Shown: piece by piece, positions 1-64,000 of the stretch
How the letters are laid out: each line of letters starts with the position of its first letter
Numbering within the stretch: the first letter of the stretch is position 1
Assembly: GCF_058153355.1 (NCBI RefSeq)
Contig: NZ_CM177019.1
Strand: one strand, 5' to 3'
DNA length: 64,000 bases
Position numbers and translations under genes: made by a program
The notes under the pieces: model-generated
The model's input: the letters and a program-made list of their open reading frames with translations, nothing else
Told to the model about the DNA's origin: nothing
The model's database searches: none

Positions 1-671
1 AGCACTTTGTCGCCAACGGTGTCAATTGCCCCAGCCCAGAGTTGTTTTTCCAGAGGACGGGATTCGGCAAACTCATCGCGAGGGAGAATACGGCTGGCAC
101 CTAAACTTTTCAGATATTCATGGGTACTTTCGCGACCGGAAACGGCAACGACCTGATAACCCAACTTATGCAGCAGCGCCACGGCGGTACTGCCGACGCC
201 ACCACTGGCACCCGTTACGACAATCTCGCCGTCCTGCGGGCGAACACCGGCATCTTCCAGCGCCATCACACACAGCATGGCGGTAAAACCGGCAGTACCG
301 ATAATCATTGCTTTACGCGCGTCCAGCCCTTGCGGCATGGCAACCAGCCAGTCACCTTTCACTCGCGCCTGCTCCGCCAGCCCACCCCAGTGGTTTTCAC
401 CAACGCCCCAGCCAGTGAGTAACACGTCCTGACCGGCATGAAAACGCGGATCTTCGCTGGTGCGTACAGTTCCGGCAAAATCGATCCCAGGAATCATCGG
501 AAAATTACGGATGATTTTTCCCTTACCAGTAATCGCCAGCGCATCTTTGTAGTTCAGGCTCGACCAGTGAACATCGACCGTGACATCGCCCTCCGGAAGG
601 TGACTTTCGTCCAGAGTCTGTACCGATGCGAGAGTTTTGCCGTCCTGCTGTTCTAAAAGTAACGCCTGCAT
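1..671 (-). CDS. acuI: MDR-family NADPH-dependent acrylyl-CoA/quinone reductase, N-terminal ~223 codons (3' end runs off the left edge)
   Basis: Manual reverse translation from ATG at 671..669 gives MQALLLEQQDGKTLASVQTLDES... Further in it gives GEIVVTGASGGVGSTAVALLHKLGYQVVAVSGR (Rossmann GxSGGVG). Absent from the ORF track because no stop lies in the window. Position next to csrD matches K-12 yhdH. Confidence 0.85.
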   Translation of the reverse strand, partial: MQALLLEQQDGKTLASVQTLDESHLPEGDVTVDVHWSSLNYKDALAITGKGKIIRNFPMIPGIDFAGTVRTSEDPRFHAGQDVLLTGWGVGENHWGGLAEQARVKGDWLVAMPQGLDARKAMIIGTAGFTAMLCVMALEDAGVRPQDGEIVVTGASGGVGSTAVALLHKLGYQVVAVSGRESTHEYLKSLGASRILPRDEFAESRPLEKQLWAGAIDTVGDKV

Positions 672-822
672 AAGTGGTCCTCATGTGCATGATGGATTGG
701 AAAATAATTTCTGAAGACTATACTCGCTAATGGAAAAGCAAAGCCGATGAAGCGCAATAAATTGCGAGATAAATCTGATTTGCTAGTATGCCCGCTTCCT
801 CACTATCGGAGTTAACACAAGG

Positions 823-2763
823 ATGAGATTAACGACGAAATTTTCGGCCTTTGTTACGCTGCTCACTGGGTTAACAATTTTTGTGACTTTGCTGGGCTGT
901 TCGCTAAGTTTCTACAATGCCATTCAGTATAAGTTTAGTCATCGCGTTCAGGCAGTGGCAACGGCGATTGATACCCACCTTGTGTCGAATGACTTCAGCG
1001 CATTAAGGCCACAAATTACCGAATTAATGATGTCAGCAGATATCGTTCGTGTAGACCTGCTGCACGGCGATAAACAGGTATACACACTGACCAGAAATGG
1101 TAGTTATCGTCCGGTTGGCACCAGCGATCTGTTTCGCGAACTGAGCGTTCCGTTGATAAAGCATCCGGGGATGTCGCTGCGTCTGGTTTATCAGGATCCG
1201 ATGGGCAACTATTTCCATTCGTTGATGACCACCGCGCCGCTCACGGGGGCGATTGGCTTTATCATTCTTATGCTCTTCCTGGCGGTACGCTGGTTACAAC
1301 GGCAACTTGCCGGGCAAGAATTGCTGGAAACCCGGGCTACTCGTATCTTAAACGGTGAGCGTGGCTCTAATGTGTTGGGAACCATCTATGAATGGCCGCC
1401 CAGAACCAGCAGTGCGCTGGATACGCTGCTTCGTGAAATTCAGAACGCACGCGAACAACACAGCCGTCTTGATACGCTGATCCGCTCTTATGCCGCCCAG
1501 GACATGAAAACCGGCCTCAATAACCGACTCTTCTTCGATAATCAGTTAGCAACGTTACTGGAAGATCAGGAAAAAGTAGGTACCCACGGGATCGTGATGA
1601 TGATTCGTCTACCGGATTTCAATATGTTGAGCGATACCTGGGGGCACAGCCAGGTTGAAGAACAGTTCTTCACTCTGACGAATCTGCTGTCGACATTTAT
1701 GATGCGCTACCCTGGCGCACTGCTGGCGCGTTACCACCGCAGTGATTTTGCTGCGCTGTTGCCGCACCGGACGTTAAAAGAGGCTGAGAGCATAGCCAGT
1801 CAGTTAATCAAAGCCGTCGATACCTTGCCGAACAATAAAATGCTCGATCGCGACGATATGATCCACATTGGTATCTGTGCCTGGCGTAGTGGTCAGGATA
1901 CCGAGCAGGTAATGGAACATGCAGAGTCTGCCACGCGTAATGCGGGATTGCAGGGCGGCAATAGCTGGGCTATTTACGATGACTCGTTGCCTGAAAAAGG
2001 ACGCGGTAATGTTCGCTGGCGTACGCTTATCGAGCAAATGCTGAGTCGCGGCGGCCCGCGCCTTTATCAAAAACCGGCGGTTACTCGCGAAGGTCAGGTT
2101 CATCATCGAGAACTCATGTGCCGCATCTTCGATGGTAATGAAGAGGTTAGCTCGGCGGAGTATATGCCGATGGTCTTGCAGTTTGGCTTATCGGAAGAGT
2201 ATGACCGCCTGCAAATCAGCCGTCTGATTCCACTATTGCGTTACTGGCCGGAGGAAAATCTGGCGATTCAGGTTACCGTTGAGTCGCTGATTCGCCCGCG
2301 TTTTCAGCGTTGGCTGCGCGATACGTTAATGCAATGTGAAAGATCGCAACGAAAACGCATAATTATTGAACTTGCAGAGGCCGATGTAGGTCAACATATC
2401 AGTCGTTTACAACCTGTTATTCGTTTAGTGAATGCTTTAGGGGTACGGGTAGCCGTCAACCAGGCTGGTTTGACGCTGGTAAGCACCAGTTGGATCAAAG
2501 AACTTAATGTTGAGTTACTCAAGCTCCATCCGGGGCTGGTCAGAAACATTGAGAAGCGAACGGAGAATCAGCTGCTGGTTCAAAGCCTGGTGGAAGCCTG
2601 CTCCGGGACCAGCACCCAGGTTTACGCCACCGGCGTGCGTTCGCGAAGCGAGTGGCAGACCCTGATTCAGCGCGGTGTTACAGGTGGGCAAGGGGATTTT
2701 TTCGCGTCCTCACAGCCACTTGATACTAACGTGAAAAAATATTCACAAAGATACTCGGTTTAA
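823..2763 (+). CDS. csrD: CsrD, degenerate GGDEF-EAL protein that targets CsrB/CsrC sRNAs for RNase E decay
   Basis: 646-aa ORF with two N-terminal TM segments. The GGDEF site is degenerate (HRSDF) and the EAL site is degenerate (ELM in HHRELMCRIF), as known for CsrD. Synteny is upstream of mreB. Confidence 0.95.
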   Translation: MRLTTKFSAFVTLLTGLTIFVTLLGCSLSFYNAIQYKFSHRVQAVATAIDTHLVSNDFSALRPQITELMMSADIVRVDLLHGDKQVYTLTRNGSYRPVGTSDLFRELSVPLIKHPGMSLRLVYQDPMGNYFHSLMTTAPLTGAIGFIILMLFLAVRWLQRQLAGQELLETRATRILNGERGSNVLGTIYEWPPRTSSALDTLLREIQNAREQHSRLDTLIRSYAAQDMKTGLNNRLFFDNQLATLLEDQEKVGTHGIVMMIRLPDFNMLSDTWGHSQVEEQFFTLTNLLSTFMMRYPGALLARYHRSDFAALLPHRTLKEAESIASQLIKAVDTLPNNKMLDRDDMIHIGICAWRSGQDTEQVMEHAESATRNAGLQGGNSWAIYDDSLPEKGRGNVRWRTLIEQMLSRGGPRLYQKPAVTREGQVHHRELMCRIFDGNEEVSSAEYMPMVLQFGLSEEYDRLQISRLIPLLRYWPEENLAIQVTVESLIRPRFQRWLRDTLMQCERSQRKRIIIELAEADVGQHISRLQPVIRLVNALGVRVAVNQAGLTLVSTSWIKELNVELLKLHPGLVRNIEKRTENQLLVQSLVEACSGTSTQVYATGVRSRSEWQTLIQRGVTGGQGDFFASSQPLDTNVKKYSQRYSV

Positions 2764-2941
2764 CCTGCCGTTTAATCCGTTTTCACGTAGAATAACGCGC
2801 GCTGCGTCTCATGGGAGTGTGCTTGTCTGCTCGCCAGATTGTTGCAGCACATATGCAGATGAATGACCTTACGCGGTTGCAAACAGGCGAGGAATGCTGC
2901 TGATGCATTAAGCCTTTCTGGACTCAGGCAGAGATTTGTAA

Positions 2942-4111
<1,170 letters not shown>

Positions 4112-4176
4112 TCGGATACAGGCAGGGGAAGCGTCTGTTTACCCTGCTTGGTCTGATACGAGAATACGCATAACTT

Positions 4177-5768
<1,592 letters not shown>

Positions 5769-5776
5769 AGGTTTCT

Positions 5777-6370
5777 ATGACTTCTCTGTATTTAGCTTCC
5801 GGTTCTCCGCGTCGTCAGGAGTTACTTGCGCAACTTGGCGTGACCTTTGAACGTATTGTTACGGGCATTGAGGAGCAGCGTCAGCCGCAGGAGAGCGCGC
5901 AGCAATATGTTGTGCGTCTGGCGCGCGAGAAAGCACAGGCGGGTGTCACGCACACGGCGCAGGATCTCCCGGTGCTGGGTGCGGATACTATCGTTATCCT
6001 GAATGGAGAAGTGCTGGAGAAACCGCGCGACGCAGATCATGCGGCGCAGATGTTGCGCAAACTATCGGGTCAGACCCATCAGGTGATGACGGCAGTGGCG
6101 TTGGCCGACAGTCAGCACATTCTCGATTGCCTGGTGGTCACCGATGTGACGTTCAGAACGTTAACAGACGAAGACATCGCGGGCTATGTCGCCAGCGGAG
6201 AACCGTTAGATAAAGCAGGTGCATACGGTATTCAGGGGTTGGGTGGCTGTTTTGTCAGGAAGATAAATGGCAGCTATCACGCCGTAGTCGGCTTACCGCT
6301 GGTTGAAACGTATGAATTATTAAGTAATTTTAACGCACTGCGTGAGAAAAGGGATAAACATGACGGCTGA
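5777..6370 (+). CDS. yhdE: Maf-family nucleoside triphosphate pyrophosphatase
   Basis: 197-aa ORF beginning [14 protein letters not shown], the Maf signature. Synteny is mreD-yhdE-rng. Confidence 0.9.
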
Positions 6371-7829
6371 ATTGTTGGTAAACGTAACGCCTTCGGAAAC
6401 GCGAGTGGCGTATATTGATGGCGGTATTCTGCAGGAAATTCATATTGAACGTGAGGCGCGACGCGGAATAGTAGGCAATATCTACAAGGGTCGTGTAAGT
6501 CGTGTACTTCCGGGTATGCAGGCGGCTTTTGTAGATATTGGGCTGGATAAAGCCGCGTTTCTTCATGCATCCGACATCATGCCGCATACTGAGTGTGTGG
6601 CGGGTGAAGAGCAAAAGCAATTCACGGTGCGCGACATCTCGGAACTGGTCCGTCAGGGGCAAGATCTGATGGTGCAGGTGGTGAAAGATCCGCTTGGTAC
6701 TAAAGGTGCGCGCCTGACCACCGATATCACTCTGCCATCTCGCTATCTGGTTTTTATGCCAGGTGCTTCTCATGTTGGGGTTTCCCAACGTATCGAAAGC
6801 GAATCCGAACGTGAACGCCTGAAAAAAGTGGTCGCGGAGTATTGCGACGAGCAGGGCGGGTTTATCATCCGTACTGCAGCGGAAGGTGTTGGTGAGGCTG
6901 AACTGGCCTCCGATGCCGCTTATCTGAAACGTGTCTGGACCAAAGTCATGGAGCGTAAAAAGCGCCCGCAGACCCGTTATCAGCTATACGGCGAACTGGC
7001 GTTGGCGCAGCGTGTTCTGCGTGATTTCGCCGACGCCGAGCTGGACCGCATTCGCGTTGACTCGCGCCTGACTTACGAAGCATTGCTGGAGTTTACCTCG
7101 GAGTACATTCCCGAGATGACCAGCAAGCTGGAGCATTACACAGGCCGCCAACCGATTTTCGATCTCTTTGATGTTGAAAACGAAATCCAGCGGGCGCTGG
7201 AACGCAAAGTTGAACTAAAATCCGGTGGCTATCTGATTATCGACCAGACCGAAGCGATGACCACCGTGGACATCAATACCGGGGCGTTTGTCGGTCATCG
7301 CAATCTGGACGACACCATCTTCAATACCAATATTGAAGCGACGCAGGCTATTGCTCGCCAGTTACGGTTGCGTAACCTGGGCGGGATCATCATTATTGAT
7401 TTCATCGACATGAATAATGAAGATCACCGTCGCCGCGTGTTGCATTCGCTGGAGCAGGCGTTGAGCAAAGACCGGGTGAAAACCAGCGTTAATGGTTTTT
7501 CGGCGCTGGGGCTGGTGGAGATGACGCGTAAACGCACTCGCGAAAGCATTGAGCACGTACTATGTAACGAATGCCCAACCTGTCACGGTCGCGGAACGGT
7601 GAAAACCGTGGAAACGGTATGCTATGAAATCATGCGCGAGATTGTTCGTGTACACCATGCTTACGATTCCGACCGTTTCCTGGTCTATGCTTCTCCGGCA
7701 GTAGCCGAAGCCTTGAAAGGCGAAGAGTCACACTCGCTGGCGGAAGTGGAAATTTTCGTTGGCAAACAGGTTAAAGTACAAATTGAACCGCTCTATAACC
7801 AGGAGCAGTTTGACGTCGTAATGATGTAA
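6360..7829 (+). CDS. rng: Ribonuclease G
   Basis: ORF 6342..7829 trimmed to the ATG at 6360 ([17 protein letters not shown]), giving 489 aa. It has an S1 domain ([23 protein letters not shown]) and an RNase E/G catalytic core. Confidence 0.93.
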
Positions 7830-7896
7830 ACAGATGCTGGGCCGCCATCCGGCAAAGGGTTTTTGAGTCACATTTTTAGCAGACAAGGAGTGACGG

Positions 7897-10800
7897 GTGA
7901 GGCGATTGCCGGGGATTTTACTGCTTACTGGAGCCGCGCTCGTTGTGATCGCTGCCCTGCTGGTTAGCGGCCTGCGTATTGCTTTACCGCATCTTGACGC
8001 CTGGCGTCCGGAAATCCTCAACAAAATAGAATCCGCGACTGGCATGCCGGTAGAAGCCAGCCAGCTCTCAGCCAGCTGGCAGAATTTTGGCCCGACGCTT
8101 GAAGCGCGCGACATCCGTGCAGAGCTAAAAGATGGCGGCGAATTTTCGGTTAAACGCGTTACGCTGGCGCTGGATGTCTGGCAGAGCTTGTTACATATGC
8201 GCTGGCAGTTTCGTGACCTCACTTTCTGGCAGCTGCGCTTTCGCACCAACACTCCTATCACCAGCAGCGGTGGTAATGATAGCCTGGAAGCCAGTCACAT
8301 CAGCGATCTGTTTCTTCGTCAGTTCGACCATTTCGATCTCCGTGACAGCGAAGTCAGTTTCCTGACGCCATCCGGTCAGCGTGCTGAGCTGGCGATTCCA
8401 CAACTCACCTGGCTAAACGATCCACGTCGACACCGTGCGGAAGGCCAGGTAAGCCTCTCCAGCCTTACCGGTCAGCACGGCGTGATGCAGGTGCGCATGG
8501 ATTTGCGCGATGATGAGGGGTTGTTAAGCAATGGTCGAGTCTGGCTCCAGGCGGATGACATCGACCTGAAGCCGTGGCTCGGTAAATGGATGCAGGACAA
8601 TATTGCGCTGGAAACGGCACAGTTCTCCCTTGAAGGCTGGATGACGATCGACAAAGGCGATGTAACCGGCGGTGACGTCTGGCTGAAACAGGGCGGTGCC
8701 AGCTGGTTGGGCGAGAAGCAAACGCATACGCTGTCGGTGGATAATCTGACCGCGCATATTACGCGTGAAAACCCGGGCTGGCAGTTCTCTATTCCCGACA
8801 CACGGATCACGATGGACGGCAAACCCTGGCCGAGCGGAGCATTGACGCTGGCCTGGATACCGGAACAGAACGTTGGCGGCAAAGACAATAAACGCAGTGA
8901 CGAACTCCGGATTCGCGCCAGTAATCTGGAGCTGGCAGGCCTGGAGGGCGTACGCCCGCTGGCCGCGAAACTTTCACCTGCACTTGGTGATGTTTGGCGC
9001 TCCACACAACCGAGCGGCAAGATTAACACTCTGGCGCTGGATATCCCGCTTCAGGCGGCAGACAAGACCCGTTTTCAGGCATCGTGGAGCGATCTGGCCT
9101 GGAAGCAATGGAAATTATTACCGGGTGCGGAACACTTCTCCGGGACGCTTTCCGGCAGCGTAGAAAATGGTTTGCTTACCGCGTCGATGAAGCAGGCAAA
9201 GATGCCTTACGAAACGGTATTCCGTGCGCCACTGGAAATCGCAGACGGCCAGGCTACGATAAGCTGGCTGAACAATGACAAAGGTTTCCAGCTGGATGGG
9301 CGTAATATTGACGTTAAAGCCAAAGCCGTCCATGCGCGCGGCGGTTTTCGTTACCTGCAACCTGCTAACGATGAACCCTGGCTGGGTATTCTGGCTGGCA
9401 TCAGTACCGATGATGGTTCACAAGCCTGGCGCTATTTCCCGGAAAACTTGATGGGTAAAGACCTGGTTGATTACTTAAGTGGCGCGATTCAGGGCGGTGA
9501 AGCGGATAACGCGACGCTGGTTTATGGTGGTAATCCGCAACTCTTCCCCTATAAACACAATGAAGGTCAGTTTGAAGTGCTGGTGCCGCTGCGCAACGCG
9601 AAGTTTGCCTTCCAGCCGGACTGGCCTGCGTTAACGAACCTCGATATTGAACTGGACTTTATTAACGACGGTTTATGGATGAAAACCGATGGCGTTAATC
9701 TGGGCGGTGTGCGGGCCACTGATCTCACCGCAGTGATCCCTGACTACTCGAAAGAAAAACTGCTGATTGACGCTGACATTAAAGGTCCGGGTAAAGCCGT
9801 TGGCCCTTACTTTGATGAGACACCGTTGAAAGATTCTCTGGGTGCGACCCTGCAAGAACTCCAGCTCGACGGCGATGTGAATGCTCGCTTACATCTCGAT
9901 ATTCCGCTAAACGGCGAACTGGTTACCGCGAAAGGTGAAGTGACGCTGCGTAACAACAGTCTGTTTATCAAACCGCTTGATAGCACACTGAAAAATTTGA
10001 GCGGTAAATTCAGCTTTATCAATGGCGATCTGCAAAGCGAACCACTGACAGCAAGCTGGTTTAATCAGCCATTGAACGTGGATTTTTCCACCAAAGAAGG
10101 GACGAAAGCCTACCAGGTCGCGGTGAATCTCAACGGTAACTGGCAACCCGCGAAAACTGGCGTTCTGCCTGCAGCGGTGAACGAAGCATTGAGTGGCAGC
10201 GTGGCGTGGGATGGTAAAGTGGGCATTGAGCTGCCTTATCAAGCTGGCGCGACGTATAACGTAGAGCTAAACGGCGATTTGAAGAATGTGAGCAGTCACT
10301 TACCTTCACCGTTAGCCAAACCTGCGGGTGAACCACTGCCGGTAAACGTTAAGGTTGATGGCAATCTCAACAGTTTTGATTTAACCGGACAGGCTGGTGC
10401 GGATAACCATTTCAATAGCCGCTGGTTGCTTGGTCAAAAGCTGACGCTCGATCGTGCTATTTGGGCGGCAGACAGTAAAACGCTCCCGCCGTTGCCGGAA
10501 CAAAGTGGCGTTGAACTCAATATGCCGCCGATGAATGGTGCCGAGTGGCTGGCCCTGTTCCAGAAAGGTGCGGCGGAGAGTGTCGGTGGTGCAGCGAGTT
10601 TCCCACAACACATAACGTTACGTACGCCTATGTTGTCGCTGGGAAATCAGCAATGGAATAACCTGAGTATTGTTTCGCAACCGACGGCAAATGGCACCCA
10701 GGTTGAGGCGCAAGGGCGTGAAATCAACGCCACGCTGGCGATGCGTAATAACGCGCCGTGGCTGGCGAATATCAAATATCTTTATTACAACCCGAGCGAG

Positions 10801-11697
10801 GCGAAAACTCGTGGTGATTCAACGCCGTCATCACCTTTCCCGACAACGGAGCGCATTAACTTCCGTGGCTGGCCGGACGCACAAATACGATGCGCAGAGT
10901 GCTGGTTCTGGGGGCAAAAATTCGGTCGTATTGACAGTGATCTCACCATTTCTGGCGATACATTAACGCTGACCAATGGACTGATTGATACCGGTTTCTC
11001 GCGGCTCACTGCCGATGGTGAATGGGTTAATAATCCGGGGAATGAACGTACCTCGCTGAAAGGAAAACTGCGCGGGCAGAAAATTGATGCCGCCGCAGAA
11101 TTTTTTGGTGTCACGACGCCCATACGCCAGTCGTCATTTAATGTGGATTACGATTTACACTGGCGTAAAGCACCGTGGCAGCCAGATGAGGCGACGTTGA
11201 ATGGCATCATTCATACTCAACTGGGTAAAGGCGAAATTACCGAAATCAATACCGGACATGCCGGGCAATTGCTGCGCTTATTGAGCGTAGATGCCCTGAT
11301 GCGTAAGCTGCGTTTTGATTTCAGAGACACTTTTGGCGAAGGGTTCTATTTTGACTCCATTCGCAGCACCGCGTGGATTAAAGACGGCGTTATGCACACC
11401 GACGACACGCTGGTGGATGGCCTGGAGGCGGATATCGCCATGAAAGGGTCGGTAAATCTGGTACGTCGCGACCTGAATATGGAAGCGGTTGTCGCACCAG
11501 AGATTTCTGCGACGGTGGGCGTGGCTGCGGCTTTTGCGGTTAACCCCATTGTTGGAGCGGCAGTATTTGCAGCCAGTAAAGTGCTGGGGCCGCTGTGGAG
11601 CAAAGTCTCCATTTTGCGCTATCACATTTCGGGTCCGCTGGACGATCCGCAAATCAACGAAGTGTTGCGCCAACCGCGTAAAGAAAAAGCGCAATGA
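7897..11697 (+). CDS. yhdP: AsmA-like large inner-membrane-anchored envelope protein YhdP (phospholipid transport to the outer membrane)
   Basis: 1266-aa ORF with a GTG start and a single N-terminal TM segment. The length and the rng-yhdP-tldD position match K-12 YhdP. Confidence 0.9.
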   Translation: MRRLPGILLLTGAALVVIAALLVSGLRIALPHLDAWRPEILNKIESATGMPVEASQLSASWQNFGPTLEARDIRAELKDGGEFSVKRVTLALDVWQSLLHMRWQFRDLTFWQLRFRTNTPITSSGGNDSLEASHISDLFLRQFDHFDLRDSEVSFLTPSGQRAELAIPQLTWLNDPRRHRAEGQVSLSSLTGQHGVMQVRMDLRDDEGLLSNGRVWLQADDIDLKPWLGKWMQDNIALETAQFSLEGWMTIDKGDVTGGDVWLKQGGASWLGEKQTHTLSVDNLTAHITRENPGWQFSIPDTRITMDGKPWPSGALTLAWIPEQNVGGKDNKRSDELRIRASNLELAGLEGVRPLAAKLSPALGDVWRSTQPSGKINTLALDIPLQAADKTRFQASWSDLAWKQWKLLPGAEHFSGTLSGSVENGLLTASMKQAKMPYETVFRAPLEIADGQATISWLNNDKGFQLDGRNIDVKAKAVHARGGFRYLQPANDEPWLGILAGISTDDGSQAWRYFPENLMGKDLVDYLSGAIQGGEADNATLVYGGNPQLFPYKHNEGQFEVLVPLRNAKFAFQPDWPALTNLDIELDFINDGLWMKTDGVNLGGVRATDLTAVIPDYSKEKLLIDADIKGPGKAVGPYFDETPLKDSLGATLQELQLDGDVNARLHLDIPLNGELVTAKGEVTLRNNSLFIKPLDSTLKNLSGKFSFINGDLQSEPLTASWFNQPLNVDFSTKEGTKAYQVAVNLNGNWQPAKTGVLPAAVNEALSGSVAWDGKVGIELPYQAGATYNVELNGDLKNVSSHLPSPLAKPAGEPLPVNVKVDGNLNSFDLTGQAGADNHFNSRWLLGQKLTLDRAIWAADSKTLPPLPEQSGVELNMPPMNGAEWLALFQKGAAESVGGAASFPQHITLRTPMLSLGNQQWNNLSIVSQPTANGTQVEAQGREINATLAMRNNAPWLANIKYLYYNPSEAKTRGDSTPSSPFPTTERINFRGWPDAQIRCAECWFWGQKFGRIDSDLTISGDTLTLTNGLIDTGFSRLTADGEWVNNPGNERTSLKGKLRGQKIDAAAEFFGVTTPIRQSSFNVDYDLHWRKAPWQPDEATLNGIIHTQLGKGEITEINTGHAGQLLRLLSVDALMRKLRFDFRDTFGEGFYFDSIRSTAWIKDGVMHTDDTLVDGLEADIAMKGSVNLVRRDLNMEAVVAPEISATVGVAAAFAVNPIVGAAVFAASKVLGPLWSKVSILRYHISGPLDDPQINEVLRQPRKEKAQ

Positions 11698-11771
11698 TTT
11701 GACGAGGGCGCGTAATTGCCCCAATCTCATATGATAATCGTTGCCAAAGGCCAACGAGCCGGAACATAACC

Positions 11772-11806
11772 GTAGGCCGGATAGGGCGTTCACGCCGCAT
11801 CCGGCA
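11772..11806. repeat. REP (repetitive extragenic palindrome) element
   Basis: GTAGGCCGGATAGGGCGTTCACGCCGCATCCGGCA is the canonical E. coli REP sequence. It lies in the yhdP-tldD intergenic region. Confidence 0.75.
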
Positions 11807-11837
11807 GCCGTAAAAAATCCTCTACTGCAGTAACTAA

Positions 11838-13298
<1,461 letters not shown>

Positions 13299-13329
13299 TA
13301 ATTTCAGTATTTTCAGAAGGATAATTAAT

Positions 13330-13391
13330 CCTTCTCCGTGTACGAACGGTCCCCTTGCCCCTCTGTGGAGAAGGTTAGGGGAACCCGTTGG
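13330..13391. repeat. GC-rich nested imperfect palindrome (possibly a Box C-type intergenic repeat)
   Basis: CCTTCTCC (13330-37) pairs with GGAGAAGG (13367-74). AACGGTCCCC (13345-54) pairs imperfectly with GGGGAACCCGTT (13378-89). It is intergenic between the convergent tldD and aaeR. The family assignment is from memory only. Confidence 0.3.
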
Positions 13392-13425
13392 CACAGGTTT
13401 GTACAACGTAACAGTACAATATGAA

Positions 13426-14355
13426 TTACTTCTCTTTCCCGCGCCCGTGCATTTCCTGAAACAATTTACCGACCTCAACAAAATAATCCGTCAGTGAGTT
13501 GATCACGACCTGTACCTTCAGCGGCAGCTTATCTTTTTCGGTATACAACGCATAAACCGGGCGTGGATCTGACTGGTAACGTGGCAGCAGGATCTCGAGT
13601 TCCCCGCGATTGATCTCGTTGATCACCCACATCAGCGGCACGTAGGCGATCCCAGCGCCTGCAGTCAGCCAGCGCACCAGCGTCATCGGATCATTAGTCA
13701 CAAATCTCCCTTGCGGGATCAGGCGAGTCGAGATCCCTTCCGGTGCGATCAGTTCAAATTCATTGTCGGGCCGCACGCTGTATTCAAGCCATGAATGGCT
13801 ACTTAAATCGGCGGGTTTTTCCGGTATGCCGTATTGTGTGAGATAGCTTTTTGCGGCGCACACCACCATTGGCATCGCGCCCAGACGGCGGGAAAACAGG
13901 CTGGAATCTTGCAACGCGCCGACGCGGATCACCACATCCAGACCGTCGGCAATCAGGTCGGGGGCAGGAATTCCGGTAACCAGATTAACGCTCAAACCTG
14001 GGTATTCTTTCAGCATTTTGGCTGTTAGCCCGGCGAGAACATTTTGTGCCATAGTTGAAGAACAGCCAATGCGCAGCGTCCCGATGGGGGTGTTATTGAA
14101 GGCATACAGTTGCTCATGAACATCCTGCACTTCATGAAGCATCCGACGGCAGCCCTGGTAGTAAATTCTACCGGCTTCGGTCAGGCCAATGCTGCGTGTG
14201 CTACGGTTTAACAGCTTTACCTGCAACTCATCTTCCAGTTTTGACACCGTCTGACTGATGGACGAAACGCTCATCTGTAGCTGTCTGGCGGCGGCGGTAA
14301 AAGAGCCAAATTCAACTACTTTGGCAAACACCGACATGCGTTTTAGTCGTTCCAT
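13426..14355 (-). CDS. aaeR: LysR-type transcriptional activator of aaeXAB
   Basis: 309-aa ORF with an N-terminal LysR HTH (FAKVVEFGSFTAAARQLQMSVSSISQTVSKLE). It is divergent from aaeXAB. Confidence 0.92.
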   Translation of the reverse strand: MERLKRMSVFAKVVEFGSFTAAARQLQMSVSSISQTVSKLEDELQVKLLNRSTRSIGLTEAGRIYYQGCRRMLHEVQDVHEQLYAFNNTPIGTLRIGCSSTMAQNVLAGLTAKMLKEYPGLSVNLVTGIPAPDLIADGLDVVIRVGALQDSSLFSRRLGAMPMVVCAAKSYLTQYGIPEKPADLSSHSWLEYSVRPDNEFELIAPEGISTRLIPQGRFVTNDPMTLVRWLTAGAGIAYVPLMWVINEINRGELEILLPRYQSDPRPVYALYTEKDKLPLKVQVVINSLTDYFVEVGKLFQEMHGRGKEK

Positions 14356-14374
14356 TATTCACTCTGACTTAAAA

Positions 14375-14388
14375 GTGATTTAGATCAC
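14375..14388. promoter_or_regulatory. Dyad GTGAT-N4-ATCAC in the aaeR/aaeX divergent region (candidate LysR-type site)
   Basis: The inverted repeat GTGATTTAGATCAC is seen 20 bp upstream of the aaeR start. Function is inferred only from its position in a LysR divergent promoter region. Confidence 0.25.
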
Positions 14389-14536
14389 ATAATATAGATA
14401 ACAGCATAACAGTTACGTTAATATATTAAATATCAATCTACAGCAATGTGCTCTCGCCCGGCTTTCCATGCCCTTCTCTGCGGCGACAGATGCTGAAAAT
14501 AATAACGCCTGCTCTCTCTATACAACCAAGGTCAAC

Positions 14537-14740
14537 ATGAGTCTGTTTCCCGTTATCGTGGTGTTTGGGCTGTCCTTCCCACCGATATTTTTCGAATTGC
14601 TTTTATCACTGGCGATTTTCTGGCTGGTGCGCCGGGTACTTGTGCCAACAGGTATCTACGACTTTGTCTGGCATCCGGCGTTGTTCAACACCGCGCTCTA
14701 TTGCTGCTTGTTTTATTTGATATCGCGACTGTTCGTTTGA
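14537..14740 (+). CDS. aaeX: Small membrane protein AaeX
   Basis: ORF 14468..14740 trimmed to the ATG at 14537 ([23 protein letters not shown]), giving 67 aa and two TM segments. It is the first gene of aaeXAB. Confidence 0.85.
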
Positions 14741-14747
14741 GGTTGAA

Positions 14748-15680
14748 GTGAAAACACTAATAAGAAAATTCTCCCGTACGGCCATCACGGTCGTATTAGT
14801 CATTCTGGCCTTCATCGCAATTTTTAATGCCTGGGTCTATTACACCGAATCCCCGTGGACGCGTGACGCGCGCTTTAGCGCTGACGTCGTTGCGATCGCG
14901 CCGGACGTTTCTGGACTCATTACCCAGGTGAATGTTCATGATAACCAGCTGGTGAAAAAAGGACAGGTACTGTTCACCATCGACCAGCCGCGTTATCAAA
15001 AGGCGCTTGAGGAAGCGCAAGCCGATGTTGCTTATTATCAGGTACTGGCACAGGAGAAACGCCAGGAGGCCGGACGTCGTAACCGTCTCGGTGTGCAGGC
15101 GATGTCTCGCGAAGAGATCGATCAGGCCAACAACGTACTACAAACGGTTCTGCATCAGTTAGCGAAAGCGCAGGCGACCCGCGATCTGGCAAAACTGGAT
15201 CTTGAACGCACGGTGATCCGCGCGCCAGCAGATGGCTGGGTGACCAACCTCAACGTCTATACCGGTGAGTTTATTACCCGTGGATCAACGGCGGTTGCGC
15301 TGGTGAAACAGAACTCCTTCTATGTACTGGCCTATATGGAAGAAACTAAGCTGGAAGGGGTGCGCCCTGGGTATCGTGCAGAGATCACGCCGCTTGGCAG
15401 TAACAAAGTGCTGAAAGGGACTGTTGATAGTGTTGCCGCTGGGGTCACCAACGCCAGCAGCACGCGTGACGACAAAGGGATGGCGACCATCGACTCTAAC
15501 CTTGAATGGGTGCGTTTGGCGCAACGTGTTCCGGTTCGTATTCGTCTCGACAACCAGCAAGAGAACATCTGGCCTGCGGGCACCACTGCTACAGTGGTGG
15601 TCACTGGCAAACAAGATCGCGACGAAAGCCAGGATTCGTTCTTCCGTAAAATGGCCCATCGCCTGCGTGAGTTTGGTTAA
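14748..15680 (+). CDS. aaeA: p-Hydroxybenzoic acid efflux pump, membrane-fusion subunit AaeA (HlyD family)
   Basis: 310-aa ORF with a GTG start, an N-terminal TM segment and HlyD-like coiled coil and barrel regions. Confidence 0.92.
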
Positions 15681-15685
15681 TCACG

Positions 15686-17653
15686 ATGGGTATTTTCTCC
15701 ATTGCTAACCAACATATTCGCTTTGCGGTAAAACTGGCGACCGCCATTGTACTGGCGCTGTTTGTTGGCTTTCACTTCCAGCTGGAAACGCCACGCTGGG
15801 CGGTACTGACAGCGGCGATTGTTGCCGCCGGTCCGGCCTTTGCTGCGGGAGGTGAACCGTATTCTGGCGCTATTCGCTATCGTGGCTTTTTGCGCATCAT
15901 CGGCACATTTATTGGCTGTATTGCCGGACTGGTGATCATCATTGCGATGATCCGCGCACCATTATTGATGATTCTGGTGTGCTGTATCTGGGCCGGTTTT
16001 TGTACCTGGATATCCTCGCTGGTACGAATAGAAAACTCGTATGCGTGGGGGCTGGCCGGTTATACCGCGCTGATCATTGTGATCACCATTCAGCCGGAAC
16101 CATTGCTTACGCCGCAGTTTGCCGTCGAACGTTGTAGCGAGATCGTTATCGGTATTGTGTGTGCAATTATGGCGGATTTGCTCTTTTCTCCGCGATCGAT
16201 CAAACAAGAAGTGGATCGAGAGCTGGAAAGTTTGCTGGTCGCGCAATATCAATTAATGCAACTCTGTATCAAGCATGGCGATGGTGAAGTTGTCGATAAA
16301 GCCTGGGGCGATCTGGTGCGACGCACCACGGCGTTACAAGGTATGCGCAGCAACCTGAATATGGAATCTTCCCGCTGGGCGCGGGCCAATCGACGTTTAA
16401 AAGCGATCAACACGCTATCGCTGACGCTGATTACCCAATCCTGCGAAACTTATCTTATTCAGAATACGCGCCCGGAATTGATCACTGATACTTTCCGCGA
16501 ATTTTTTGACACGCCGGTAGAAACCGCGCAGGACGTCCACAAGCAGCTCAAACGCCTGCGGAGAGTTATCGCCTGGACCGGGGAACGGGAAACGCCTGTC
16601 ACCATTTATAGCTGGGTCGCGGCGGCAACGCGTTATCAGCTTCTCAAGCGCGGCGTTATCAGTAACACAAAAATCAACGCTACTGAAGAAGAGATCCTGC
16701 AAGGCGAACCGGAAGTCAAAGTAGAGTCAGCCGAACGTCATCATGCGATGGTTAACTTCTGGCGAACCACACTTTCCTGCATTCTGGGGACGCTTTTCTG
16801 GCTGTGGACGGGCTGGACTTCCGGCAGTGGTGCAATGGTGATGATTGCGGTAGTGACGTCACTGGCAATGCGTTTGCCGAATCCACGCATGGTGGCGATC
16901 GACTTTATTTATGGGACGCTGGCGGCGCTGCCGTTAGGGCTACTCTACTTTTTGGTGATTATCCCTAATACCCAACAAAGCATGTTATTGCTGTGTATTA
17001 GCCTGGCAGTGCTGGGATTCTTCCTTGGCATTGAAGTACAGAAACGGCGATTGGGCTCGATGGGGGCGCTGGCCAGCACCATAAACATTATCGTGCTGGA
17101 TAACCCGATGACTTTCCATTTCAGTCAGTTTCTCGACAGCGCATTAGGGCAAATCGTCGGCTGTGTGCTCGCGTTCACCGTTATTTTGCTGGTGCGGGAT
17201 AAATCGCGCGACAGGACTGGACGTGTACTGCTTAATCAGTTTGTTTCTGCCGCTGTTTCCGCGATGACTACCAATGTGGCACGTCGTAAAGAGAATCACC
17301 TCCCGGCACTTTATCAGCAGCTGTTTTTGCTGATGAATAAGTTCCCAGGGGATTTGCCGAAATTTCGCCTGGCACTGACGATGATTATCGCGCACCAGCG
17401 CTTGCGTGATGCGCCGATCCCGGTCAACGAGGATTTATCGGCGTTTCACCGGCAAATGCGCCGCACAGCAGACCATGTGATATCTGCCCGTAGCGATGAT
17501 AAACGTCGTCGGTACTTTGGCCAGTTGCTGGAAGAACTGGAAATCTACCAGGAAAAGCTACGCATCTGGCAAGCACCACCGCAGGTGACGGAACCAGTAC
17601 ATCGGCTTACGGGTATGCTCCATAAGTATCAACATGCGTTGACCGATAGTTAA
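15686..17653 (+). CDS. aaeB: p-Hydroxybenzoic acid efflux pump subunit AaeB
   Basis: 655-aa polytopic membrane ORF directly after aaeA. Confidence 0.92.
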
Positions 17654-17656
17654 GTC

Positions 17657-17686
17657 AAAACCGACGCCAAAAGCGTCGGTTTTTTC
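17657..17686 (+). terminator. Intrinsic terminator of aaeXAB
   Basis: ACCGACGC-CAAAA-GCGTCGGT hairpin followed by TTTTT, 4 nt after the aaeB stop. Confidence 0.75.
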
Positions 17687-17744
17687 ATGGCTATACTTAG
17701 CAATGAACGGCAGAACTCGCCGCGAAACGTGACGGTGGCAACAG

Positions 17745-18017
17745 ATGAATATTTATACCTTTGATTTTGATGAGATTGAGAGTCAGGAGGATTTTTATCG
17801 CGACTTTAGCCAAACCTTTGGTCTGGCAAAAGATAAAGTACGCGATCTCGACTCTCTATGGGATGTGTTAATGAACGATGTCCTGCCGCTACCACTTGAG
17901 ATTGAATTTGTTCATCTGGGAGAGAAAACGCGTCGCCGTTTTGGCGCATTAATATTGCTGTTTGATGAGGCAGAGGAAGAGCTGGAAGGGCATTTGCGTT
18001 TTAATGTTCGTCATTAG
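17745..18017 (+). CDS. yhcO: Barstar-like ribonuclease-inhibitor family protein
   Basis: 90-aa acidic ORF ([27 protein letters not shown]...) recognised as K-12 YhcO, barstar family. Confidence 0.85.
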
Positions 18018-18020
18018 CGC

Positions 18021-18045
18021 AAAAAAAAGCCCCCGAACCGGGGGC
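18021..18045. terminator. Bidirectional hairpin between convergent yhcO and yhcN
   Basis: AAAAAAAA-GCCCCC-GAACC-GGGGGC. The A-run becomes a U-run for the minus-strand yhcN transcript. Confidence 0.6.
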
Positions 18046-18072
18046 AATATCGTCGGACAAGACGATGAGGGT

Positions 18073-18336
18073 TTATTTGTACAGTTCAGCCGTAGCGTGC
18101 CAGGTGTCACCGCTACGAGCTTCAGTAATCTGGTAGGCCGTTGCGCCTTTCTCTTCCGCTTTTTTGTTCAGCATTTCACGCATATCCATTGGCGAAGACG
18201 CCACACCACTTACGGATACGGTCCCGATTGCTTCACGATTTTGTGCTTGTGCAGCATCAATGGAGTCGGCAGCGAATGCACCGAAAGAGAGAACAGAAAG
18301 TACGCTTAATGCAGCAACAGTGGTTTTGATTTTCAT
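18073..18336 (-). CDS. yhcN: Periplasmic stress-response protein YhcN (DUF1471/YdgH-BhsA-McbA family)
   Basis: ORF 18073..18387 trimmed to the ATG at 18336 (MKIKTTVAALSVLSVLSFGAFA signal peptide), giving 87 aa. Confidence 0.85.
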   Translation of the reverse strand: MKIKTTVAALSVLSVLSFGAFAADSIDAAQAQNREAIGTVSVSGVASSPMDMREMLNKKAEEKGATAYQITEARSGDTWHATAELYK

Positions 18337-18700
18337 GATTTTTACCTCGACATAATCTTTTAGCTGGGCCTTTGTTTCGTGACCCATATCACAAAATCAA
18401 GTATACACTAATTATTGAACTAATTAATACCACGCTAACTGTTTCAGTTGATACTAAGTGTTAAAAGTGTGAGTTTTAATAACAAAAAAGAATTAAAAAC
18501 ACGGTTATTTATTATTAATTCTATTATTTTCAATTAGATAATGAATTTTGCATAATGTGCTTTTTTTAACTCATGTATTCATTATGTGAATGATGTGTCG
18601 CGCTAAAACGCACTATCCGTTAAATTAATCGTAGGAGAAAGCAGGGGGATGAGAGGGAAAAGCAACATTTTCCCCGCCGCCAGAAGCGACGGGGCAGAGA

Positions 18701-19174
<474 letters not shown>

Positions 19175-19200
19175 TCACCCGATATGGTGGTTGATACAAC

Positions 19201-19236
19201 ATTATTGTGCATACAGATGAATTTTTATGCAAACAG
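19201..19236 (-). promoter_or_regulatory. Tandem ARG boxes (argR autoregulation)
   Basis: The minus strand reads TTTGCATAAAAATTCATCTGTATGCACAATAAT. The first half fits TGAAT-wwww-ATTCA well and the second fits less well. The site is 30-65 nt upstream of the argR ATG. Confidence 0.5.
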
Positions 19237-19530
19237 TCAGCCCTGAAGAAGGCTGAAATAATGTTATGAAAGAGCGGGATTTTATCAAATTTCGTTATTG
19301 AGAAACATGCCTGCGTCACGGCATGCAAATTCTGCTTAAAAGTAAATTAATTGTTATCAAATTGATGTTGTTTTGGCTGAACGGTAGGGTATATTGTCAC
19401 CACCTGTTGGAATGTTGCGCTAATGCATAAGCGACTGTTAATTACGTAAGTTAGGTTCCTGATTACGGCAATTAAATGCATAAACGCTAAACTTGCGTGA
19501 CTACACATTCTTGAGATGTGGTCATTGTAA

Positions 19531-20544
<1,014 letters not shown>

Positions 20545-20569
20545 TTGATTAGCGGATAATAAAAAACCG

Positions 20570-20581
20570 GAGCACAGACTC
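20570..20581. repeat. IS4 target-site duplication, left copy (GAGCACAGACTC)
   Basis: Perfect 12-bp direct repeat of 22008..22019, abutting the IS4 left inverted repeat. Confidence 0.92.
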
Positions 20582-22007
20582 TAATGCCAGTCAGTTAAGC
20601 AACTGACTGGCTCTTTTTCGGGGCTGTGGGGTATTTCCAGGGCCTCTCCTTTACCACTCTCGGGAAGGCCCTTTCCCTTCTTGTCGGTAATTTCACAAGT
20701 TGTCCCATACTTGCAAGATCGCGCATCAGCTCCGGTATACGTCCCGGTGAAGCGCCCTGCAATGTCATCAGCATTCTCATCACCATTCCGCATGATTCTG
20801 AGAAACTCAGTTGATTCGGCCAGTAACCTTTCAGATGTTCCGCCATTTTAATCATCTGATATCTCACCAGATTATAAGCCAGTAAGACACCCCACAGCTC
20901 TTGCTCCACAAGCTCCGGCTTTTTACTTCTCAGCGTCAGCCTGCTCAGTTGCATCGTCTGTTTTATCTCCCTGTATCCCAGTTCGATTTCCCAGCGATGA
21001 CTGTACAGATCCGCCATTTCTCCTCCGGGGAAGCGCATGGCGTCCGTCATCGACGTCAGCAGATGGCAGACTTTTCCTTTGCGCGTCACGGTCAGCAGGC
21101 GGGCTGTCACTTCATTTCCCAGTCCCGGCCACTTTTTTCGTGCCTGCGGGCTGGTTTTCAGCTTCACCAGATGATCGCCTTTACCCAGTTTTCTGATCTC
21201 TTCATATTGCGCTCCCTTTCTGAGAGGTATCATCCAGTGGCGGTGTTCTCCCGCCAGGCTCCAGGCATTTAACAGTCCCAGTGAGTAATAACCTTTATCC
21301 ATTAACGTCAGAGTGTTATCGCCGGTTTGTTCTATAAGTTGCTCAGCAAGCTCATTTTCGCTGTTCTTCATCGTGCCGAAGGCTGCAGCCGTCAGCAGAT
21401 GGCTGGTCAGTTCCATCTGGCAGACCATTTTGACCTGCGGGTAGAGCGCCGGGTTCCCGGCATGTGTCTGGCGGGGGAAGGCTGCATCGTTCTCTGGTGT
21501 ATCCGGTGTGCGCCAGAACACACCATCGATGGCCAGCAGGGTCAGGCCGCACCAGTGCGGATGCGGCGTGGCGTTATGCCAGAGCTGCGCTGTTTTCGTG
21601 AACACGCGGCGGACAGCCTCACTTCCCAGGCGCTGGCGGGCCTGAATAACGGCACTGGGGGCAACGAAGGGGCGATTGCCCGGCAGCATGATGTCCAGGC
21701 GATTCACAATCTGGTGAAGAGGTTCTTTACGCTCAAGCGCCATGCCAACAATACACCAGACCATCATTTCGAGGGGAAGACGGCGCTTGCGTAGCGTTAC
21801 AGTACCTGATTCGGCAAGGCAACGAGAGATGAGTTCGGGGTCGAGGTAATCCCCCAGAGAAGTCAGTGGGTTACGCAGAGAATCGTAACGGGATACCAGA
21901 TCAAGAGCCTGTCCAATGTGCATAAAAAAATCCGGAAACAAGTGAGCGTTTCCGGATTCTTACACAGCCACTGGATCGGTCAACTGATCCTTAACTGATC
22001 GGCATTA
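20582..22007 (-). mobile_element. Insertion sequence IS4, complete (1426 bp)
   Basis: Terminal 18-bp inverted repeats TAATGCCAGTCAGTTAAG (20582-99) and TAATGCCGATCAGTTAAG (reverse complement of 21990-22007) match at 16 of 18 positions. The element carries a single DDE transposase ORF, has a 12-bp TSD, and its length equals that of IS4. Confidence 0.95.
20595..21923 (-). CDS. insG: IS4 transposase InsG
   Basis: ORF 20595..21941 trimmed to the ATG at 21923 ([36 protein letters not shown]...), giving 442 aa. An IS4-family YREIK motif is present (ELGYREIKQ). The stop codon lies inside the left IR. Confidence 0.93.
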
Positions 22008-22019
22008 GAGCACAGACTC
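22008..22019. repeat. IS4 target-site duplication, right copy (GAGCACAGACTC)
   Basis: Perfect 12-bp direct repeat of 20570..20581, abutting the IS4 right inverted repeat. Confidence 0.92.
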
Positions 22020-22044
22020 CGGTTTTTTGTTTTGAGCGCACGAC

Positions 22045-23112
22045 TTAATTGGTTGCCGGATATTCCTGAATGGTGACCTGCAGCGTTAACTGCTTATCAT
22101 CACGCATCACGACAACCGGGATCACCGAGCCAGGGCGAATTTCCGCCACCTGATCCATCGTCTCCAGAGCAGAGATGGCCGGTTTGTTATCCACCGAAAT
22201 AATCAAATCATTGACCTGTATACCCGCATTCGCCGCCGGGCCGTCAGGTGACACTTCATTAACCACGATCCCTTGCAGTTGATCTATACCACCGCCCTGC
22301 GCGTGCAGTGGTGCGATCTCACGTCCGCCGATACCAATGTAGCCGCGGATCACGCGACCATCGCGGATCAGCTTATCCATAATTTTGGTTGCTAACTGGA
22401 AAGGAATCGCAAAGCCGATGCCTTCCGGCGTTTCGCCATCGTTACTCTTATCAAACGACAGCGTGTTAATGCCCATCAGTTCGCCCAGCGAGTTCACCAG
22501 TGCGCCGCCAGAGTTACCGTGGTTAATGGAAGCATCGGTTTGCAGGAAGTTTTGCCGCCCGGTCGGGTTCAGACCAATTCGACCCGTGGCACTAATAATC
22601 CCCTGGGTAATGGTCTGCCCGAGGTTGTACGGGTTACCGATCGCCAGTACCACGTCACCAATGTGCGGTACGCGACGTGCATTGATTGGAATGGTAGGTA
22701 AACCGCCAGTGGCATTAATTTTAAGTACCGCCAGATCGGTTAGAGAGTCAGATCCCACCAGCAATGCTTCAAATACACGTCCATCTTGTAAGGCGACGAT
22801 GATCTGATCGGCGTCGTTGATGACGTGTTTATTGGTGATGATATAACCGCGTTGATCCATGATTACACCGGATCCCAGGGTGCGGATCTCAAGCTGGTTG
22901 TGAGAGTTGGTGTTCAAACCACGGTTGTAAACGTTAACCACCGCTGGCGCGGCGCGGCGAACCGCCAGATTATAGCTGGCAGGCGTCTCATCGGTACTGT
23001 CAAATTGCGGAGTGGAAAGCGGGTTAAGGCTGCGCAGTGAAGGCATGGCAACCAGCAGAATAGCGCCGACAATTAATCCAATCGCAACGGAACGTAAGAG
23101 CTTCACAAACAT
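22045..23112 (-). CDS. degS: Site-1 protease DegS (sigma-E envelope stress sensor)
   Basis: 355-aa ORF with an N-terminal TM anchor, a trypsin-like core with GNSGGAL and one PDZ domain. Confidence 0.95.
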   Translation of the reverse strand: MFVKLLRSVAIGLIVGAILLVAMPSLRSLNPLSTPQFDSTDETPASYNLAVRRAAPAVVNVYNRGLNTNSHNQLEIRTLGSGVIMDQRGYIITNKHVINDADQIIVALQDGRVFEALLVGSDSLTDLAVLKINATGGLPTIPINARRVPHIGDVVLAIGNPYNLGQTITQGIISATGRIGLNPTGRQNFLQTDASINHGNSGGALVNSLGELMGINTLSFDKSNDGETPEGIGFAIPFQLATKIMDKLIRDGRVIRGYIGIGGREIAPLHAQGGGIDQLQGIVVNEVSPDGPAANAGIQVNDLIISVDNKPAISALETMDQVAEIRPGSVIPVVVMRDDKQLTLQVTIQEYPATN

Positions 23113-23201
23113 GATGGAGGCGTCATTAAAAAAGGGAACGGCAGCAGCATACCACGAGTTAACCGGACATCACACGTCAGCCTGATGCCCGGTTTACGAC
23201 A

Positions 23202-24569
23202 TTAACGCATCAGCAAATAGATGCTTTCATTGCCGCGTACAATTTGCAGGGCGATGATGGCCGGTTTTGCCGCCAGCACTTTACGCATTTCAGCAATCGA
23301 GTTCACCCGATCGCGGTTGACGCCAATGATCACATCGTCTTTTTGCAAGCCTGCCTGAGCAGCTGGGCTTCCTTTGACAACCTCATCGATCTTAATACCT
23401 TTGCCGCCATCTTTTAGCTGACCATCGCTCAACGTTGCACCTTCCAGCGCTGGCGTGATCATTTCAGCGCTGGCCGACGAAGAGGTGCTGGTATCGAGCG
23501 TCACTTCTACTTCCAGTGGTTTGCCGTTACGCAGCAGGCCAAGCTTCACTTTCGTGCCCGGCTCGGTGGTTGCGATACGAGAGCGCAACTCAGCAAAGCT
23601 ATTCAGCGGTTTGCCGTTGAGGCTGGTAATAATATCGCCCGCTTTGATGCCCGCTTTTGCCGAGCCAGAACCTGGCAACACTTCGCTGACAAACGCGCCA
23701 CGCTGCACGTCAAGGTTGAAGGCTTTGGCGATATCGGCACTCATCTCGGTGCCTTTGATGCCTAACAGACCGCGTTTGATTTCACCAAAGTCGATAAGCT
23801 GCTGCGCCAGTGTTCGCGCCATATTACTGGGGATGGCAAATCCAATCCCGACGCTCCCACCGCCAGGCGCAAGGATTGCAGTGTTGATGCCAATTAACTC
23901 ACCGTTAAGGTTTAACAGTGCACCGCCGGAGTTACCGCGGTTAATGGAAGCATCTGTCTGGATAAAGTTTTCAAGACCTTCAAGATTCAACCCGCTGCGG
24001 CCTAATGCGGAAACAATGCCAGAGGTGGCGGTTTGCCCAAGGCCAAATGGGTTACCGACTGCCACGGCAAAATCACCGACGCGCAGTTTGTCTGAGTCGG
24101 CAATGGCGATTTGCGTTAATTTACTCGGGTTTTGAATTTGCAAAAGGGCGATATCGCTTTGGTCATCGCTACCAATCAGTTTTGCATCAAACTCGCGCCC
24201 ATCATTGAGTTGAATACTGATTTTCTGTGCCTGTTTAATTACATGGTTGTTGGTCAGAACATAGCCTTTACTGGCGTTGATGATGACACCGGAGCCTAAA
24301 CCTTCGAAAGGTTGTGCAGGTTGATCCGGTAAATCATCACCAAAAAACTTTTTGAATTCTTCCGGGATTTTCTGTCCCTGACTGGCCGTTCCTTCCACTC
24401 GTACGCTCACCACTGCCGGAAGCACTTTTTCCAGCATTGGGGCCAGACTGGGGAGAGGGGCCTGATCGGCAACCTGGCCTGGAATCGACGCAACGGCCTG
24501 AAATGACGCCGAGAGAGTTAACCCGACACTTAACGCTAATGCACTCAACAGCTGGGTTTGTTTTTTCAT
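23202..24569 (-). CDS. degQ: Periplasmic HtrA-family serine endoprotease DegQ
   Basis: ORF 23202..24611 trimmed to the ATG at 24569 (MKKQTQLLSALALSVGLTLSASFQAVA signal peptide), giving 455 aa. It has GNSGGAL and two PDZ domains. Confidence 0.95.
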   Translation of the reverse strand: MKKQTQLLSALALSVGLTLSASFQAVASIPGQVADQAPLPSLAPMLEKVLPAVVSVRVEGTASQGQKIPEEFKKFFGDDLPDQPAQPFEGLGSGVIINASKGYVLTNNHVIKQAQKISIQLNDGREFDAKLIGSDDQSDIALLQIQNPSKLTQIAIADSDKLRVGDFAVAVGNPFGLGQTATSGIVSALGRSGLNLEGLENFIQTDASINRGNSGGALLNLNGELIGINTAILAPGGGSVGIGFAIPSNMARTLAQQLIDFGEIKRGLLGIKGTEMSADIAKAFNLDVQRGAFVSEVLPGSGSAKAGIKAGDIITSLNGKPLNSFAELRSRIATTEPGTKVKLGLLRNGKPLEVEVTLDTSTSSSASAEMITPALEGATLSDGQLKDGGKGIKIDEVVKGSPAAQAGLQKDDVIIGVNRDRVNSIAEMRKVLAAKPAIIALQIVRGNESIYLLMR

Positions 24570-24722
24570 TATTCCTGCTCTCGTACCTGAATGATAAGAA
24601 AAGAGATTCAAAACAGTTTGATGTTATTGAATTTTCAGACGGCTAACAATGAGACACCAGATTAAATGATAGTCGGGGAGGGAAAGAAGAGGAGGGCGCA
24701 ATGGCTGCGCCCGAAAAATAAA

Positions 24723-25121
24723 TTAGTCGCGCTTCGCGCCAGTACGCAGCAGGCCTGACGCGCCTTCAGAATAGTCGCGTGGCATTTGCACCGGTGCCTG
24801 ATCGTTGCTGGCTTCGGACTCTGCCAGACGATTACGGAACGGGTTTGCTTCAGCAGACAGTTCCGGCAGCAGGCTGCTGGAGCTTTTCGCCATGTGTTGA
24901 TACAGCTGGCGATAGTCGTGCGCCATGGTATCCAGTAATTCCGCGCTGCGGGCAAAGTGGCTAACCAGCTCTTCGCGATACTCGTCCAGTTCAGCTTTAT
25001 TCTTTTCCAGTTCGTACTGCAACGCCTGTTGCTGGCGTAGTTTACGATTACCAAAACGCATGGCCACAGCACCAATAATGATGCCGACGACTAACCCAAT
25101 TAGCGCATATTCCCAGGTCAT
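24723..25121 (-). CDS. zapG: Z-ring/envelope-associated inner-membrane protein ZapG (YhcB, DUF1043)
   Basis: ORF 24723..25127 trimmed to the ATG at 25121 (MTWEYALIGLVVGIIIGAVAMRFG), giving 132 aa. It has a single TM segment plus a coiled coil. Confidence 0.9.
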   Translation of the reverse strand: MTWEYALIGLVVGIIIGAVAMRFGNRKLRQQQALQYELEKNKAELDEYREELVSHFARSAELLDTMAHDYRQLYQHMAKSSSSLLPELSAEANPFRNRLAESEASNDQAPVQMPRDYSEGASGLLRTGAKRD

Positions 25122-25314
25122 GAACATCTCCCGTTGTCTTTTGTTTCCGTAGGGTGTTGGCTTCAGGCTCCATGCCTGCGGCTGATTATGCCACTATAAC
25201 CGTTAATTCCACAGAAGTGGAATCCCGACTGCATATCGCGTAGTGTAGAACGGCCTTTTTTTCGTCAACCGTGAACAACGGCGCACCGATTATTCAAGGA
25301 ATAACAATAAGATC

Positions 25315-26442
25315 ATGCAAAGCGTTACCCCAACATCGCAATACCTGAAGGCGCTCAATGAAGGCAGCCATCAACCCGACGACGTTCAAAAAGAGGCCGT
25401 CAGCCGCCTGGAAATTATTTATCAGGAACTCATCAATAGCACGCCTCCAGCCCCCAGGACGAGTGGGCTAATGGCGCGGGTCGGTAAGCTGTGGGGTAAA
25501 CGCGAAGACACACAGCATACGCCAGTGCGTGGCTTATATATGTGGGGCGGGGTAGGACGCGGGAAAACCTGGCTGATGGACCTTTTCTATCAAAGCCTGC
25601 CGGGAGAGCGGAAACAGCGTCTGCACTTTCACCGTTTTATGCTGCGGGTACATGAAGAGCTAACTGCTTTGCAGGGGCAGACCGATCCGCTGGAAATTAT
25701 TGCCGATCGCTTTAAAGCAGAAACTGACGTGCTCTGTTTTGACGAATTTTTTGTTTCTGATATTACCGATGCCATGCTACTTGGCGGCCTGATGAAAGCC
25801 CTGTTCGCCCGCGGTATTACCCTGGTAGCGACGTCAAATATTCCGCCGGACGAACTTTATCGAAATGGCCTGCAACGTGCGCGTTTTTTGCCTGCAATCG
25901 ATGCCATTAAACAGAATTGTGATGTAATGAACGTGGACGCCGGTGTTGATTATCGACTGCGTACGCTCACTCAGGCGCACCTGTGGCTTTCGCCACTCAA
26001 CGATGAAACCCGGACGCAAATGGACAAACTATGGTTGGCGCTGGCGGGGGCGAAACGAGAAAATTCACCGACGTTAGAAATCAACCATCGGCCATTGGCG
26101 ACAATGGGCGTCGAGAACCAGACGCTGGCGGTCTCTTTTACTACGCTGTGCGTCGACGCCCGCAGTCAGCATGACTATATTGCGCTCTCACGCCTCTTTC
26201 ACACGGTCATGTTGTTTGATGTACCAGTTATGACGCGGTTGATGGAGAGCGAAGCGCGGCGCTTTATTGCGCTGGTGGATGAGTTTTACGAGCGCCATGT
26301 CAAATTAGTGGTGAGTGCAGAAGTGCCGCTGTATGAAATTTATCAGGGCGATCGGCTGAAGTTTGAGTTCCAGCGTTGCCTGTCACGTCTGCAAGAGATG
26401 CAAAGCGAAGAGTATCTGAAGCGCGAGCATTTAGCGGGTTAA
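25315..26442 (+). CDS. zapE: Cell-division AAA-type ATPase ZapE (YhcM)
   Basis: 375-aa ORF with Walker A (GGVGRGKT) and Walker B (VLCFDEF). Confidence 0.9.
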   Translation: MQSVTPTSQYLKALNEGSHQPDDVQKEAVSRLEIIYQELINSTPPAPRTSGLMARVGKLWGKREDTQHTPVRGLYMWGGVGRGKTWLMDLFYQSLPGERKQRLHFHRFMLRVHEELTALQGQTDPLEIIADRFKAETDVLCFDEFFVSDITDAMLLGGLMKALFARGITLVATSNIPPDELYRNGLQRARFLPAIDAIKQNCDVMNVDAGVDYRLRTLTQAHLWLSPLNDETRTQMDKLWLALAGAKRENSPTLEINHRPLATMGVENQTLAVSFTTLCVDARSQHDYIALSRLFHTVMLFDVPVMTRLMESEARRFIALVDEFYERHVKLVVSAEVPLYEIYQGDRLKFEFQRCLSRLQEMQSEEYLKREHLAG

Positions 26443-26573
26443 AACCTGCCACAAATCACAAAAAGGGGTCGATCTTTGACCCCGACTTCTCTATAATCCT
26501 GCGACCCCACGTTACAAGAAAGTTTTTTTCCCAAAACTTTTTGTGTGCTGGCATAGGCTATTCGAAGGGGTAG

Positions 26574-27089
<516 letters not shown>

Positions 27090-27101
27090 TCGGGATTATA
27101 G

Positions 27102-27497
<396 letters not shown>

Positions 27498-27530
27498 TTG
27501 GTTTCTGCTCCGGCAGAAAACAATTTGCGA

Positions 27531-27557
27531 AAAAAACCCGCTTCGGCGGGTTTTTTT
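27531..27557 (+). terminator. Intrinsic terminator of rplM-rpsI
   Basis: AAAAAA-CCCGC-TTCG-GCGGG-TTTTTTT. Confidence 0.8.
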
Positions 27558-27890
27558 ATGGCTAAAATCTGAATCAGCGTAAAAAAAGGAATGTTGATTT
27601 TTGCTGTCGCCTGACAGACAGAAAACAAAAACCACATCGCCGATAAGGGACTAAGTCAACCATTTCAGACTAAAGCGCATCTCTTTTTCCCCATTTCCGG
27701 CATCGACTCACCACAAAGGTCACAAAATCTGGTAAACTATCATCCAATTTTCTGCCCAAATGTCGGGTATTGCTCATTTTTTGTTTGATTTTCGAACAAA
27801 GAGAGTCGTTCCTTACTGGGTAACACAACTTCTGACTGGCCACCTGGTGGCTGGTAGCAGTAAAAATTCTGACTATACCTGGAGGTTTTC

Positions 27891-28529
27891 ATGGCTGTCG
27901 CTGCCAACAAACGTTCGGTAATGACGCTGTTTTCCGGTCCTACTGACATCTATAGCCATCAGGTCCGCATTGTGCTGGCTGAGAAAGGTGTAAGTTTCGA
28001 GATCGAACACGTGGAAAAGGACAATCCGCCTCAGGATCTGATTGACCTCAACCCGAATCAGAGCGTTCCGACCCTGGTGGATCGTGAGCTGACCCTGTGG
28101 GAATCTCGCATCATTATGGAATATCTGGATGAGCGTTTCCCGCATCCGCCACTGATGCCTGTTTACCCGGTAGCTCGCGGTGAAAGCCGTCTGTACATGC
28201 ATCGCATCGAAAAAGACTGGTACACGCTGATGAACACCATCATCAACGGTTCAGCTTCTGAAGCAGATGCCGCACGTAAGCAACTGCGCGAAGAACTGCT
28301 GGCGATTGCGCCGGTCTTCGGTCAGAAGCCGTACTTCCTGAGCGATGAGTTCAGCCTGGTCGATTGCTACCTTGCTCCGCTGCTGTGGCGTCTGCCGCAA
28401 CTGGGTATCGAGTTCAGCGGTCCGGGTGCGAAAGAGCTGAAAGGCTATATGACCCGCGTCTTTGAACGTGACTCTTTCCTTGCTTCTTTAACTGAAGCAG
28501 AACGTGAAATGCGTCTGGGCCGGAGTTAA
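27891..28529 (+). CDS. sspA: Stringent starvation protein A (GST-like, RNAP-associated)
   Basis: 212-aa ORF (MAVAANKRSVMTLFSGPTDIYSHQVRIVLAEKGV...). Confidence 0.96.
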   Translation: MAVAANKRSVMTLFSGPTDIYSHQVRIVLAEKGVSFEIEHVEKDNPPQDLIDLNPNQSVPTLVDRELTLWESRIIMEYLDERFPHPPLMPVYPVARGESRLYMHRIEKDWYTLMNTIINGSASEADAARKQLREELLAIAPVFGQKPYFLSDEFSLVDCYLAPLLWRLPQLGIEFSGPGAKELKGYMTRVFERDSFLASLTEAEREMRLGRS

Positions 28530-28534
28530 TCTGT

Positions 28535-29032
28535 ATGGATTTGTCACAGCTAACACCACGTCGTCCCTATCTGCTGCGTGCATTCTATGAGTGGTTGCTG
28601 GATAACCAGCTCACGCCGCACCTGGTGGTGGATGTGACGCTCCCTGGCGTGCAGGTTCCTATGGAATATGCGCGTGACGGGCAAATCGTACTCAACATTG
28701 CGCCGCGTGCTGTCGGCAATCTGGAACTGGCGAATGATGAGGTGCGCTTTAACGCGCGCTTTGGTGGCATTCCGCGTCAGGTTTCTGTGCCGCTGGCTGC
28801 CGTGCTGGCTATCTACGCCCGTGAAAATGGCGCAGGCACGATGTTTGAACCTGAAGCTGCCTACGATGAAGATGCCAGCATCATGAATGATGAAGAGGCA
28901 TCGGCAGACAACGAAACCGTTATGTCGGTTATTGATGGCGACAAGCCAGATCACGATGATGACACTCATCCTGACGATGAACCACCGCAGCCACCACGCG
29001 GTGGTCGACCGGCATTACGCGTTGTGAAGTAA
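28535..29032 (+). CDS. sspB: ClpXP specificity-enhancing adaptor SspB
   Basis: 165-aa ORF with an acidic linker and the C-terminal ClpX-binding tail RGGRPALRVVK. Confidence 0.95.
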   Translation: MDLSQLTPRRPYLLRAFYEWLLDNQLTPHLVVDVTLPGVQVPMEYARDGQIVLNIAPRAVGNLELANDEVRFNARFGGIPRQVSVPLAAVLAIYARENGAGTMFEPEAAYDEDASIMNDEEASADNETVMSVIDGDKPDHDDDTHPDDEPPQPPRGGRPALRVVK

Positions 29033-29038
29033 AAGGAA

Positions 29039-29066
29039 AACAGGCCCTGGCGGCCTGTTTTGTCTT
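29039..29066. terminator. Bidirectional terminator between convergent sspB and dcuD
   Basis: AACAGGCC-CTGGC-GGCCTGTT hairpin with T-rich tracts on both strands. Confidence 0.65.
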
Positions 29067-29075
29067 CTTTATCGC

Positions 29076-30443
29076 TTAATAAAATAGCGTGATTGTGGCA
29101 ATCATATTCACCACGAAACCGACTGCCATGGGGATCGCTGTCCGCTTCACCACTGCAAAAGGCGAAACACCTGCAATTCCTGATGTAACGACCACCACCG
29201 CAGTAATCGGCGAAACAGCGCGCGCTAGCGTCGTGGCAAAATGCATCGGCATAATCATTACAACCGCTGGTACATGTAGTCCGGCTGCGATATTCGGAAT
29301 AAGACTGGCAAATGACATAAATGGCGCATTGCCTGAGCCCATCACAATGGCACAAATGGCAATGACCAGCGCCATAATAATCATCACGCCAATACCGCCC
29401 AGACCAGAATGCTCCGCACCCCTGATAACCGCATCGACAGTGCCAATCGTCGTTAAGCCTTTCGCAAATATTTCACCCGCGACCACCAGCGTTACCACGT
29501 TGGCAAACTGCGTACCCATGCCGTCAAAAAACGCCTGCACATCGTCCATTGTTTCGCGCAAGTTATGCTTGCGGAAGAACTCAACAAACATCGTCACCGT
29601 CAAACTCAGTAACATCACCACCACCAGATGCAGTTCTGACTGCATCAGCCCGACGTGGGCGAGGAACAGCGAGCCGAGCATCAGGATTAACGGCATCACC
29701 GGTAAAATGGCGTAATAGAGCGGCGGGACATTATCGAGAGCTTTTTGCTCTGCCTGTTCGTGATTGATATTTTTATCTTTTTTGTCGAAAGCGCGTTGCA
29801 CGAAAAAGTGAGAGATCGCTACCGAGATAATGACGCAAGAGGCGACCGGAAGCTGGTAGTGGAAGAAGTAAGTGGCAATTTTCATTCCTGCCACCTGGGC
29901 CGCAAAAATAGAGTTCGTTTCCAGAATCCCCCACTCAATGGACATCGTGGTTGCGATAACTGCCACCGCAGAGAGTCGACTTACTCCCAGACTCACTAGT
30001 GTTGGAAATAAGGTGACCATCAGCAACATACCCAGACCGGAGGCGCTGGTAATAAACTGCGCCATGATTTGGCCGATAACGTAAGTTGCCGACAGAATAA
30101 GATACGGCGAGCGAATGAGTTTTAACGGGCGGCTTAACAAGCTCACCATCGCCCGACTGGCTCCTATGCGCTCCATGTAGCGGGCATACCCGCCCACCGC
30201 CATAATCGACAACCCTAACCCGGCAATGCGGTTGGACAGCATGCGCAGGATTTCATTATAAATATCGACGATCAAGTAGCCGCTGCTTTTGGCGGGATCG
30301 AGCACACCACCGAACCCTAACCAGACACCGCACATCATCAGGAAGATACCTGCGGCAGCCAGCACCACCTGAGGTTTGTAGTTTTTCAGGATCAAATAGC
30401 CCATCGTAATTAATACGATGACAGATATAATTATGCCGAACAT
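29076..30443 (-). CDS. dcuD: DcuC-family anaerobic C4-dicarboxylate transporter paralogue DcuD
   Basis: ORF 29076..30461 trimmed to the ATG at 30443 ([25 protein letters not shown]), giving 455 aa. It is polytopic. Confidence 0.88.
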
Positions 30444-30823
30444 TGTTGAACTCCGTGTCAAAAGAAAACGGTCAATCCCATAAACGGCAGATTGAAAACA
30501 GTGATGTTATATTTTTTGCAAGGCTATTTATGGTGTTGGTGTCGTATTTTTTAATTCTGGATGAGGCAATTTTTCATTATAAAATATGCATTTATGATTA
30601 TTTTGTAAGAACATGTTCGTAATATTCATAATGCTTGTGAATAGTCTTATGAATAATTCATTCAGGATGTTTTTATCTGCGTTACACTAATTTTTCGCAA
30701 TAGTTAATTATTCAGTTAATTATAGTAATGATGAGGCACAAAGAGAAAATCCCGCCATTTCCCCCTACTTTCAATCCTGTGATAGGATGTCACTGATGAT
30801 GTTAATCACACTGACCTTACAGA

Positions 30824-31615
30824 ATGGGCCTTATGAACGCATTTGATTCGCAAACCGAAGATTCTTCACCTGCAATTGGTCGCAACTTGCGCAGCCGCCC
30901 GCTGGCGCGTAAAAAACTCTCCGAAATGGTGGAAGAAGAGCTGGAACAGATGATCCGCCGTCGTGAATTTGGCGAAGGTGAACAATTACCGTCTGAACGC
31001 GAACTGATGGCGTTCTTTAACGTCGGGCGTCCTTCGGTGCGTGAAGCGCTGGCAGCGTTAAAACGCAAAGGTCTGGTGCAAATAAACAACGGCGAACGCG
31101 CCCGCGTCTCACGTCCTTCTGCGGACACCATCATCGGCGAGCTTTCCGGCATGGCGAAAGATTTCCTTTCTCATCCTGGCGGGATTGCCCATTTCGAACA
31201 ATTACGTCTGTTCTTTGAATCCAGCCTGGTGCGCTATGCGGCTGAACACGCCACCGATGAGCAAATCGATTTGCTGGCAAAAGCACTGGAAATCAACAGT
31301 CAGTCGCTTGATAACAACGCGGCATTCATTCGTTCAGACGTTGATTTCCACCGCGTGCTGGCGGAGATCCCCGGTAACCCAATCTTCATGGCGATCCACG
31401 TTGCCCTGCTCGACTGGCTGATCGCCGCACGTCCAACCGTGGCTGATCAGGCTCTGCACGAGCATAACAACGTTAGCTATCAACAGCATATTGCGATCGT
31501 TGATGCGATCCGCCGCCACGATCCCGATGAAGCCGATCGCGCGTTGCAATCGCATCTCAACAGCGTCTCTGCTACCTGGCACGCCTTCGGTCAGACCACC
31601 AACAAAAAGAAATAA
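30824..31615 (+). CDS. nanR: GntR/FadR-family sialic-acid regulon repressor NanR
   Basis: 263-aa ORF with a GntR winged HTH ([31 protein letters not shown]). Confidence 0.93.
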
Positions 31616-31678
31616 TGCCACTTTAGTGAAGCAGATCGCATTATAAGCTTTCTGTATGGGGTGTTGCTTAATTGATCT

Positions 31679-31701
31679 GGTATAACAGGTATAAAGGTAT
31701 A
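31679..31701 (+). promoter_or_regulatory. NanR operator: three GGTATA repeats at the nanA promoter
   Basis: GGTATA occurs at 31679-84, 31688-93 and 31696-701 (GGTATAACAGGTATAAAGGTATA), 36 nt upstream of the nanA ATG. This matches the published NanR operator architecture. Confidence 0.78.
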
Positions 31702-31736
31702 TCGTTTATCAGACAAGCATCACTTCAGAGGTATTT

Positions 31737-32630
31737 ATGGCAACGAATTTACGTGGCGTAATGGCCGCACTCCTGACTCCTTTTGATCAACAACAAGCAC
31801 TGGATAAAGCGAGTCTGCGTCGCCTGGTTCAGTTCAATATTCAGCAGGGCATCGACGGTTTATACGTGGGTGGTTCTACCGGCGAAGCCTTTGTACAAAG
31901 CCTTTCCGAGCGTGAACAGGTACTGGAAATCGTCGCCGAAGAGGCGAAAGGCAAGATTAAACTCATCGCTCATGTAGGTTGCGTCAGCACTGCTGAAAGC
32001 CAACAGCTTGCATCTTCAGCCAAACGTTATGGCTTCGATGCCGTCTCCGCCGTCACGCCGTTCTACTACCCTTTCAGCTTTGAAGAACACTGCGATCACT
32101 ATCGGGCAATTATTGATTCGGCGGATGGGTTGCCGATGGTGGTGTACAACATTCCGGCGTTAAGCGGCGTTAAACTGACCCTGGATCAGATTAACACTCT
32201 GGTTACGTTGCCTGGTGTCGGCGCGCTGAAACAGACCTCTGGCGATCTCTATCAGATGGAGCAGATCCGTCGTGAACATCCGGATCTGGTGCTCTATAAC
32301 GGTTACGACGAAATCTTTGCTTCTGGTTTGTTGGCGGGCGCTGATGGTGGTATCGGTAGTACTTACAACATTATGGGCTGGCGTTATCAGGGTATCGTGA
32401 AGGCGCTGAAAGAAGGCGATATCCAGACCGCGCAGAAGCTGCAAACCGAATGTAATAAAGTCATTGATTTACTGATCAAAACGGGCGTATTCCGCGGCCT
32501 GAAAACGGTCCTGCACTATATGGATGTCGTTTCTGTGCCGCTGTGCCGCAAACCGTTTGGTCCGGTCGATGAAAAATATCTGCCAGAACTGAAGGCGCTA
32601 GCCCAGCAGTTGATGCAAGAGCGCGGGTGA
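31737..32630 (+). CDS. nanA: N-acetylneuraminate lyase
   Basis: 297-aa ORF of the DHDPS/NAL family with the Schiff-base lysine context GALKQTSGD. Confidence 0.96.
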
Positions 32631-32738
32631 GTTGTTTCCCCTCGCTCGCCCCTACCGGGTGAGGGGAAATAAACGCATCTGTACCCTACAATTTTTATAC
32701 CAAAGCGTGTGGGCATCGCCCACCGCGGGAGACTCACA

Positions 32739-34229
32739 ATGAGTACTACAACCCAGAATATCCCGTGGTATCGCCATCTCAACCGCGCACAATGGCGCGC
32801 ATTTTCCGCTGCCTGGTTGGGATATCTGCTTGACGGTTTTGATTTCGTTTTAATCGCCCTGGTACTCACCGAAGTACAAGGTGAATTCGGGCTGACGACG
32901 GTACAGGCGGCAAGTCTGATCTCCGCAGCCTTTATCTCTCGCTGGTTCGGCGGCCTGATGCTTGGCGCTATGGGCGACCGCTACGGGCGTCGTCTGGCAA
33001 TGGTTACCAGTATCGTTCTCTTCTCGGCCGGGACGCTGGCCTGCGGCTTTGCGCCAGGCTACATCACCATGTTTATTGCTCGTCTGGTCATCGGCATGGG
33101 GATGGCGGGAGAATACGGCTCCAGCGCCACCTATGTCATTGAACGCTGGCCAAAACATCTGCGTAACAAAGCCAGTGGCTTTCTGATTTCCGGCTTCTCG
33201 GTGGGTGCCGTCGTTGCCGCTCAGGTCTACAGCCTGGTGGTTCCGGTCTGGGGCTGGCGAGCGCTGTTCTTTATCGGCATTTTGCCAATCATCTTTGCTC
33301 TCTGGCTGCGTAAAAACATTCCGGAAGCGGAAGACTGGAAAGAGAAACACGCAGGTAAAGCACCAGTACGCACGATGGTAGACATTCTTTACCGTGGTGA
33401 ACATCGCATTGCCAATATCGTAATGACGCTGGCGGCGGCTACTGCGCTGTGGTTCTGCTTCGCTGGTAACCTGCAAAATGCCGCAATCGTCGCTGTTCTC
33501 GGGCTGTTATGTGCCGCAATCTTTATCAGCTTTATGGTTCAGAGTACGGGCAAACGCTGGCCAACGGGCGTAATGCTGATGGTGGTTGTGTTATTTGCTT
33601 TCCTCTACTCATGGCCGATTCAGGCACTGCTGCCAACGTATCTGAAAACCGATCTTGCTTATGACCCGCATACTGTTGCCAATGTGCTGTTCTTTAGTGG
33701 CTTTGGTGCGGCGGTGGGGTGCTGCGTCGGTGGCTTCCTCGGTGACTGGCTGGGAACCCGCAAAGCGTACGTTTGCAGTCTGCTGGCCTCACAGCTGCTG
33801 ATTATTCCGGTATTTGCGATTGGTGGCGCAAACGTCTGGGTGCTCGGTCTGTTACTGTTCTTCCAGCAAATGCTTGGACAAGGGATCGCCGGGATCTTAC
33901 CGAAACTGATTGGCGGTTATTTCGATACCGACCAGCGTGCAGCGGGCCTGGGCTTTACCTACAACGTTGGCGCATTGGGCGGCGCACTGGCCCCAATCAT
34001 CGGCGCGTTGATCGCTCAACGCCTGGATCTGGGTACTGCGCTGGCATCGCTTTCGTTTAGCCTGACGTTCGTGGTGATCCTGCTGATTGGGCTGGATATG
34101 CCTTCTCGCGTTCAGCGTTGGTTGCGCCCGGAAGCGTTGCGTACTCATGACGCTATCGACGGCAAACCATTTAGCGGTGCCGTGCCGTTTGGCAGCGCTA
34201 AAAACGATTTAGTCAAAACCAAAAGTTAA
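32739..34229 (+). CDS. nanT: Sialic acid:H+ symporter (MFS)
   Basis: ORF 32709..34229 trimmed to the ATG at 32739 ([19 protein letters not shown]), giving 496 aa. The MFS motif GDRYGRR is present. Confidence 0.93.
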
Positions 34230-34275
34230 TCCTGTTGCCCGGTCTTCTACCGGGCCTTTCGCTAAGGGAAGATGT

Positions 34276-34961
34276 ATGTCGTTACTTGCACAACTGGATC
34301 AAAAAATCGCTGCTAACGGTGGCCTGATTGTCTCCTGCCAGCCGGTTCCGGACAGCCCACTCGATAAACCTGAAATCGTCGCCGCCATGGCATTAGCGGC
34401 AGAGCAGGCGGGAGCGGTTGCCATTCGTATTGAAGGTGTGACAAATCTGCAAGCCACGCGTGCGGTGGTGAGTGTGCCGATTATCGGGATTGTGAAACGC
34501 GATCTAGAGGATTCTCCGGTACGCATCACGGCATATATTGAAGATGTCGATGCGCTGGCGCAGGCAGGCGCGGATATCATCGCGATTGACGGCACCGACC
34601 GACCGCGTCCGGTGCCTGTTGAAACGCTACTGGCACGTATCCACCATCACGGTTTACTGGCGATGACCGACTGCTCAACGCCGGAAGACGGCCTGGCATG
34701 CCAAAAGCTGGGAGCCGAAATTATTGGCACTACGCTTTCTGGCTATACCACACCTGAAACGCCAGAAGAGCCGGATCTGGCGCTGGTGAAAACGTTGAGC
34801 GACGCCGGATGTCGGGTGATTGCCGAAGGGCGTTACAACTCGCCTGCTCAGGCGGCGGATGCGATGCGCCACGGTGCATGGGCGGTAACGGTCGGTTCTG
34901 CTATCACGCGTCTTGAACACATTTGTCAGTGGTACAACACAGCGATGAAAAAGGCGGTGCT

Positions 34962-34965
<4 letters not shown>
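34276..34965 (+). CDS. nanE: N-acetylmannosamine-6-phosphate 2-epimerase
   Basis: 229-aa ORF in nan operon order. Confidence 0.93.
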
Positions 34966-36298
<1,333 letters not shown>

Positions 36299-36317
36299 AA
36301 CTTAGTTCGTTTTAAAG

Positions 36318-36342
36318 ATTCTGCAGACACTGTCTGCAGAAT
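36318..36342. repeat. yhcG-locus palindrome copy A (intergenic)
   Basis: ATTCTGCAGAC-ACT-GTCTGCAGAAT, with perfect 11-nt arms. It lies between the convergent yhcH and yhcG 3' ends. Confidence 0.85.
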
Positions 36343-36827
36343 TCGAAACCGCTGAAATTAACGGCGTCTATAGCCTTCCTCTAGCACCGCCTGTGTTCGA
36401 ACGAGTTCGGCGGTGGAAAAACAGCAGATCGACACGAAACCAGTTGTCATCAATGCGTAACCTTCGCTGCCGACCAACAAAGGCAAAATCATCCCCAAGT
36501 TCCAGCATTAAATCCATCAGGTGATTGATCAGCGCCTCCTCAAAATCGGATTCTGAGTATTCATCTTTCAATTCCAGAAATTCGAGCACAAAGGGATCGC
36601 GTATCGCCTGTTGCGGAAGAATATGCGTCTCGGCAGGAGCGTGTTGTTGCAGCATGGCTGATTTGTCATGTGACAGTAGTGTTCGCTCATAAAATTGGGT
36701 CGCAATTTGCCGCTCTAGCTGGCGGACAGACCAACCACAGCGGAGCGCCTCTTTTTCATAAAAGCTGCGGGCGTCAGCGTTTTTAACGGAAAGTAGACGG
36801 ACGTAGGTGGACCAAGGCAGGGGGAAC

Positions 36828-36854
36828 GATTTGGCAGACAGCGTCTGCCAAATC
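36828..36854. repeat. yhcG-locus palindrome copy B (inside CDS)
   Basis: GATTTGGCAGAC-AGC-GTCTGCCAAATC, with perfect 12-nt arms. It encodes KIWQTLSAK on the minus strand. Confidence 0.85.
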
Positions 36855-36863
36855 TTTGCCGAT

Positions 36864-36896
36864 GGGAATTCTGCAGACGGTGTCTGCGGAATTCCC
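36864..36896. repeat. yhcG-locus palindrome copy C (inside CDS)
   Basis: GGGAATTCTGCAGAC-GGT-GTCTGCGGAATTCCC, with 15-nt arms and one T/C mismatch. It encodes GIPQTPSAEFP. Confidence 0.85.
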
Positions 36897-36905
36897 AATG
36901 GTGTT

Positions 36906-36932
36906 AATTCGCCAGACACTGTCTGGCGAATT
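36906..36932. repeat. yhcG-locus palindrome copy D (inside CDS)
   Basis: AATTCGCCAGAC-ACT-GTCTGGCGAATT, with perfect 12-nt arms. It encodes EIRQTVSGEL. Confidence 0.85.
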
Positions 36933-37417
36933 TCAACATGTTGAAAAAAGAGGTAAAAAAGCCTCATTTGGCGTAAGTTTTTTGCAGAGAACCCACGCTT
37001 ATACCTTAGACTTAAATCCTTTGATAGTCGCTTGATTAGCTGCGCACCATACGCAGCTCTGGCCTCGCCACCTTGTTCAAATTCGACAATTCGTCGGCCA
37101 ATTTCCCAGTACGTCGCGGTCATCAGCGCGTTAACGCTACGTACCGTTTCCGTTCGGGCGCTATCGACCAGATGAATAATGCCGTCGTGGATTTGCTGGT
37201 AGCCTGCTGTGGTTCCTTCTGAGAGCGATTCCATTATCTTTCCCTTTATATGGCGCAGTGTTGAATAATGGAATCAGCTATACGCCGGGCATCTGCCGGT
37301 AACAATCCAGATGTGCGTATTACATTGGTTTTCTTCAGATTATGCGAGGCGCTTTCCAGAACGAAAGGAGAATTTCAGCGCCGACTCTTTTCTGAGGAGG
37401 CGGCGCTGGGACAGAGC

Positions 37418-38848
<1,431 letters not shown>

Positions 38849-41800
38849 TTACTGCGCCTGCACGCGCAACTCTGCTGCGCTACGACTACGGTGACCCAGC
38901 AGTGCTTTTACATCACTGGACTTCGGTTTAACCAGCGCGAATTTCGTGGCGAAGGTTGACCAGTTCGCCAGAATCTCTTCACCGCGCTGGGAACCGGTAT
39001 GCTGCACATGCTCGGTGATAAGACCACGCAGATGCTCTTCATGGATCGCCAAATCGTCAACGCTTAAGACCTCGACCAGTTCCGGGTTAACGCGTTTGCG
39101 GAAATCGCCGCTTTCATCGAGAACGTAAGCGAAGCCGCCGGTCATGCCCGCGCCGAAGTTAACGCCGGTTTTACCCAGAATACAGACAATACCGCCCGTC
39201 ATATATTCACAGCCGTTGTCGCCAATGCCTTCTACCACGGTGATAGCACCGGAGTTCCGCACGCCGAAACGTTCACCCGCGCGGCCTGCGGCATACAGAC
39301 GACCACCGGTCGCGCCATACAGGCAGGTGTTGCCGATAATGCTTGCTTCATGGCTGCGGAAGGCGGAACCAACCGGAGGACGAATGGCGATTAAGCCGCC
39401 CGCCATGCCTTTACCGACATAGTCGTTGGCATCACCGGTCAGGTACAGTTCCACGCCGCCCGCGTTCCACACACCGAAGCTCTGGCCTGCGGTGCCGTTG
39501 AAGTACGCTTTGATCGGATCGGCTGCCAGACCCTGATCGCCGTGCGTCTGAGCGATATAGCCTGAAAGCGACGCGCCGACAGAACGGTCGGTGTTGCGAA
39601 TATCGAACCAGAAGGTTTTGCTCTGACGCTCATCGACAAACGGTTTTGCCTGTTGCAGCAACTGCGCGTTCAGCAGGCCATTATCAAACGGCGGGTTGTT
39701 TTCGGTACAGTAGAGCGCCTTACCTGGATGCGGCTCGGCAGTCTCCAGCAGCTTCGACAGCGCCAGTTTCTGCTGTTTGGCGGTGAAACCGTCCAGCTCT
39801 TTGAGCAGGTCGGTACGGCCAATCAGATCCACCAGGCGCGTTACGCCCAGTTGCGCCATCAGCTCGCGGGTTTCACGGGCGATAAACTCAAAGTAATTGG
39901 TCACTTTGAACGGCAGGCCGTGATAGTGATTCTTACGCAGCTTGTCATCCTGAGTTGCTACACCGGTGGCGCAGTTGTTCAGATGGCAGATTCGCAGGTA
40001 TTTACAGCCGAGCGCCACCATCGGGCCAGTGCCGAAGCCGAAGCTTTCTGCGCCGAGAATCGCCGCTTTGATGATATCGACACCTGTTTTCAGGCCGCCA
40101 TCGACCTGCAAACGGATCTTATGACGCAAGCCGTTGGCAACCAGCGCCTGTTGTGTTTCAACAAGCCCCAGTTCCCACGGGCAGCCTGCGTATTTCACCG
40201 ATGAAAGCGGACTTGCGCCGGTGCCGCCGTCATAGCCTGCGATGGTGATCAAGTCCGCATAAGCTTTCGCCACGCCAGTCGCGATGGTGCCAACGCCCGG
40301 TTCAGAAACCAGCTTCACGGAGATCATCGCTTTCGGGTTAACCTGCTTGAGGTCGAAAATGAGCTGCGCTAAGTCCTCGATAGAGTAGATATCATGGTGC
40401 GGCGGCGGAGAGATCAGCGTCACTCCGGGCACCGAATAGCGCAGTTTGGCGATGTAAGGAGTGACTTTATCGCCCGGCAACTGACCGCCTTCGCCCGGTT
40501 TCGCGCCCTGGGCGACTTTAATCTGAATGACGTCAGCATTGACCAGGTACGCCGGAGTAACGCCGAAGCGACCAGAAGCCACCTGCTTGATGCGCGACAC
40601 TTTGTTAGTGCCGTAGCGCGCCGGATCTTCACCACCTTCACCGGAGTTCGAGTTACCGCCGATGCTATTCATCGCTTCCGCCAGCGCCTCGTGGGCTTCC
40701 GGGCTTAACGCGCCGATAGACATCGCAGCGGTATCGAAGCGTTTAAACAGTTCGCTTGCCGGTTCAACATCGGCAATGTTGACTGCGTTTTCACCCGGCG
40801 TAATTGCCAGCAGATCGCGCAGCGTGGTTGCCGGACGCTCATTAACCAGCTTCGCGTATTCCTGATAGTCGCTGTACTCGCCGCTTTGTACCGCCTGTTG
40901 CAGTGTGCGCACGACGTCCGGGTTGTAGGCGTGGTATTCGCCACCGTGCACGTATTTCAGCAAGCCGCCCTGGCTGATGGGCTTACGCGCCAGCCAGGCA
41001 CGTTTCGACAGATTCAGCAGATCCTGCTGGAAGTCTTCAAAGCTTGCCCCACCAATGCGGCTAACCGCGCCCTGGAAGCACAGGCCCACTACATCATCGT
41101 GCAGACCGACCGCTTCAAACAGTTTCGAGCCGCGGTAAGACGCGATGGTGGAGATGCCCATTTTGGACATGATTTTGTACAAGCCTTTGTTGATGCCGTT
41201 ACGGTAGTTGAGCATCACGGTACGATAATCTTTGGCAATCGCGTGGGTGTCTACCAGGCGGCCCAGCGTTTCATAGGCCAGGTACGGATAAATAGCCGTC
41301 GCGCCGAAGCCCAGCAACACGGCGAAGTGGTGCGGGTCGCGGGCGCTGGCGGTTTCGACGATGATATTGGCATCGCAACGCAGGCTTTGATCGACCAGAC
41401 GAGTCTGGATCGCGCCAACCGCCATCAGAGCCGGAACCGGCAGGCGATCTTTAGCGATATTCCGGTCAGAAAGCACCAGCAGCACGGTGCCGCTACGCAC
41501 CATCTGCTCTGCTTTGTCGCACAGCTCTTTGACCGTCGCTTCGAGCGTGGTTTTAGTGACGTCAAAGGTGATATCCAGCGTATTTGCGCGGTAGTGCTCC
41601 TCTTTCATCGTCGTGAGCTGTTTGAAATCGGAGTAGAGCAGAATCGGCGATTTAAAGCTTAAACGGTGCGCCTGGCCTTCTGCTTCACAGAAGACGTTCA
41701 TTTCACGCCCGATGCTGGTGGCGAGCGACATAACATGCGCTTCACGTAGCGGGTCGATTGGCGGGTTAGTGACCTGCGCAAACTGCTGGCGGAAGTAGTC

Positions 41801-43309
41801 GTAAATAATGCGCGGCTGGCTGGAGAGCACGGCGAATGGGGTATCATCGCCCATCGAACCGACGGCTTCCTGACCGTTTTCACCCAGTACGCGAATTACG
41901 GAGTCCAGCTCTTCCGCGCTGTAGTTAAACTGTTTCTGGTAGCTGGCAAGTGTGTCGTCGTCCAGTTCGCGGCTACCCACTTCTTCATCGGGCAGATCTT
42001 CAAACGGTACCAGACGGCGGACGTTTTTCTCCATCCACTCTTTATATGGATGGCGGCTTTTCAGATCGTCATCGGTTTCTGCCGAGTGCAGAATACGCCC
42101 ACTGCGGGTGTCGATAACCATTAGTTCGCCTGGCCCCACGCGGCCTTTTTCGACTACTTCGTCAGGCTGATAATCCCAGATACCGACTTCAGAGGCGCAG
42201 GTGATGAGCTTATCTTTGGTGATGACGTAGCGCGCCGGACGCAGACCGTTACGGTCGAGGTTACAGGCAGCAAAACGACCATCGGACATTACGATGCCCG
42301 CCGGGCCATCCCACGGCTCCATATGCATGGAGTTAAAGTCGAAGAACGCGCGCAGCTCCGGGTCCATATCCGGGTTGTTCTGCCAGGCGGGTGGCACTAA
42401 CAGACGCATGGCGCGGATGATATCCATCCCGCCCGCCAGCAGCAGTTCCAGCATGTTATCCATGGAACTGGAGTCAGAGCCGGTTTCGTTGACGAACGGC
42501 GCGGCGTCGTGCAGGTCAGGGATCAGCGGTGTCTGGAATTTATAGGTACGCGCTCGCGCCCATTGGCGGTTACCGGTGATGGTGTTGATTTCACCGTTAT
42601 GCGCCAGGTAGCGGAACGGCTGCGCCAGCGGCCAGCGCGGTACGGTATTAGTGGAGAAGCGCTGGTGGAACAGGCAGATGGCCGATTCCAGACGCAGGTC
42701 CGCGAGGTCCAGGTAGAAGCGCGGCAGATCCGCCGGCATACACAGACCTTTATAGATGTTCACCAGATTCGACAGGCTACAGACGTAGAAGTCTTTGTCA
42801 GCTTCGAGACGCTTTTCAATACGGCGGCGGGCGATAAACAGACGGCGCTCCATATCGCGCGGACGCCAACCTGCCGGGGCGTTCACAAAAATTTGCTCAA
42901 TGCGTGGCAGAGAGGAGAGGGCGATTTCACCCAGCACGCCTTCGTTAGTGGGGACATCACGCCAGCCGACAATCGACAACGTTTCGCGTTGCAGCTCTTC
43001 TTCAACGATGCGGCGTGCGGTCGCGGCGAGTTCAGGATCTTTATTCAGGAAAAGCATCCCGACGGCGTAGTTTTTCGCTAAACGCCAGCCTCGCTCCTGC
43101 GCAACAATGCGAAAAAAGCGATCCGGTTTTTGTAACAGCAAGCCGCAACCGTCACCGGTTTTACCATCGGCGAGAATCGCGCCACGGTGCTGCATGCGGG
43201 CCAGTGCGTGTATTGCAGTACGCACTACCTTGTGGCTAGGTTCGCCTTCTATGTGGGCGATCAGGCCGAAACCACAGTTATCCCTCTCAAGGGATTTATC
43301 GTACAACAT
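38849..43309 (-). CDS. gltB: Glutamate synthase (NADPH) large subunit
   Basis: ORF 38849..43417 trimmed to the ATG at 43309 ([22 protein letters not shown], where the Ntn-amidotransferase Cys follows a short propeptide), giving 1486 aa. The upstream in-frame 36 codons are treated as leader. Confidence 0.93.
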
Positions 43310-43984
43310 ATCGTGAACCTCCCCCAGGCTCTGCGGGAACCCCACTTCCGAACCGCTGCGCACGGGCACAGAAAGAGCGTGGCGACGGGGTTTGCGTTTC
43401 ATACGCGCGCCTCGCATTCGCCCCCTTGTTGTCCTTTTCGCATCGATTAATACGGTGAAGAGGGGATCTCAATTACTGCATAAATATGATGAGCAGGCTG
43501 CTCATCCAGAAAGCTTCCAGCGGATTTCCAACTTATCGGGAAAGCTGATACAGGTCAAATGGCAAGCTTATTGGTACAGAAATGTGCTTTAGCGCAAAAT
43601 TCTTTATTAATTTATTGAAATTAAAAAGGATTTGTTAATTAAGTTGAAAAGAGGCGTCGTTAGGGAAACAGTCAATTCCTGACTGTCATAAAGGCGTGTT
43701 AACCCTTATCCTGCCTTGAACTGACGAGAAAGGCAGTATTTTATACTGCATTAATTGGTAATGACGTTTCATGCTACTGTTTTTTGCCTAAAATCCATAA
43801 GGAGATAAAAAAATCTGACACAAGATAAGCAAAAGTGATTTATGTGATTATGCATGAAATTTCGGTAATTTTGATTGATTATGCAATTGATAAAAGCAGG
43901 CTGGGACGATTGATCCAGGTCATCGCCGAATTGAGCTAAAAATGGCAGGCTTTGGCCTCTTTTCAAGGCGCGGTCTATCAGATT

Positions 43985-44914
43985 ATGCAGTTACAGAAAT
44001 TAGTCAATATGTTTGGTGGTGATCTCACCCGTCGTTATGGGCAAAAGGTGCATAAGCTGACGCTGCACGGCGGTTTTAGCTGCCCTAACCGTGACGGTAC
44101 CATCGGGCGTGGTGGCTGCACATTCTGTAATGTTGCCTCGTTTGCCGATGAAGCGCAGCAGCATCATTCCATTGCCGAGCAACTGGCGCACCAGGCGAAT
44201 TTAGTTAACCGCGCTAAACGCTATCTGGCCTACTTTCAGGCGTATACCAGCACCTTTGCGGAAGTTCAGGTGCTGCGTTCTATGTATCAGCAGGCGGTGA
44301 GCCAGGCCAATATTGTCGGTTTGTGTGTTGGTACCCGCCCGGACTGCGTGCCGGATGCGGTGCTGGATCTGCTTTGCGAATATAAGGACCAGGGCTACGA
44401 AGTGTGGCTGGAGCTGGGGCTACAAACCGCCCACGACAAAACGCTGCATCGCATCAATCGCGGTCATGATTTTGCCTGCTATCAGCGCACGACGCAGCTG
44501 GCGCGTGAGCGCGGGCTGAAGGTGTGTTCTCACTTAATTGTCGGCCTGCCTGGCGAAGGGCAGGCTGAATGTTTGCAAACGCTGGAGCGAGTGGTTGAAA
44601 CCGGCGTGGACGGCATAAAGCTGCATCCGCTACATATAGTAAAAGGCAGCATTATGGCGAAAGCCTGGGAAGCGGGGCGTTTGAACGGTATTGAACTGGA
44701 CGATTACACGCTCACTGCCGGAGAAATGATTCGCCATACGCCACCGGAAGTGATCTACCACCGCATTTCCGCCAGCGCCCGTCGCCCGACGCTGCTTGCT
44801 CCGCTGTGGTGCGAAAATCGATGGACGGGAATGGTCGAGCTGGATCGCTATCTGAATGAACATGGCGTACAGGGATCGGCGCTGGGACGTCCGTGGCTAC
44901 CTCCAACGGCGTAG
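43985..44914 (+). CDS. yhcC: Radical SAM protein YhcC (TIGR01212 family)
   Basis: ORF 43952..44914 trimmed to the ATG at 43985 (MQLQKLVNMFGG), giving 309 aa. A Cys cluster CPNRDGTIGRGGCTFC is present. Confidence 0.88.
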   Translation: MQLQKLVNMFGGDLTRRYGQKVHKLTLHGGFSCPNRDGTIGRGGCTFCNVASFADEAQQHHSIAEQLAHQANLVNRAKRYLAYFQAYTSTFAEVQVLRSMYQQAVSQANIVGLCVGTRPDCVPDAVLDLLCEYKDQGYEVWLELGLQTAHDKTLHRINRGHDFACYQRTTQLARERGLKVCSHLIVGLPGEGQAECLQTLERVVETGVDGIKLHPLHIVKGSIMAKAWEAGRLNGIELDDYTLTAGEMIRHTPPEVIYHRISASARRPTLLAPLWCENRWTGMVELDRYLNEHGVQGSALGRPWLPPTA

Positions 44915-45009
44915 GCCATTGAGGGGAATTCCGCATTTCTCACACAATTTATAACGTAACTGTCAGAATTGGGTATTATTGGGGCAGGTTGTCGTGAAGG
45001 AATTCCCTA

Positions 45010-47346
45010 ATGAAGCAAATTCGTCTGCTGGCGCAGTATTATGTTGACCTGATGATGAAGTTAGGTCTGGTGCGCTTCTCAATGTTGCTGGCGCTGGCCC
45101 TCGTCGTTCTTGCCATTGTGGTACAAATGGCAGTGACCATGGTGCTGCATGGTCAGGTCGAAAGCATTGATGTTATTCGTTCTATCTTCTTTGGTTTGCT
45201 GATTACGCCGTGGGCGGTCTACTTTCTATCGGTGGTCGTTGAGCAATTGGAGGAGTCACGACAACGTCTGTCACGGCTGGTGCAAAAACTGGAGGAGATG
45301 CGCGAGCGCGATTTGAGCCTCAACGTTCAGTTAAAAGATAATATTGCCCAGCTAAATCAGGAAATTGCCGTTCGTGAAAAAGCGGAAGCAGAACTGCAGG
45401 AAACCTTCGGCCAACTGAAAATTGAAATTAAAGAGCGCGAAGAGACACAAATTCAGCTCGAGCAGCAATCCTCATTCTTACGTTCCTTCCTTGATGCTTC
45501 ACCCGACCTGGTTTTTTATCGTAACGAAGATAAAGAGTTTTCCGGCTGTAACCGCGCGATGGAGCTGCTGACCGGAAAAAGCGAAAAACAACTGGTTCAT
45601 TTAAAACCTGCTGATGTTTACTCGCCGGAAGCTGCCGCGAAAGTTATTGAAACCGATGAAAAAGTATTTCGTCATAATGTGTCTCTGACCTATGAACAGT
45701 GGTTGGATTATCCCGACGGACGCAAAGCCTGCTTTGAAATCCGTAAAGTGCCGTACTATGACCGCGTGGGTAAACGTCACGGTTTAATGGGTTTTGGTCG
45801 CGACATTACCGAGCGTAAGCGGTATCAGGATGCGCTTGAACGCGCCAGCCGCGACAAAACGACGTTTATCTCCACCATCAGTCACGAATTGCGTACACCG
45901 CTGAACGGTATCGTCGGCCTGAGCCGCATTTTGCTGGATACTGAACTTACCGCTGAGCAGGAAAAATATCTCAAAACAATCCATGTTTCGGCCGTCACGC
46001 TGGGGAATATCTTCAACGATATTATTGACATGGATAAGATGGAGCGGCGCAAGGTCCAGCTTGATAATCAGCCAGTTGATTTCACCAGCTTCCTTGCCGA
46101 TCTGGAAAATCTCTCCGCATTGCAGGCGCAACAGAAAGGGTTGCGCTTTAATCTGGAACCGACGCTGCCATTACCGCATCAGGTCATTACTGATGGGACG
46201 CGTTTACGGCAGATCCTGTGGAACCTCATCAGTAACGCCGTCAAATTTACCCAGCAGGGCCAGGTTACCGTGCGCGTGCGCTACGATGAAGGCGATATGC
46301 TGCATTTTGAAGTGGAAGACTCTGGTATCGGCATTCCGCAGGATGAGCTGGATAAAATCTTCGCCATGTATTACCAGGTGAAAGACAGTCATGGCGGTAA
46401 ACCTGCCACTGGCACCGGTATTGGTCTGGCCGTTTCTCGTCGTCTGGCGAAAAATATGGGCGGCGATATTACGGTTACCAGCGAACAGGGCAAAGGTTCA
46501 ACCTTTACGTTGACGATCCACGCACCGTCGGTAGCAGAAGAGGTTGATGATGCGTTTGATGAAGACGATATGCCTTTACCGGCGCTGAATGTGCTGCTGG
46601 TGGAAGACATTGAACTGAACGTGATTGTCGCACGCTCTGTGCTGGAAAAATTAGGTAACAGCGTTGATGTCGCCATGACCGGCAAGGCGGCGCTGGAGAT
46701 GTTTAAACCGGGCGAATACGACCTGGTGTTGCTGGATATTCAGTTGCCAGATATGACCGGGCTGGATATCTCTCGTGAACTGACGAAGCGTTATCCGCGC
46801 GAGGATTTACCGCCGCTGGTGGCCTTAACCGCTAACGTGCTGAAAGACAAACAAGAGTACCTCAATGCTGGAATGGATGATGTGCTGAGTAAGCCGCTTT
46901 CTGTTCCGGCGCTAACCGCGATGATCAAGAAATTCTGGGATACCCAGGATGATGAGGAGAGTACGGTGACGACAGAAGAGAACAGTAAATCAGAAGCATT
47001 GCTCGATATTCCCATGCTGGAACAGTATCTCGAACTTGTAGGACCGAAGCTGATCACCGATGGGTTAGCGGTGTTTGAGAAGATGATGCCGGGATATGTC
47101 AGCGTGCTGGAGTCGAATCTGACGGCGCAGGATAAAAAAGGCATTGTTGAGGAAGGACATAAAATTAAAGGTGCGGCGGGGTCAGTGGGGTTACGCCATC
47201 TGCAACAGCTGGGTCAGCAAATTCAGTCTCCTGACCTTCCAGCCTGGGAAGATAACGTCGGTGAATGGATTGAAGAGATGAAAGAAGAGTGGCGTCACGA
47301 CGTAGAAGTACTGAAAGCGTGGGTGGCAAAAGCTACTAAAAAATGA
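45010..47346 (+). CDS. arcB: Tripartite hybrid sensor kinase ArcB
   Basis: 778-aa ORF with two TM segments, a PAS domain, the H-box SHELRTPLN, a receiver domain (DLVLLDIQLPDMTG) and a C-terminal HPt domain (HKIKGAAGSVG). Confidence 0.96.
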   Translation: MKQIRLLAQYYVDLMMKLGLVRFSMLLALALVVLAIVVQMAVTMVLHGQVESIDVIRSIFFGLLITPWAVYFLSVVVEQLEESRQRLSRLVQKLEEMRERDLSLNVQLKDNIAQLNQEIAVREKAEAELQETFGQLKIEIKEREETQIQLEQQSSFLRSFLDASPDLVFYRNEDKEFSGCNRAMELLTGKSEKQLVHLKPADVYSPEAAAKVIETDEKVFRHNVSLTYEQWLDYPDGRKACFEIRKVPYYDRVGKRHGLMGFGRDITERKRYQDALERASRDKTTFISTISHELRTPLNGIVGLSRILLDTELTAEQEKYLKTIHVSAVTLGNIFNDIIDMDKMERRKVQLDNQPVDFTSFLADLENLSALQAQQKGLRFNLEPTLPLPHQVITDGTRLRQILWNLISNAVKFTQQGQVTVRVRYDEGDMLHFEVEDSGIGIPQDELDKIFAMYYQVKDSHGGKPATGTGIGLAVSRRLAKNMGGDITVTSEQGKGSTFTLTIHAPSVAEEVDDAFDEDDMPLPALNVLLVEDIELNVIVARSVLEKLGNSVDVAMTGKAALEMFKPGEYDLVLLDIQLPDMTGLDISRELTKRYPREDLPPLVALTANVLKDKQEYLNAGMDDVLSKPLSVPALTAMIKKFWDTQDDEESTVTTEENSKSEALLDIPMLEQYLELVGPKLITDGLAVFEKMMPGYVSVLESNLTAQDKKGIVEEGHKIKGAAGSVGLRHLQQLGQQIQSPDLPAWEDNVGEWIEEMKEEWRHDVEVLKAWVAKATKK

Positions 47347-47458
47347 CCCCGGCTAGACCGGGGTGCGCGAATACTGCGCCAACACCAGGGAAATCTTGGC
47401 TGCGCCGTAAATTATTATGATGAGTTACAAGGGCACAGCACTGTTTTTCAGGCCGCAC
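47338..47458 (-). ncRNA. arcZ: Hfq-dependent sRNA ArcZ (SraH/RyhA)
   Basis: The minus strand reads GTGCGGCCTGAAAAACAGTGCTGTGCCCTTGTAACTCATCATAATAATTTACGGCGCAGCCAAGATTTCCCTGGTGTTGGCGCAGTATTCGCGCACCCCGGTCTAGCCGGGGTCATTTTTT. This matches the ArcZ sequence as I recall it, including the terminator CCCCGG-TCTA-CCGGGG plus U-run. It is convergent with arcB and overlaps its stop codon. Confidence 0.9.
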
Positions 47459-47575
47459 GCAGTTAAGATAGCAAAACTTAAATGATTTGTTACATGAATC
47501 AGTTAAATGTGTGATGCGTAGCATTTTTATTAAAAAAATTAATGTGTTTCAGTCAATTGCGAAAGGATGATCACA

Positions 47576-48229
47576 ATGAAGAAAATTGGCGTAATTCTGA
47601 GCGGATGCGGCGTCTATGACGGTTCTGAAATTCATGAAGCGGTGTTGACGTTGTTAGCTATTTCACGCAGCGGTGCGCAGGCGGTCTGCTTTGCACCGGA
47701 TAAGCAGCAGGTTGATGTTATCAACCATTTAACTGGCGAAGCGATGACGGAAACGCGCAATGTGCTGATTGAAGCGGCACGAATAACGCGCGGTGAAATC
47801 CGTCCTCTGGCTCAGGCCGATGCCGCTGAACTGGATGCGTTGATTGTGCCGGGGGGGTTTGGCGCGGCGAAGAATTTAAGCAATTTTGCCAGTCTTGGTA
47901 GCGAATGCACCGTTGACCGTGAATTAAAGGCGCTGGCACAAGCGATGCATCAGGCCGGAAAACCGCTTGGTTTTATGTGTATTGCCCCGGCGATGCTGCC
48001 GAAAATTTTCGATTTCCCGCTGCGTTTGACCATCGGTACTGATATCGATACCGCAGAAGTGCTGGAAGAGATGGGCGCGGAGCATGTGCCGTGTCCTGTC
48101 GATGATATCGTGGTTGATGAAGACAATAAGATTGTCACCACCCCGGCATATATGCTTGCGCAGAACATTGCAGAAGCGGCGAGCGGCATTGATAAGCTGG
48201 TTTCCCGCGTGCTGGTTCTGACTGAATGA
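47576..48229 (+). CDS. elbB: DJ-1/PfpI-superfamily protein ElbB (glyoxalase III-like)
   Basis: ORF 47567..48229 trimmed to the ATG at 47576 ([21 protein letters not shown]), giving 217 aa. Confidence 0.9.
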
Positions 48230-48954
48230 GTAAAAGCCGCTTAACGGTGTTTAGTTTCGTTCGCCGTTTTCTTCTACGGTTAATGGTTGTCCTCGCCATT
48301 TTCTGGGGCGGGGGCATCGCGTTGTTTAGCGTTGCGCCTGTTCCTTTCTCAGCGGTAATGGCCGAGCGACAAGTCAGCGCCTGGCTGCATGGCAATTTTC
48401 GTTACGTGGCACATTCTGACTGGGTCAGTATGGATCAAATCTCGCCGTGGATGGGACTGGCGGTGATTGCCGCAGAAGATCAGAAGTTTCCTGAGCACTG
48501 GGGCTTTGATGTCGCTTCCATTGAGCAAGCCCTGGCGCACAACGAGCGCAATGAAAACCGTATTCGCGGCGCATCAACGATTTCTCAGCAAACAGCCAAA
48601 AATCTCTTTTTATGGGATGGACGTAGCTGGGTACGAAAAGGGTTGGAAGCCGGATTAACGCTGGGGATAGAAACAGTCTGGAGCAAAAAGCGTATCCTGA
48701 CGGTTTACCTGAATATCGCCGAATTTGGCGACGGTGTGTTTGGCGTCGAAGCTGCGGCACAACGTTATTTCCACAAACCCGCGAGCAAACTTACCCGGTC
48801 GGAAGCTGCGTTACTGGCTGCCGTATTACCTAATCCACTGCGTTTCAAAGTCTCCGCGCCATCGGGCTATGTGCGTAGCCGTCAGGCGTGGATTTTACGG
48901 CAGATGTATCAGTTAGGCGGTGAGTCGTTTATGCAACAACACCAGCTGAATTAA
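48226..48954 (+). CDS. mtgA: Monofunctional peptidoglycan glycosyltransferase (GT51)
   Basis: 242-aa ORF with the GT51 motif [13 protein letters not shown] and an N-terminal TM segment. There is an ATGA overlap with elbB. Confidence 0.93.
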
Positions 48955-49583
48955 GCTTCGCGCGAAGTGAGGGCCAGCGTTTTGCTCTCACGTGGTTGCA
49001 GATCTTTCTGTAGGGCAATAGCCAGTGCCGGCTGGGCGATAAACCGTTTCCATAACCGCTCTTGCTTTCGCTGACAACACCACTTTGACCAGGTCGCCAG
49101 TGGAATCAACGTGCTTTCACCAATGTTGTCGCAGACGACGGGGATAACCTCTGACTCACTGATGCGGTGACAGAGGATATTCTGCGGCTTCAACGACATC
49201 GTCACGATATGGTTATCCTGCAAATAACGTTTCAGCTGTTTCAGTAACTGGCGCAGCTGTGCAACGTCTTCTTCGTAACGGCATTGTTCTGCAAATTCGG
49301 TCAGCGTAACGGAGGGCTTACCGTCGAAATCGGCAATCACATCGTAGACATAACCCGTTCCGCAATCCGTCTCCACGGTACCGTGATAGCGCGGTATTCC
49401 ACTCCAGTCTTTTAACCGGCGACCAAGATGCGCGTAATACTTTAACTCACGGCGGATCTCTTTATCACCACCATCACCACGGTGGTAGACAATCTTGATA
49501 CAGCGTTGGGCATCTTCCGGATGCGCATAACATTTCCGATGTCTTCCGGTGCCCAAGGGATTTTGTTCAGATAAGCGAATCAT
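48951..49583 (-). CDS. yrbL: PhoP-regulated kinase-fold-like protein YrbL
   Basis: ORF 48951..49640 trimmed to the ATG at 49583 ([24 protein letters not shown]), giving 210 aa. It contains the kinase-like strings [13 protein letters not shown] and CDNIGE. Confidence 0.85.
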
Positions 49584-49632
49584 ACCATCTCTTGGAAATA
49601 TTTTCTGACGATCTCCAGTATGGTCGAATAAC

Positions 49633-49650
49633 TTAAACAAAACCTAAACA
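49633..49650 (-). promoter_or_regulatory. PhoP box (direct repeat TGTTTA-N5-TGTTTA) of the yrbL promoter
   Basis: The minus strand reads TGTTTAGGTTTTGTTTAA, about 50 nt upstream of the yrbL ATG. It matches the (T/G)GTTTA-N5-(T/G)GTTTA consensus, and yrbL is a known PhoP-activated gene. Confidence 0.7.
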
Positions 49651-49795
49651 ATGCCTCTTAAGGTTTTCTTAAGGTTCTTCTGAAAGTGAAAAGCGCACAA
49701 AATGTACAATTTCCGTCATTAATAACGATTTCAGTACGCGCTTTTTTTATTGTCGGGGGGAGCTTGAAGGGATTTGTATGTCAAAGTGATGAAAA

Positions 49796-50068
49796 TTAAT
49801 CTTCATCAAAACCAGAGTTAAAGAGGGCGATAACGGCGGCCAGTGCTTCCTCTTCCTGTGGACCGGTCGCTTCGACTTCAATCTGCCGTCCTTTGGCAGA
49901 ATCCAGCATCAGCAGCGCAATAACGCTGTTGGCTTCAGCTTCAGTGCCTTCATCGTTACGTAACAGCACTTCAGCGTCAAAACCCTGCATTAATTCAAAC
50001 AGCTTCATTGCAGGCCGGGCATGCATGCCCAGCTTGTTTGTGATTTCAACAGTTTGCTTGACGGTCAT
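49796..50068 (-). CDS. ptsO: Nitrogen-PTS phosphocarrier NPr
   Basis: 90-aa HPr-like ORF with the active-site His in LGMHARPA. Confidence 0.93.
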
Positions 50069-50919
50069 GGTTTACGTTTTTCCAGCGTACGATGGCGTGA
50101 CTGGACGTTTTTACCGCGTGAACGGAAGTAGTCTGCCAACTGCTCTGCAATATACACCGAACGGTGCTTCCCGCCAGTACAACCAATGGCGACCGTCAGG
50201 TAGCTACGGTTGTTGGTTTCCAGCATAGGTAACCATAGCTCAAGATAGCTTCGCGTCTGGTAAATAAAATTGTGTACTTCTGTGTGGCGGTCGAGGAACG
50301 CGGCGACAGGCTTATCAAGACCTGTCATCGGACGCAGTTTTGGATCCCAGTGCGGGTTCGGCAAGAAGCGCACGTCAAAGACGTAATCTGCATCGATAGG
50401 GATACCGTGTTTGAAGCCGAAAGACTCAAAGACCATGGTCAGTTCGCGTTCACGTTTACCCAGTAAACGGGTACGCAACATTTCTGCCAGCTCGTGAACG
50501 GACATTTCTGAGGTATCGACAATCAGATCCGCTCGCGAACGCAGTGGTTCCAGTAGATCGCTTTCTTTGTCGATAGCACTTTCCAGCGACAGGTTTTTGC
50601 TGGAAAGGGGATGCAGGCGGCGCGTGTCACTGTAACGACGAATTAAGGTATTACGGTCGGCATCCAGGAACAGGAGTTGCGGTGAGAAAGCGTCAGGTAG
50701 GTTACTCATCGCCTGTTCGAATATTTCTGGTGACTCCGGCATATTACGAACATCAATGCTGACGGCGGCAGAAATCTCGCGATCGGCCAGAGTTCGAGCC
50801 AGATCGGGTAACAACACTACGGGGAGGTTATCCACGCAGTAAAAACCCATATCTTCCAGCGCACGAAGGGCGACAGATTTACCTGAACCTGAACGTCCGC
50901 TGACGATCATCAGTACCAT
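50065..50919 (-). CDS. rapZ: RNase adaptor protein RapZ (YhbJ), GlmZ/GlmY regulation
   Basis: 284-aa ORF with Walker A GRSGSGKS. There is a 4-nt overlap with ptsO. Confidence 0.94.
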
Positions 50920-50964
50920 GTACTGTTTCTCCTCACAACGTCTAAAAGAGACATTACCGAATAA

Positions 50965-51456
50965 CTACGCTTCATCCGGAGTACCTTCGGTATCCGTAAT
51001 GATTTGATACAGCTCTTCATCGCTCTGGGCTGCGCGTAAACGGCGGCAGATGGTTTTATCCGCCAGACGTTTCGCCACCAGCGACAGAGTATGCAGGTGC
51101 GTTTTGGTTTGGTCAGCCGGAACCAGCAACGCAAACAGTAAATCTACCGGTTGGTTGTCAATGGCATCGAAAGCTATGGGCGTTTCGAGCTGAACGAAAA
51201 CGCCAACGGCGCGCAGAGTATCTTCTTCCAGTTTGCCATGCGGAATGGCTATACCATTGCCGATACCGGTACTGCCCATTTTTTCCCGCGTCAGGATAGC
51301 TTCAAAAACCACCTGAGGCGGCAGGCTAAGTTGTTTCGCCGCCAGCTCGCTGATGATTTCCAGGGCGCGTTTTTTGCTCTGACAGTGGACGCGGCTTCGC
51401 GTACATTCCCTGTTAAGAACAGTGCTAAGCTGTAGAGTTGTATCATTATTTGTCAT
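50965..51456 (-). CDS. ptsN: Nitrogen-PTS EIIA-Ntr
   Basis: ORF 50965..51480 trimmed to the ATG at 51456 (MTNNDTTLQLS), giving 163 aa. The phospho-His context is GNGIAIPHG. Confidence 0.94.
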   Translation of the reverse strand: MTNNDTTLQLSTVLNRECTRSRVHCQSKKRALEIISELAAKQLSLPPQVVFEAILTREKMGSTGIGNGIAIPHGKLEEDTLRAVGVFVQLETPIAFDAIDNQPVDLLFALLVPADQTKTHLHTLSLVAKRLADKTICRRLRAAQSDEELYQIITDTEGTPDEA

Positions 51457-51573
51457 AATTTCACCTAAGAACCTGCTCACTCAAACGGTGGAACAGGTTC
51501 GGAGCATTAACTGTACAAATGGCCCGTTGTGCCGCACAACAGGCCGCCATGCACATGCTAATTGCCCGGACAA

Positions 51574-51861
51574 TTAGTGTTGTTTCAGTTTATCTTTATG
51601 TTTGGTCAACTGGCGTGCCAGCTTATCAATTAAGCCATCAATGGCAGCGTACATGTCCTGACCTTCCGCGCTGGCATGAATTTCACCACCGTTTACATGC
51701 AGTGTTGCATCTGAGGTATGGGTGACTTTCTCCACTTTCAGAACAACATAGACCTGGTTGATTCGGTCAAAATATTGCTCAAGTTTGGCAAATTTAGCAG
51801 TAACAAATTCGCGCAGTGCCTCGGTGATCTCGACGTTATTTCCGGTAATGTTGAGCTGCAT
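51574..51861 (-). CDS. hpf: Ribosome hibernation promoting factor
   Basis: ORF 51574..51945 trimmed to the ATG at 51861 (MQLNITGNNVEITEALREFV), giving 95 aa. Confidence 0.94.
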   Translation of the reverse strand: MQLNITGNNVEITEALREFVTAKFAKLEQYFDRINQVYVVLKVEKVTHTSDATLHVNGGEIHASAEGQDMYAAIDGLIDKLARQLTKHKDKLKQH

Positions 51862-51883
51862 AGTGTCTTCCTTATCGGTTGGG

Positions 51884-53317
51884 TCAAACGAGCTGTTTAC
51901 GCTGGTTTGACGGCGGAATGGATAAAGACTCTCGGTACTTCGCAACAGTGCGGCGTGCCACCATGATACCTTGTTCCGACAGCAAAGAGGTTAACTTGCT
52001 GTCGCTCAACGGTTTCGCTGGGTTTTCCGCCGCGATTAATTTCTTCACCAGCGCACGAATTGCCGTTGAGGAAGCTTCGCCGCCGCCCTCGGTATTGACG
52101 TGACTGGAAAAGAAATACTTCAGTTCAAAAATGCCTCGTGGACTATGCAGGTATTTTTGCGTGGTCACGCGAGATATCGTCGATTCATGCATTTCGACAG
52201 CCTGGGCGATATCGGCCAGTACCATCGGTTTCATATATTCTTCGCCTTGCTCAAAGAAGGCTTGCTGCTGTTCAACGATACAGCGACTCACGCGTAGTAG
52301 CGTATCGTTACGGCTTTCCAGACTCTTGATCAACCATTTGGCATCCTGCAGATTGCTGCGGATAAACTGGCTGTCACCGTCGTTGCGCGCGTTATTGCAC
52401 ATCGAGGCGTAGTGCTGGTTGATTTGCAGACGCGGAATGCTGTCGCTATTGAGTTCTACCGTCCAGTGACCGTTATGCTTACGTACCAGTACATCTGGAA
52501 TGACATACTCCGGTTCGCCAGTCTGGATCGACTGTCCGGGGCGTGGATCGAGCGACTGGATCAGATTGACGGCTTCTTTCAGCACATCTTCTTTCAGTCG
52601 CGTGACGCGCATTAAGGTACGGAAGTCGTGATTGGCTAACAGATCGAGATGATCGCTAATGATCAGTCTCGCCTCTTCCAGCCACGGCGTAGTTTTATCG
52701 AATTGGGAGAGTTGGATCAGCAGGCAGTCACGCAGATCTTTCGCCGCTACGCCGACCGGATCAAACCGTTGGATCCGCTTCAGGACGGCTTCAACTTCAT
52801 CGATGTCGATTTCTTCATCGCCCATACTTTCGAGAATATCTTCCAGCGGAACAGTCAGATAACCGGTGTCATCAACGGCATCGACGATAGAGGTAGCAAT
52901 AGCGCGGTCAGTGTCGGAAAACGGTGTCAGCTCGACTTGCCACATCAGGTAATCTTGCAAGGTCTGCGTTGTTTCGCCCTGATAGACCGGCAGCTCGTCG
53001 TCAATGTAGTCACCGCTGGTGCCGGAGGGTGTACCAGCGGTGTAAATGGTGTCCCAACTGGCATCGAGCGGCAGCTCTTCCGGCATCTCTTTTTGTTCGA
53101 GTGCGTCGGCGGTGTCCAGTGTTTCACTGTCTTGCGTTTCGCGGGTGTCGATTTCTTCATGAGTGTCGATTTGCTCAAGCAGCGGATTACTCTCCAGCGC
53201 CTGCTGTAGCTCCTGCTGAAGTTCCAGCGTCGACAACTGCAACAGACGAATAGCCTGTTGGAGCTGTGGCGTCATCGCCAGTTGTTGGCTAAGCCTGAGT
53301 TGCAAACCTTGCTTCAT
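51884..53317 (-). CDS. rpoN: RNA polymerase sigma-54
   Basis: 477-aa ORF with a Gln-rich N-terminus, an acidic region and the RpoN box ARRTVAKYR. Confidence 0.97.
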
Positions 53318-53364
53318 GTTCAGAATCGTACTCTCCTGATAAAACGTCGCAAACTTCTACCCTA

Positions 53365-54090
53365 TCAGAGTCTGAAGTCTTCCCCAAGGTATACACGCTT
53401 AACATGTTCGTCTTGTAAGATTTCTGTAGGCGTGCCGTGGGCGATCAAATGCCCCTGACTGACGATATAAGCGCGTTCACAAACCGCCAGCGTTTCACGC
53501 ACGTTATGGTCGGTGATCAGCACGCCCAGGCCGCTGTCGCGCAAGTGCTCAATGATGCGTTTGATGTCGATAACCGAGATCGGGTCAACCCCGGCAAACG
53601 GTTCATCAAGCAGAATAAATTTCGGATTCGCAGCCAGTGCACGGGCAATTTCTACACGGCGACGTTCACCCCCGGAGAGTGACTGCCCCATGCTGTCACG
53701 CAGGTGTTCGATGTGAAACTCTTCCATCAGCTCGTTCGCGCGGTCTTCACGTTGTTCAGCAGACAAGTCGTCACGAATTTGCAGTACCGCCATCAGGTTA
53801 TCGTAAACGCTGAGGCGACGAAAAATGGAGGCTTCCTGCGGCAGATAGCCGATACCGCGGCGCGCGCGCGCATGCAGAGGCAGCAGACTGATATCGTCAT
53901 CATCAATAATGATATTGCCCGCATCGCGCGGCACAATGCCAACAACCATGTAGAAAGTGGTGGTCTTACCGGCACCGTTTGGCCCCAGCAGACCGACAAT
54001 TTCCCCGGAGTTGACGGTCAGGCTGACGTCTTCTACCACGCGGCGGCCTTTATAGGCTTTTGCAAGGTTCTTTGCAGTTAATGTTGCCAT
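53365..54090 (-). CDS. lptB: LPS export ABC transporter ATPase LptB
   Basis: 241-aa ORF with Walker [10 protein letters not shown] and the signature LSGGERRR. Confidence 0.96.
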
Positions 54091-54096
54091 AACGAA

Positions 54097-54654
54097 TTAA
54101 TTACCCTTCTTCTGTGCCGGGGTCTGGCCTTTGTTGTTTTTGTCCTGCAGCTGCGACGGCACCAGAACGGTGGTTACGCGCTTGCCTTTGTCGCTGAACG
54201 CCTGCATTTTCTGCTCTTTCACCAGGTAAGTGATCTTATCACCCTTAATGTTGCTATCGACCTGCTGCAGATAAGCATTACCCGTCAGAACGACAAAATC
54301 TTTTGCCAGTTCGTAGTGCATCTGGGAAGCGTGACCTTCAACGGGTTTACCGTTGTCCTGCATCTGGTAGAACGTTGCCGGTTTACCGTAGCCGTCAATC
54401 ACTTCTTTACCTTGTTCGCCGCCCGGACGGGTAACGACCACTTTGTCGGCATTAATTTTGATGGTGCCCTGGGTGACGATGACATTACCGGTAAAGGTAA
54501 CCACGTTGCCTTGCATATCAAGAGATTGCTGGTCCGATTCAATGTGGATCGGCTGATCAGTGTCTCCGGTTACGGCAAATGCCGGAATGCTGGCGGCCAG
54601 AAGTGAGCTGGCAAGCACAAGATTAAGGCTGAGTTTGTTTGTTTTGAATTTCAT
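54097..54654 (-). CDS. lptA: Periplasmic LPS transport bridge protein LptA
   Basis: ORF 54097..54675 trimmed to the ATG at 54654 (MKFKTNKLSLNLVLASSLLAASIPAFA signal peptide), giving 185 aa. Confidence 0.93.
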   Translation of the reverse strand: MKFKTNKLSLNLVLASSLLAASIPAFAVTGDTDQPIHIESDQQSLDMQGNVVTFTGNVIVTQGTIKINADKVVVTRPGGEQGKEVIDGYGKPATFYQMQDNGKPVEGHASQMHYELAKDFVVLTGNAYLQQVDSNIKGDKITYLVKEQKMQAFSDKGKRVTTVLVPSQLQDKNNKGQTPAQKKGN

Positions 54655-55198
54655 AGGATGTTCTAACCTTTTCAATCAGCTCGGCGTTCTTGCTGCGTAA
54701 GTTGCCGCGCATTTTCAGACCGCTGGAGTTAAATGTTGTTCCGTATAACGTGACAAGGTCTTCAGAGGTAACATCCTGCGTCACCAGATTGATCTGCGCG
54801 TTATCCGTCGTGATTCTGCGAAGTTGAGAGTCCGGCACGAGTGCGTTGACTTCAACGTGTCCATATAAATAGAGCATCCGGTCATTGGTCAGCTTGGCTT
54901 TATCTGCTTTTACGGACCATGTCGGGATTTTATCCTTATCAAACGTGGTAAGTACCGGCTGCGTAAACCACGAAACGGCCTGATCGGAATAATATTCAAC
55001 GTGTTGAGCAATCAATCGATAGCTTAGTGCCCCTTCTGGGTTATAGACGAGCGTGTCCGTATGCTCGCTTTTATAGGTGGGATCATTGTTGTTGACGACC
55101 ACCTGGGCGGTATCGTCTTTTTCGGCCATATTAATGCCGATCATCACCAGAACCGCCAGTGATAGCACAATGATAACCCAACGTCTGGCTTTACTCAT
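54623..55198 (-). CDS. lptC: Inner-membrane LPS export protein LptC
   Basis: 191-aa ORF with a single N-terminal TM segment. Its 3' end overlaps the lptA start by 32 nt. Confidence 0.92.
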   Translation of the reverse strand: MSKARRWVIIVLSLAVLVMIGINMAEKDDTAQVVVNNNDPTYKSEHTDTLVYNPEGALSYRLIAQHVEYYSDQAVSWFTQPVLTTFDKDKIPTWSVKADKAKLTNDRMLYLYGHVEVNALVPDSQLRRITTDNAQINLVTQDVTSEDLVTLYGTTFNSSGLKMRGNLRSKNAELIEKVRTSYEIQNKQTQP

Positions 55199-55761
55199 AT
55201 CGATTGCCCTTTGGCTTCATCCAGTTTGCCCTGCGCCAGGAGTAATAAGTCGCAAACTTCTCGCACTGCGCCACGACCGCCAGCAATGCGCGTCACGTAA
55301 TCGGCGCGCGGGAGCAACAGTGGATGCGCATCGGCCACGGCGATGCTTAAACCCACTTTTTCCATTACCGGCCAGTCAATGAGATCATCGCCGACATAAG
55401 CCACATTTTCCGGGGCAATTGCCAGTTTTTCCAGCAGATCGCTAAAGGCGATCAGTTTGTTTGACTGCCCCTGATACAAGTGAGTGATCCCCAATGTGGC
55501 ACAACGATCTTCTACCAGTTTAGCCTTTCGCCCGGTAATGATAGCGACTTCAATATCAGAGGTGAGCGCACAACGAATGCCATAACCGTCACGAACATTG
55601 AACGCTTTCAGCTCTTCGCCATTATTGCCCATATAAATCAGGCCATCTGACAGTACGCCATCGACATCGAGGATCAGCAGACGAATGTTCTCTGCTTTTG
55701 CCATAACGTCGGCGCTGACAGGGCCGTAACAGGTCGCAAGCGACGCACCTGCTTTGCTCAT
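55195..55761 (-). CDS. kdsC: KDO-8-phosphate phosphatase (HAD)
   Basis: 188-aa ORF with the HAD motif LILDVDGVLSDG. Confidence 0.93.
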   Translation of the reverse strand: MSKAGASLATCYGPVSADVMAKAENIRLLILDVDGVLSDGLIYMGNNGEELKAFNVRDGYGIRCALTSDIEVAIITGRKAKLVEDRCATLGITHLYQGQSNKLIAFSDLLEKLAIAPENVAYVGDDLIDWPVMEKVGLSIAVADAHPLLLPRADYVTRIAGGRGAVREVCDLLLLAQGKLDEAKGQSI

Positions 55762-55781
55762 TGTTGTTTATCCTTGAATCT

Positions 55782-56768
55782 TTACACTACGCCTGCACGC
55801 AGTAAATCATGCATATGTAACACACCGAGTAAATGGTCGCCATCGGCAACCATCACGGAGGTGATATGGCGGGACTGCATTAAGTTCAGTGCCTCAACGG
55901 CCAGAATGCCAGGGCGTACACGTATTCCCCCCGGCGTCATCACATCGGCAATACTTAACTGACGAACATCCACACCCATATCGAAGACACGGCGTAAATC
56001 ACCGTCGGTAAAGATGCCTTCAATCATCATATTGTCATCGCAAATGACCGTCATACCAAGATTTTTGCGGGTAACTTCCAGCAACGCGTCGCGCAGGCTG
56101 GCCGTTTTCTTAACATGCGGGATCTCATCGCCCGTATGCATAATATCGTTTACGCGCAGCAGAAGTTTACGACCCAGTGCGCCGCCGGGGTGTGAGAGCG
56201 CAAAATCTTCAGCAGTAAAGCCGCGTGCTTTTAACAGCGCGACAGCGAGCGCATCGCCCATAACCAGCGTGGCGGTCGTGCTGCTGGTCGGTGCCAGCCC
56301 TAACGGACAGGCTTCTTTCGCTACTTTAACACACAGATGCACATCTGCGGCGCGCGCCATGCTGCTCTCCGGGCGACCGGTGATGCAGATTAACGGCACG
56401 TGAAGACGCTTAAGCACTGGAATTAAGGCCGTGATTTCGCTGGATTCACCGGAGTTAGAGATAGCAATCACCACGTCCTGCGGGGTGACCATACCCAAAT
56501 CACCATGAGCAGCTTCACCTGGATGGACGAAAAATGAAGGTGTACCAGTGCTGGCAAACGTTGCCGCCATTTTGCGCCCAATATGCCCCGATTTCCCCAT
56601 CCCCATGACGACAACTTTCCCTTTACACCAGAACATCTTTTCACAGGCAAGCGTGAAATTCTGATTGATGTATTGATCAAGCTCCGCCAGGCATTCACGT
56701 TCAATCGCCAGGACTTCTTTACCTGCTTGCTGAAAGTCAAAACCCGGTTGTAACTCTACGTGCGACAT
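55782..56768 (-). CDS. kdsD: Arabinose-5-phosphate isomerase (SIS + tandem CBS)
   Basis: ORF 55782..56789 trimmed to the ATG at 56768 (MSHVELQPGFDFQQAGKEVL), giving 328 aa. Confidence 0.93.
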   Translation of the reverse strand: MSHVELQPGFDFQQAGKEVLAIERECLAELDQYINQNFTLACEKMFWCKGKVVVMGMGKSGHIGRKMAATFASTGTPSFFVHPGEAAHGDLGMVTPQDVVIAISNSGESSEITALIPVLKRLHVPLICITGRPESSMARAADVHLCVKVAKEACPLGLAPTSSTTATLVMGDALAVALLKARGFTAEDFALSHPGGALGRKLLLRVNDIMHTGDEIPHVKKTASLRDALLEVTRKNLGMTVICDDNMMIEGIFTDGDLRRVFDMGVDVRQLSIADVMTPGGIRVRPGILAVEALNLMQSRHITSVMVADGDHLLGVLHMHDLLRAGVV

Positions 56769-56781
56769 AATACGTTTCCAG

Positions 56782-57759
56782 TTATTCAACGAGTATTGGC
56801 GATAACCAGTACAACATCGCCAGCCATACGATAAATCCGCCAGTTAATAATACCCCTACACCACGGCCTGGTTGCGGGGAGCGCCGCCAGCACAGCAACG
56901 CAAAAATAATGCTCACCAGCAACATCACGCTGTAGTCACGACTGTACGCCAGTGGATCAATCTCTCCAGGCGTTATCAGCGCGGGTAAACCCAACACGAT
57001 GACAATATTAAAAATGTTTGCGCCAATGATATTCCCGACAGCAATGTCGTTTTCACCTTTGCGAACCCCCGCGATTGCGGTTGCCAGTTCTGGCAGACTG
57101 GTTCCGATAGCGATTGCCGTCAGACCCATCGTCAACTCGCTGATGGCAAAGTAATTCGCCAGCACCGTGGCGTTATCAACCACCATCCGCGTGGCCACTG
57201 GCATGATGATCAGCGCAATGCCGAGCCATAAAAACGCGACGGGCAATCCGCCTTCACGCGGCAGCTCTGCAAGCTGCTCTCTGGTCAGGCTGTCAGTCCC
57301 CTGACATTCAGCCAGACGTGCAAGTTTAACAATGAACAGCAGCCATAGCACAGCCAGAAAGAGGAGAAAGATACCATCGCTGCGACTAAGTTGTCCGTCA
57401 TAGAGTACGGAACCGGCCACTACACTGACCAACAACATTAAGGGTAATTCGCGGCGCAGAACATCGGAATGGACGGTAAAAGGACGTACCAGCGCAGCCA
57501 GACCGAGGATCAGCAAAATATTGATAATGTTTGATCCGAGGGCTACACCAACGGCTAAATCGCGTTGTTCGTGCAGTGATGCGGCAAGCGAAACGATGAT
57601 TTCTGGTAACGATGTGCCAATACTGACCACCGTCATGCCGATGATCAGTGGCGGTATGCCAAAGGATCGGCAAAGAATGGACGCGGCAAATACCAGGCGG
57701 TCGGCACTGTAAACGACCAAAAGTAAACCAACAATTAACAGTGCCGTAGCTAAAAGCAT
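56782..57759 (-). CDS. yrbG: CaCA-family Na+/Ca2+ exchanger-like inner membrane protein
   Basis: 325-aa polytopic ORF with duplicated alpha-repeat motifs (GTSLPE twice). Confidence 0.88.
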   Translation of the reverse strand: MLLATALLIVGLLLVVYSADRLVFAASILCRSFGIPPLIIGMTVVSIGTSLPEIIVSLAASLHEQRDLAVGVALGSNIINILLILGLAALVRPFTVHSDVLRRELPLMLLVSVVAGSVLYDGQLSRSDGIFLLFLAVLWLLFIVKLARLAECQGTDSLTREQLAELPREGGLPVAFLWLGIALIIMPVATRMVVDNATVLANYFAISELTMGLTAIAIGTSLPELATAIAGVRKGENDIAVGNIIGANIFNIVIVLGLPALITPGEIDPLAYSRDYSVMLLVSIIFALLCWRRSPQPGRGVGVLLTGGFIVWLAMLYWLSPILVE

Positions 57760-57968
57760 CTAACGTCCTTTCTTCAGGTATACTCGCCGGTCCGCTGAAG
57801 ATTTTCAGAAAGCCGTAACGGATTCTTAATTTTGACTTTATGCGGCTAAAAAGTAAAACAAATGCCAGCTTTCGCTAACCACGGCGGGTAATATTCTGTA
57901 AATATGTTGGGTTCAAGGTTAAATTGAGCGCCATGCTTAGAAAATCAACGCAAGACGAAGGGTGAATT

Positions 57969-59568
<1,600 letters not shown>

Positions 59569-59572
59569 GTTC

Positions 59573-60124
59573 ATGCAAACGAAAAAAAATGAAATTTGGG
59601 TGGGTATCTTTTTATTAGCAGCACTGCTGGCGGCGCTGTTTGTTTGCCTGAAGGCGGCGAACGTGACGTCCATACGTACTGAACCGACCTATACGCTTTA
59701 TGCGACGTTCGATAACATTGGCGGCCTGAAAGCGCGCTCTCCGGTCAGCATTGGTGGCGTTGTTGTGGGCCGGGTGGCGGATATTACGCTGGACCCGAAA
59801 ACCTATCTGCCACGCGTAACGCTGGAAATTGAACAACGTTATAACCACATTCCTGATACCAGTTCGCTGAGCATCCGTACTTCCGGCCTGCTGGGGGAAC
59901 AATATCTGGCATTAAACGTCGGTTTTGAAGACCCGGAACTGGGGACTGCTATCCTGAAGGATGGCGATACAATCCAGGACACTAAGTCTGCGATGGTGCT
60001 GGAAGATCTCATTGGTCAGTTCCTTTACGGTAGTAAAGGCGATGACAATAAGAATAGTGGCGATGCGCCAGCTGCTGCGCCAGGTAATAATGAAACCACT
60101 GAACCTGTGGGTACAACGAAATAA
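59573..60124 (+). CDS. mlaD: MCE-domain substrate-binding protein MlaD
   Basis: ORF 59558..60124 trimmed to the ATG at 59573 (MQTKKNEIWVGIFLLAALLAALF), giving 183 aa. Confidence 0.92.
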   Translation: MQTKKNEIWVGIFLLAALLAALFVCLKAANVTSIRTEPTYTLYATFDNIGGLKARSPVSIGGVVVGRVADITLDPKTYLPRVTLEIEQRYNHIPDTSSLSIRTSGLLGEQYLALNVGFEDPELGTAILKDGDTIQDTKSAMVLEDLIGQFLYGSKGDDNKNSGDAPAAAPGNNETTEPVGTTK

Positions 60125-60777
<653 letters not shown>

Positions 60778-60778
<1 letters not shown>

Positions 60779-61071
60779 TGAGCGAGTCACTGAGCTGGAT
60801 GCAGACGGGTGACACGCTGGCGTTATCCGGAGAGCTGGATCAGGACGTTCTGCTACCGCTTTGGGAAATGCGTGAGGAGGCGGTGAAGGGGATTACCTGC
60901 ATCGATCTTAGCCGTGTATCCCGCGTTGATACAGGTGGACTGGCGCTGCTGCTCCATCTTATCGATCTGGCGAAAAAGCAGGGCAACAATGTGACGCTTC
61001 AGGGGGTAAACGACAAAGTGTATACCCTGGCGAAATTGTATAATTTGCCTGCTGATGTTCTGCCTCGTTAA
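60778..61071 (+). CDS. mlaB: STAS-domain accessory protein MlaB
   Basis: ORF 60682..61071 trimmed to the ATG at 60778 (MSESLSWMQTGDTLALSGELD), giving 97 aa. There is a TAATG overlap with mlaC. Confidence 0.88.
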
Positions 61072-61079
61072 ATTTTTTC

Positions 61080-61113
61080 AGGCCGGATAAGGCGTTAACC
61101 GCCTGTCCGGCAA
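61080..61113. repeat. REP-like palindromic element
   Basis: The reverse complement reads GCCGGACAGGCGGTTAACGCCTTATCCGGCCTG, which resembles the REP consensus. It lies just after mlaB. Confidence 0.55.
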
Positions 61114-61230
61114 ACCTGCCTGCAAGTTGAGCCTTGTCTGATTTATCAGCGAGGCTTTTTGCTTATTTATGCCAGCGCAACTTTGCTCTAAGATGTTTCG
61201 CTGGTTTATTAACTGATGATTGAAGATCCC

Positions 61231-61485
61231 ATGGAAAATAATGAAATTCAGAGCGTGTTGATGAACGCTCTCTCCCTCCAGGAAGTCCACGTTTCCGGCG
61301 ATGGCAGCCACTTTCAGGTTATTGCCGTGGGTGAGTTGTTTGACGGCATGAGTCGGGTTAAAAAACAGCAGACGGTCTATGGTCCGCTGATGGAATATAT
61401 TGCGGATAACCGCATACATGCTGTGTCGATTAAAGCGTATACCCCTGCGGAGTGGGCGCGCGATCGCAAACTGAACGGCTTTTGA
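61231..61485 (+). CDS. ibaG: BolA-family acid-stress protein IbaG (YrbA)
   Basis: ORF 61216..61485 trimmed to the ATG at 61231 ([33 protein letters not shown]), giving 84 aa. Confidence 0.88.
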
Positions 61486-61539
61486 GCTATGGGCGATTCG
61501 CCGGTAGCGGATATGAATTGTTAACTGAGAACAAACTAA

Positions 61540-62799
<1,260 letters not shown>

Positions 62800-62846
62800 T
62801 CGTCCGAGAGCTGGCAGCCCCGTTCGCGGGGCTACCGCCAGACCAC

Positions 62847-63125
62847 TCATTTTTTCGGTTTAGTGTAGCTACGCATCAACTGCGTTCTGTCGATAAACTC
62901 ATGGGTCTGCGGATCATGGTAGCGTGATGGCCAGATAACCCAGGGGTCAGTTCCCAGGGCTTTCGCAATAATCATCTCTCCTTTCGGCCATGGGCGCGAT
63001 AATGCGTTCGCCAGCGTTGAGGAACTCAAACCATTTCTACGAGATTCCGCCGCCATTGACGTTCCTTTCTTGCGTAAACCCGCAATGATGTCAGCGGGAT
63101 GCCAGTCAATGAAATTACTTTCCAT
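62847..63125 (-). CDS. sfsB: Ner-like HTH regulator SfsB (Nlp)
   Basis: 92-aa ORF (MESNFIDWHPADIIAGLRKKGTSMAAESRRNGLSSSTLANAL). Confidence 0.85.
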   Translation of the reverse strand: MESNFIDWHPADIIAGLRKKGTSMAAESRRNGLSSSTLANALSRPWPKGEMIIAKALGTDPWVIWPSRYHDPQTHEFIDRTQLMRSYTKPKK

Positions 63126-63317
63126 CTTTCCTCACTCCTTAAGTTAGTCGCTTTCATTCAGAACACTTCTTCTGTCGAGCATCACTATACTCCTGATGGC
63201 CTATTGCTCTAAAAAGTTCCTGTAAAGAGTGTGAATATTCAGAATATATAAAGATACATACACTGGTTTTTCAGGCGTTATTACGCTGAATAAGTGTTTT
63301 TATGGAACTTATTGGAA

Positions 63318-63342
63318 TCATCCCGCGCACTGCGCGGGATGA
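63318..63342 (-). terminator. Hairpin immediately downstream of ispB
   Basis: TCATCCCGCGC-AGT-GCGCGGGATGA (minus strand), 12 nt after the ispB stop. The following U-tract is weak. Confidence 0.45.
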
Positions 63343-63353
63343 GGGGGAGGGGA

Positions 63354-64000
63354 TTAACGATCGCGTTGAACAGCGATGTGCGCGAGGCCGATGAGTGCTT
63401 CTCGCCACGGGGTGTCCGGGAGCACCTGTAACGCTGCGATGGCTTTGTCTGCTTCTTCCTCGGCACGCTGACGCGTCCATTCAAGAGAGCCACAAGCGTT
63501 CATTGCTTCCAGAACCGGTTCCAGAAGATGACGACCGTTACCCTGTTCGATGGCGGTACGAATCATCTGTGCCTGTTCTGGTGTGCCATGATGCATTGCA
63601 TGCAGCAGCGGCAGCGTCGGTTTACCTTCGTTCAGATCGTCGCCGACGTTTTTACCTAACTGTTCGCCATCGGCATTGTAATCGAGTAAATCGTCAATCA
63701 ACTGGAAAGCGGTGCCGAGATAACGCCCATAATCCTGCAGGCCTTTCTCCTCCTCCGGCGTACAGCCAGCCAGAATCCCGGAACACTGCGCGGCAGCCTC
63801 AAACAGACGCGCGGTTTTGCTATAGATAACGCGCATGTAGTTTTCTTCGGTGATGTCCGGATCGTTAACGTTCATCAGTTGCAGAACTTCACCTTCTGCG
63901 ATGACGTTTACGGCTTCTGACATGACTTCCAGCACTTTGAGCGAACCGAGGCTGGTCATCATCTGGAACGCGCGGGTATAAATAAAATCGCCTACCAGCA
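63354..64000 (-). CDS. ispB: Octaprenyl-diphosphate synthase, C-terminal ~215 codons (5' end beyond the right edge)
   Basis: The frame is open to the window edge. The track ORF 63354..63962 starts at an internal Met. The second Asp-rich motif is present (FQLIDDLLDY), and the C-terminus is ...LIGLAHIAVQRDR. Confidence 0.92.
   Translation of the reverse strand, partial: LVGDFIYTRAFQMMTSLGSLKVLEVMSEAVNVIAEGEVLQLMNVNDPDITEENYMRVIYSKTARLFEAAAQCSGILAGCTPEEEKGLQDYGRYLGTAFQLIDDLLDYNADGEQLGKNVGDDLNEGKPTLPLLHAMHHGTPEQAQMIRTAIEQGNGRHLLEPVLEAMNACGSLEWTRQRAEEEADKAIAALQVLPDTPWREALIGLAHIAVQRDR

Follow-up and report, generated by a model that had tools for sequence, protein, structure and literature searches.

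Four palindromes at the yhcG locus

The 64-kb stretch of DNA analysed here (the window) carries yhcG on its minus strand (Table 1). Compared with intact E. coli yhcG, the gene has a 251-bp internal deletion between positions 36407 and 36408, by which most of the nuclease core is lost and the frame is shifted. The open reading frame (ORF), present at 36368-37234, therefore ends early, at 36368; the stop codon of the intact gene is found at 36358-36360. Both Pfam domains (PF17761, PF06250) scored above their curated cut-offs in the yhcG product, truncated ORF included (DUF1016_N, 149.7 bits, cut-off 32.8; YhcG_C, 87.6 bits, cut-off 32.5). Further, intact YhcG matched the PADLOC candidate defence gene PDC-S02 (E = 1.9e-135).

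Four palindromic dyads, A to D, lie at this gene, and all positions given for them in the original prediction were verified in the window. The pattern CAGACNNNGTCTG occurs four times in the window, always at yhcG; the mean expected by chance is 0.03, and at least four occurrences were reached in none of 100 dinucleotide-preserving shuffles of the 64-kb window. The pattern count returned these same four only, in agreement with an earlier by-eye scan that had found no other copy in the rest of the window. Dyads B, C and D are spaced by exactly 39 nt, which equals 13 codons, and on the minus strand they translate as EIRQTVSGEL (D), GIPQTPSAEF (C) and KIWQTLSAKSF (B), the triplicated peptide that had been reported for them. 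Folding of the single dyads gave hairpins of 11-15 bp, the stem length claimed before, at -15.6 to -23 kcal/mol (z = -4.3 to -7.5), and a 131-nt stretch covering the array folded at -65.1 kcal/mol (z = -9.7). Programmed frameshifting was considered; the upstream C-TTT-TTT-C is no clean slippery site.

Table 1. Features of the yhcG locus, in coordinates of the window
Feature	Position	Strand	Description	Peptide or residues
yhcG	36358..37234	-	DUF1016_N and YhcG_C PD-(D/E)XK nuclease domain; pseudogene
Module D, first in-frame copy	36906..36932	-	AATTCGCCAGACAGTGTCTGGCGAATT on the coding strand; 13-bp arms, one central base	I-R-Q-T-V-S-G-E-L (YhcG residues 102-110)
Module C, second in-frame copy	36864..36896	-	15-bp arms, one mismatch	G-I-P-Q-T-P-S-A-E-F-P
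Module B, third in-frame copy	36828..36854	-	GATTTGGCAGACGCTGTCTGCCAAATC; 12-bp arms, 3-nt loop	K-I-W-Q-T-L-S-A-K-S
Three-module array	36826..36934	-	Three 39-nt units	YhcG residues about 101-136
Copy A and upstream flank	36314..36357	-	Palindrome at 36318-36342, 15 nt past the stop codon of intact yhcG

The bases flanking the core differ between the copies and yet are self-complementary within each of them, as had been noticed, and other E. coli alleles hold the further flank types GTG/CAC and CTC/GAG. The single mismatch of copy C had been described as G-U compatible. It is a T·G on the plus strand only, which is antisense, and is a C·A, and thus unpaired, in the yhcG mRNA; the mismatches of E. 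coli modules are C·A in mRNA.

Module D falls where the first aligned stretch of the Pfam DUF1016_N profile ends, and for this reason we regard it as the ancestral copy, common to the single-copy proteins of Salmonella and Citrobacter. Module C is missing in the 349-aa (O157-type) and 370-aa E. coli alleles.

Copy A is situated in the 59-nt spacer between the convergent nanQ and yhcG, and had been described as intergenic. Read with the flank upstream of it, the sequence is LFQRFRILQTVSAE, similar to FFQHVEIRQTVSGE at copy D (75% identity over 40 nt); if translated, it would give LFQRFRILQTVSAES, and one E. coli protein (P0009) reads past the stop codon into copy A. Since both the dyad and its flank resemble copy D, copy A is no independent dyad and appears to be left over from a piece of a DUF1016 linker. 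It is followed by TCGAAACC on the plus strand and by CTTTAAAAC on the minus strand; copy A is without a T tract, and none of the four dyads resembles an intrinsic terminator.

The palindrome in the DUF1016 family

With a search built on a 9-sequence alignment, we collected 80 DUF1016 loci (37-58% protein identity, 28-69% G+C) from a wide range of bacterial phyla and from archaeal genomes (Woesearchaeota, Nanoarchaeota, Diapherotrites); the family, flagged as a candidate anti-phage defence gene, comprises 24,665 relatives at E ≤ 0.001 in a representative library. Palindromes were present at query residues 90-150 in 64 of the 80 loci, with 1-3 per locus and 87 in total. Only 3 were found elsewhere in the same genes, a more than 100-fold enrichment in the linker, and 51 in 386 kb of flanking sequence. 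The centre of the palindrome was at codon phase 0 in all 87 modules, a set picked by palindrome score. The remaining 16 loci had no palindrome, which is therefore dispensable for the protein, and across the family the number of modules ranges from 0 to 5.

Counted in bases from the centre, complementarity between the arms was 0.75-1.0 over positions 2-12 and 0.6 at position 13; from position 14 it was 0.2-0.3, so that it falls to background there even though +14 is a synonymous site. This boundary at 12-13 bp is sharp and uniform across loci of 28-69% G+C. Different phyla share the core CAGAC and an outer A:T pair (86/87), whereas positions 7-9 drift. The consensus on the coding strand is ATT-xyz-CAG-ACn-nnG-TCT-Gz'y'-x'AA-T, in which z'y'x' is the complement of xyz, and the consensus peptide is I-x-Q-T-x-S-(A/G)-(E/K/Q).

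Pattern matches in metagenomes fell inside DUF1016 ORFs in 90 of 133 cases (68%), and those in viral sequences in 24 of 42. No DUF1016 gene was nearby for 27 of the 133 metagenome modules, one of which belongs to a pair that brackets an AbiE cassette. A split MgsA-like gene and a phage ORF are possible exceptions outside the linker. BLAST of an orphan module against GenBank phages gave weak partial matches only. A description of the module was not found in the published literature that we searched.

The idea that the dyads are confined to the yhcG locus thus holds within the window, but the module is a feature of the whole gene family. We conclude, with a probability of about 0.9, that the four dyads are the E. 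coli copies of a 25-27-nt odd DNA palindrome that is a hallmark of the DUF1016/YhcG family. One module is ancestral to the family, and K-12-type alleles have expanded it to three tandem 39-nt units and retain the relic copy after the stop codon. A small element that spreads in frame, as once suggested, describes the local tandem expansion well, given alleles with one to three copies. As a general account it is wrong, because the module is old, restricted to one family, fixed in position and undispersed in E. coli.

Covariation of the arms and codon usage

Across the stems, 91% of cells were paired, compared with 67.7% in shuffles, and two-sided changes were seen in 227 cells as against 65, a value that none of 500 shuffles reached. 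The covariation score was 0.564; it was 0.143 after shuffling and 0.03-0.14 when the partner was slid. Compensatory changes were detected in 11 of 12 stem pairs. Three positions per arm are unconstrained by the search pattern, and at these free positions 270 of 315 pairs were Watson-Crick (25% expected by chance), with 27 distinct triplets. Covariation of the pair adjoining the centre was dropped, as it had p = 0.014 in one set and p = 0.78 in the other; only a preference for a purine on one side and a pyrimidine on the other is robust there.

Codon usage was analysed in 68 motifs located by peptide alone. The Ser codon was TCT in 64 of them (19% elsewhere in the same genes), the Gln codon CAG in 59 (48% elsewhere) and the Thr codon ACR in 65 (49% elsewhere). 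The best palindrome score, 9.5, fell to 4.5 when synonymous codons were resampled. Further, in 120 additional proteins the residue at codon 2 predicted those at codons 7-8 according to a reverse-complement rule (C with GK in 26/35; V with AQ, P with AE, S with AK, W with AK), and the dyad was kept with peptides as different as HAVRVK, DAVRRE, SAVRTQ, ATVLRK and ETPFSQ. Distant homologues were examined for QTxS encoded by non-palindromic codons, and the palindrome was kept. Compensatory changes, codon bias and amino-acid covariation thus bear out the proposal that the dyad itself is maintained and not the peptide alone; arm complementarity overrides both codon choice and amino-acid identity. 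Q-T-x-S is the commonest core peptide and is kept in each copy, as would be expected if selection acted on a repeated peptide only; the codon biases, the loss of palindromes on synonymous resampling and the persistence of the dyad with other peptides nevertheless refute that reading, and the 0.03 matches expected in the window speak in the same way against chance dyads. We give both next to no credence.

Binding by a dimeric protein alone cannot explain triplets that are complementary within a copy yet different between copies of one gene; such complementarity needs intrastrand pairing or templated correction. Covariation alone does not prove selection for a hairpin, since template-switch correction could also maintain complementary arms.

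Hairpins in the mRNA had been put forward as one function; they would slow ribosomes at a domain boundary or control decay, and so limit a toxic nuclease or aid its co-translational folding. The predicted RNA hairpins are very stable, with z down to -7.5, the modules lie at a domain boundary, and in three loci a module is right beside the Shine-Dalgarno sequence. However, G·U pairs are almost unused, also where synonymous transitions could create them; one-sided changes number 1 across stem columns 4-14, and mismatches at free positions 7-8 from the centre comprise 4 G·T, 5 A·C and 10 others, so that G·U is no commoner than other mismatches. The C·A mismatches of E. coli modules, including the one in copy C, do not pair in mRNA. 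G·U is thus not tolerated in the module stems. Nor would simple thermodynamic throttling need a conserved core, length and outer pair; the post-stop copies are without a U tract, and Rfam 15 gave no match at gathering score (the best were microRNA models, 12.7-19.6 bits compared with 34-130, E >= 0.8). A function of the mRNA hairpins is accordingly disfavoured, and we consider it improbable. On the sense strand, A·C mismatches exceed G·T (20 to 2, and 27 to 7); an assignment of the strand from this wobble asymmetry was rejected, being confounded by CAA for Gln, by Lys preference and by stop-codon avoidance.

Alleles, extragenic copies and rearrangement junctions

BLAST with copy C gave matches in 4277 of 5426 complete E. 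coli genomes, all of them chromosomal, with a median of 3 places per genome. All of the matches listed were under yhcG/DUF1016 features or in unannotated sequence, the latter taken to be the spacer adjoining yhcG. E. coli alleles have one, two or three modules. In the BL21-type replacement allele, the breakpoint is exactly at the outer edge of module B; the 101-aa 'transposase' ORF of this allele had no Pfam match. Homology of strain AH01 to intact yhcG begins exactly at ATTTGGCAGAC. Two other strains were set aside as junction tests: the IS3 insertion of strain H8 is near residue 78, away from the modules, and strain KFu014 is uninformative, as its DUF1016 remnant is N-terminal and without a module.

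Modules are also found ahead of the DUF1016 start codon, at a distance of 13-65 nt (five loci), and 15-160 nt past the stop codon (E. coli and five further loci). These extragenic modules often share a locus-specific stem with an internal copy, as in two of the loci with upstream modules (L066 and L073), and they occur in only about 10-15% of loci.

Inspection, which was not systematic, found three rearrangement junctions at a module edge: the BL21-type allele, the duplications in loci L108 and L102, and the 3' boundary of the copy A relic. In L108 and L102, duplicated DUF1016 fragments, with direct repeats that begin at the module edge, flank a toxin-antitoxin (SocA/PemK) cassette that adjoins a tyrosine integrase. 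In another locus, modules stand on both sides of an AbiEi/AbiEii operon, 56 nt ahead of its start and 17 nt beyond its stop, and elsewhere modules are found upstream of an AbiEi-family gene. Locus L101 has two abutting modules directly upstream of a large serine recombinase gene. These were considered as attB for serine integrases and rejected, since both dyads are perfect and not hybrid. Orphan modules have among their neighbours a type III restriction subunit, integrases, NERD, DUF4143 and a fusion of an integrase with an hsdS fragment.

These arrangements, together with the BL21-type replacement that begins at a module edge, would suit modules that are recombination or mobility sites at the boundaries of defence-island cassettes, acted on by a recombinase or by the DUF1016 nuclease, much as attC sites or RAYT-mobilised REP sequences are used; other cassettes could be exchanged at them. 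We regard this as unlikely. The modules are not dispersed in E. coli; most are single, internal and fixed in position and codon phase, unlike an inserting element; and no recombinase is consistently associated with them. Further, many orphans may be relics of lost DUF1016 genes, like copy A, and about 10 orphan palindromes among 2.9 million viral contigs could partly be ordinary matching hairpins.

Predicted structure of YhcG

We used an AlphaFold2 model from a 65-sequence alignment; one from a 21-sequence alignment (mean pLDDT 42.6) was set aside. In the predicted structure, helices 84-96 and 141-148 enclose the module array. Residues 101-131 are modelled as coil with pLDDT below 50, and the flanking helices have pLDDT 82-91. 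The linker that holds the modules is variable and probably disordered, and it joins the N-terminal helical bundle to the part with the helix-turn-helix (HTH)-like and nuclease domains. In structure comparison, the predicted model matched the DNA-binding domains of Spo0J, ParB and KorB. A sequence search of the PDB did not find a homologue with a solved structure. The nuclease domain has been related to archaeal Holliday-junction resolvases (Kosinski et al., 2005; PMC1189080). According to the model, YhcG would combine a ParB/KorB-like fold with a NucS/junction-resolvase-like fold.

Comparison with known palindromic elements

The module shares traits with several known systems. Rickettsia palindromic elements (RPE) are reportedly small palindromic repeats that lie in frame in protein-coding genes. 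As with the module, the palindrome is in coding sequence, the frame is kept, the peptide is in a tolerated surface or loop and the copy number varies; residues 101-131 of YhcG are such a loop, and module number is variable likewise. In contrast, RPE are about 100-150 bp long, lineage-specific and dispersed in many unrelated genes and intergenic sites, whereas the module has 25-27 nt, one position and codon phase, and one family across phyla, and is undispersed in E. coli. Of 90 intragenic palindromes, 87 are in one linker of one family.

REP/REPIN sequences with their RAYT transposases are another such system. Both they and the modules are short hairpin palindromes whose structure is conserved more than their sequence, flank the gene of a potential acting enzyme, and lie after stop codons and between convergent genes. 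However, RAYT is an HUH Y1 transposase and YhcG a PD-(D/E)XK nuclease, and the gene associated with the modules encodes DUF1016_N and YhcG_C, with flanking copies in the minority of loci given above. A genome has tens to hundreds of REPs, which are intergenic and species-specific; modules are mainly intragenic, number 1-5 per locus and have a core common across phyla. The four copies at yhcG in the window and the few places per E. coli genome do not amount to dispersal of the REP type.

The parS site is said to lie inside the spo0J/parB gene, and the operator of KorB, O_B (TTTAGCSGCTAAA), is likewise a palindrome of odd length, with G or C at its centre. If the modelled fold is right, the module resembles them as a palindrome in or beside the gene of a ParB/KorB-type HTH protein. 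In contrast to the module, parS and O_B have a fixed sequence of 13-16 bp that includes no covarying spacer, and they are neither tied to a reading frame nor repeated in tandem. Integron attC sites are imperfect palindromes in which, as in the module, covariation and not sequence conserves the folded single-stranded form; they form cassette boundaries, commonly with toxin-antitoxin cargo. They differ in being 57-141 nt long, with outer R/L boxes (GTTRRRY) and extrahelical bases, in lying 3' of cassettes and in needing the IntI integrase, whereas the module has a conserved centre (CAGAC-N3-GTCTG) and a variable middle, is perfect and is mostly inside coding sequence. IntI was absent among the annotated neighbours of modules, which thus do not qualify as attC sites.

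CRISPR arrays have 28-37-nt repeats with unique spacers of similar length, are non-coding and have cas genes nearby. A CRISPR array was rejected for yhcG, where the spacers measure 12 nt, the entire array belongs to the reading frame of the gene and cas genes are absent from the adjacent positions.

Finally, quasipalindromes at template-switch hot spots have arms that are made perfect by copying, which yields covariation without selection. Such hot spots are mutational hot spots of single genomes. We know of none that is a fixed-position, fixed-length feature of a gene family in two domains of life.

A candidate function of the module

Among the three functions proposed originally, a site for a dimeric protein, possibly YhcG, is the best supported, if indirectly, because of the ParB/KorB-like and NucS-like fold matches of the model, the copies in 5'UTRs and after stop codons, and the fixed unit length. 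Our leading, still tentative, reading, to which we would give somewhat less than even odds, is that the module is a DNA-level cis site recognised by the DUF1016 family's own protein. We infer a constraint on the DNA, recognition by YhcG and a regulatory or recombinational effect, as follows. The constraint would act on the DNA, and not on the mRNA or the peptide, and would keep the dyad, which has a fixed length and can fold into a hairpin or cruciform. The recogniser would be the DUF1016 protein, with its predicted ParB/KorB-like helix-turn-helix and NucS/Holliday-junction-resolvase-like PD-(D/E)XK nuclease. A potentially toxic nuclease could then control itself by binding the copies inside the gene, in the 5'UTR and past the stop codon, and a break or stall at the dyad base could create a local recombination hot spot, which would explain the changes in copy number and the replacement of the 3' part of the gene or of neighbouring cassettes. 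Hairpin-templated correction by template switching is a probable contributor to the perfect match of the arms.

Template switching may also suffice without any selected function. The palindrome would then be a self-perpetuating quasipalindrome that arose once in a tolerant linker: copying between the arms outpaces point mutation, selection removes frameshifts and stops only, and recombination is a side effect. Quasipalindrome template-switch events are reportedly mutational hot spots in E. coli, including one in thyA. The perfectly Watson-Crick arms without tolerance of G·U fit this account, as do the free change of amino acids while the arms stay complementary, the position of the module peptide in a low-confidence loop, the loss of the palindrome in 16 of 80 loci and the spread of copy number. 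Against it, the uniform boundary at 12-13 bp despite a free synonymous +14 suggests that something more is involved; the CAGAC core and outer A:T pair are conserved across phyla while positions 7-9 drift; the enrichment is concentrated in one linker; copies recur in consistent 5'UTR and post-stop places; and C·A mismatches persist at position 9, counted from the centre (19 of 105 modules). We consider a purely self-perpetuating quasipalindrome, the main rival, doubtful, with real weight nonetheless, and keep recognition of the dyad by the DUF1016 protein as the working explanation.

In a stronger form of that explanation, which we think improbable as a whole, YhcG and its modules would be a self-recognising unit: the nuclease would bind or cut the extruded dyad in and around its own gene, and the dyads would bound swapped defence or toxin-antitoxin cassettes. 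Such a proposed unit would follow a logic like that of RAYT/REP or of integron attC, with an unrelated enzyme. If true, hairpin-guided cassette exchange and autoregulation would be joined in a site written into the coding sequence of the enzyme itself, in bacteria and archaea.

At the family level, the module is a coding sequence shaped by DNA pairing, in which synonymous codons are fixed and amino acids covary by reverse-complement rules. To our knowledge, there is no comparably clear and broad case of coding sequence shaped by a nucleic-acid dyad and not by the protein. It also cautions that a covarying palindrome does not by itself prove an RNA structure. The module explains the otherwise puzzling length polymorphism of yhcG alleles and the two-part match of the Pfam DUF1016_N profile, and it is a likely hot spot of rearrangement in defence islands. 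Further, it provides a testable lead on the function of DUF1016 proteins, as it points to a specific substrate.

Dyads at the yhcG locus

A pattern search of the window placed CAGACNNNGTCTG at four sites (see table), and no fifth occurrence was found in the whole 64 kb. The original prediction of four full dyads, with no further copy in the remaining 63 kb, was therefore borne out. Shuffled sequences contained a mean of 0.03 occurrences, and four were reached in 0/100 shuffles. Copies B, C and D are spaced exactly 39 nt apart, and all are in frame on the minus strand. The window is E. coli DNA, reading nanE-nanK-nanQ (yhcH) on the plus strand, followed by yhcG, gltD and gltB on the minus strand. 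A 59-aa antisense ORF (GILQTVSAEF...LIRQTLSGEF) mirrors the yhcG repeat peptides purely through the symmetry of the palindromic DNA and almost certainly does not represent a gene.

Relative to intact E. coli yhcG genes, that of this strain has a 251-bp internal deletion that takes out most of the PD-(D/E)XK core, and it is thus a frameshifted pseudogene. Just 2 of 5078 matching E. coli genomes showed at least 99% identity over the query; in the best, EC42405, yhcG is intact. Given the stop codon of the intact gene, copy A lies 15 nt beyond the true stop. Further, copy A and its flank are similar to the FQHVEIRQTVSGE stretch within yhcG, and one E. coli protein reads through past the stop into copy A. 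Judged from these comparisons, copy A appears to be a relic DUF1016 fragment; its dyad and coordinates stand as predicted, but the view of it as simply intergenic does not.

In the window yhcG directly adjoins gltD. On this gltD-facing side, K-12-like genomes have yhcF, a YhcE-family pseudogene and an IS5 next to yhcG, as a presence/absence polymorphism. A stationary-phase ncRNA of E. coli K-12, G0-10703, is transcribed divergently from yhcG and overlaps its 5'UTR by 128 bp, possibly as an antisense RNA (PMC7967276).

Coordinates of the dyads and associated features
Sequence	Position	Strand	Feature
Window	36318-36342		Copy A (CAGACNNNGTCTG at 36324)
Window	36828-36854	-	Copy B (36835)
Window	36864-36896	-	Copy C (36874)
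Window	36906-36932	-	Copy D (36913)
Window	36358-37234	-	yhcG
Window	36358-36360	-	Stop codon of intact yhcG
Window	36407/36408		Deletion junction
Window	36856-37035	+	Antisense ORF
Window	37235-37417		yhcG-gltD gap, 183 nt
L245, E. coli AH01	640-1300		Replaced yhcG region
L082	3607-4584		Second DUF1016 paralogue
L108, viral contig	4690-6170		SocA/Panacea and PemK-like toxin-antitoxin cassette, flanked by direct repeats
L102, viral contig	9450-10650		As L108
L142, metagenome contig	5102-6794		AbiEi/AbiEii type IV toxin-antitoxin operon bracketed by modules
L146, metagenome contig	1497-2530		Modules upstream of AbiEi-family gene
L101, viral contig	9938-9985		Pair of abutting perfect modules whose stems differ, CATCAGAC and GGGCAGAC
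L110, viral contig	3207-3231		Module reading RIFQTLSGKL, AAA/MgsA_C junction of split RarA/MgsA-like gene
L215, metagenome contig	1316-1446		Cluster of three or four modules
L183, metagenome contig	6642-7174		Cluster of three or four modules

Codon choice and the repeated peptide

Selection on the repeated peptide alone, or chance, is excluded as an explanation of the dyads. Among 68 QTxS motifs picked by peptide alone, Ser was TCT in 64 (19% elsewhere in the same genes), Gln was CAG in 59 (48% elsewhere) and Thr was ACA or ACG in 65 (49% elsewhere). Resampling of synonymous codons lowered the best linker palindrome score from 9.5 to 4.5, and in 42/80 loci none of 300 resamples matched the real score. 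In 120 further proteins, analyzed as protein sequence only and carrying 1-5 modules each, the residue at codon 2 predicted codons 7-8 by the reverse-complement rule (C with GK in 26/35; V with AQ, P with AE, S with AK, F with EK, R with GE and W with AK). In an AlphaFold2 model (65 sequences, mean pLDDT 71), residues 101-131 were coil with pLDDT below 50, between helices of pLDDT 82-91. Because of the codon bias, the loss on resampling, the rule linking codon 2 to codons 7-8 and the low-confidence coil, the claim that the dyad itself is maintained, beyond the peptide, holds; QTxSxxF was not found to be conserved with non-palindromic codons.

Conservation and covariation in the DUF1016 family

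A representative library contained 24,665 relatives (E ≤ 0.001), and distant homologues carried 0-4 I-x-Q-T-x-S-x-[EKQ] motifs in a variable linker ahead of an LSWSHY motif. We compared 80 fetched loci (37-58% identity, 28-69% G+C) from many bacterial phyla and from Woesearchaeota, Nanoarchaeota and Diapherotrites genomes. At query residues 90-150, 64 of them yielded 87 odd palindromes, compared with only 3 in the rest of the genes and 51 across 386 kb of flanks; the centre was the first base of a codon in 87/87. The core covaried as CAGAC/GTCTG (QTxS), GAGAC/GTCTC (ETxSR), CAGTC/GACTG (QSxTG), CCGAC/GTCGG, CACGC/GCGTG (HAVR), CGACGC/GCGTCG (DAVRR) and GTCCGC/GCGGAC (SAVRT). Further, the outer ATT/AAT swapped with AAA/TTT, and the peptide accordingly has I...[EKQ] or K...[ILV]. 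One locus holds two DUF1016 paralogues 2.3 kb apart: the first has three modules of CAGAC and CAGTC types, and the downstream one has a CACAC/GTGTG core (ILHTLCAK).

In a gapless alignment of 91 modules chosen by palindrome score, 91% of cells were paired (67.7% when shuffled), 227 cells had changed on both sides (65 when shuffled; reached in 0/500 shuffles) and the covariation score was 0.564 (0.143 when shuffled, 0.03-0.14 with slid partners), with compensatory changes in 11 of 12 stem pairs. Because this set had been picked by palindrome score, we made a second, independent check, scanning contigs from viruses and metagenomes with ATTNNNCAGACNNNGTCTGNNNAAT, a pattern with three free positions in each arm. 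The 105 non-redundant modules inside DUF1016 ORFs comprised 27 different free triplets, 101 were in phase 0, and 270/315 free pairs were Watson-Crick (25% expected by chance).

On the coding strand the module reads ATT-xyz-CAG-ACn-nnG-TCT-Gz'y'-x'AA-T, so that codons 2 and 8 pair at their first bases. These pairs among E. coli alleles were C:G (R, P or L with E), T:A (W with K) and G:C (V with Q), compensatory changes that alter amino acids on both sides. Arm complementarity was 0.75-1.0 at 2-12 bases from the centre and 0.6 at 13, and from base 14 outward it was at background (0.2-0.3), despite +14 being a synonymous site. Of the 87 modules, 86 had the outer A:T pair. Tandem copies were most commonly 39 nt apart, and all spacings were multiples of 3. 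Intact E. coli YhcG proteins of 349, 362, 370, 375 and 382 residues differed by whole modules, with one in O157-type alleles and two or three in others, and a further linker, SCHLAQLAK, was present or absent. The 370-aa allele added two new stem types, GTG/CAC (I-V-Q-T-L-S-A-Q) and CTC/GAG. The module is a unit of defined size. That the palindrome is in frame, specific to the family, constant in position and length and maintained at the nucleotide level is firmly shown.

DNA or RNA

Each dyad was predicted to fold into a stable hairpin, and the three-module stretch gave -65.1 kcal/mol (z = -9.7). An mRNA hairpin as the selected structure is unlikely, because G·U pairs were almost unused and, in mRNA, the two E. 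coli mismatches are of A·C type. The copy C mismatch had been called G-U compatible; it is C·A in mRNA, and T·G only on the antisense strand. A single one-sided change occurred in stem columns 4-14. Synonymous transitions could create G·U at many stem sites, and selected RNA helices do not usually evolve with G·U almost unused. This scarcity points to complementarity held at the DNA level or by a copying mechanism. Mismatches at free positions 7-8 from the centre were G·T in 4 cases, A·C in 5 and other in 10, so wobble pairs were no commoner than other mismatches; coding constraints confound the apparent surplus of A·C relative to G·T, which was not used to assign the strand.

Modules outside the coding sequence

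Modules also occurred 13-65 nt upstream of DUF1016 start codons (loci L066, L073, L162, L173 and L140), often with a locus-specific stem identical to an internal copy, and 15-160 nt beyond stop codons (E. coli, L141, L074, L017, L214 and L127). The 133 metagenome sites listed comprised 90 inside DUF1016 ORFs, 10 no more than 600 nt from such an ORF, 6 at the ends of contigs and 27 without DUF1016 nearby; 24/42 viral sites were inside DUF1016 ORFs.

The direct repeats around the SocA/PemK cassettes are decayed DUF1016 fragments (two modules and ...RNFYEIEA). These cassettes adjoin a tyrosine integrase and an AAA-ATPase/PDDEXK_9 gene, and in L102 an intact DUF1016 gene follows. The AbiEi/AbiEii operon has two modules about 56 nt ahead of abiEi and another 17 nt beyond the stop codon of abiEii; its locus yielded no DUF1016 gene. 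The L101 pair ends 3 nt ahead of the Shine-Dalgarno of a large serine recombinase gene. Elsewhere, a type III restriction subunit gene, an integrase gene and a NERD gene each have an orphan site just beyond the stop codon. The L110 module, directly ahead of a Shine-Dalgarno-like TGGAGGG, may be a rare in-frame case outside DUF1016. No DUF1016 ORF was found by profile at the L215 and L183 clusters, which may be free-standing or the decayed remains of linker arrays.

Three junctions at module edges were met without a systematic search. In the BL21-type allele, which is widespread, the boundary of homology to intact yhcG coincides exactly with palindrome B's outer edge, and everything 3' of it, copy A included, is replaced; in E. 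coli AH01, a carrier of this allele, the 3' two-thirds of yhcG and copy A give way to about 470 nt of unrelated DNA with a 101-aa ORF annotated 'transposase', for which no Pfam match was found. The duplicated L108 fragments start at a module edge, and the copy A relic ends at its own palindrome. A cassette-boundary or mobility site is an improbable reading of the module, ranked after a self-perpetuating quasipalindrome and marginally ahead of an mRNA hairpin.

Interpretation

The main rival, a quasipalindrome that perpetuates itself without function, is doubtful but deserves weight: a copying mechanism could maintain such arms, but a purely neutral self-correcting palindrome should have ragged ends, in contrast to the defined module size. 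By their defining tests, the module is not a REP/RAYT element, RPE, attC site, intrinsic terminator, CRISPR array or member of any Rfam family, although its arrangement is similar in logic to REP/RAYT and to parS / KorB self-sites. No description of the module was found in the literature searched, where DUF1016 appears solely as an uncharacterised nuclease, set in restriction-modification or mobile-element contexts.

YhcG consists of DUF1016_N and a YhcG_C PD-(D/E)XK domain, and PADLOC classes it as candidate defence gene PDC-S02. ParB/KorB-type proteins bind palindromes, the first described parS site is inside spo0J, and the KorB operator is an odd palindrome; for YhcG this parallel would be a lead rather than a test. 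We consider the most likely mechanism, at a probability of roughly 0.35-0.4, to be a DNA-level dyad serving as a putative cis site for the family's own predicted HTH-nuclease. The DUF1016 protein would recognise the dyad as its own site, local recombination would follow from this, and the arms may be kept perfect with the help of templated correction.
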